This document shows, in pieces, positions 1 to 39,721 of a DNA stretch of 39,721 nucleotides. Both the position numbers and the translations under genes were made by a program. This stretch comes from Octopus bimaculoides (Eukaryota). Below the pieces are notes generated by a model that was not told the origin of the DNA, ran no database searches, and saw only the letters and a program-made list of their open reading frames with translations. Numbering within the stretch: position 1 is the first letter of the stretch; each line of letters starts with the position of its first letter. The DNA lies in assembly GCF_001194135.2 (NCBI RefSeq), contig NC_069001.1, positions 8,078,109 to 8,117,829 on the forward strand. The letters run 5' to 3'.

Positions 1-352
1 TCATCCTTTTGGGGTTGATAAAATAAGTACCAGTTAAATACTTGGGAAGGCAGGGGGTTGATGTAATCGACTATCTTCTCCCCACAAATTTCGGGCCTTG
101 TGCCTATACAAGAAAGAGTTATTATTATTTCTATTATTGAAGGCAGTGAGCAGGCAGAATTATTACTGTGCTGGAAAAAATGCGTAGTGGCTTTTTGTCT
201 GCCTCTACTGTCAGAGTTCAAACCCCGCCTAAGTTGACTTTCCTTTTTATCCTTTCAGGGACAATAAAATAAATACTAGTTGAGTACTGGGGTTGATGTA
301 ATCACCTTAACTCCTCCCCCAAAATTTCAGGCCTTCTGCTTATAGTAGAAAG
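1..352 (+). mobile_element. Two copies (one 5'-truncated) of an octopus tRNA-derived SINE, 'family B' (AAGGCAGTGAGCTGGCAGAA...GAGTTCAAA...CCAAAATTTCAGGCCTT...ATTATT tail)
   Basis: B-box-like GAGTTCAAA and a shared body recurring at 10301, 17903, 26792 and 38958; (ATT)n tail. Confidence 0.7.
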
Positions 353-375
353 GATTATTATAATTGTGCGTCCTT

Positions 376-790
376 TTAGGAGCACTTTGCTTGACTGTTC
401 AGGACGAGTGGTAGGACAGATAACAGAGCAGACTTCGATATCTGCCTGGACAGCTTTCCACCATTCTTGGTGAGTGAGGCGGAATGCTGTGAAAGGCCAA
501 TAACAGCCATGGAAATACAGGAGGTGATGAAGGGCTGCACGAGAGGCAGATCACTGGATTTGGATGGTCTGCCCTGAGCTTTATATTTCGATGCCAGACT
601 TATTTGGAGGCCTCTTAGCAGATATCTACCACAAAAGGCAGCAGAATGAGAGAATTCCCACTTTTGTCTGTGGAGGGGTGGTGGCACTGCTGAGAAAGGA
701 CACAAACAAAGGGATACATATTGCAGAATTTCAGGCCCATTACTCTGCTCAATGCAGAGCTGAAGATTTTGGTCAAGGTGTTAGCCAAGT
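376..790 (+). mobile_element. Decayed L1/Tx1-clade LINE reverse-transcriptase fragment
   Basis: Across a stop and frameshifts it reads ECCERPITAMEIQEVMKGCTRGRSLDLDGLP*...MPDLFGGLLADIY...VVALLRKD...QNFRPITLLNAELKILVKVLAK, matching the KSPGxDGLP and RPIxLLNxxxKIL RT motifs. Confidence 0.8.
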
Positions 791-1141
791 TTCAGGGGGC
801 CCTTAAAATACTATTGAGGATCCCTAATTTACTATTTTATGTGAACCCCTTTGGTTACTATTTTATTCTGGTGGACCCCCATATCCATTTGTTGTTTAAA
901 ACTAACTTCTTTCAAAATCCCTATTTTATTTTTCACTCATTAACTTGTGTAAGTCGAATTGTGTAAAAATGTGAGAGACAGAATCCAAGCTGTTTCTTGT
1001 AAAACATACATCAAAAGCAAAATTTTTTCAGGGGCCCTTGAAATACTATGGTGGATCCCCAATTTACTGTTTTGTCGTGTGGACCCCAAAAATCTTATTT
1101 GGACCCCCAGGGACCACATGAACCCCTGTTGAGAACCACTG
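791..1141. mobile_element. Truncated non-autonomous hAT-like DNA transposon (one end only)
   Basis: Ends in TTGAGAACCACTG (reverse complement CAGTGGTTCTCAA, a typical hAT TIR). Repeated GGACCCC subterminal motifs; internal direct repeat ~791-870 vs ~1026-1100; no second TIR seen. Confidence 0.55.
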
Positions 1142-2077
1142 AATTGAACCCTCCAATGACTGAAACAAGGAGATGGTAATATTCACAAATAGTATGCGAT
1201 CAGAACACAGGATTCTGAGCTTCAGAATTGAGATGACAAAAGATTGACAAAATGTGGTATTGTCTTGTGACAGAAATGTTAAACCTATACAAGGATGCAG
1301 AATGGACATTCAAACACTAATGATAATGATTTATGTTCACAACCAACTTTGTATTTATTAACACTTGAATTAACATTAAGCTGAACCATACAACATACTT
1401 TAAATAAACTTCATAAAAGAATATATATATACGATATAGATAAAAATGTTTTCAAGATCTGGAATATATACATATATATCACAGGATATGAAATATTTCT
1501 TTTTATGGTGTATATTATTTATGACATCACTGGTTTTTGAGTATATATTTCTCAGCTATGTACAATGTTAAATAAATAAATAATTATCTTTTCTACCTTC
1601 TGGAAATATTTTAGTATATATATATATATTTTGAATGAATATTTTTTATTAAGAACATTAGTGTTTCATACTATCTCACCCATAAAGTGATTATATAAAA
1701 TATAGAGTCGGGAGGTTTCATTAACTGTACTTTTCCTTTTCAGAGTCGATATATTGATGACTATATCTTTCTTTTTTCATAGAATGATTTTTGATATTGA
1801 TATGCTTACTCTTTTGTTTGAATACTTGCATAGTTAAGTAATTTTTTGATAATGTTCAATCAGAGACATTAGTTGTTGTTTTTCATTCCTGTATGAATAT
1901 ACTGGTGTCTAGTTAAGCTACATCCAGTCCTGTTGCCAGATTTGGTGCTTGTGGGTGCTTCAGAATATTCTGGGTGAGCACTAATTTGTATAGTGGGATG
2001 ATTTTTGTGAACTGTATTTTCTAAATATGAAGGTGCACCATTGTATAGCGACAGGCATGTCTACATCTTTGAAAGGT

Positions 2078-2956
2078 TTACCTGACACGTTGTTGTGTTA
2101 CAGTCTTCTCTGTTGTATGAATGCGTTTGTGTCTAGTTAAATGATTTATTACAGAGAAGGACTTACCACAGATATCACAGCAATATGGTTTCTCTCCTGT
2201 ATGAATGCGTTTATGTCTAGTTAAATTACCAGTTTGAGAGAATGAATTACCACAGATATCACAATGATATGGTTTGCCTCCTGTATGAATGTGTTCATGG
2301 TTAGTTAATGTACGTCCATGAGAGAATGATTTACCACAGATAACACAGCAATAAGGCTTTTCACCTGTATGAATGCGTCTGTGGTTAGTTAATGTACTTC
2401 GTTCAGAGAATGATTTACTGCAGATATCACAGTGGAATGGCTTCTCTCCTGTATGAATGCGTTTATGAGAAGTTAAATGACCTTTTAGCGAGAATGATTT
2501 ACCACAGATATCACAGTGATATGATCTCTCTCCTGTATGACTATATTTGTGACTAGTTAAGTGACCCCTTAAAGAGAATGATTTACCACAGATATCACAG
2601 TGATATGGTTTCTCTCTTGTATGAACATATTTATGATTACTTAAGTGACAAGATACAGAGAACGATTTACCACAGATATCACAGTGATACGGTTTCTCTC
2701 CTGTATGAATACGTTTGTGTCTAGTTAAGGTACTACTTACAGCAAATGATTTACCACAGGTATCACAGTTAAATGGTTTTTCTCCTGTATGAATGCGTTT
2801 ATGAATAGTGAAGTGACCTTTATGAGAGAATGACCTTTTACAGGTATTGCAATGATAAGATGTCTTTCCTATCTCTTTCAGTATATCATCAGAAAAATCA
2901 ACCACTTTAGACTCTGTTTTACATTTAATTGTGTTCTCACAGAATTCATTTTCCAT
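2078..2956 (-). CDS. C2H2 zinc-finger protein ZNF1, 292 aa, 9 tandem fingers
   Basis: CxxC-x12-HxxxH repeats with TGEKPY linkers; N-terminus [31 protein letters not shown] is homologous to the other cluster members; splice acceptor AG at 3259-3258. Confidence 0.93.
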
Positions 2957-3545
2957 AACTTTGTTTTTATCACCATAATATATATATTTTATTCTTAAAT
3001 ATTTCTATGGAAAAATTTTTCATCAACTCTTATTTTTATTAATTTCTGAAGTGGCTGGAAAGTCTTTTATAAATTTGTCCAGGTTAAGTAAAATCCAAAG
3101 CCATCTTGTTCGCATTCCATATAGTGGAGTACAGAAATGTTGTTACAAATCTCAATTCACAGGAAATATAACATCTTCCTACAGTCTTTAAAGGGTGATA
3201 AATATTGATGATACATCTCAAGGGCAAAATTCTTTAATGCCAATGCCATCTGATATTCTGAAATAATAGAAAGACAGTATAAGATACAGAATATATTTAA
3301 AAAGTAAAGAGCTAACAGTGGAAATGTTACAACCATCTATTTTGATAAACTGTAGATAAAGGCCTTGAGTGAATAGTTGGAATTTATTTTTTAATTAGTG
3401 ATTAAAATTCTATCATAGAATCTTGAGTGAACTCTTCGTATATTCAGGCTACAGATACAATGAAAAAACCTGAAAACATCTCAAGCTGCATTCTGATATT
3501 TTTTATCTCACATGTGTGGCAGGAAGTTTTATTCCTAATAAAATG

Positions 3546-3745
3546 GTTCCAGGTTCAGTCCCACTGCATGGAACCTTTGACAAATGTCTTCTACTATAGC
3601 ATCAGGCTGGACCAAAACCTTGTGAGTGGATTTGGTAGACAGAAACTGAAAGAAGCCTCTGTGTGTGTATGTGTGCATGCATGCGTGTGTGCCTGTGTTT
3701 GTTCTCCACCACCACTTGACAACTGGTATTGGTGTGGTCTCATGG
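3546..3745 (+). mobile_element. Octopus SINE 'family A' (GGTTCAGTCCCACTGC...CCAAAGCCTTGTGAGTGGATTTGGTAGACGGAAACTGAAAGAAGC plus (GT)n)
   Basis: Same body recurs at ~5727, 6748, 9190, 14440, 14900, 17485, 26030 (+) and 23926/24285, 24810, 29170 (-). Confidence 0.75.
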
Positions 3746-4389
3746 TATGTTGATTTAGTCTAGTCCTATCCAAGATCAAAACGTTTTGATCTCCCTAGCT
3801 CTGCTGGCATAAAAGTGGCTCTCATTCAACAATAGAAATGGTCACAGACGTTTGGCAATGGAATATGTCACATCTTGAAAATTTGGCGTGTGCTTTAAAG
3901 GAATCAGCAAGGACTTCAAAGCTTTCTTGGTGATATATTTTTGATTCTTTACTTTTATCGCTAATGCTTAAGCAAACAAACTGAAAGTTCACAACCTCAA
4001 GTACCTAAACGGTTTGCCGAAAAACTGCACTACATAATGAGGGTAACCAGAAAAGGATGCCGGCATGGAAGCTTCATCAGTCACTTCTCTTTGTTCGATG
4101 CCAACAGTCTCCATACTTTCGGTTATGATTTACCAAATGTGGCAATTAAACCTGAACAACTAGCATTAAAAATGCCAAATCGGCAGCACTGTTATTGATG
4201 TGATATGGGATTAAAAAGCATTTGAAATGTTAGCATTTTATTATTATTATTTTGTGTGGTTAGTTTATATGTTAAACTAAGTGTGAACTGTTCTGTCCTT
4301 AGTTAAACAACTTGCACAGATTTGTCTGTAGTGATTACATGTTTGTATTGCACAAAAGATCACTCTATCCAATTGACATTGTACAGGTG

Positions 4390-4510
4390 CACGGTGAGCC
4401 ATACGTCAGATGTCGAAGTGATCGTAGAACATGTAATGAAGTGTTTTCTTTTGCTCAAGAACACAACGCACCGCCCGGTCTAGGAATCGAAACCACACTC
4501 TAACCACTCG
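4390..4510 (-). mobile_element. SINE 5' fragment, 'family G' (tRNA head plus GTGTTCTTGAGCAAxACACTT core)
   Basis: TTGCTCAAGAACACAAC...GGAATCGAAACC...TAACCACT is shared with copies at ~19200, 23800 and 29690. Confidence 0.6.
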
Positions 4511-5005
4511 CCTTTATGAAACTGCAGTGTCGTAGATTACATAATCTTTATCATCAGAAACGTAATTCACTTGTGCTCAGTTGCTGTCTAAGCCTCGGGT
4601 GATTCTTTACTCAGTTGACCCACGACCAAATTCACATTGCTTTCAGAGGTGCCAAGAATTTTACAACATACCAAACAAAAACAAATATTATACTAATGAA
4701 AGGAAGGACGATCGACAATAACAAAAATAATTTTGTATAATTCTTTCTCCAGTAATGATTGTTGAATTCGGAGAAAGGTGTTTTGATTTCTATCTATCCA
4801 CCTTTTACTATATTTCCAATAGTTAAAAATTATTGTAGCTTATTTTACATGCGATTACAGTTGCGACACATAATGGTAAAGCGTTGAAGAGAAATATACC
4901 TTGCGAGTGAAATTTGGTAGATAGACACTGTGCAGAATATGACCTAGTTCTAAGGAATGAATGATTAGTACTCAATGGATTTAGGGTTTAACACTGAGAG
5001 AAAAT

Positions 5006-5070
5006 GTTTACCTTAGTTTATTTCTGGATTAAAGATGTAGCGGAAGTAGAAATATTGGATTTTCATTGGT
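5006..5070 (-). promoter_or_regulatory. Putative ZNF1 core promoter and non-coding exon 1: ETS site, double CCAAT box and splice donor
   Basis: GCGGAAGT at 5040-5047; ATTGG at 5054 and 5065; minus-strand donor AAG|GTAAAC at 5012|5011. Confidence 0.5.
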
Positions 5071-5390
5071 CAGCTTAGGTCATGTGATAAGAGGTACACC
5101 AATGCTGAAGAGGTTCTCTGAAAGGGTATAGAGCTGCATTATCAATTATGATGTATTCCCAAACTTATATTATATATATATACGTATATATATATACAGA
5201 GAGAGAGAGACAGACAGATGTGTAGGTGAATACATGATGCTGGTAAAGATGCACAATACGCTGTCAGGGGAACTAACTCTCATTTTACTGTATGTGAGAA
5301 AGTCTAGATTCCTCATCTTTCCCTAATAAGTTTTCCGTATTAATTTTTTAAAAAATATTTCCCAAATAAAGGCACGATGAAAGTTGAATT

Positions 5391-5460
5391 ATTGGATTTC
5401 TATTGGGTGTTTCAATAAAACGATTAGATCTACAGCAACAACGTAGAAGAGGTTAAGTAA
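5391..5460 (+). promoter_or_regulatory. Putative ZNF2 promoter and exon 1: double CCAAT box and a possible donor
   Basis: ATTGG at 5391 and 5402 (same 11-bp spacing as 5054/5065); non-consensus GAG|GTTAAG donor near 5451. Confidence 0.35.
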
Positions 5461-5726
5461 AAACGTATAGAGAATGGATATTATTAACTTTCTTCTAATA
5501 TTAAAGAAAATCTGAAGGGAATAGTAGTGTCCTGATAAGAAGTATAATTGAGCGAGCGTGCATGCTTCTTTCTTTTATGTATTTCGAGGGATTAGCTCTT
5601 AATTTCTGATCATTATATGCCCTATTTTTGAGAGTCGCTAAAAATTGCCCCCCTTGTTATTTTATAGAAAGAAATTTCTCTCAAATATGATTTCTTTTAA
5701 TTCGGAATTCTTATTTCCCAATCGAT

Positions 5727-6031
5727 TGGTTTCGGGTTCAGTCCCACCGCGTGACACCTTGGGCAAGTGTCATCTACTATAGCCTTAGACCGACCGAAGC
5801 TTGTAAGTGGATTTGGTAGACAGAAGCTGAAAGAAATGTCGTGTGTATGTGTGTGTATGTTCCTGTTAGTTACCTGCCAGCGCTTGGCAACCGGTGTTTG
5901 TTTACATCCTCAATTAACCGATACAATAAGTGCCAGGTTAAGAAATATGGGTAGTGGAACCTATTTCTTCGACTAAATCCTTGAAAGCAATGTCCTAACA
6001 CGGCCGCAATCAAATGACGCAGAAGTAAAAG
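5727..6031 (+). mobile_element. SINE family A copy
   Basis: GGTTTCGGGTTCAGTCCCACCGCG...GGATTTGGTAGACAGAAGCTGAAAGAA...GGCCGCAATCAAATGAC...GTAAAAGA. Confidence 0.75.
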
Positions 6032-7625
6032 ATACAAGACCAGTCTTCTGTACTTAAAACGGGGGTCATATATTTTGCATCGAAACTGCGGATAAACATA
6101 CAATGTTAGCTTTACTGTGACATAATACGAATTTACTGCTGCAGACGAAGGAATTATATGATCATTGACATCGTTGAAGGAATTTGATGAAAGCAACTGA
6201 AAACCTTAGTAACAACAACATCTATTTCATAGTTTTTAAAGAAGTCACACTATTTAACGCTTCTCTGTTTACTTCTCAAAACGGTAAGTTTATAAAGATT
6301 AGCTTTAAAGTTGTTATAATTTGTGTAAATAACAATGATCCTTTCAAAGATACAGAAATTTGAAGTGGAAGTATCGATGAAAATTTTTTTCTTTTCGTCC
6401 TGACAGGTACAGGATGGACTTTCAAGTCAAATATTAATCTGTTATTCTTGAAAACGTAGAGTCGGCTGTTGTGTGCAATATAAAGTAAATTCAATTTTTT
6501 TTTTCTATGTAAATTTGAATTTCATTTGAGTATTTGAAATAATTTGCCGCATAATTTTAGGGAACCGATGAGCGAATTAAATGTACTCAGTACTGGATTA
6601 AACACAGAAGTATAAAAGCTAAAGACCTCCGAAGGCATGTCACTAAATACCGATCTTTCGAATTAACTACAAGCAGTGCATACATCCTATCATGAATGAG
6701 TTTTAATGCCTTCGTTACTATATTGTAATATTGTCTTCTAATTTTGGGTCAACCAAAGCCTTGTGAGTAGATTTGGCAGATGGAAACGAGAAGAAACCTG
6801 TTGTGTGTGTATCTTTGTGCTGTGTTTTACCCCGCACTACTACTTGACAACTAGTGTTGATTTGGTTTTATGTCTCCATAATCAAGCATTTCAGCAAAAG
6901 ATAGAATAAAACTTTAAAAAGTACTGGGGTCGATTTATTCAACTAAACTCTTCAAAGTGGACTTCATTATGTTTGTTTTTTGGACAGTCATTGCAAGTTA
7001 CTATGTGTTTCCAGCACTGCTTTAGCTTATATAATGTTACACAATGTAGAAATATATTTGTAAACTGTACATATATAGATTTTTAAATCTCATGACATAG
7101 TTTTAATAGCTAATTAAAAAGTAGTTCAATCGTTAAGATGTTTATTTGTACAGTGTATCTGTATAAAAACTCACTAAAATACTTCTGTTGAATCTTTATT
7201 TTTAAATATTTTCTATCATCTTTGCTTTTCTCTTTTATTTCAGAAATATCTGATGGCATTGGCATAAAAGATTTTGTTTTTACTTCAAATGCATCGATTG
7301 TATTTACCATCTTTTAAAAACTGAAGGAAGATGTTATACACACAAAGTGTAACTATATAAATCTATGGCAGAATTACCATGAAATATATCGTCTGTATGA
7401 GATTATAGGAACATTTGTCTACTTCACTGTCTGAATTGTGCATGAGAGAGTTTTTGCATTTGAATTAAACTTGGACACATTCACAGAAGAGTATATGGCA
7501 TCTTCAGATATTGATAAAGACAAAGTTGTTAGAAATAAATCAGTAGAAATACTTGTTAGGAATAAAATATAATAAAAAAAAGAGGAGAGAAATATTTCTG
7601 TGATGTGGTAAAACGAGTAAAAATT

Positions 7626-8741
7626 ATGGAAAATAAATTATCTAAGATGCAGGCTAAACGTAAAAAAATATCTAAAAAGATTGATTTTCCTGATGAGATG
7701 CTGAAGGATATAGGAAAGGTGTTGTACCGTTGTGATATCTGTAAAAAGTCATTCTCTCAAAAAGGTAATCTTGCTACTCACAAACGTACTCATACAGGAG
7801 AGAAACCATATCACTGTGATATCTGTGGAAAATCATTCTCTCATGGAAGTACCTTAACTACTCACAAACGCATTCATACAGGAGAGAAGCCATATCCTTG
7901 TGATACCTGTGGTAGATCATTCTCTCAAGTAATTCAGTTAACTAACCACAAACGCATTCATACAGGAGAGAAGCCATATCACTGTGATATCTGTGGTATA
8001 TCATTCTCTAAACGAAGTACTTTAACTACACACAATCGTATTCATACAGGAGAGAAGCCATATCACTGTGAGAGCTGTGGTAAAGCATTCTCAGTAAGTA
8101 GTAACTTAATTAACCATGAACGCATTCATACTGGAGAGAAACCATATCACTGTGATATATGTGGCAAGTCGTTCTCTCAGATAGTTACCTTAACTAACCA
8201 TAAACATGTCCATACAGGAGAGAAACCATATCCCTGTGATATTTGTGGCAAATCATTCTCTCAAAGTGGTATCTTAACTATTCACAAACGTATTCACTCA
8301 GGTGATAAGCCTTATCACTGTGATATTTGTGGTAATTCCTTCTCTGAAAGAAGAGTCTTAACTACACACAAACGTGTTCATACAGGAGAAAAACCTTATC
8401 ACTGTGATATCTGTGGCAAATCATTTTCTGTAAGAAGTACCTTGACTAATCACAAACATATTCATACAGGAGATAAACCACATCACTGTAACATTTGTGG
8501 TAAGTCATTTTCTCAAAGAAGTAAATTAACTATTCACAATTATATTCATGCAGGAAATAAACCACATCACTGTGATACTTGTGGTAAATCATTTTCTCAA
8601 AATGGTGACTTAACAAGACACAAACGCATTCATACAGGAGAGAAGCCATATTATTGTGATATCTGTGGTAAATCTTTCTCTCTGAGAGGCAGCTTAACTC
8701 GACACATGTATATTCATACAGGGGAAAAGCGATATAAATGA
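7626..8741 (+). CDS. C2H2 zinc-finger protein ZNF2, 371 aa, 12 tandem fingers
   Basis: The track start at 7605 is GTG; the first in-frame ATG at 7626 gives [24 protein letters not shown], homologous to paralogs. 12 fingers with TGEKPY linkers; acceptor TTTCAG at 7243. Confidence 0.93.
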
Positions 8742-9335
8742 TATTTGCATTGTATCATTCTATAAAGAAAGCTACTTTACAATACATGTACCTATTTATG
8801 CAGAAGCATAATGTCACAATGTCAGAAGTTGTCTTATGAAAGAAATATCTTATATGACAATAAATATGTCCACATAAGGAGAAGATATAATAACAAGCAC
8901 ATAACTACATATATATTTATATATGTATATATATAGTTTGTGAAATCAAATTATAACATCTTAGTTAAAATCAATCATTCTTAATACTTTCCAGAAGACA
9001 CTATTGTTTTATTTGATATTGTGTGTTAATGAGTGGGATGCTGCCACAACATCACTATACTTAATGCTGCAAATAAATCCGCAAAGAATAAAAAAATGAT
9101 TTTCAAAACATTGTAATTGGGTGTATGGAGGGTAACATATTCTGAATGCTATTTATATTCTTTCATGTGTAGTATGTATAGTCACAGGTACGGTTGTGTG
9201 GTTAAGAAGTTCAATTCCCAACCACATGGTTTTGGGTTCAGTCTCACTGCACAGCACCTTGGTCATTTGCTATAACCTCAGGCCACCCAAAGTTTTATGA
9301 ATGAATTTGGTAGATGGAAACTGAAAGAAAACCAT

Positions 9336-9369
<34 letters not shown>

Positions 9370-9491
9370 CAGGGTGTCCACAAAGTCTGGGTACATGGGG
9401 ATTAACACACTTTAAGAAATTATTTCTTATATTTAATTGGTTATGTTATGATTTTATTTACTCCATGTACCCAGACATTGTGGACACCCTG
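9370..9491. mobile_element. 122-bp Tc1/mariner-type MITE with TA target site
   Basis: 29-bp TIRs CAGGGTGTCCACAA(A/T)GTCTGGGTACATGG with 1 mismatch (9370-9398, 9463-9491), flanked by (TA)n; lies just after a family A SINE fragment. Confidence 0.85.
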
Positions 9492-9819
9492 TATATATAT
9501 ATAGACATCTCCATGTTATTATATGGAAACTGACATAGCTGCAGTGTTTCTGTTGAAAGTTCCCTTGTCAACAAATCATCTGCTCCTTTGGCACTTCAAA
9601 GTTGGGGTGAGTGATCCCTAAGCAACAGAAAGGGCATCTAGCTGTAAAACAATGCCTCAGCATATTTATGTGATCCATGCAAGCTTAGAAAAAGAGACAT
9701 AAAATGAATATATTCTGTGGAGGAAATAAGTATGTCTTTTGTAGGGTGTATATAATATCAAATCTTTTATTGATATAGTAATTCTGTCAACTTTATGATT
9801 AAGCGGGATATTCATTTTC

Positions 9820-10010
9820 AAGCATGGTGCCATGTAAAAAGCACCCAGTACTCTCTGTAGAGTGGTTGGCATTAAGAAGGGCATCCAGTTGTAGAAACCG
9901 AGCTAAAACAGGCTATGGAACCTGATGCAGCCCCTGGCTTTGCCAGTTCCTGTTCAGCCATCCAACCCACGCCTACATGGAAAATGGACCTTAGATGATG
10001 ATGAAGATGA
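9820..10010 (+). mobile_element. 'Family C' retroposon 3' end (GAAGGGCATCCAG..GTAGAAACC...CCAACCCA..CATGGAAAATGGAC..(GAT)n)
   Basis: Recurs at ~15150 (-), 18650 (-), 34575 (+), 36760 (-) and 37800 (-); (GAT)n tail. Confidence 0.7.
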
Positions 10011-10300
10011 CTATAACAAACTTAATGAAAGTGTAAAGTTGATGGTATGATCTGCTAATCATACTCATCATTATTTTAATGTCCATTCTGCATGATGGGA
10101 TGGGTTGGATATGTTTATTATGCAAGATATCACCACGTTTATTCATTCACATCTGTGAAACCCAAAATTTTGAGTTCTGACGTTATTGCACTTTGTGAAT
10201 ATTCTTTACAACCTGAAATCTAAATAAAGCTGATTTAATCTTTAATCATTATTTTATTTTGTACAACTGTCTTCATTATTATTATTATTATCATCATACA

Positions 10301-10480
10301 AAAGCAGCCAGCTTACAGAATAGTTACTGCGCCAGACAAAATGCTTCTTCTGATTCAAAAGCCATTGGGTTGACTTTGTCTTTCATCCTTTCAGGGTTAG
10401 TAAAATAAGTATCAATTGAGCACTAGGTCGATGTAATCAACTGTAACCCTCCCCCGAAGTTACTACCAAAATTTGAAGCC
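10301..10480 (+). mobile_element. SINE family B, diverged copy
   Basis: TTGACTTTGTCTTTCATCCTTTCAGGG..TAAAATAAGTATCAATTGAGCAC..GTCGATGTAATC..CCAAAATTTGAA. Confidence 0.65.
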
Positions 10481-10560
10481 ATTATTATTGTTATTCAAGG
10501 AATGGTAGATTAGCATGGAGATCATTTGGGAACTGTTAAGAATATTCATTTTTATGAAGA

Positions 10561-10915
10561 GGTAGACCCAGGAAGACCTGGCATGAGGTGGTGAAGCACC
10601 ACTTTTGAACATTAGGCCTCACCGAGGCAATGACTAGTGACCGAGACCTTTGGAAATATGCTGTGCTTGAGAAGACTCAGCAAGCCAAGTGAGACCATAA
10701 CCTGTGGCCTATGCCAGTGGTGTAACCAGCCCACATATGCATACCTTTCCTTCATTGGACACTAAACTCTGCTTGTGAAGACCTGTTGAGACAAATGAAA
10801 TCAAAATAAAATTCGACGACAGCACCGCATGACTGGCATCTGTACTAGTGGAGCGCTAAGAGCACCATCTGAGCAGGATCGTTGCCAGGGCCACTGACTA
10901 GCTCCCGTGCACCAG
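10561..10915 (+). mobile_element. RTE-clade LINE 3' end (ORF C-terminus plus 3' UTR)
   Basis: Reads GRPRKTWHEVVKHHF*TLGLTEAMTSDRDLWKYAVLEKTQQAK*, the typical GRPRKTW...DRxxW end of RTE ORFs. Confidence 0.7.
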
Positions 10916-11182
10916 GTAATGATTTTCAATCCCACACTATCGGCCATAAAGTGAAATTTTTATTACATTCCTGGTTACATTTTCTTTCAGACTCAATCCA
11001 TAAGGTTACTAACACTCCTCCTGTACATTAATAACTCACTTTTTGTCACCTCACTATTACGTTTTATGTCTCTTTGATCTTCCACTTGCAACATAGCTCC
11101 AGCATACAATAAATCACTGGATAGAGACCTAGAGAGCAGCCTTCTATAAGTTCATAACAGCCTAATTCAATCATCTCCCTTA

Positions 11183-11477
11183 NNNNNNNNNNNNNNNNNN
11201 NNNNNNNNNNNNNNNNNNNNNNNNNNNNNNNNNNNNNNNNNNNNNNNNNNNNNNNNNNNNNNNNNNNNNNNNNNNNNNNNNNNNNNNNNNNNNNNNNNNN
11301 NNNNNNNNNNNNNNNNNNNNNNNNNNNNNNNNNNNNNNNNNNNNNNNNNNNNNNNNNNNNNNNNNNNNNNNNNNNNNNNNNNNNNNNNNNNNNNNNNNNN
11401 NNNNNNNNNNNNNNNNNNNNNNNNNNNNNNNNNNNNNNNNNNNNNNNNNNNNNNNNNNNNNNNNNNNNNNNNNNNNN
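11183..11477. other. Assembly gap (other N runs at 12577-13078, 24147-24284 and 38047-38691)
   Basis: Runs of N; ORFs spanning them in the track are artefacts. Confidence 0.99.
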
Positions 11478-11837
11478 TTTTTCAAAATATGCGGAAAAAT
11501 ATGGAGATTATGATTCTGAAAATAATTTCCGAAAATTTTTGTAGTTAGGGTAGGGTTAGTGTTAGGGAAAAAAGTGAAAAAAATGAAGAAATCGGGGGGA
11601 AGGAGAAGCCAAAATTTCAAAATACCGATTTTTGGCAAAAAAAAAAAATGGGAGAAAATAGGGTGACGGGAGGAAGTCTTTCCCCTTATTATTTAACACA
11701 CGCGCCGGTTCGATTTCTACTCATTTATTCATTTTTTTCTAAAATTTTCGTTGCGTCCTGCAACCTTTTCAATAGTCGTTGACTCCACACACTCATAAAC
11801 ATGTAAGCGTGTGCTGTAATTTTGTGCGCATTTACCT

Positions 11838-12122
11838 ATCACTCCACTTCTGACATTATGCGCATGTTCAACCGGATATTGTCCTGAGGAAGAACGTGTG
11901 AGCCTAACGTTGATGGTGTCATATCCGTTTGAATGAATAACCCATCTAACAGTAACCTATAAATTAATAAATAAGTAGTCATATTTCTCTATTTTATTAT
12001 AATGTATATACGTAGTAGTAGTCCTTCTAGAAGCACTATCTCACTTCGCCACTATAAAGTGATATTTGATTGCTATATGTAAACATTATTTAATCAATGA
12101 AAGACGATTTTATGAGGTACGT
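11838..12122 (+). promoter_or_regulatory. Putative ZNF3 promoter and non-coding exon 1 with splice donor
   Basis: CpG-richer patch; ATGCGCATGTTCAACCGGATATT at 11858-11880 (NRF1-like plus ETS-like); donor GAG|GTACGT at 12116|12117; ZNF3 acceptor lies 3.4 kb downstream. Confidence 0.55.
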
Positions 12123-12370
12123 TTTTTTTCTCTTTGGTTTGTCATTAAATCGTCTTTTGTTCGTTGATCTGTTATATTTCTGATTGCTTTGATCTATCAT
12201 AAAATTCGTTACACCTGTTTTTTGATCATCTGTCCGTGTTATTAGGTCCAGCCTGGTGCTCAATTAGAAAAATTACAATAAGCAGGAATTACCATTTTGA
12301 AGAATTAACCCTCTTTATCTTGTGTATACATACACATATACGAATGTGTGTCTGTGTATATATATATATA

Positions 12371-12576
12371 GTTTTAGGGAAAAGAACCAAGGTTCATAAA
12401 CTCATCGATGAAAATCCACTGTTACATATAGAAAAATTAATAATTAAAAGCACAATAAATGAGTATAATATAATACAAAGTAAATATCATAAGATCAAGA
12501 TAATATGATATTTACTTTGTATTATATTATACTTATTTATTGTGATTTCAATTGTTAATTCTTCTATATGTGACAG
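12371..12576. repeat. Long AT-rich imperfect palindrome (probable foldback MITE) running into an assembly gap
   Basis: ~12419-12491 is the reverse complement of ~12504-12576 with about 6 mismatches; the element appears to begin after (TA)n at 12371. Confidence 0.8.
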
Positions 12577-14439
12577 NNNNNNNNNNNNNNNNNNNNNNNN
12601 NNNNNNNNNNNNNNNNNNNNNNNNNNNNNNNNNNNNNNNNNNNNNNNNNNNNNNNNNNNNNNNNNNNNNNNNNNNNNNNNNNNNNNNNNNNNNNNNNNNN
12701 NNNNNNNNNNNNNNNNNNNNNNNNNNNNNNNNNNNNNNNNNNNNNNNNNNNNNNNNNNNNNNNNNNNNNNNNNNNNNNNNNNNNNNNNNNNNNNNNNNNN
12801 NNNNNNNNNNNNNNNNNNNNNNNNNNNNNNNNNNNNNNNNNNNNNNNNNNNNNNNNNNNNNNNNNNNNNNNNNNNNNNNNNNNNNNNNNNNNNNNNNNNN
12901 NNNNNNNNNNNNNNNNNNNNNNNNNNNNNNNNNNNNNNNNNNNNNNNNNNNNNNNNNNNNNNNNNNNNNNNNNNNNNNNNNNNNNNNNNNNNNNNNNNNN
13001 NNNNNNNNNNNNNNNNNNNNNNNNNNNNNNNNNNNNNNNNNNNNNNNNNNNNNNNNNNNNNNNNNNNNNNNNNNNNNNTTTTTTAGCATAATGTCAAATG
13101 TGAAGACTAGAACCCTCGAGTGATATCAAATTTAAACTCATCTCTTCAGCATCGAAATTATTGATATTTTTATTTAAAAAAAAAAGACGTAAGCTCTTCA
13201 TCCTACATTTCGGTTCCATTTATTTTCTTGAGTGTTGATCCGTCTCTTCTCTTAACAGGCCATTGAATACATTCTTCATGCTGCATTCAACACATCTACT
13301 AAAAGACATTTATTGCATTTTCTTTCATAAATTTCATTTAATCTATTTCGGTAATAATAGGATCTGCATTTCTTTCTATCCCTCTAAGTTAAGCTTTACA
13401 ATGATCAGTAGTTTCTCGTATTTTTTTAATACATTGTATACATTTTGTATGAAATAATAAATACCTTGATATATAAAAATGATAAAAGTTAATGTATGCA
13501 TATTCTTAGTTGTAGGTCATAGATTACTACAAAGGTAGTTGAAATTTTGCATAGTGGTACTTCTTACGAAGAAATGCTACAGGCTGTGGTTTTTCCGTAT
13601 ATTTACCATAAGAGCGAGGTTAAGTACTACTGCTGCTAATTATACACGTACAGTAAGTAATTGTGAATCTTCAGAAAATTTATCGTATTCAAACTGTGGT
13701 TTTACATAATTACTACTAAACCATTTGTATTCATCCAGTGGTTTTTTTTTTCTATTTGCTGAAAGTCTCATAATGTCCACGCTTCAATTCTTTTTCTGTG
13801 TCCAAGTTATGTTGATTGTTTAATTCAGATGTATCTTTCTCTTAGTAATAAGATCTCATTAGCATAAAGTATGACATTTTTTGAGTAAGACAAGAGAAAA
13901 GCTATCTTTATATATCTAAGCTTGGGGAATCGAGCAACCCAATTAATTTTTAATTTCTGCGGATGCAATTAATTTTGTCTTTTGTACCTAATGGAAAAGT
14001 GGCGTAATTAAATTTGAAATTAACCTGAAATTGTAAAACAGATTATAAATTTTAATTTATAAACTTGGAAGTTTTCAAATTAAGTAAAAATAATTTTAGT
14101 TTAAAAGCATTTGTTAGTGACCTTGAATATTACCAACCAGTTGTAATCTACTCAAAGTTTAGATTATATAATTGGAAAAAAAAAGCGAGTAGATAAACTG
14201 TCAATAAGATGAATAATCAAAGCAGCTTATTATCAAATCATTTACTATGGTGCCTAGAGATCCAAAAAGAAATTGAGAATTGTAGATAAAATTTTGAACA
14301 ATCCAGAGACTTAGGATGAAAAGTATGCAATTGGTGTGAACATCAAATAAATTCAAAATATGCTTCACAAATAGGATATCATATATTTGCAGGTTTTGTG
14401 AGTAATTACAGAAACCTGAAAACAAATGTGTGTGTGTGT

Positions 14440-15340
14440 GGTTGGTTAAGAAGTTCATTGTGCAACCACTTAGGTTTCAGAATCAGTTCCACTGTATGGC
14501 TCCTTGAAGAAGTGTTTTCTACTATAACCACCTCAAACTGACTGATGGCTCATGGAACTGTATAAAAGCCTAATCAGGCATAAAATGACAGTATATGTGT
14601 CTGTGTGTTTGCATTCATGGGTCTTCATATTGACTCACTCTGGTGTTGATGTTATGAATGCCTCACTTAAACAGCAGTTCAATGTAAAAGGCATGGAATA
14701 AAGTACCTTATTCGAAAAACAAGGCTTGTTGTCAGGAAGGTACACAGTTTGGGAAGCAAGCTTCTTAACACACAGCCACCTTTGTTTCAAACAAATAATG
14801 TACCATTTGAATGGATTTGTGGAATAACAGAAACAAAAACTCAAGCACAAGCATGGCTGTATGGTTTGTAACCCTATAGTTTCTGTTTCATTTCTACTGT
14901 ATGACACTTTGGGTGAGTGTCTTCTACTATAACCTTTGGCTGACTAAAGCCTTGTGTGGGATTTAGGAGATAGAAACTGTGTGGAAACTTGTTATATATG
15001 TGTTTGTGTTTCCCCCTCCCCTCATAGCTTAGCAACCAGTATTTTGTTTACGTGTCCATAACTTTGTGGTTTGGAAAAAGTGGTGGGGTCGAATTGTTTG
15101 ACTAAATCCCTCAGGATAGCATTGAAAATCCCAGAACTGATAACACAGCTACATCATCATCATCATTTAACATCCATTGTCCATGCTGTTGGACGGTCTG
15201 GCCAGAGCTGGCAAACTGGTGAGGGTGGGCTGATCCAGACTTCAGTCTGATTTGGCATGGTTTCTATGGTCAGAAGCCCTCCCCTAACACCAATCACTTT
15301 ACAGAGTGTGCTGGATGTTTTTACTTGGCACCGCACAGGC
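14440..15340. mobile_element. Nest of SINE family A fragments and a family C copy (-) in the ZNF3 intron
   Basis: Family A motifs at ~14440-14560 and ~14900-15130; family C reverse copy beginning CATCATCATTTAACATCC at ~15155. Confidence 0.6.
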
Positions 15341-15871
15341 CTACAAATGTGTAAATTTCATGCAAGGTTTAATTATGTCATAACAAATTACAAAAAGAAT
15401 TCATTTGTTCAGTTAAAGTCTAATTTTTCAGTATAGAAATGTAGTAAAATTTTCACTGTTAAATCACTGATTTTTTTTTTTTTATTATCCTCTCTATCTT
15501 ATGCTGTTTCTTTATTATTACAGACTATCAGATGATACAAGCATAAGAGAACATTTTTTAACTTCGGATACATCACTATTTATCATCATTTAAAAACTAA
15601 AGGAAGATGTTATTCAGAAGAGATATAAAACTGTTTATGTAATTACTGTGAAATATTTTCCTCTGAAAAACCTCTGTGTTGTCTGGGACATGAAATAGAT
15701 GATTTTACATTTTAATTAAACTTGGACAAATTTTACAAAAGGATTTGCGGTGACTTCAGATATCAACAAAATCAGAGATGATGAAAATATAGAAAATTGG
15801 AAGAGGATAAAATACTTAAACAAAAGTAATTTATACATTATTTTTTCTCTTTTTGTGGTGAAAAAAGAACA

Positions 15872-16642
15872 ATGATGGAAAATGAATTATGTGGGAACCT
15901 GGTTAAGTGTAAAACAGAGCCTGAAAGTATTGATTTTCCTGAAAAGATGCTTAAAGAGATAAGAAAAACATCATATTACTGTGATATCTGTAAAAAGTCA
16001 TTTGCTCAAAAAAGTAACCTTACAGCTCATATACGTATTCATACGGGAGAAAAACCATACCAGTGTGATATGTGCGGTAAATCATTCTCACGAAACGATG
16101 ATTTAAGCATACATATTCGTCTTCATACAGGAGAGGAGCGACATCGCTGTGACATTTGTGGTAAATCATTTTCTCATGGAAGTACATTGACTACTCACAA
16201 ACGAACTCATACAGGAGAAAAACCATATCACTGTGATATTTGTGGTAAATCATTCTCTCAAAATTCTCACTTGACTAAGCACAAACGCATTCATACAGGA
16301 GAGAGACCATATCAGTGTCATATCTGTGGTAAATCATTTTCTCGCATATATACCTTAACTGCTCACATACGCATTCACACAGGTGAAAAGCCATATCATT
16401 GTGATATCTGTGGTAAACCATTCTCTCTAAAAAGTCACATAGCTTCTCACAGACCCGTTCATACAGGAGAGAAACCATATCACTGTGATATCTGTGGTAA
16501 ATCATTCTCTCAAAAGTATCATTTCAATAAACATATGTGTATTCATATGCAAGAGAAACCATTTCAGTGTGATATCTGTGATAAATCATTTTCTCAGAAA
16601 TGCCAGCTAAGTGCACATGTACGTGTTCATATAGAAGAGTAA
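15872..16642 (+). CDS. C2H2 zinc-finger protein ZNF3, 256 aa, 8 tandem fingers
   Basis: [32 protein letters not shown] leader, 8 fingers, ends HIEE*; acceptor TACAG at 15523. Confidence 0.93.
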
Positions 16643-17484
16643 TTGGGTCTGTCAAAATCCCTTCAATGAGAAAAAAATATGCCCATAAATATATTCACAC
16701 AGGACATGAGACACATAAGGACATAAGTGTGATAACCTCCTCCCAACATGTATTTTATTTAATCACAACTATGTCTGCATTTGGGAGATAACTTACAACT
16801 GTGATATTGTTAATAAAAGCATTGTTTTTTAGCAGGAAGAAAAGATTCTATTATTTTATGTGACGTTGAGGATAAATGGCTAAGAAATGTATACTCATGA
16901 ATCAAGGACAACATCACCGAAGAATACACAAACCACAAAAGAAACCATTTCAGTTTACCATTAGATGATGTGTGAGATATCTGATGGATATTCTAGATTA
17001 CACATGTATCCTGTCAAGGAATTCATACATAAACTTCTTTATTTATAGCATCTTTCCTAAAAAAAAAACTTAACGTTTAAGCTGAATGCTAATTTACAAG
17101 TGTAACTGTAAACTTCAACCTAATGTCATTTCAAAAATGGTGATATTTGTGAACTATCTTCAGTGTTTATATGTTAATTCTACATGCTGTCATGAGTGGG
17201 ACATAGCTCTCCTCCAAGATATAACATCAACTTTTGTCAATGTTTTGTCTCGCTCAGAATCTTGAATTCTGACTCCTTAGGCATTGCAAATATTTTTAAT
17301 AACCTAAAATATAAATAAAGCTGATTTATTCTAAAGTTATTCTTTTATCATTTTTGACGTAACTAAAAATTGCACTGTCACAATGATAAACTGTAGAATT
17401 TACAAACTGTATCATTGTCGTATGATAAAAGTTACACTTTCCTCTAAATTCATTTTTACTTTGAAGCTATAAAATTAGGTGCGT

Positions 17485-17890
17485 ACATGGCTATGTGGTT
17501 AAGAATTTTACTTCCCAACCACATGGTTTTGGGTTCAGTCCCACTGCATGGCACCTTGAGTAAGTGCCTTTTGTTAAAGGTTGATCAAAGCTTTGTGGGT
17601 GGATTTGATAGATAGATAGATAGATAGAAAGAAGCTCATTGTATGGGTGAGTGTGCATGTAGTTGTGTCTCTATGTGTTGCATGATGGTTTTAGAGTGTC
17701 GCTGTTATACAAGCAAACACTCATTTCCAATATTCTATGAAAAGCATGTCTGGCCATGGGGAAATATTACCTTGCTTAGAAACGGGTGAAGGTTGGCAAC
17801 AAGAGGGTTATCCAACCATAGAAAATCTGCCTCAATAAATTCTATCCAACCCATGCAAGCAAGAAAAGGTAGACGTAAAAATGTTGATAT
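17485..17890 (+). mobile_element. SINE family A fragment with (GATA)n, followed by a family C-related 3' end
   Basis: GTGGTTAAGAA..CCCAACCACATGGTTTTGGGTTCAGTCCCACTGC...; GGTTGGCAACAAGAGG..ATCCAACCCATGCAAGCA. Confidence 0.6.
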
Positions 17891-17902
17891 TCTATACTAA
17901 AT

Positions 17903-18480
17903 AAGGTAGCGAACTAGTAGAATTGTTACCATGCCACTCAAAATGCTGCTGAGCATTTTGTCTTTATGTTCTGAGTTCAAATGCTGCCGGAGTCAACTCT
18001 GCTTTTTATTCTTTTGGAGTCAATAAAATAAATACCATTCAAACACCGGGGTCAATGCAATCGACTTGTCCCTTCCCTAAAATTGCTGGACTAGTGCCAA
18101 AATTTGAAATCAATATTATTTTATACTAAATACAGCAGAATTATTAGTGTGTAGAACAAAATGCTGAGTGGGACTTCTTCCAATACTTTACTATGAGTTC
18201 AAATTCTGTCCAGGTCAACTCTGCCTTTCATCTTTTGAGGTTATAAAACCAGTATCTGTTGAGCCCTGTGATCATTATGGTCAACTTAAACCCTTCTCCC
18301 TCACAAAATAGCTGACCATGTGCCCAAATTTGAAACCAGTATATTTTGTGTTCAAATACCACCGAGTTCAACTTTGGCTTTCTTCCTTTTGGGGTCAATA
18401 AAGTAAGTACCAGTTGAGCAATCGGGTTAATGCAATCATCTTCCCCTTCCCCTCAAAATTGCTGGCCTTGTGCTTAAATT
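17903..18480 (+). mobile_element. Three tandem SINE family B copies
   Basis: GAGTTCAAAT..GAGTCAACT..GCCTTTC..TTTGGGGTCAATAAA..CCAAAATTTGAAA repeated three times; TATACTA(A/G)ATA recurs at 17893, ~18122 and ~18492. Confidence 0.65.
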
Positions 18481-18654
18481 AGCATTATTTTTATACTAGA
18501 TACTCAGAAATGAGAGATAAGCAATATGATGATTTTGTTGATTAAATAAGTTTAGTGACTGTTGAGTTAGTTTGTGATATATCTAATTGGTTGATGGTAT
18601 CCAAGTTAGAAACAGTCTAATGAGTAATGAGAATATATATATACAAATCACTGA

Positions 18655-18870
18655 TCATCATCATCGTCGTTTAACGTCCGCTTTCCATGCTAGCATGGGT
18701 TGGACGATTTGACTGAGGACTGGTGGACCAGGAGGCGACACCAGGCTCCAATCTGATTTGGCAGAGTTTCTAGAGCTGGATGCCCTTCCTAACGCCAACC
18801 ACTCCAAGAGTGTAGTGGGTGTTTTACATGCCACCGGCTCGAGGGCCAGTCAGGCGGTACTGGCGACGTC
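18655..18870 (-). mobile_element. Family C retroposon 3' end, low divergence
   Basis: CATCATCATCGTCGTTTAACGTCCGCTTTCCATGCTAGCATGGGTTGGACG...GCTGGATGCCCTTCCTAACGCCAACCAC. Confidence 0.75.
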
Positions 18871-18989
18871 ATACTTACACAAAGTGCAGCAACACATTAA
18901 ATGCATACATGACCTTTCAGTTTTATTAAATGGAAATGCTGTAAAAGAGTAGTTAGGAGCTCCATATGCTGTACCCTGTGCCACCTTCA

Positions 18990-19340
18990 AACACGAGATG
19001 TAGTGGAATCACTTGCAGGTTAACAGACATAGATAGGGTTTGTGTGTGGCAGATGCAGTGGAGCAACATGTACCATGAGCACACTGGAAATCATGTGATT
19101 GGTCAGACTATCAGATGTTCCATGTCACTGGTCACAATGTGCTTTGCATCGTTTTAGCCTTGGAATGACTCCAACAGCTGGCTAAGTGAGCCAACCAATG
19201 TTCCCTGCTGAGTGAAAAGGGAACTGAAGCAAGGTAAAGTAAAGTGTTTTGCTCAAGAATACATGACACTGCCAGGTCTGGGAATTGAACCCATGATTTA
19301 ACGATTGTGAGTGCAATAGCCTAACCACTTGACCATGCAC
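18990..19340 (-). mobile_element. SINE family G copy
   Basis: AAAGTGTTTTGCTCAAGAATACA...GGGAATTGAACCCATGAT...CCTAACCACT. Confidence 0.6.
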
Positions 19341-19529
19341 ATTCACACACTGGAAATAGTCTCCTAAATACCTGGATGGCTCACTATGGTAACAGTCAAT
19401 AGCTTCTGGTACCTAGCTGACAAATATTAGCAAGGGAGGTGTTTGTTCAGAAAATATAGTAATCAGGGTAAGAACAGAATGGTAAAAGTCCTGAGATCCA
19501 ATTCCATTACTAACAGCATTAGTCTTTTC

Positions 19530-19930
19530 CTTCAGGATGAAGGCTACATTGTGTGGTGTTTGTGTTAGAATTGTGATGCTACTTGATAGCAAGACATGGA
19601 CCTTGAATGTAGAATACTTTTGAAAAATAAAAAGAAAGGAAGTGAACATATTCCAATGAACAACAGAGCACAAATGAGCTGAGAGAAAAACTGGGTATAA
19701 GAGGAATCCAGTGTAACATGCAAAGGAGATGGCTGTATTGGTATGGGCATGTGATGTGCATGGAGGTTGGCTGCAGCATAAAGAAGTGCTGAGCTCTCTA
19801 ACTTAATGGAACCTATGGAAGAGGGCAAAGAAGGGGTGACGGTTGGCCTTAAAATGCAAGTCTCATGGATGATAAGGACCATTCTAATTAGTGATGCATA
19901 GTGCTGCAGAAGACCCATCTTCCCATGGCA
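19530..19930 (+). mobile_element. Decayed RTE LINE C-terminal fragment
   Basis: Reads VRIVMLLDSKTWTL... and STNELREKLGIRGIQCNMQRRWLYWYGHVMCME, matching RTE MLxGSETW and RLRWYGHVxRM motifs, with stops. Confidence 0.65.
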
Positions 19931-20342
19931 AAACATACCGACACAAGGGTAGTGTTTAGAAGCCATGATGTATATTTTTTGTACTCTGCCAAACATATCT
20001 TTGTTACTCCCTTGCTTTACGTCCTCACCCACCTTTCCTATCTTACATCTCATCACTTGAAGCTCTCCATCCTCATTTCATCATTCCCTGTGCTGATCAC
20101 ACCATACACTTCTTCACATTTACTTCCCCCTTCATTAGGCCTTCATATAAGAGACTGTTTTGGATCATCCTCATCCTCGCTACACCCAAATTATTCATTT
20201 TCTACACTGAAATTATATGTGTGTGTGTATAGATAGGTATTATTATGTACATACATACAGTAAATGTAGGCGTGGCTGTGTGGAATTGATCTTTCCAGAA
20301 ATCAAGGGCTATGGTTGAATGATAAAAGTACACATGGATGTG

Positions 20343-20703
20343 GAGGCGCAGTTGCCTTGTGGTTAGGGCAGCGGACTCGCGGTTTCGATTCCCAGACCTG
20401 GCGTTGTGAGTTTATTGAGCGAATACACTTAAAGCTCGACGAGGCTCCGGCAGGGGATGGTGGCGAACCCTGCTGTACTCTTCCACCACAACTTTCTCTC
20501 ACTCTTACTTCCTGTTTCTGTTGTGCCTGTAATTCAAAGGGTCAGCCTTGTCACGCTGAATATCCCTGAGATCTACGTTAAGGGTACACGTGTCTGTGGA
20601 GTGCTCAGCCACTTGCACGTTAATTTCATGAGCAGGCTGTTCCGTTGATCGGATCAACTGGAACCCTCGACGTCGTAAGCGACGGAGTGCCAACAACAAC
20701 AAC
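20343..20703 (+). mobile_element. Full-length tRNA-derived SINE with (CAA)n tail
   Basis: A-box-like TGGTTAGGGCAGC, B-box-like GGTTTCGATTCCC, GC-rich body, CAACAACAACAAC tail. Confidence 0.75.
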
Positions 20704-20728
20704 GTGGATACATGTCAACAATTCATTC

Positions 20729-21150
20729 TCATCACCGGGGACATTTTGTCATGCGCATGTTCAACCGGATATTTACTTCACACTTTCAAAATCGAAGAGA
20801 TACTTCGTTGCCATTCAAAGCCCGTCCATCTCAAGAAAACCCCATTTGTTGTGAGATTTTAAAGTTATATAAAAGAAATTAACATTAACATATTATGCTA
20901 TAACATATACGAAGTAACACACTTCACAACCAACACTGACTTTTAATAATAACAGGGGATTTGTGTAATATTTGTCTTTTTCTTTTCTGTTATTCTTCAC
21001 TCAGAGCTTTACTGCTTCATTCACTGAAAGAGATATAGACGAGGTAATTTTTCAAATAGTTATTTTCTTCATTCAATCGTCTATTTTCCGTTCATCAATA
21101 TAATGTTTCTCTTTGTTTGATCTATCATAATATATTCGTAACACCTCCTA
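20729..21150 (+). promoter_or_regulatory. Paralogous copy of the putative ZNF3 promoter, exon 1 and intron start, upstream of the Tigger ORF
   Basis: Identical 23-mer ATGCGCATGTTCAACCGGATATT (20751-20773 = 11858-11880); donor GAG|GTAATT at 21043|21044; ~21068-21146 aligns with ~12142-12216. Confidence 0.7.
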
Positions 21151-21255
21151 CTAGACTGATAGAACACCTTCACGTCACCGAAAATTTCTTTAGTTAAATA
21201 TTAAATTGATATTGATCTTAGCCATAAGGCTAACGGTCAGTGCTATAATTATTTA

Positions 21256-23507
21256 CAGTAATACCTCGCTTTACGAGACCCGGGTTTACGAGTTTTATTC
21301 TATAATAAATATTAAAAAATGTTAAACAGTCATTTTGTGTGTGGCATCACTGGTTCTGACACGTCTACACATAGCGACGGAGTAAAATGACGGGATAAAG
21401 TTTCAATGTCTTAATTAGCACGTGCGCTTTGTTGAATGAGATTATAAGCTAATTCTTCGTGCTACATATTTTATATTGTATACGTGTACTTTACTATTTT
21501 CGGCATTTTGAAAAAACCCACACGATATGTCTAAACGAAAGTGTACAACCGATACCGACGGGAGCAAAAAGAAACGAAAAGCCATAACTTTAAAAACAAA
21601 GTATGAAATTGTAAAAATGCACGATGGCGGTACAACTGTGAAAGACATTTGTGACAGATTTTCACTTAAATCGTCGACTGTCTGCACAATTCTCAAAGAA
21701 AAACAGAAATATTTATCTCAAGTGAGAAATGCGCAGCCTTTGCAATCAACGTGGTCTCGTAAAAGAGATGCTGGAAGCATTATTCCGGAAATGGAAAGAC
21801 TTGTAAATGCATGGATAAGGGACACAACACAACGCATGAATATGACTGTTGATCAAGCGTCGATTCGTAGCAAAGCATTGTGTCTTTTCAATCTGCTTAA
21901 AGAAATGAAAGGTGACACAAACGAAACTTTTGTTGCGAGCAGAGGATGGTTTGTGCGATTTAAAAATCGACATGGGTGGCATGCTGTTAGAATGCAAAGC
22001 AAAGCATCAAACGCTGATCTCCATCCAGCAACAAAAAAATTTCCAGAAACATTGGCAAAAATAATTGAAGAAGGAGGCTACATGCCACAACTGATTTTTA
22101 ATGTCAGTGAAACAGGACTTTTCTGGAAACGTATGCCACCCAGAAGTTACATTGCTAAGGAAGAATCTGCGCTGCCTGGTTTTAAAGTTGCAAATGATCT
22201 ACTGACATTATTATTTGGAGGAAATGCATCTGGGGATTTTAAATTAAAACCAATGCTAGTTTATCGAGCGGAAAATCCTGGGGCACTCAAAGGTATCTTA
22301 AAAAGTACTCTTCCAGTCATATGGAAATCTAATGAAAAAGCTTGGATTACGACAACATTATTTGAAGAATGGTTTTCATATCACTTTGTGCCAGAAGTTA
22401 AGGAATATTGTGATAAGAATGAACTTCCATTTCATGCAATGTTGATTATTGACTATGCACCTAACCACCTTCCAATTCTGCAACATCGCCATCCTGATGT
22501 CAAAGTTATTTTTTTGCCTCGGGATACATCACTTTTGCAACCAATGGACCAGGGTGTTATTGCAACATTTAAAGCTCATTATTTACGCTACACATTTGCA
22601 ATGCTGAATGAAGAAACAGTCAAAGAAGGGGGACCTTCTGTAATGGAACTCTGGAAAAGTTACAACATTTATACTGCTGTAAAAATCATAAGAAAAGCAT
22701 GGGATAATGTCAGTGAAAAGAATATGAAGAGTGTTTGGAAAAACCTTTGCCCTCAATTTCTTACTGATTTTGAGAATTTTGAATCACTACAAGAAAATGT
22801 ACTAAAAGAAATTGTAAAGCTGGCAAATGAATTGAATCTCGACGTGTCAGCAAGTGACATAGATGAGCTGCTTCAATCACATAGTGACGAACTCACCAAC
22901 GAAGAACTTGTTGCAATGCAAGAGGAGGCAACAGCAGAAAAGGAAAAGGACACTGTTGATGAAACGCCAGTTAGTACGTTCAAATTGAAAGGACTCGAGG
23001 AAGCATTTCAGCATTTGGATAAAGCTTTGGAAATTTTTCAAGTACAAGATCCAAATTTTGAACGAAGTGCAAGAGTTTCTACTACCATAACAAATGCTTC
23101 TTTGTGTTACCGAAAAATTTATAGAGAGCAAAAATATGCTTCTTCTTAGCAAACAACTCTAGACTTGTTTTCTAAAAAAGAAATCTACAAGTCTGTCTTT
23201 GGGTGCTTGTGAATCAGTGACTGTGTCTACTACAAGTGATGGTGTGTGTGAGTGTAAGTGATTCAGAAAACAATTATAATATATTTTATAATAAATGATC
23301 TTGACATTCTTTTTACTTTACATTCTACTGTTGTTTTATTGCCATTTATTTACGAGTATTACAATTTTTATAGGTAAAATATCTTTCTGGGAACGAATTA
23401 CGATTTATAAAATTGCTACTATGGGAAATTAATGCTCTGTTTTACGAGTTTTCACTTTATGAGCAGTGTCCAGGAGTAAATTAACTCATATACCAAGGCA
23501 TTAACTG
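21256..23507 (+). mobile_element. Full-length pogo/Tigger DNA transposon (2252 bp) with decayed TIRs and TA target duplication
   Basis: TA|CAGTAATACCTCGCTTTACGAG on the left; right end reverse complement CAGTTAATGCCTTGGTATATGAG followed by TA (17/23 identical); subterminal TTTACGAG repeats and Tigger-like GGAACGAATTA. Confidence 0.85.
21527..23149 (+). CDS. Tigger/pogo-derived (TIGD1/CENP-B-like) protein, 540 aa: HTH_psq, CENP-B HTH and DDE_1 domains; first catalytic Asp replaced by Ser
   Basis: KRKAITLKTKYEIV HTH; ASRGWFVRFKNRH; IFNVSETGLFWKRMP (normally NVDETG); IIDYAPNH; LQPMDQGVI; uninterrupted frame. Confidence 0.9.
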   Translation: MSKRKCTTDTDGSKKKRKAITLKTKYEIVKMHDGGTTVKDICDRFSLKSSTVCTILKEKQKYLSQVRNAQPLQSTWSRKRDAGSIIPEMERLVNAWIRDTTQRMNMTVDQASIRSKALCLFNLLKEMKGDTNETFVASRGWFVRFKNRHGWHAVRMQSKASNADLHPATKKFPETLAKIIEEGGYMPQLIFNVSETGLFWKRMPPRSYIAKEESALPGFKVANDLLTLLFGGNASGDFKLKPMLVYRAENPGALKGILKSTLPVIWKSNEKAWITTTLFEEWFSYHFVPEVKEYCDKNELPFHAMLIIDYAPNHLPILQHRHPDVKVIFLPRDTSLLQPMDQGVIATFKAHYLRYTFAMLNEETVKEGGPSVMELWKSYNIYTAVKIIRKAWDNVSEKNMKSVWKNLCPQFLTDFENFESLQENVLKEIVKLANELNLDVSASDIDELLQSHSDELTNEELVAMQEEATAEKEKDTVDETPVSTFKLKGLEEAFQHLDKALEIFQVQDPNFERSARVSTTITNASLCYRKIYREQKYASS

Positions 23508-23689
23508 TAGTTTTTATCTCTCTCATATATACATGGATAAGATGAGTTTCAGTAGAATGCACTGCAAAATTTGTTCTGGCTTTCGGCACTTTGAGTTCAA
23601 ATCCCAAACTTCACTTTTTATCTTTTCCATCTTTGTAATCATCAACCCCTGGACATTTCTGTCTTGAGTTGTATGACTCATGCAGTTGA

Positions 23690-24146
23690 TTACCCAGTTT
23701 TTATGGCATATGGATGACCAAAATCAGAACATTCTCCTGGAACGGGACACCTGTCCATTGCAGGTTAACTCATTTACAGTTGAATGGAGCCACATAAAAC
23801 GAAGTACTTTGTTCAAGAATACAACGGTCCACCAAGTCTGGGAATTAAAATCACAATCTTGCAGTCATGAGTGCAACACTCTAACCACTCGGCCACATTC
23901 CTTCACCTGTCTTTCTGGGATCAATATTTTATCCTTTTACTTGTTTCAGTCATTTGACTGTGGCCATGCTGGAGCACCACCTTAAAGGGTTTTAATTGAA
24001 GAAATTGACCCCAGGACTTACTCTTGGTAAGCCTAGTACTTGTTCTGTTGGTCTCTTTTACCAAACTGCTAAGTTACAGGGATGTAAACACACCTTACCA
24101 GTTAGACAGACAGACACACAAATATATATATATATATATATATATA
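23690..24146 (-). mobile_element. SINE family G fragment followed by the 3' half of a family A SINE
   Basis: TGTTCAAGAATACAAC..GGGAATTAAAATCAC..CTAACCACTCGGCCAC; TTTCAGTCATTTGACTGTGGCCATGCTGGAGCACC. Confidence 0.6.
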
Positions 24147-26791
24147 NNNNNNNNNNNNNNNNNNNNNNNNNNNNNNNNNNNNNNNNNNNNNNNNNNNNNN
24201 NNNNNNNNNNNNNNNNNNNNNNNNNNNNNNNNNNNNNNNNNNNNNNNNNNNNNNNNNNNNNNNNNNNNNNNNNNNNNNNNNNNNATTTTATCCTTTTACT
24301 TGTTTCAGTCATTTGACTGTGGCCATGCTGGAGCACCACCTTAAAGGGTTTTAATTGAAGAAATTGACCCCAGGACTTACTCTTGGTAAGCCTAGTACTT
24401 GTTCTGTTGGTCTCTTTTACCAAACTGCTAAGTTACAGGGATGTAAACACACCTTACCAGTTAGACAGACAGACACACAAATATATATATATATATATAT
24501 ATACATGTTTAGAAATAAATGAGAGTTCTTTCACAAAGAAGAAAGAGCTGTTGGGGTTCCTCATTTATTTCTCTTCAGGGAGTTCATTGACATGCGTTTT
24601 GCTCCATTTATTATTATCCATATCTTCTCAAAATGTATCACTTAAACTTGGTATCTCTACCTGTAAAACGGCTGTGATATCTTGTTTTTTAGTGTAATTT
24701 TACTACCTCCGGTAACTATTAACGTATGTAAATTATCAAAAGTTTTAATAACTGAGATAATATTAATATATACATAAACTTATATATATATATATATACG
24801 ATAGGCTTCTTTTAGTTTTCGTCTACCAGATCCACTCACAAGGCTTTGCTAAGCTTACATTAAAACCTCTCAGTTCTATTATGTACATTAGTCAGACCTG
24901 TGTCATCTTCATTGTTGCTTTCACTACATTATTGTACAGCTCTAGTAATCCATTCATCTACACCTAGTTTCCTGAGTGAACACAAAATTACTGAATGCAG
25001 TATCCCATCAAAAACCATCTTTAATGCAACAAATAGCAGAAATAGTGATCCGCCCATAGCTAAGTACTTCTGCTGCTGTTACTTCACTAGGAAGATTGTA
25101 TCCATGTTGCCTCTTCTGGGCATGAAGCCAAACTGCATTTGATCTTGGTTTTCTCTGTTAAATCTAAATTGTGCTACTAACTTTTTCCAACTTTCATAAC
25201 CTGATTCAGTAGATTGATTTCTCTAAAACTTTTCTCTATTTAACCCATAAAGCATTGAGATTTGGACTTGCTTAGCATGGACTGCTGAGCACATTGAATT
25301 TTGTCAGAATAAAGCAACAAAGCTGACTCCACATCGTTTGCCACTGTTTCGAAATGAAACATAGATGCAATTTCTTCATTAGAGCACTGGAATTCCCAAG
25401 CACTATACATATATATTCCATATAGGAAAGACTTCTTTTTGTACCCCTCATAAAAGATTTAAAACTATTACACATGGTTTGATTTCCTACCGTGTCTTAT
25501 AATAATAATAATGAGAAAGTCATAAAAATGAAGAATTTTTATTAAAAAAAAAAAAAAATTTTCTTCTGTTTTATGTATATTCATGTCCCAATTTATCAAA
25601 CGTTAAGGCCTAAATTCCATAACTCTATGAAATTTGCCTAACCTTGGGACATGAATACATAATACAGAAATGAATTTTTTTAAAAATAGAAATTCTTAAT
25701 TTTTATGACTTTCTCATCATAATTAACTACTTTCTGTTTGTGGCTTTTCAGATGACTCCTAAGGCCTGTCTTACTCAGGACAGATGTGAACATAATTGTT
25801 ACATGTTGAATTGGGCTGTATGCCAATACATTCAGGCAAGTTAACATTAAGCCCCTAACAAACATATCTCTTGAGCTTTTCATACTTGCTACAATTTTGT
25901 TTGAATCCTTTCTTTCCATCATACAGTACTTCCCTTCAAGCTGATCAATCTAGAATGCAGTTTTCTCATCCATTTTCGACCTTCTCCAGTGTATTCTTGA
26001 TGCATTCATTATACCTTAACTTCAGTTTGTGGGCTGATCTTTGTGTTTTTCCCACACCACCACTTAACAACCAGTGTTTGGGTGTTTACATCCTCATAAC
26101 TTAGTGGTTCGGCCAAAGTGACCAGGAGAATAAATACCAAGCTTTAAAAGAAAAAAATAAGTGTTAGTCAAATACTGAGATAAGCTTTATCCAGTCTGAA
26201 CTTCCGTAAAGTATGTAGTTTTGAGCCAATGTTAGAAATTAATGTTTCCATGTTCTTGAAAAGCCAAAACTATGCAAGTTATAAGAGATCTGTCAATAGT
26301 TTGCACATTTATATTTTGGGGTTGAGACCCTGCTCTTCAGGGAAAAACTGTTAATATATTTTGCACTTGAAGTTCTGGGGTCAACTGGGCTTATTCATTT
26401 GGGAGTTAAGTAATTATCAGTTATATATTGGTGGCTAATACATGCCGTCTGCAATTATTTGGTATTTCTGTTACTGAAATGAAAAAGCAAATTATATCCA
26501 TCATGGTAGTTTGGAGAAAGAAATGTAACAACAGACAAAAATTGCAACAATTCAGTTATATTTTTATTATAGCTTCTATGTTGCCATGTTGTTTGTTCAA
26601 AAATGAAGAAATATCACAAATATAAGTTTATTTATTACAACCAACAAAGATAAAATAGTTTCAGATTTTAAATATACTAGGGCTTTGGGAATACAAGTTC
26701 CTGAGTTAGTCTGCCTCTCACTTGGCTATCATTGATTTATTGCCTACACATGTTCACTGGATAACCATTATGATTATAATTTAACCCTTTA

Positions 26792-26956
26792 AAGACAGCA
26801 AGCTGACAGAATCATTAGCACGCTGGTTGAAATGCTTCGCAGTATTTCGCCTGTTGCTATGTTCAGAGGTCAAATTTGCTTTATATTCTTTCGGGGTCAA
26901 TGTAATCGATTAGGCCACTCCCCCAAAATTTCAGGCCTTGTGCCTTTAGTAGAAAG
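26792..26956 (+). mobile_element. SINE family B with a 20-bp target-site duplication
   Basis: GATTATAATTTAACCCTTTA at both 26772-26791 and 26957-26976. Confidence 0.8.
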
Positions 26957-26969
26957 GATTATAATTTAA

Positions 26970-27186
26970 CCCTTTAGCACTCAGATTACTCCACCAAATG
27001 TAATACTTGTTTATTCACAATGATTTGAATTATTCATGCAGTGTTTTGCAATTCTGAGATTTCAATATGATTGTTTATTATTTTTTTTTTTTGAGAATAA
27101 CATCATAAGGTATGCATGAGGCCAAATTTGACCAGTGTGAACATAAAACAAAGTAGACTACTTGGGCCAGTTTAAATGCTAAAGGG
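26970..27186. mobile_element. piggyBac-like MITE
   Basis: TTAA|CCCTTTAGCA ... TGCTAAAGGG|CCAA (10-bp TIR; right TTAA degenerate); a related sequence lies at ~39267-39400. Confidence 0.6.
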
Positions 27187-27480
27187 CCAACATACTAAAT
27201 TAAGTTACTCTGTAGTTTATCTTTCAAGCACTATATGATAGTGTCTGGAGTCAGGTTCTCCGTATCAAATGATGTCAAGAAATTATTCAGCATCTAAGTA
27301 AACAGTTAGTGGATAACAGTTAAAAATATGGTGCTATATTATTTCACCAACATAAATATTGCAGTAGTTATACAAAATGTAGTATTGGAAGGTTGTTATC
27401 ACAGTATTATATCTTCTCTCTTGTGGGAATACAGTTGGATAATGTCTTTCTTTTATAGAAACTTTTTATATAGGACATGG

Positions 27481-28491
27481 TTATTCTGCAGCATGAATAC
27501 AGACATGTGTAGTCAAGTGACTTTTCTGAGAGAATGATTTATTGCAGATTTCACAGCGAAATGGCTTCTCTCCTGTATGAATGTATTTGTGTTTAGTTAG
27601 TGTACCATTTCGAGAGAATGATTTACCACAGGTATCACAGTGATATGGCTTCTCTCCTGTATGGATGTGTTTATGTTTAGACAGGTTACTTCCTTCTGAG
27701 AATGATTTACCACAGATATCACAGTGATATGGTTTCTCTCCTGTATGAATGCGTTTGTGTTTAGTTAAGTCACCACTTCGAGAGAATGATTTGTCACAAA
27801 TATCACAGTGATACGGCTCATCTCCTGTATGAATGTATCTGTGTGCAGTTAACTGCACTGTTATAGTGAATGATTTACCACAAATATCACAGCAATATGG
27901 CTTTTCTCCAGTATGAATGCGTTTGTGTATAGTTAAATCATGACTTTGAGAGAATGATTTATCACAGAACTCACAGTGATATGGTTTTTCTCCTGTATGA
28001 ATGCGCTTATGTGTAGTTAAGTGACTTCCTTCAGAGAATGATTTTCCACAGACATCACAGAGATATGGCCTCTCTCCTGTATGACTACGTTTGTGTATAG
28101 TTAAGGTATCATTTTGCGAGAAAGATTTACCACAGATGTCACAGTGATAAGGTTTTTCTCCTGTGTGAATACGGTTGTGAGTATTTAAATGACTTCTTTG
28201 TGAGAATGATTTACCACAGATATCGCAATAATATGGTCTCTCTCCTGTATGAATATATATATGACGAGTTAAACTAACACTTTGAGAAAAGGATTTACCA
28301 CAGACATCACAGTGATATGGTTTTTCTCCTGTATGAATACGTTTGTGAGTTGTCAGGTTACCTTTTCGAGAGAATGATTTTTCACATATGCCACAGTGAT
28401 ATTCTATTTTCCCTATCTCTTTTGGGATTTCATCAGTAAAATCAATTCGTTTACTCTGATTTACATTTAACATTGTACTTACATAATTCAT
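27481..28491 (-). CDS. C2H2 zinc-finger protein ZNF4, 336 aa, 11 tandem fingers, frameshift-derived N-terminus
   Basis: 11 fingers, ends HAAE*; [14 protein letters not shown] leader homologous to paralogs; acceptor AG at 28870-28869. Confidence 0.9.
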
Positions 28492-29169
28492 TTTCTATAT
28501 TTTTTTTTCTTATGCCAATCAACAGAATTTTTTTTGCCTTCCTTCAGTGTTATGTTTTAATTCTAAAAAATATTTCTACAATTATACTTTCAACAAGAGT
28601 GATTGCTTCGGTTTCCTTTGTAAATTTGTCCAAGGTTAATTTAGAATGAAAACCCGTCTTGTGCAAATGCCAAACAGTCGAAACATAGAAATTTCGCTAT
28701 TAATCTTATTTGAGAACATTTCACAAAATTTAACTGTAGTTATATATATATATATATATATATATAGCAGTTCTGTAGAATATCTTTTCCTTTAGTTTTC
28801 AAGAGATGATAAATACTTATGATGCATCTGAAGTAAAATATTCTTCTACACCAATGTCATCTGTTATTCTGAAAAAATAAAGAAAAAAAATATGATATAG
28901 AGAATGCTTAATAACAGAAAGCAGACATTCTAGTATAATTGTATATTAATAAACTGTAGATATAAGCTTTTATCTTAACAACAAAACTTGACTTTTTAAT
29001 TTTATATAAACTCCTTAGTATTTGAACCGAACACACATGGCTGAAATATTCTACCAGTTATGGAAGGAAGGAGCCAAAATCATGATCTATACAAACACAC
29101 ACACACAGACAAATAGGTGCAGTCGCGGTTGAGAAGGCTTGCTTACAAACCATGTCATCTCACGCTGGG

Positions 29170-29780
29170 TTACAGGAACGTAAACACACCATCACCAGTT
29201 GTCAAGCAGTGTGGAGGACACAAAGTCATACACACACAACGAGGTTTCTTTCAGTTTCCGTAATCCATTCACAAGACACTAACCCAAGGTGCCACGCAGT
29301 GGGACTGAACCTGGAAGCAAAGTTCTTATACATATATATCCAATTTAACACGTTTTGACCGTTTAGCTCGGACACATTTTTTCTTTGTCTCTTCATCTAG
29401 CCTTTTATTAGAAGAGTAGGCTCGAAACGTTAAAGGCTTCTTCCATTTTCCCGGAGTGTCAAGCTAATACACTGTTTGTTGTTCTTTAACCTTGTCTTTG
29501 CATTTTCGGACGATCTCTCTTCGGTCATGACTGACCATGAGGTTGCACCTAGAAAGTTACCCTCCGAGGCACAAGGTCGTTTATGGAGGACCAGCCTCCC
29601 CATCGATGTTATCCAAAGGAAAAGGCCGATACAGCTTGTTGCTAGTGACACCGCAACTCATTTCTACTGAACTGGAGCAACGTGAAATTAAATGTCTTGC
29701 TCAAGAATACAACACACAGCCCGATCCGGGAATCAAACTCACTGCCTCACGATTGTGAGACGCTCAGACCACAGAGCCAT
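29170..29780 (-). mobile_element. SINE family A (-, ~29170-29320) and family G (-, ~29490-29780) copies in the ZNF4 intron
   Basis: CAAGGTGCCACGCAGTGGGACTGAACC; AAATGTCTTGCTCAAGAATACAACACACAGCCCGATCCGGGAATCAAACTC. Confidence 0.65.
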
Positions 29781-31397
29781 GCACACAATTTTAAAATTTT
29801 ATTTCTAACAAATTGTGCTAGAAAAATCTCAGAAAAAAAAATATAAGAGATTAGAAGAAATTCTTTAAAATATTGGAGCATTAACTTAAAAAGATTACAA
29901 TATTCTGCATATTGTAATGAATAAAAGTGACATATCAGTTTCTCATCTCAATACCCGGTCCTTTATTAACTATTTTGATCACATAGTTATATATCTTTTG
30001 CTTTTAAAACAACAAATCTAGTATATTTTCAGTGAAACATCGCTTGATGAAACAATAAAAAAAAACATAGATTGGACATAAAACGCATTATAGAAAACCA
30101 TAAAATATATTTAACACAAAGACAAAACGTGGACGAAGAATATCGATGATGTTTCTCGATTCACTGATGAATCAAGTTTCATTATGGAATGTATGATTCA
30201 TGTGAATATATTTTCAGAGAACTCGGACAATCGCAGATCGTAATAGGTTGTATTTAACGATTACTAAAGACTAAGTTACATCCATGTCTCGTAAAAATAT
30301 CCAAACTTTACTTAAGTAAAATATATCACAAATAGAGAAACACAAGTGCTTTATATATTCCAGATCTTAACTGTGTTAAGACACAAGCGAAATAGGATAA
30401 AAAAAAATAATAATAAAAACAGATACCTAGTAGAATAAGCTTATATACATACGTATGAATGACTTACAGGTAAGAAGAAAGCTTTTCAATGTGTGGCATG
30501 TAGAAATTGTATCATTAAATTCACCAGCAACAATATTATATTAAATCATTTAGTGAAATAATGTAACCGATTTGCTGGAACGGGCAGCTGTATCTCATAG
30601 AGCTTAGCCTTCTGTGATCAAATATAGATATACTACAATACTACATTCGATAATGTAGTTGTAGAAACACTCTGACTCATGTAAAATATGGAATGAATAA
30701 TACTTACATATCAATAACGTAGCAGTGGTGGTGGTGGTAGGACTACATAAAATATGAGAGATGACCTCAAAAGGTGAAAGGGTAAAGTCTTGAGAGGTCA
30801 GTGAAAACCTTCACATAACTTCCGACGATACTCTTCCCTCTGTTGGATAAATAATGAAATATATCTATACAAAGGGGAACAACCCTCACGATGCATGCCG
30901 CGTAAAGTCCATCAAGTTTGAAAACATCTACGGCCACGTGGTCTGAAATGTTAGGAGAGGAGACTAGTTAATTTCATTAACCTTTTTAGCTGCACTGGGA
31001 CTTTATTTTATCGATTCCGAAAGAACGAATGAATGCCTGGGCGGGATTTGAACTTAGAATGGTAAAGAACCGTTAGAAATGCCGCTAAGCATTCTACCAG
31101 CCCGCAGTTTTACGTGTATGGTATAATATTTAACACTGATTTGTTTTTAACGGACACCTTTTAGTTTTATGAAACGGGTAAGTTGACAAAAGATTTGTTG
31201 TAAGGCTGTTATAAGGTGTATCTATGGCATAATATATTTCCTCATTGTAGCTTTTACGAATAGGATAAAATGTGTTTCGAAATTCATATTTATCTCTTCA
31301 TTACCAATGAAAACTTTTGATATACGTTTTTGACCACCTTGCTTGCATGCAAGGGATGTTATTTTTTATTCATAATTACTGATCTATTTATTTTTTG

Positions 31398-31580
31398 ACC
31401 TACCAACTTGCCCAAATCAGCATCCAATTTGTAAAGCAATTTCTGAAGAAGGTATTCTTTCGATATGACTCGACAAAATCAAAATTAAACTCCGGTATTT
31501 TCCGAAATTCCCCACCCACTACGGCGTGGCGATCTTTCGGTACTAGTACGCAACAACATCCGGTCGTTGCGCGCACGCAT
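31398..31580 (-). promoter_or_regulatory. Putative ZNF4 promoter and non-coding exon 1
   Basis: CpG-rich; the minus strand reads ATGCGTGCGCGCAACGACCGGATGTTGT (31580-31553), resembling the ZNF3 module; donor TTG|GTAGGT at 31404|31403. Confidence 0.55.
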
Positions 31581-32119
31581 ACTGATTACATGATCGTATA
31601 GTGTGTTTATGTGTTTAAAGTTTGAGAACTGTATGCATCTGAGGGGGAGAAGGTTTGAGTTTAGTGGGCCATTCATTTCTTTTTTCTATTTAATGTTGTC
31701 TTTTCATCCTGAATGTTCCGAGACGCCTCACCGGAGCCAAGAAATAAAAGAAAAATAATGTAATAGATGTAAAACGACTTGCTCTGAACGAATATAAAAA
31801 AATTAAAAAAATTCGTAGTAATTTTCATTGAAAAATATCCATTTTACTAGAAGTTATGATCATCCAGAGTCCGGAAATCGATAGCAAAATATTCGATGTA
31901 AATTGGATTAATAAATTTATTATTTATTTATGATTGTTATATACAAGATCAAGTATATAGGTTGCATTTGTTTCTTTACAGTTAAAGAAGACAAGATTGG
32001 TACATTCGGTATTACTTATTCGGTAAATTTGGACAAGTATACCCGGACTCGGTTCACCAAGAAAATAAAAGACCGGATTTTTCACGTGGAAAAGTATCTT
32101 TCTCGCCAAAACTCTTATA

Positions 32120-33889
32120 GGGTAACTAATGCGTTTCATTTTTGCGTGTGGAGAGAGAGAGAATCTTTCTACAAAGAAGCGATTTAAAATAAATATATCT
32201 TAAATGTGCTCGTGGAAAAATATTGTATCTTTTAAAAATATCCTTAATTGGCACTGTCATGCTCACTCGTCCACCTTATTAGAAAACACAAATTTAATAT
32301 AAAAACATATTTCCTGAAATTGCAAATTATTTAAAATATAAAAATATAATTTTCAACAGAGAGAATTTATCAAAATAGAAAACAAATGAAGTTTGAAGTT
32401 TAAAAATAATAGGATCGACCACTCACGACTAGCTAGCGCGGACGCGAGTACCCTTATACTCTGTGTTGTGTTTTCAAACGCATGGATATAGGTGTCAAAT
32501 TTGTTCCAATAACTTTCGAGTAATAGATAGATAGAGAGAGAGAGACAGACAGACATATAGCTGGCTTTGGCCAGTCATGGTATTAGCTGTCAGTAGCCAA
32601 AGAATCGACAGGCATGCAGGCAGACAGACAGATACTTCACTAGCAGTGAGCACTTTCACTTCTGACAGCTAATAGCATGACAGTGCCCCTTAATTTACAT
32701 ATTGTATGTTTGTTTTTTTTTAAATTGTTTTCTCCTCCGCAGTACTTATGCATTACTGTGTGTGAGAGAGAACTGAAAAGCATACAAAAATAAGTAAGCG
32801 GAATTTGCCAAGCTGTTCGCATTTAGTTCTACTGTGATGTCGTGTGCAACCTGTCAGTTCACATACTTTGATGGCATCAGAATTTGTTATATAAATGATG
32901 AAGAAAGTATTGTATTCCTCCGGGACCATGGTGTTCTGCCCACCAATATGATTTGTCCACACTGTCGGATTGAATGCGTGTATAGAAAAGAACAGTGTCT
33001 CTGGCAATGCATGAGCTACACGGTCACTAAATCTAAAAAAAGGCAGCAGTGTGATTATTCTGTATCGGACTTTGAAGGATCCTTTCTTGATAATGCCCGT
33101 ATTCCTCCGTGGAAAGTCGTTCTTTTCGTAAACGAATTTCTACGTAGTACTTGGAGTAATATCATAGAGACAACCCAGGAATTATTGTTTTCAAGAGCTG
33201 AAGAATGGAGGTCATTCTGTTGTGGAGTAACAGAAAACTGGCTTCACAAACAGGAACGAATTGGTGGAGAATCAGTTGAAGTTGAGATTGATGAGACCTT
33301 AATTGTCCACCGGAAACCCGGGAGGGGTAGGATTCTGAGCCAAGTTTGGTTGTTTAGTGGAATAGAGTGAACCAGTAAGCGTCGTTTCGTTGTGCCACTA
33401 ATAAATAAGAAGCGTGACAAAGCGACACTGGTTCCTCTGATCCAGTCATTTATCAAACCTGGCTCGGTTATTTATAGTGATACATGGGCTGCCTACAATG
33501 ATTTAAGCAGTTTGGGTTATCGCCATTACGTGATAAACCATTCTGAAAATATTGATCAACCAAATATACACATACAAAATATTGAACAATTGTGGAGGAA
33601 GATAAAATGGAGTATGAGAAGGCTGCCAAGTGTTGAAACAAAATATTTCCATCAATATCTGGCCAGATATTTATTTATTTCCTCAGAGAAGAATAAGAAA
33701 TTATTACTCCACAATTTTTTTCGAGAGGCAGCCCAATTATATGTACCCCTCTCAAGTCAGCCATGTCCTTCAACTACATAAGGACTCATGTCTCTTCTCT
33801 CTTTCATAGAAGGCTCTTTTTTTCTCCATAGTCTCTCATCTCTCTCTCTCCGTACCTACATGCACGGAAATGAAACGCATTAGTTACCC
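32120..33889 (+). mobile_element. Merlin (IS1595/IS1016-like) DNA transposon, 1770 bp, perfect 22-bp TIRs
   Basis: GGGTAACTAATGCGTTTCATTT at 32120-32141 and its reverse complement at 33868-33889; symmetric subterminal (GA)n/(TC)n; no 8-9 bp TSD recognisable. Confidence 0.88.
32837..33781 (+). pseudogene. Merlin/ISXO2-like DDE transposase, 314 codons, one in-frame TGA at 33368-33370
   Basis: Track ORFs 32834-33370 and 33392-33781 are in the same frame; Zn-ribbon CPHC..WQC..C; motifs VEIDET, IYSDTW, QNIEQLW; GIE*TSKRRF where GIER is expected. Confidence 0.85.
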
Positions 33890-33939
33890 GATTTTTTTTT
33901 TTTTAACACTCGATACTTTTTCAATCTATTCTGCAATCT

Positions 33940-33974
33940 GGGATTAATGTATCCAGTGATCTTAAGAGGTATGA
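33940..33974 (+). promoter_or_regulatory. Possible ZNF5 exon-1 splice donor just downstream of Merlin
   Basis: AAGAG|GTATGA at 33968|33969; ZNF5 acceptor at 35443. Confidence 0.35.
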
Positions 33975-34574
33975 AAAAAATATTTTATTTTGATATTATA
34001 CCTTTACTTGTTTCATGCAAACACAAAAATTCTCCAGGGGATACATTCTTCAGAGTGTAGATTACAATTCAGGTTTATCTTTCTTTTAGTTGTTTCAGTC
34101 ACTGGATTGCGGTCACACTGGGACAAAGCCTTGAAAGGTTTACTCAAACAAATCCTTATATTGATAACATTTAGAAAAACGTTTTTTTAGAAGAATTTTA
34201 TATCATTCTTTATCTCTCCTGCCCAGATTTCGTTACCATTAATTTCCTATAACTTCAGCATTTTCACTTCCTTCCTAACTTGTTTGAATTTTCAATCTTG
34301 TATAATCCACACTCTCGAGAATGTATTTATGCGAAATGTTATCTAAAGTTATGGGTGAAGAAAGAAACAGCAAAAGAATTTTCCCTGTGAAAACAACTTC
34401 TTTTTTGAGGCCGGAGGCGATGGACAAAAAGTATTTTGTGCCATATTAGGTCACCGTAATTCATTCAGCGTTAAAAAAGTATTTTCCAGTAGTTCCAGGT
34501 AGATGGGGTGGGGGTGGGGGTTCGTACGTTCCTCCACCCACCTTCTTTTTTTCTCTTAACCAAATTAAGTTGCA

Positions 34575-34715
34575 TGCAGCATATTTGGAGTGGTTGGTGT
34601 TGGGAATGCATCCAACTGTAGAAACCAAGCCAAATCAGACTGGAACCTGTGCACCTCTTGTGAAACTGTCCAACCCATGCCAGCATGGAAAATGGACGTT
34701 GAAGGATGATGAGCT
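34575..34715 (+). mobile_element. Family C retroposon 3' end
   Basis: GCATCCAACTGTAGAAACCAAGCCAAATCAGACTGGAACC...CCAACCCATGCCAGCATGGAAAATGGACGTT..GATGATGA. Confidence 0.7.
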
Positions 34716-34744
34716 GAGTTAGAAATGTAAAACTGTAGCATGTT

Positions 34745-34930
34745 TTCAAAGATCAGGGTAGATTCCTGTAGAGAGGTGCTGATGAAAGCTTAGTGAGATT
34801 AGGGATTAGCTCTGAGGTGCAAAGTTTGAAGGTAATGGAAGGGACGTTATCGGAACCAGTGACCTTATGATTTAAAGGGACTAAATATGTCTTGATTAGT
34901 TCATCCACCTCACATGAAGGAGAACTGTTT
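34745..34930 (-). mobile_element. Decayed Jockey/CR1-like LINE RT fragment
   Basis: The minus strand reads HKVTGSDNVPSITFKLCTSELIPNLTKL, resembling KATGPDxIPxIVLKxCxxELxPxLxKL. Confidence 0.5.
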
Positions 34931-35742
34931 CCTATTTAGCAGCTTCATCACAAGAATGATTTTTAAAAAATTAACTCAAGAATCATATTTGATATATTTA
35001 TTTCATAGTAATAAAAACAATAAAATTCAAATTGTATTTCTATTTTAGCTGAAACATGTCAGTATGATACTGAATTTTGTATTTAAAAGAATGATAATGG
35101 ATACTGATTTTTAATCAGAAACAGTAGTCTGGGTGGGAGAGGGAGTTAAATTGTGAGACACGAGCAAGAATTTTTCAAGTCAGAAAGGTAGCAAGCGAAA
35201 GAAAGGCAATTAATGTACTCAGTTTTATTTCTTCTCAAACATGCCCAATAACTGTAATAAGTTATTTGAGCAAGTGTGTGTATACACTTCGCACAAAGTT
35301 GTATGATGTAATTTTAAAAACAAATTTTAAAGTAAAATTCATATGTTTAAGTAAAGGATTATATCTACAGTCTATCAATATAAAAATGTAAAATTTCTAC
35401 TCTCCTTAAATGACTTATATTTTGTATTTTCTATTTTTTTCAGAAAAACAGATGACATTGTCATTTTATTCAGATGCATTATTAATATTCATCATTTGCT
35501 AACGACTAAAGGAAGATATTTCAGATTTTATTTTGGATTACCTTTGAATAATATTGCCTTTGGATAAAATGAGTAGCAAAATATTTATTTTGCCACCTGG
35601 AATGCATACAAAATGATCAAATTTGCGAAAGATTTTGCAGTGTTTCAACATGAGGATTAAGATTTCAGTTGAAGGAAACTTAGAAAGAAAATGCAAGATC
35701 AAGTAAAAGAAAATATCTGAACATTGTGAAAAAAGAAAATTT

Positions 35743-36735
35743 ATGGGAAAGGAATTATGAAAGAACCAAAGTAGAGGTCAAATACAATCTAAAAGTATTG
35801 CTTTTTATGATATGCTGAACGAGATGAGGAAAACATACCACTGTGATGTCTGTAAAAAGTCATTCTTTCATAAAAGTAACTTAACTACTCACAAACGCTT
35901 TCATACAGGAGAAAAACCATATCAGTGCAATATCTGTGGTAAATTATTTGCTACAACTAGTAATTTGACTGCTCACAAGCGTATCCATACAGGAGAGAAA
36001 CCATATTGCTGTGATATCTGTGGTAAATCATATGCTCAAAAAAGTAACTTAACTACGCACAAACATGTTCATACAGGAGAGAAGCCATATTACTGCAGTA
36101 TCTGTGATAAATCATTCTCTCAAAAGAGTCTCTTAACTACACACAGCCGTATTCATACTGGAGAAACACCATATCATTGTGATATTTGTGGTAAATCATT
36201 TTCCGTGAGTAGTGCCTTAATTAGTCACAGACGTTTTCATACTGGGGAAACACCATATCGCTGTGATATGTGTGGTAAATCATTCTCTCAAACTAGTGAA
36301 GTAACTAAACACAAACGCCTTCACACTGGAGAGAGGCCCTATTACTGTGAGATCTGTGGTAAATCATTCTCTTAAGATTATCACTTAACTAAACACATAC
36401 TGGTGAAAAGCCATATCATTGTGATATCTGCGGTAAATCATTTTCTCAAAACAGTCACTTAACTGGACACAAACATATTCACACCAGAAAGAAACCGTAT
36501 CACTATGACTTCTCTGGTGAATCATTCTCTCAGGCACGGTTCCTTACCAGACACGTGTATAGTCATACTGGAGGAAAGACCTATCAATGTGATGTATGTG
36601 GTAGAGCATTCTCTCAAAAGGTTCATTTAAAGAGGCACAATCACATTCATACAAGAGAACAAAACCTAATGTGATACTTGTGAGTAATCACTCTTTTAAG
36701 CCAATTACTTAACTACACATTCCTATATTCATGCA
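35743..36735 (+). pseudogene. Disabled or truncated C2H2 zinc-finger gene ZNF5 (6 intact fingers in 35812-36375, plus broken fingers)
   Basis: ATG 35743 gives MGKEL* (TGA 35758-60 in place of Cys); CAA>TAA at 36373-75 inside finger 7; ~10-nt deletion near 36395; further degenerate fingers ending HAEE* near 36735. Confidence 0.8.
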
Positions 36736-36759
36736 GAAGAGTAACTGTACAGTCATTCA

Positions 36760-36935
36760 TTATCATTTGATGTTCATCTTCTGTGCTGGCATGCATTGTA
36801 TGTTTTGACCAAGAGGGCTGCACCAGGTTCCAGTCTGATTTGGCTTGGTTTCTACAGCTGGATGCCCTTCCTAAAACCAGCCACTTTACAGAATGTGCTG
36901 GGTGTCCTTTACATGGCGCCGGCATGATGCTGACA
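36760..36935 (-). mobile_element. Family C retroposon 3' end directly behind ZNF5
   Basis: CCAGGTTCCAGTCTGATTTGGCTTGGTTTCTACAGCTGGATGCCCTTCCTAA. Confidence 0.7.
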
Positions 36936-37414
36936 AGGGAGCTTTTTGCATGAAAAGTATAAAAGATATAGATATATTCTTGCAGGAAAGAAAAGAAAAC
37001 AGCAATAACAATTTCCACCAATATGTTTTTATACAGCCACAACTAATATATTGCTGAGATAACTTAACACTGATGATTTTAAATATAAGCATATTCTCAG
37101 AAAACTCCTATTCTTGCTAACATATTCTCAAGTGGAAGAAAAATATAGTTGCGGTTTATTTGATTATGTGCATGACTAACTGAGAAATGTGTCTTTTCCT
37201 TCTGCTTATTCCAGTAAGCAGAACAAGAGGAAATATGTGGAATTGTGAGTTGCTGAAAAGGTCACAGAATGTGTGATGATTAAAGAACTTTGACAAAGAA
37301 ATTAGAACAATAGTAGTTCATAGATAGGAAGGCAAATACACATCTACAATCAATCAAAAAAAATATTTTTTCTTCAAATGGAAATATTTAAAAGTTAACT
37401 CAGCTATGGTTGTC

Positions 37415-37610
37415 CACAATGCAGAAAAGAGAAAGATGAACAAAGCCTAACCATTATTAGTTTCTGCTGGTTACTGTTGAGACCTCAGGTGTTCTTGGAC
37501 CACACACTGCTGATTTTCTCCCCAAAATCATATCTGAGAAATGAGCCCCAATGTGGAGGGTGGCTGTTTTCTGCAACAATGCCTTTGCAATCATGTTTAA
37601 GAAGCATGAT
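37415..37610 (+). mobile_element. Highly decayed CRE-like LINE restriction-like-endonuclease C-terminal fragment
   Basis: Reads NAEKRKMNK ... VTVETSGVLGPHTADFL ... RVAVFCNNAFAIM, resembling AExRKxxKY / ETxGxxGP / RxSxAxxRGNAxxI. Confidence 0.45.
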
Positions 37611-38957
37611 TAGAGACACATCATTTGCTCTGGGATATACAACCCATTACTCCCCCCACCATCTGTTGCTTTTTCTTTCTTTGTTTTAATGTTTTTCCTT
37701 CGTTTCTTCCTGTAAAAATGTGTTAATAAAAACTGAAGATGTTTTTAATGGAAAAAACAAAAACAAAAACGTGTGATATGTATTAATTTCTTTATTTTTA
37801 CACCATTGAAGTAATTTAACATCCTCCTCTATTGCTGGCATGGTCTGACAGGAGCTGGCAAATTAGAAGACTACCAAGCTCTACTATCTACTTTGGTATG
37901 GTTTCTCCAGCCGGATTGAGTGTCCTGCATGCTGGGTGGCTTCGTGCCAGTTGATGAGAGGTTAAAGTCGTAATTCCCAGTGTGGAGTATACCAATACGA
38001 GGAAGGGGAACAATTCACGAATAAGTTTATTAAAGAATGAATTCTTNNNNNNNNNNNNNNNNNNNNNNNNNNNNNNNNNNNNNNNNNNNNNNNNNNNNNN
38101 NNNNNNNNNNNNNNNNNNNNNNNNNNNNNNNNNNNNNNNNNNNNNNNNNNNNNNNNNNNNNNNNNNNNNNNNNNNNNNNNNNNNNNNNNNNNNNNNNNNN
38201 NNNNNNNNNNNNNNNNNNNNNNNNNNNNNNNNNNNNNNNNNNNNNNNNNNNNNNNNNNNNNNNNNNNNNNNNNNNNNNNNNNNNNNNNNNNNNNNNNNNN
38301 NNNNNNNNNNNNNNNNNNNNNNNNNNNNNNNNNNNNNNNNNNNNNNNNNNNNNNNNNNNNNNNNNNNNNNNNNNNNNNNNNNNNNNNNNNNNNNNNNNNN
38401 NNNNNNNNNNNNNNNNNNNNNNNNNNNNNNNNNNNNNNNNNNNNNNNNNNNNNNNNNNNNNNNNNNNNNNNNNNNNNNNNNNNNNNNNNNNNNNNNNNNN
38501 NNNNNNNNNNNNNNNNNNNNNNNNNNNNNNNNNNNNNNNNNNNNNNNNNNNNNNNNNNNNNNNNNNNNNNNNNNNNNNNNNNNNNNNNNNNNNNNNNNNN
38601 NNNNNNNNNNNNNNNNNNNNNNNNNNNNNNNNNNNNNNNNNNNNNNNNNNNNNNNNNNNNNNNNNNNNNNNNNNNNNNNNNNNNNNNNNNNGGGTGTTTG
38701 GAGGATATGTTTAATGATAGATGTTTCTAATTTAAGCAGAAAGCCAGTAATTTTCAAGGGGGAAAGAGTTAATTACATTGTCTCTGCGAACTGACTGGTA
38801 CTTTGTTTTATTGCGCCTTGAAGAGATGAAAGTCAGTGCTGACCTGCGTAGGGTTTGAACTAAGAATACTGGAAGAAAATACAACAAATCAATTTTTCTG
38901 ATGCTCTAATGATTCTACCAATCCAGTGGGTTTTTTTTTAATAATTGTTCTAATTTA

Positions 38958-39170
38958 AGGCAGTGAGCTGGCAGAGACATTAGCACACTGGGCGAAATGC
39001 ATAATGGTATTTCATCTGTCTTTACATTCTAAGTTCAAATCCCAGAGGTCAACTTTGCCTTTCATCCTTTCGGGGGTCGATAAATTAAGTACCAATCAAG
39101 TACTGGGGTTGATCTAATCGACTGCCCCACCACTCCCAAAATTTCGGGCCTTGTGCCTAGAGTAGAAAAG
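38958..39170 (+). mobile_element. SINE family B with an 18-bp TSD; a diverged minus-strand copy lies at ~38785-38915
   Basis: AATAATTGTTCTAATTTA at 38940-38957 and 39171-39188. Confidence 0.85.
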
Positions 39171-39406
39171 AATAATTGTTCTAATTTAGTCTCAATGCTA
39201 GCAATTTTGAGGGAAGAGATGAGTTGATAACACAGACTCCAATACATGGTGGACGAAGCTGACTTTTGACCTTTTAGCATTTAAAACAGCCAAAATATTC
39301 TGTTTTATGTTCAGACTTCTCACACCTACCCTACAATGTTATTCCAAAAAATAAGTGCTACAAGATAATGTATGATTAATTCAAATCAATGCAAATGAAT
39401 AAACAT

Positions 39407-39721
39407 GAATTCCGGGTAGAGGTAGGGGTCCACCAAGGTTCCGTCCTCAGCCCCCTCTTATTTATCATAGTCCTCCAGGCAATCACAGAGGAGTTCAAGA
39501 CAGGTTGCCCCTGGGAGCTCCTCTATGCTGATGACCTTGCCCTAATTGCGGAGTCACTATCAGAACTAGAGGAGAAGTTTCAGGTGTGGAAGCAAGGTCT
39601 AGAATTGAAGGGCCTTAGAGTCAACCTAGCTAAAACCAAAATCCTAATAAGTAGGAAGGTAGATAAAACACAAACCCCTTCAGGTAGATGGCCCTGCTCA
39701 GTATGTAGAAAAGGAGTAGGT
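39407..39721 (+). mobile_element. 5'-truncated RTE-clade LINE, open RT frame running off the window
   Basis: EFRVEVGVHQGSVLSPLLFIIVL...WELLYADDLALIAES...GLRVNLAKTK...WPCSVCRKGVG, 105 codons with no stop. Confidence 0.9.

Follow-up and report, generated by a model that had tools for sequence, protein, structure and literature searches.

Evidence for a domesticated Tigger transposase gene behind a putative zinc-finger-type 5′ module in Octopus bimaculoides

The window analysed here, a stretch of 39,721 nucleotides on O. bimaculoides chromosome CM046621.1, holds a 2252-bp Tigger element (pogo superfamily) at 21256-23507 on the plus strand, with terminal inverted repeats (TIRs) and TA target-site duplications at 21254-21255 on the left and 23508-23509 on the right. 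The 5′ TIR, CAGTAATACCTCGCTTTACGAG (21256-21277, plus strand), and the degenerate 3′ TIR (23485-23507) start with CAGTAATACCTCG... and CAGTTAATGCCTTGG..., respectively, share the CAG beginning, and match at about 16 of 23 positions. Subterminal TTTACGAG repeats are a feature of this Tigger family. The element lies in sense, 212 bp inside a putative intron, in agreement with a sequence-only reading of this DNA that had placed a sense insertion about 210 bp into that intron. An AATAAA within the element (23290-23295, plus strand) occurs 141 nt past the stop codon of the open reading frame described below, and is kept in O. sinensis. SINE and MITE families are abundant in the window.

The open reading frame (ORF) of the element is intact, encodes 540 aa (21527-23149, plus strand), and comprises the domains CENP-B_N, HTH_Tnp_Tc5, and DDE_1, whose Pfam E-values (4.8e-5, 3.4e-11, and 7.5e-40, respectively) all pass the curated cut-offs. 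Alignment identifies the catalytic positions as S194 (22106-22108), where the Asp is lost, D309, and D341. The first of these, the Asp of an FNV-D-ET motif in five of five outgroup Tigger proteins, is Ser in both octopus proteins, so neither species has an intact DDD triad, and the second Asp is replaced by Asn in O. sinensis. Identity to Tigger and TIGD1 proteins ranges from 43 to 57%, the next-closest protein among 5.8 billion being 57% identical. The closest relative outside octopus, P0003, comes from a 3-kb contig. No gene is annotated for the ORF in O. bimaculoides, and a search for exact matches to the products of ZNF1, ZNF4, and the Tigger ORF was negative. A protein search with the N-terminal 141 aa for transcript-derived fragments that include the 5′ UTR returned nothing, a weak negative given that known relatives were missed too.

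The corresponding O. sinensis locus (L001) is collinear with the window over about 25 kb, at 90.6% identity, and carries the same Tigger at the identical TA site, which dates the insertion to before the split of the two species. Signs of recent mobility were not found: the site is shared by the two species, the other copy seen, a second family copy of the element 5′ region 22 kb downstream (L003 19878-20107), is 79% identical, and besides the orthologue no protein exceeds 57% identity. The replacement of the first catalytic Asp by Ser in both species, the degenerate TIRs, and the fixed single orthologous site indicate that the element is now immobile. The frame is interrupted at about aa 119 in the O. 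sinensis assembly, which lacks 1 bp near 21882. The next 420 codons contain no stop, and the missing base would thus be either a very recent lesion or an assembly error. If the deletion is real, the gene would be dead or truncated in that species. O. sinensis also has about 400 extra bp with a 91-aa ORF between 21274 and 21298, that is, between exon 1 (see below) and the ATG. Within the Tigger ORF, a GTTAGT donor (22970-22975, plus strand) has an equivalent that is spliced to downstream exons in the O. sinensis gene model P0002, which has no UTRs and may rest on protein homology, not RNA.

In the comparison of O. bimaculoides with O. sinensis, on which all selection tests are based and in which two species do not separate the constrained lineage, the ORF shows 55 synonymous and 83 nonsynonymous differences (43/31/65 by codon position), corresponding to ω=0.38. 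Neutral simulations (n=2000, local noncoding substitution spectrum) gave ω values of 0.83±0.18 with a minimum of 0.41, none reaching 0.38 or less, and 7.2 new stops were expected, with P(no stop)=0.0005. The constraint is unevenly distributed, with ω at 0.03 for aa 1-75 (14 synonymous vs 2 nonsynonymous changes), 0.16 for aa 76-150, about 0.53 for the linker and DDE core (0.54 and 0.53), and 0.92 for the C-terminus (last third). The DNA-binding domain is under purifying selection, deviating from neutrality with p=2e-8 and from the rest of the ORF with p=3e-5, whereas Nd/Sd outside this domain fits neutrality (p=0.17). This concentration of constraint in the N-terminal CENP-B-type and Tc5-type HTH domains suggests that the value of the ORF lies there, in DNA binding. 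The ω, stop, and domain tests thus bear out the earlier view of the ORF as a real gene, maintained and not junk. We consider it very likely to be a maintained host gene, domesticated from a pogo/Tigger transposase, and its predicted product is a TIGD/CENP-B-like DNA-binding protein.

Two other readings of the ORF fit these data poorly. The frameshift in the O. sinensis assembly, the missing annotation in O. bimaculoides, and the ω of the C-terminal third would all agree with a dead transposon in neutral decay, whose frame is open by chance in O. bimaculoides. Nevertheless, this reading is strongly disfavoured, and we regard it as very improbable, in view of the simulations, which neither came down to the observed ω nor readily spared the frame from new stops, and of the excess of synonymous changes in aa 1-75. 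The local pattern of decay is seen in the neighbouring ISXO2-like transposase ORF, which has an ω of 0.6-0.7 and is broken in O. bimaculoides. A still-autonomous Tigger, whose ORF would be kept through the activity of its family, has in its favour the full domain set, the TA duplication, and the second family copy 22 kb downstream, but it is barely credible when a single site is common to two species, Ser has replaced the first catalytic Asp in each of them, the terminal repeats agree at roughly 16 of 23 positions, identity to the other copy is 79%, and no close protein paralogue exists among the matches.

Upstream of the element lies a segment paralogous to the upstream region of ZNF3. It is oriented in the same way towards the gene that follows, and its donor position is homologous. 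The segment includes a 23-mer, ATGCGCATGTTCAACCGGATATT (20751-20773, plus strand), a candidate promoter-proximal factor site with an exact twin in the ZNF3 upstream region. As had been claimed, the two are identical: the window contains exactly two copies of the 23-mer, plus-strand in each case (11858-11880 and 20751-20773), with a chance expectation of 0 (100 shuffles) and no further window copies at up to 6 mismatches. In O. sinensis, 22 of its 23 bases are kept (L001 8467-8489). It is followed by a putative noncoding exon 1 (20774-21043, plus strand). Homology to the ZNF3 exon-1 end covers its final 28 nt (21016-21043), with CTG on the Tigger side in place of the ATG of the ZNF3 copy. Homology of the exon ends and donors, also proposed earlier, holds as well, since the two GTs share one alignment column (GACGAG/GTAATT, exon end 21043, and TATGAG/GTACGT, exon end 12116). 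The intron alignment is longer than the 80 bp or so first put forward, about 110 bp in addition to the exon end and donor; by BLAST, 21016-21146 matches 12089-12216 with 72% identity over 134 columns (E=1e-13). The GTAATT donor and conserved intron-start motif (21044-21150, plus strand) are 72% identical to 12117-12216 and 69% identical to 4742-4646 on the minus strand.

The ZNF3-side module (11858-12228, plus strand) consists of the 23-mer, an exon-1 end (12089-12116) with an upstream ATG at 12097, a donor at 12117, and an intron motif reaching to 12228. A CpG-rich island (11551-11950) is found at this module, and the ZNF3 finger exon starts 3.4 kb downstream, at 15524, in the same orientation. 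A third, partial copy of the intron motif, absent from the sequence-only reading, belongs to the minus strand (4777-4633), as does the ZNF1 finger exon (acceptor near 3302) that it precedes by 1.3 kb; it has neither a GT at the donor column nor the 23-mer. A profile search detected these three copies in the window, none upstream of ZNF2, ZNF4, or ZNF5, and none in the 6.6 kb past the right end of the window or in one unrelated octopus ZNF locus (L004), the sole other octopus locus from a ZNF3 protein search whose matches were dominated by C2H2 proteins from all animals. It is doubtful that the module marks ZNF promoters as a class.

The homology between the Tigger and ZNF3 sides consists of two islands, not one unbroken 500 bp, because similarity between the 23-mer and the exon end is undetectable (global alignment z=1.4) and the exon-1 body (20774-21015) cannot be aligned to that of ZNF3; continuous homology over the whole of 20729-21255 is thus rejected. 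This body evolves at a neutral rate between the species (86-89%), and a TATA-like string at 20866 is unconserved in O. sinensis. The intron motif differs from O. sinensis by 1 mismatch in 96 nt (21031-21126); some 2-4% of noncoding windows are equally conserved, which makes this insufficient as functional proof. A structured RNA in the motif was likewise rejected (fold z=0.19; no Rfam family anywhere in the window). An O. bimaculoides-specific retroposon of 371 bp (20336-20706, plus strand) lies 45 bp upstream of the 23-mer; the O. sinensis site is empty, a second copy with 91% identity occurs at L001 12006-12361, and orthologous conservation of the module consequently starts at 20707. The ZNF finger exons open with an acceptor some 350 nt before their own ATG (exon starts 7244, 15524, and 35444), which makes an upstream noncoding exon 1 the expected structure of a ZNF gene; gene ranges in the database apparently cover CDS only, without UTR exons. 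The module is probably a ZNF-type 5′ unit.

Two candidate exons follow the element. Exon B (25752-25835, plus strand) has a strong TTTTCAG acceptor and a donor that is GC here and GT in O. sinensis, and is unconserved as coding sequence; exon C (27229-27297, plus strand) has an AG acceptor and the donor GTAAAC, which is GTAAGT in O. sinensis. Exons B and C were rejected as a coding extension of the Tigger protein, given a 1-bp indel in exon B and a peptide identity of 68-74% at 92-94% nucleotide identity. They could instead join exon 1 to ZNF5, past Tigger. The ZNF5 finger exon (35444-36753, plus strand), the sole plus-strand finger exon downstream, contains a 187-aa ORF followed by stops in O. 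bimaculoides and several frameshifts in O. sinensis; its CDS identity of 87.6% is at or under the neutral level, and it is pseudogenising in both species. The proposal that the finger exon of this unit had been lost is doubtful: a plus-strand finger exon, decaying in both species, is present 14.4 kb downstream. A remnant was also sought between Tigger and ZNF4, where no plus-strand finger exon had been noted, and none was found.

Between the exon-1 donor and the ATG of the ORF lie 484 bp. The ten AGs from 21256 to the ATG carry 4-12 pyrimidines in the 20 nt upstream, compared with 14-18 at the finger-exon acceptors, so an earlier caveat about weak acceptors was well placed. Three of them (21258, 21440, and 21448) are also found in O. 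sinensis, and a YAG coincides with the TIR edge (21256-21258). Four upstream ATGs occur in the element 5′ region (21319, 21387, 21406, and 21436), and the use of an acceptor at 21440 or 21448 would yield a 5′ UTR without any of them. No host-domain fusion is encoded, as exon 1 has no in-frame ATG and the upstream ATGs open ORFs of 2-23 codons. The element 5′ region (21256-21526, plus strand), a candidate internal promoter and 5′ UTR, belongs to the CpG-richest stretch of the window, with a CpG o/e of 1.5-1.96 at 21250-21700 vs 0.49 for the whole window. CpG retention between species amounts, in small counts, to 22/26 in 20707-21526 vs 70/119 in other noncoding DNA (p=0.014), and to 12/14 in 20707-21255. 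The methylation patterns of invertebrates differ from those of vertebrates, which bears on any argument from CpG; as it stands, the retention favours some promoter activity at 20707-21526.

How the module relates to the ORF can be understood in different ways. One is that an old dispersed repeat left both the 23-mer and the ~130-bp segment, which would have nothing to do with ZNF starts and would neighbour Tigger by coincidence. Indeed, there are two short islands with nothing similar between them, the third copy has neither donor nor 23-mer, ZNF2, ZNF4, and ZNF5 have no copy, and SINE and MITE families fill the window. Yet we regard this as improbable, since the roughly 67 kb covered contain only three copies, all within 17 kb of one ZNF cluster and each oriented as its downstream gene, a GT stands at the shared column in two of them, the 23-mer-to-donor spacing is alike (236 and 270 nt), and the ZNF3 copy lies within a CpG-rich island, with an exon that opens at an acceptor following 3.4 kb further on. 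Another possibility is that the ORF is expressed from a captured ZNF promoter and noncoding exon 1, with transcription starting at 20780-21000, splicing from 21043 to 21259, 21441, or 21449, and ending at the AATAAA at 23290. Tigger, bringing its own poly(A), would then have intercepted transcription from a ZNF-cluster promoter, the ORF would be co-regulated with the neighbouring ZNFs, and ZNF5, severed 14 kb away by this sense poly(A) trap, would have been orphaned and would be decaying. The sense orientation and the short distance from donor to ATG fit such a capture, as do the preservation of the 23-mer, donor, and intron motif while the sole downstream plus-strand finger exon pseudogenises, the CpG retention over 20707-21255, the conserved AGs, two of which avoid the upstream ATGs, and the conserved AATAAA within the element; moreover, an ORF clearly under selection needs a working promoter. 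Nevertheless, the candidate acceptors have poor pyrimidine tracts (10-12/20 vs 14-18), O. sinensis has its extra ~400 bp and 91-aa ORF in the way, the exon B acceptor is far better for exon 1, the exon-1 body and the TATA-like string show neutral conservation, and the intron motif ranks no higher than the top 2-4% of noncoding windows. On balance, such a capture appears unlikely, and so does the co-regulation that would come with it.

The weak acceptors, the four upstream ATGs, the ~400-bp O. sinensis insertion, the good exons B and C, and the CpG o/e together make us lean slightly to a transcription start site (TSS) inside the element's own 5′ region, a reading that we hold at a little under an even chance, compared with a smaller one for exon 1 being spliced into the element. 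That the ZNF promoter drives the ORF, in whatever form, is somewhat doubtful. With an internal TSS, the ZNF-type exon 1 would mainly skip the element and be joined to exon B (25752), leaving the ZNF module at most the role of an upstream promoter or enhancer.

The explanation that we favour, at slightly better than an even chance when taken as a whole and including this lean on the TSS, is as follows. A ZNF-type 5′ module would have comprised the 23-mer site, the noncoding exon-1 end with its donor, and the conserved intron-start motif, and before the species split Tigger would have entered the first intron of this unit in sense, 212 bp in. The element would have lost its mobility, and the ORF would have been retained as a host gene for its N-terminal DNA-binding domains. 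Its TSS would lie in the CpG-retaining stretch 20707-21700 and its transcript would end at the conserved AATAAA at 23290. Of these elements, the homologous module, the insertion common to both species, the selection focused on the DNA-binding domain, and the missing catalytic residue are direct results, and the TSS and transcript end are inferred.

Vertebrate genes domesticated from pogo/Tigger include TIGD2-7, JRK, JRKL, CENPB, CENPBD1, POGK, and POGZ (PMC7386202, PMC4231638). Domesticated pogo genes have kept their DNA-binding and DDE domains, have partly lost their catalytic triads, and show Ka/Ks of 0.05-0.2 (PMC7386202). The putative octopus gene resembles them in its CENP-B_N/HTH_Tnp_Tc5/DDE_1 architecture, fixed orthologous locus, purifying selection, and partial loss of the triad with the DDE fold kept. 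It differs in being an independent event in the octopus lineage, seen so far in two species, and in its weaker constraint, with an ω of 0.38 instead of 0.05-0.2 and limited to the DNA-binding domain. Unlike in the vertebrate genes, remnants of its target-site duplication and TIRs are recognisable, which makes it look younger. In O. bimaculoides itself, seven pogo-derived CENPB-type transcription factor genes have been catalogued by genome searches, a BTB/POZ domain being present in most CENPB-type genes of octopus (PMC10027918). The Tigger ORF shares with these factors the species and the proposed class, a pogo DNA-binding domain co-opted in cephalopods; unlike most of them, it has no BTB/POZ domain, and it is uncalled at this locus. 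Autonomous Tigger1-like transposons belong to the pogo superfamily and are of the DD29-36D type (PMC7386202, PMC9219625). The octopus element agrees with these in its TA duplication, CAG... TIRs, 2.25-kb length, ORF architecture, and 43-57% identity, but it has lost the first Asp, its repeats are degenerate, and it has probably been immobile since before the species split. A sense transposon in a ZNF-type host intron, just past an exon with a donor, is also the arrangement expected for transposase capture. Host-transposase fusion genes that arise through such capture by alternative splicing occur in vertebrates. ZNF/KRAB/SCAN-Tigger fusions were among our protein database matches (P0021, P0045, and P0103). 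The octopus case differs from these fusions in its weak acceptors and in its exon 1, which is noncoding and has no ATG, so that at most a promoter and a 5′ UTR, and no protein domain, would have been captured.

Cephalopod genomes are known for very large C2H2 zinc-finger clusters and a heavy transposon load. This locus unites both, with a transposase that appears to have become a selected, predicted DNA-binding gene in the first intron of a probable ZNF-type unit. It offers a clean and datable case of likely transposase domestication outside vertebrates and insects, absent from the O. bimaculoides annotation, in which the scars of insertion are still visible and the constraint is limited to the DNA-binding domain. 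If the ZNF promoter does not drive the ORF, the gene would simply add to the TIGD-like genes, and the ZNF module would be a mere landing site. If it does, a new transcription-factor-like gene would have inherited the expression programme of the family by insertion alone, and if the capture is true, a lophotrochozoan transposase would have been domesticated by acquiring a promoter and 5′ UTR, with no fusion of proteins, within the very family whose expansion marks cephalopod genomes.

The Tigger, a pogo-superfamily element at 21256-23507 (plus strand), has TA duplications at both flanks, a 5' repeat starting CAGTAATACCTCG, and a degenerate 3' repeat, and its 540-aa ORF (21527-23149) contains the domains CENP-B_N, HTH_Tnp_Tc5, and DDE_1. 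Among database proteins, the ORF best matches one from O. sinensis named 'tigger transposable element-derived protein 1-like' (83% identity), followed by a frog protein with only 57% identity. Over ~25 kb, locus L001 of O. sinensis runs collinear with the window (90.6% identity), in the order ZNF3 orthologue, module upstream of the Tigger, Tigger, ZNF4 orthologue, ISXO2-like ORF, and ZNF5. The element occupies the identical TA in both species, indicating that it inserted before their split and has been immobile since. A second copy of the family's 5' end is found past the window end (O. bimaculoides locus L003, 19878-20107; ~45.69 kb in window coordinates); it is TA-flanked, with one TIR mismatch and 79% identity over 251 bp, and is broken by a SINE where that locus ends, which indicates that the family once had further copies. 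Just past the TIR, the O. sinensis element carries a ~400-bp insertion with a 91-aa ORF (L001 8975-9373), absent from O. bimaculoides.

Constraint on the Tigger ORF is strikingly local. The orthologues differ by 55 synonymous and 83 nonsynonymous changes (43/31/65 by codon position; ω 0.38), with no stop codon in either species and two in-frame indels; the O. sinensis assembly also has a 1-bp deletion near 21882. Because plain counting inflates dS where transitions are frequent, neutral evolution was simulated with the substitution spectrum from 12 kb of aligned noncoding sequence nearby, rescaled to match the ORF divergence. The 2000 runs gave ω=0.83±0.18 (minimum 0.41) and 7.2 expected new stops, with P(none)=0.0005. 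ω is 0.03 in the CENP-B_N region (aa 1-75; 14 synonymous, 2 nonsynonymous) and 0.16 in the HTH_Tnp_Tc5 region (aa 76-150), compared to 0.54 in the linker, 0.53 in the DDE core, and 0.92 in the C-terminus. The DNA-binding region departs from neutrality (p=2e-8), whereas outside it no departure is observed, save that the frame stays open. A local contrast is the ISXO2/IS1595-like transposase ORF (Pfam DDE_Tnp_IS1595; ω=0.6-0.7), split in O. bimaculoides (32834-33370 and 33392-33781, plus strand) and intact in O. sinensis (L001 20965-21912, 315 aa, an annotated gene), which looks like a decaying element.

An alignment to five Tigger or TIGD1 proteins shows Ser in place of the first catalytic Asp (FNV-D-ET) in both octopus proteins; at the second position O. 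sinensis has Asn where O. bimaculoides has Asp, and the third catalytic residue is retained. Taken together, an insertion site that is fixed, catalysis that is dead, ends that have degenerated, and a DNA-binding domain under selection bear the signature of a domesticated transposase; the vertebrate TIGD, JRK, and CENPB genes serve for comparison (PMC7386202; PMC4231638). The ORF is thus very probably a selectively maintained gene for a Tigger-derived DNA-binding protein. The motifs TTTACGAG and TTTATGAG, which recur in the subterminal regions (21256-21300 and 23340-23470), are candidate binding sites for its conserved DNA-binding domain.

The window, which the exact ZNF3 protein product locates on O. 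bimaculoides chromosome CM046621.1 at ~8.08-8.12 Mb, contains five C2H2 finger exons: ZNF1 (2078-2956, minus), ZNF2 (7605-8741, plus), ZNF3 (15872-16642, plus), ZNF4 (27481-28491, minus), and ZNF5 (35812-36375 and onward, plus). It also has numerous copies of SINEs and MITEs, as well as four N gaps. A 219-bp segment doubled at 100% identity (23926-24144 and 24285-24503) around the gap at 24147-24284 is most likely an assembly artefact. Each finger exon begins at a good acceptor ~350 nt 5' of the ATG (plus strand 7244, 15524, and 35444; minus strand ~3302 and ~28911), and its 5'-UTR part is ~65% similar among paralogues. A separate noncoding exon 1 is therefore expected upstream in these genes, the structure that the sequence-only reading had assumed. 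ZNF3 and ZNF4 are extremely conserved between species (ω=0.02-0.03). ZNF5 (35812-36753) is pseudogenising: in O. bimaculoides, stops and frameshifted fingers come after a 187-aa ORF, and the O. sinensis copy (L001 23138-23600) has several frameshifts of its own. The O. bimaculoides annotation calls no separate products for ZNF4 and ZNF1; its 1013-aa minus-strand gene, running from the ZNF4 ATG (28491) past ZNF2 to below 5872, is probably a chimeric read-through model uniting several finger exons.

The 23-mer upstream of the Tigger occurs exactly twice in the window (0 expected), and no degenerate copies were found there. Around the exon end, 21016-21146 matches 12089-12216, upstream of ZNF3 (72% identity, BLAST E=1e-13), the two GT donors sharing one alignment column. 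The claimed homology is real but made of two islands: the stretch between 23-mer and exon end is not alignable (z=1.4), though 23-mer and donor lie similarly far apart (270 and 236 nt). A third copy (4777-4633, minus strand), upstream of ZNF1, has neither donor GT nor 23-mer, and a profile of the copies found no more matches in the window, 6.6 kb past its right end, or at an unrelated ZNF locus. The segment is likely, in our view, to be a ZNF-type 5' unit originating in the cluster's tandem duplications. In the putative ZNF3 exon 1, splicing of 12097-12116 to 15524 would let an ATG open a ~30-codon upstream ORF into exon 2; the Tigger-locus copy has CTG there. A 371-bp retroposon (20336-20706; ~8-bp target duplication), 45 bp upstream of the 23-mer, is O. 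bimaculoides-specific, and a 91% identical copy lies elsewhere in O. sinensis (L001 12006-12361), indicating a family active after the species split. CpG-rich islands (31401-31700 and 5551-6200; up to 15 CpG per 200 bp, o/e 1.0-1.7), which contain neither 23-mer nor intron motif, occupy gaps between divergently oriented ZNF genes and may be the promoters of ZNF4 and ZNF1/ZNF2, respectively.

That this module drives the Tigger ORF in some form seems to us possible but somewhat doubtful. Indirectly in favour of such capture, the element lies in sense orientation, with 484 bp from donor to ATG, an AATAAA is conserved 141 nt past the ORF stop, and ZNF5, the sole downstream plus-strand finger exon, decays in both species. 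Both species also keep the donor, 22/23 of the 23-mer, and, with 1 mismatch in 96 nt, the intron motif; against capture, the motif ranks only in the top 2-4% for conservation and the exon 1 body evolves at a neutral rate. Better CpG retention between species at 20707-21526 (22/26 versus 70/119 in other noncoding DNA, p=0.014) is the pattern that would be expected of a germline-hypomethylated, promoter-like region. However, the window's highest CpG o/e (1.5-1.96, against 0.49 for the whole window) is in the Tigger's own 5' region and ORF start, and a TSS within the element itself has nearly an even chance. Also against capture, every AG from element start to ATG has a poor pyrimidine tract; the TIR-edge acceptor, if used, would put four upstream ATGs into the 5' UTR, and in O. 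sinensis the added DNA with its ORF lies between exon 1 and ATG. A query with aa 1-141 found no N-terminal fragments of the ORF in the protein collection, known relatives being unmatched too.

Exon 1 may instead splice past the Tigger. In the gene model for O. sinensis, a GT within the ORF (window 22970) is joined to two exons, matching 25752-25835 and 27229-27297 (plus strand); having no UTRs, the model may be homology-driven and is taken as a hint only. In each species both exons carry proper splice signals, acceptor as well as donor, but neither shows coding conservation, and they look like noncoding exons. A MITE-like 223-bp self-inverted repeat (72%; 25503-25725) ends exactly at the acceptor of the first. 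Since they are better splice partners for exon 1 than any site inside the Tigger, a chain from exon 1 through both to the ZNF5 finger exon (35444) is a live possibility. The earlier claim of no plus-strand ZNF exon downstream holds only up to ZNF4 and fails beyond it.

The Tigger ORF has no annotated gene in O. bimaculoides. A published catalogue lists seven pogo-derived CENPB-type factors in this species (PMC10027918), so the kind is already known; this locus seems to be a member missing from the annotation, whose history can be read unusually clearly.

Follow-up and report, generated by a model that had tools for sequence, protein, structure and literature searches.

The window, a 39,721-nucleotide stretch of Octopus bimaculoides chromosome CM046621.1, carries an immobilised Tigger insertion whose helix-turn-helix (HTH) module has, on balance, probably been preserved by selection, as an early-stage, genus-level domestication for DNA binding. 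The preliminary description had proposed an immobile gene kept for DNA binding; synteny with Octopus sinensis, a shared D194S substitution and a dN/dS of 0.12 in the HTH region speak for this proposal, whereas a frameshift in the O. sinensis copy and an overall dN/dS of 0.42 speak against it. We consider the locus a credible but unproven host gene of a well-known kind. In vertebrates, flies and yeast there is ample documentation of transposases turned into DNA-binding proteins; for lophotrochozoans the claims are mostly at catalogue level. If confirmed, this locus would add a cephalopod case for which both synteny and selection can be cited. It would also be an unusually young one, in which the transposon ends are still visible, only the DNA-binding module is under constraint and the catalytic triad is disappearing step by step (S194 in both species, D309N only in O. 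sinensis), and it would therefore be useful for studying the onset of domestication. The gene would, moreover, become a candidate regulator in a lineage where zinc finger (ZNF) genes and transposable elements (TEs) are known to have expanded. Should it be no more than a fossil, it amounts to ordinary repeat annotation with no further consequence.

Structure of the element and its open reading frame

Positions 21256-23507 form a complete Tigger/pogo element of 2,252 bp with TA duplications on both sides (Table 1). The left end reads TA followed by CAGTAATACCTCGCTTTACGAG from 21256, and the right end reads CTCATATACCAAGGCATTAACTG up to 23507 followed by TA. The terminal inverted repeats (TIRs) had been described as 17/23 identical, the same count that is obtained from the aligned columns. 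Compared with L002, the closest intact relative and a Tigger element from assembly GCA_037975485.1, the 5' TIR has remained intact, and it is conserved with one mismatch in O. sinensis. The TIRs of L002 begin with the same 12 bases, CAGTAATACCTC, and its subterminal repeats (TTAACGAAC/TTAATGAAC) show an analogous layout; judged by this resemblance, the ends of the octopus element are genuine. The motif TTTAYGAG is found five times in the element, always on the plus strand and always at the ends (0.12 occurrences expected from shuffling), and these repeats, including the TTTACGAG copies, are presumed to be transposase-binding sites. The TA duplication and the TIRs, of which the 3' one is degenerate, place the element in the pogo/Tigger branch of the IS630-Tc1-mariner group.

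Table 1. Features of the Tigger insertion, in positions of the window
Feature	Position	Strand	Remarks
Left TA target-site duplication	21254..21255		TA abuts the 5' TIR; junction conserved in O. sinensis
5' TIR, CAGTAATACCTCGCTTTACGAGA	21256..21278	+	First 12 nt as in the perfect TIRs of L002
5' subterminal TTTACGAG direct repeats (presumed transposase-binding sites)	21270..21292	+	Two copies, 21270-21277 and 21285-21292; motif count
Transposase-derived ORF, intact, 540 aa	21527-23149	+	Uninterrupted frame
CENP-B_N-type HTH1, aa 14-65	21566..21721	+	Pfam PF04218, E=4.8e-5
HTH_Tnp_Tc5 HTH2, aa 87-150	21785..21976	+	Pfam PF03221, E=3.4e-11
Codon 194, AGT (Ser), first catalytic Asp site, NVDETG to NVSETG	22106..22108	+	Outgroup alignment
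DDE_1 catalytic-core homology, aa 226-404	22202..22738	+	Pfam PF03184, E=7.5e-40
Codon 309, GAC, second catalytic Asp, retained; Asn in O. sinensis	22451..22453	+	Alignment
Codon 341, GAC, third catalytic Asp, kept in both species	22547..22549	+	Alignment
Shared premature TAG, then C-terminal tail relic QTTLDLFSKK	23147..23179	+	Translations of both species
Three 3' subterminal TTTAYGAG repeats	23349-23356, 23441-23448, 23456-23463	+	Layout as at the right end of L002
Degenerate 3' TIR	23485..23507	-	17/23 match to the left arm, one gap
Right TA target-site duplication	23508..23509		Flanks the right end of the element

The uninterrupted frame of 1.6 kb noted previously corresponds to an ORF of 540 codons. 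The exact protein is present, as a predicted model, in the EukProt and MetaClust protein sets; the GCA_001194135.2 annotation does not list the ORF as a gene. All three domains (CENP-B_N, HTH_Tnp_Tc5 and DDE_1) score above the Pfam gathering thresholds, and the two N-terminal HTH domains reported earlier are indeed present. A basic patch, KKKRK, opens the CENP-B_N-type HTH1, and the crystal structure of the CENP-B DNA-binding domain (1HLV) aligns to residues 16-149 (E=4.6e-6). By homology, the protein has the domain set of a pogo/Tigger transposase, and its best homologues are Tigger/TIGD1-like proteins. The described location in a ZNF cluster also agrees with the several multi-finger C2H2 ORFs within the window.

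Changes in the catalytic triad

Tc1/mariner-pogo transposases become catalytically inactive when any one residue of their DDE/DDD triad is mutated; the first aspartate is carried by the DET motif, as exemplified by D153 of Sleeping Beauty. The equivalent residue, position 194, is an aspartate in 10/10 outgroup Tigger proteins and is encoded by GAT in L002; the change of NVDETG to NVSETG by GAT to AGT therefore stands as first reported. Codon 194 of O. sinensis is also AGT, hence D194S is older than the species split. The triad is S194-D309-D341 in O. bimaculoides and S-N-D in O. sinensis, and the intact DDD triad of an autonomous, active element is lacking.

The remaining motif changes of the preliminary description (KDRLT to NDLLT, ENPRA to ENPGA, DNAP to DYAP and PPNTTS to PRD-TS) were all recovered in the ORF. 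K223N/R225L, R252G and N310Y occur only in O. bimaculoides; D194S and the loss of one residue from PPNTTS, the motif that lies before codon 341, are common to both octopuses. Nine or more of the 10 outgroups agree at 107 positions; at these, six residues changed in both octopuses, five only in O. bimaculoides (K223N, R225L, R252G, N310Y and P315L) and seven only in O. sinensis, D309N among them; as far as this alignment indicates, the DDE_1 core is decaying at conserved positions. The spacing of 31 residues between D309 and D341, which had been listed with the altered features, was verified, with both residues present, but it falls within the DD29-36D range that is normal for Tigger elements (PMC7386202).

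The stop codon of the ORF is itself premature relative to the Tigger family. Both octopuses translate ASS, the stop and then QTTLDLFSKK, and the outgroups go on with Q(T/K)xLDxFFKK and further residues.

The orthologous insertion in Octopus sinensis

A syntenic orthologue had been proposed as a test of the domestication hypothesis, and the O. sinensis locus (L001) carries the same insertion at the identical site, with an identical left junction and a colinear ZNF cluster. The two loci are colinear over approximately 24 kb with 82-94% nucleotide identity, and the flanking ZNF genes, with a dN/dS of 0.03 and a dS of 0.12-0.24 between the species, appear from these values to behave as true orthologues. 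The copy thus occupies a stationary orthologous position in two congeneric species, as expected of a domesticated gene according to the criteria of Casola 2008 and Gao 2020. Both octopuses have the derived loss-of-function states S194 (AGT), a deletion of one codon and an identical premature TAG.

Disabled orthologues had been named as evidence against a host gene, and on this point the result is mixed: in O. sinensis a 1-bp frameshift within HTH2, at codon 119 (about 4,576,327 of CM016879.1), breaks the frame into parts of 142 and 416 codons, but there are no stops otherwise. This frameshift may reflect a recently disabled gene or an assembly error. The RefSeq model XP_029648908.1 covers only the downstream part of the O. 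sinensis copy and has an odd 3' splice.

In O. sinensis the element ends ~147 bp early, with the 3' TIR gone, and a SINE-like repeat follows. Given that the 3' TIR is degenerate in O. bimaculoides and the 3' end is absent from O. sinensis, the element is immobile, even though the 5' TIR and the target-site duplications (TSDs) persist.

Selection on the coding sequence

All the dN/dS values reported here derive from one pairwise comparison, that of the O. bimaculoides and O. sinensis orthologues. For the whole ORF the maximum likelihood (ML) value is 0.42, four methods give 0.38-0.44, the NG86 bootstrap interval is 0.26-0.54, and the flank-adjusted value is 0.56. Ka/Ks between the orthologues is therefore significantly lower than 1, as the preliminary description had anticipated for a domesticated gene and as is the case for purifying selection in the sense of Gao et al. 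2020 (PMC7386202). However, the constraint on the whole gene is several-fold weaker than in accepted pogo-derived genes, for which dN/dS ranges from 0.06 to 0.14 (PMC7386202).

The analysis per domain places the lowest dN/dS in the HTH region. For codons 1-160 it is 0.10-0.13 (ML 0.125), with 26.5 synonymous and 12.5 nonsynonymous differences, distributed 6/4/30 among the three codon positions; under a mutation model calibrated on the flanks, which includes CpG and ts/tv terms, the adjusted value is 0.18 (binomial p=4e-7). Within this region, codons 1-70 differ between the species by 13 synonymous and two nonsynonymous changes (dN/dS 0.03-0.06), and codons 71-160, which include HTH2, have a dN/dS of 0.12-0.18. 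Fisher tests of codons 1-160 against the remaining ORF give p values of ~1e-4 or lower. The DDE core has a dN/dS of 0.56 (ML; range 0.55-0.64) and the C-terminus one of 1.1 (range 0.9-1.3); the nonsynonymous changes observed in these two regions, 42.7 and 28, respectively, compare with 42.4 and 23.8 expected under neutrality, so that amino-acid change in both is statistically indistinguishable from neutral. A conserved HTH region together with a relaxed DDE core and C-terminus is the pattern expected of a gene kept for DNA binding.

Along the element nucleotide divergence stays level at ~8-9%, and the element's identity of 91.4% equals that of the noncoding flank (91.6%). Gene conversion was considered as the source of the approximately twofold excess of N-terminal synonymous differences over the flank expectation, and it was discarded given that the dS of the neighbouring host ZNF genes is similar; since these genes also reach 0.12-0.24, the noncoding alignments understate the local neutral rate.

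Retention of the reading frame

No stop-creating differences were found between the species, against 6.7 expected (P=0.0013). The ORF has three indel events in 1,623 nt; the orthologous noncoding flank (11.3 kb) predicts 17, or 10.7 if only non-slippage events are counted; among flank windows of equal length only 3% have three or fewer events, and none has one or fewer frameshifting events. The O. bimaculoides copy was flagged precisely for being open. The O. sinensis lineage, unlike that copy, was not picked for its intactness, and considered alone it shows one disabling change versus ~6.9 expected (P=0.008). A neighbouring IS1595-like TE relic, used as a negative control, has a dN/dS of ~0.8, no indels and one stop in 945 nt; because this neutral relic is also nearly open, frame retention alone does not discriminate at this locus.

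Relatives and copy number

In a search of 1.84 billion representative proteins, no match other than the O. sinensis orthologue has more than 58% identity; this representative set collapses relatives with more than 50% identity and hence gives no copy number. The nearest proteins other than the O. sinensis one, at 58% identity or less, belong to other organisms, and no active Tigger relative of Octopus was seen among the predicted proteins. A search with the N-terminal 213 aa, in which 61 candidates were scored, returned four distant matches, and one with a neighbouring 256-aa ZNF protein returned only generic C2H2 proteins, the O. sinensis orthologue being absent. No further copies of the TIRs were found in the window and the other loci examined, which covered 64 kb of octopus DNA. 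Among predicted proteins there is thus no sign of a multi-copy family.

Interpretation and alternative explanations

The sequence of events that we propose starts with a single, now fixed insertion of the Tigger family (pogo superfamily) that entered the genome before O. bimaculoides and O. sinensis split. Prior to that split the copy lost D194, one residue of PPNTTS and, through the premature stop, its C-terminal tail. Afterwards, selection would have preserved the bipartite HTH region and kept the reading frame open during most of this period, and the catalytic core and the C-terminal region would have drifted under little or no constraint. The product would be a nuclear, catalytically dead, sequence-specific DNA-binding protein, which may recognise Tigger-type terminal or subterminal TTTACGAG-like repeats and act there as a repressor or regulator. 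It would represent an early-stage domestication of the CENP-B/TIGD/Abp1 kind at the level of the genus, with the O. sinensis gene either recently disabled or misassembled. In its most specific form, this reading states that the domestication is restricted to Octopus, that only the HTH module is under host selection as the dead core decays in frame, and that the protein is a binder of Tigger-type repeats; we put this forward tentatively, as quite possible. Such a binder, seated within an expanded octopus C2H2-ZNF cluster, may repress or recruit at related MITEs.

It is unlikely, albeit to be taken seriously, that the insertion is an ordinary fossil, that is, an old Tigger copy that was fixed without any host function and is open by chance, with a skew in its 5' third that does not stem from host selection. 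The neutral behaviour of the DDE core and the C-terminus would agree with this, as would the frameshift in O. sinensis, the flat divergence equal to that of the flank, the nearly open IS1595-like relic nearby and the ongoing loss, in both lineages, of residues that do not vary among relatives, with the catalytic D309 among those lost from O. sinensis; Gao et al. also viewed TIGD1-like sequences that are multi-copy and narrowly distributed as akin to pseudogenes (PMC7386202). The skew between synonymous and nonsynonymous changes in codons 1-160, however, spans both HTH domains and goes beyond chance, and the O. sinensis lineage, which was unselected for intactness, has far fewer disabling changes than expected. 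A candidate mechanism for the skew in a fossil is the ectopic conversion of the 5' third from a once-active family member under transposon-level selection, but no donor copy is known, no step in divergence occurs at any conversion boundary, and the synonymous divergence of codons 1-160 (0.28) is in line with that of the host ZNF genes. A constraint on the 5' third that is independent of the sense protein, imposed by an antisense exon or by a DNA or RNA element, is very improbable. The ORF does lie within the range of a minus-strand gene model of 1,013 aa in O. bimaculoides, antisense ORFs of 83-84 aa overlap it, and by frame arithmetic one of them (21442-21696) shares the wobble positions of the sense frame. 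The other (21746-21997) is in a different phase, in which the third positions of the sense frame are first positions of the antisense frame, yet the sense constraint continues through HTH2; on these codon-phase grounds the antisense exon was rejected. A DNA or RNA element would depress change at third positions, and 30 of the 40 differences fall there; the clear HTH homology of the sense frame argues against both versions.

The constraint could also serve the transposon family, if a non-catalytic binder regulated or titrated active Tigger relatives in the manner of KP-type repression or overproduction inhibition, for only as long as that family stays active; we regard this explanation as improbable. 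The conservation of the DNA-binding region with loss of catalysis and the persistence of putative binding repeats at the element's own ends are compatible with it, and TcMar-Tigger elements belong to the repeat content of cephalopods (PMC8967140). Nevertheless, no active Octopus relative was seen, the nearest proteins being those of other organisms mentioned above. This explanation merges with the domestication of a TE repressor, because a fixed, stationary copy needs selection on host fitness.

Comparison with known pogo-derived systems

The vertebrate genes TIGD1-7, JRK, JRKL and CENP-B have the same domain order as the octopus protein (CENP-B_N, HTH_Tnp_Tc5, DDE_1), and the pogo/Tigger-derived genes of vertebrates likewise show stationary orthologous positions, lost catalytic residues and purifying selection on the protein. 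They differ in the strength of that selection, as given above by dN/dS. In the octopus copy, unlike in the vertebrate genes, only the DNA-binding region is constrained; the TSDs, the subterminal repeats and the 5' TIR are still recognisable; and the gene is known from two congeneric species only, one of them with a frameshift. The octopus protein is not an orthologue of vertebrate TIGD1: it is 43% identical to human TIGD1 and 56-57% identical to its closest relatives, which are intact Tigger transposases, so that transposon copies of other taxa are closer. Having its own TIRs and TSDs, the octopus insertion is separate from the TIGD1 domestication.

The preliminary description knew of no cephalopod case, a view that is out of date: Mukherjee and Moroz (2023) claimed a pogo to CENPB-type domestication in Octopus with seven O. 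bimaculoides genes (PMC10027918). Their catalogue was built from homology and phylogeny and includes neither synteny nor dN/dS tests, and most of its octopus CENPB members carry BTB/POZ domains (PMC10027918). The peptide NVSETG does not appear in the examined portion of its supplement, and the octopus gene is therefore probably outside that catalogue (PMC10027918). A literature search specifically for the S194 octopus Tigger gene found no report.

L002 (2,320 bp vs 2,252 bp of the octopus element), whose protein P0003 is 56% identical to the octopus one, illustrates the intact state. The two elements share the TA duplications, TIRs starting with CAGTAATACCTC, subterminal direct repeats and the same ORF layout; in contrast, L002 has perfect TIRs, intact NVDETG, KDRLT, ENPRA, DNAP and PPNTTS motifs and the full C-terminal tail, whereas the octopus copy carries S194, stops prematurely, ends in a degenerate 3' TIR and sits at a fixed orthologous site.

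Two further systems bear on the possible function. In fission yeast, the CENP-B homologues Abp1, Cbh1 and Cbh2, themselves of pogo origin, bind Tf retrotransposons and silence them; as pogo-derived DNA binders that act on repeats they could serve, by analogy, as a functional model for the octopus protein, although the domestication events are unrelated. Transposase derivatives that only bind DNA are also able to repress their own family, as does the KP repressor of the P element. Repressors of the KP type resemble the octopus protein in being catalytically dead and in keeping the domain that binds the transposon ends, but they are encoded by mobile, polymorphic copies, whereas the octopus gene is a fixed, apparently single orthologous locus.

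Structure of the Tigger element and its relatives

The sequence observation of the preliminary description is confirmed, since all the listed motif changes are present and S194, the serine replacing the first catalytic aspartate (NVDETG to NVSETG), was verified against L002, a full-length relative element from GCA_037975485.1, and against ten outgroup Tigger proteins; its codon is AGT in the window and GAT in L002, and the ten outgroups carry Asp. The 1.6-kb frame is uninterrupted as described, and the TIR arms match in only 17 of 23 columns, with one gap. Three of the five listed changes (NDLLT, ENPGA and DYAP) are private to O. bimaculoides. The spacing of 31 residues between the second and third catalytic positions, D309 and D341, is also present, but it is normal for Tigger elements, which range over DD29-36D (PMC7386202). 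The ORF ends at a premature stop, after which the codons still read QTTLDLFSKK, the tail translated in relatives. ORF residues 16-149 align with 1HLV, the sequence of the crystallized CENP-B DNA-binding domain (E=4.6e-6).

Five TTTAYGAG motifs are confined to the two ends of the window element (0.12 expected by chance). L002 is the closest full-length relative fetched; its protein, P0003, is 56% identical to the octopus protein, and its 2,320-bp element shows TA duplications, perfect TIRs, the first 12 bases of the octopus element and the same arrangement of subterminal direct repeats. Judged by the match of these TIRs, duplications and repeats, the ends of the octopus element are genuine; L002 looks like an intact, possibly active element. 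The next best matches come from amphibians (e.g. Pelobates fuscus, 57%) and arthropods, a patchy distribution that would fit horizontal transfer, a familiar event among Tigger elements. Among 5.8 billion clusters the sole close protein, at 83-84% identity, is P0002 from O. sinensis (XP_029648908.1), and besides it an exhaustive scan of 1.84 billion representatives found no protein above 58% identity. TcMar-Tigger elements are already recorded among the repeats of cephalopods (PMC8967140).

Features of the window, of the orthologous O. sinensis locus (L001) and of the relative element (L002); differences are at codon positions 1/2/3 between the two octopus copies
Feature	Location	Strand	Details
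Complete transposon	21256-23507		2,252 bp; TA-CAGTAATACCTCGCTTTACGAG...CTCATATACCAAGGCATTAACTG-TA; ORF within
Transposase-derived ORF	21527-23149	+	540 codons, uninterrupted; ML dN/dS 0.42
CENP-B_N	aa 14-65		Pfam
HTH_Tnp_Tc5	aa 87-150		Pfam
DDE_1	aa 226-404		Pfam, E=7.5e-40
Both HTH domains	codons 1-160		ML dN/dS 0.125; differences 6/4/30
DDE core	codons 161-405		ML dN/dS 0.56; differences 24/14/25
C-terminus	codons 406-540		ML dN/dS 1.1; differences 13/13/10
C2H2 zinc-finger gene	15872-16642	+	flanks element
C2H2 zinc-finger gene	27481-28491	-	flanks element
IS1595-like ORF	32837-33781; L001 20968-21912	+	314 aa; ISXO2-like DDE_Tnp_IS1595 domain
~380-bp insertion	L001 about 8975-9373		5' subterminal region of O. 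sinensis element, adjoining TTTACGAG repeats
~360-bp segment	20329-20690; L001 11998-12361		upstream of element in O. bimaculoides; downstream, and absent upstream, in O. sinensis; 90% identical
SINE-like repeat (...TTTACTTGTTTCAGTCATTTGACTGTGGCCATGCTGGAGCACCACC...)	23925-24094, 24285-24453; L001 1609-1760, 7916-8076, 11456-11594		multiple copies; window copies around N gap
L002 Tigger element	L002 288-2607 (GCA_037975485.1)		perfect TIRs, full DDD triad, 588-aa ORF

The orthologous locus in O. sinensis

The syntenic orthologue that the preliminary description called for was found: colinearity between L001 (CM016879.1) and the window extends for ~24 kb, in blocks 82-94% identical that include the ZNF genes and the IS1595-like ORF, spaced alike in both species, and every base of the Tigger element's left junction is conserved. 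The ZNF genes on either side of the element show a dN/dS of 0.03, a dS of 0.12-0.24 and no indels between the species. By colinearity, junction and these ZNF values the loci are truly orthologous, and the insertion is older than the species split. Because DNA identity among paralogues of the cluster reaches only about 70-79% and the flanking orthologues are very strongly conserved, the cluster members appear to be ancient and each under constraint of its own, and nothing points to rapid turnover. Positions 5872-26642 of the window, traced by an exact look-up of the neighbouring 256-aa zinc-finger protein, are identical to O. bimaculoides GCA_001194135.2, CM046621.1, 8,083,980-8,104,750. The annotation of that assembly covers all of these 20.8 kb with one gene model on the minus strand, whose product has 1,013 aa; the Tigger ORF and two ZNF genes of the plus strand fall within it, and the model probably chains ZNF genes together. 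The annotation contains no call for the Tigger ORF, although its exact protein is present in EukProt/MetaClust.

Both copies share S194 with an identical AGT codon, the one-codon deletion in PPNTTS and the premature TAG, and therefore all three changes arose before the split. D309N is found only in O. sinensis, where a 1-bp deletion at codon 119 splits the frame into parts of 142 and 416 codons, both without a stop; the RefSeq model takes in the downstream part alone, starting at M127, and is oddly spliced close to the 3' end. The ends of the element are immobile; the O. sinensis copy has lost its last ~147 bp, 3' TIR included, and a SINE-like repeat stands in their place. At the ~380-bp O. 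sinensis insertion, one TTTACGAG repeat unit has apparently been lost. For the ~360-bp segment there are two explanations: a small mobile element that each lineage acquired by a separate insertion, or a difference created locally by rearrangement or by assembly.

Tests for selection on the reading frame

Nucleotide identity between the orthologues is 91.4% in the ORF vs 91.6% in 11.3 kb of noncoding flank, and the distribution of the ORF changes is not neutral. The NG86 bootstrap interval for whole-ORF dN/dS is 0.26-0.54; because the ts/tv ratio and CpG bias NG86 estimates, expected counts were taken from a mutation model calibrated on the orthologous flanks. In the N-terminus, the model predicts 11.9 synonymous and 31.2 nonsynonymous changes, and the observed counts are 26.5 and 12.5 (adjusted dN/dS 0.18, binomial p=4e-7), and this region differs from the rest of the ORF (Fisher's test p=8e-5). 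The DDE core (synonymous 20.3 observed vs 15.0 expected, nonsynonymous 42.7 vs 42.4) and the C-terminus (8 vs 9.3 and 28 vs 23.8) show no significant departure. The neighbouring host ZNF genes have the same dS, so the surplus of synonymous change relative to the flanks is nothing unusual: the noncoding DNA that can be aligned gives too low a neutral rate here. Among the 107 DDE-core positions conserved in at least nine of the ten outgroups, 5 were replaced since the split in O. bimaculoides and 7 in O. sinensis, approximately the neutral rate.

No stop-creating difference was found, vs 6.7 expected under the mutation model (P=0.0013). The flanks have 10.5 indel events per kb, or 6.6 without slippage-type events, and the ORF has three in 1,623 nt, two of them in frame; because flank indels are clustered, sliding windows were also used, and 3% of flank windows of ORF length have at most three indel events and none has at most one frameshifting event. 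Since the window copy was flagged for being open, the fair test is the O. sinensis lineage only, with one disabling change vs ~6.9 expected (P=0.008). The IS1595-like ORF, conserved in synteny, is intact in O. sinensis and has a single in-frame stop, at codon 179, in O. bimaculoides; it shows a neutral-like dN/dS of ~0.8, 12.9% nucleotide divergence and no indels. Because this ORF, too, stays nearly open despite neutral-looking substitutions, frame retention counts for less at this locus than one would conclude from the Poisson numbers, and the domain-specific dN/dS carries more weight.

Discussion

The best-supported reading, which we consider somewhat probable, is that a catalytically dead Tigger copy has stayed in place and that host selection has preserved its DNA-binding module while its catalytic core decays. 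The proposal of an immobile gene kept for DNA binding is thus partly supported: synteny, the shared S194 and the constraint on the HTH region speak for it, and the codon-119 frameshift in O. sinensis against it. The protein would be made, would enter the nucleus by way of a conserved KKKRK patch, may bind Tigger-type repeats such as TTTACGAG, and could act as a repressor or regulator.

The main alternative is rather unlikely: a mere fossil, whose open frame reflects ascertainment and whose N-terminal signal comes from conversion by another family member. Divergence shows no step along the ORF, and nothing in the protein collections and the 64 kb of octopus DNA searched points to a donor. A repressor serving the transposon itself, a reading which shades into that of host selection, seems improbable, and an antisense or nucleic-acid-level constraint is very improbable, contradicted as it is by the codon phase and the free third positions.

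The preliminary description knew of no cephalopod case; that pogo elements were domesticated into CENPB-type genes in Octopus has, however, been claimed in general terms (PMC10027918), without synteny or selection tests, and the octopus Tigger protein was not found in the part of its supplements covered here. A domesticated pogo gene is recognized by a syntenic orthologue, a Ka/Ks below 1, an ORF intact in all carriers, a single copy and expression (PMC7386202). The octopus ORF has a syntenic orthologue in a different species and a Ka/Ks below 1, weakly so outside the HTH region; it is open in O. bimaculoides and frameshifted in the O. sinensis assembly. It is a candidate domesticated pogo-type gene, and the locus is of value mainly because it would show domestication in a lophotrochozoan at a young and partly degraded stage. 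Although orthologous to none of CENP-B, TIGD, JRK or the fission-yeast Abp1/Cbh class, with 43% identity to human TIGD1 and TIRs of its own, its protein may work in a manner like theirs.
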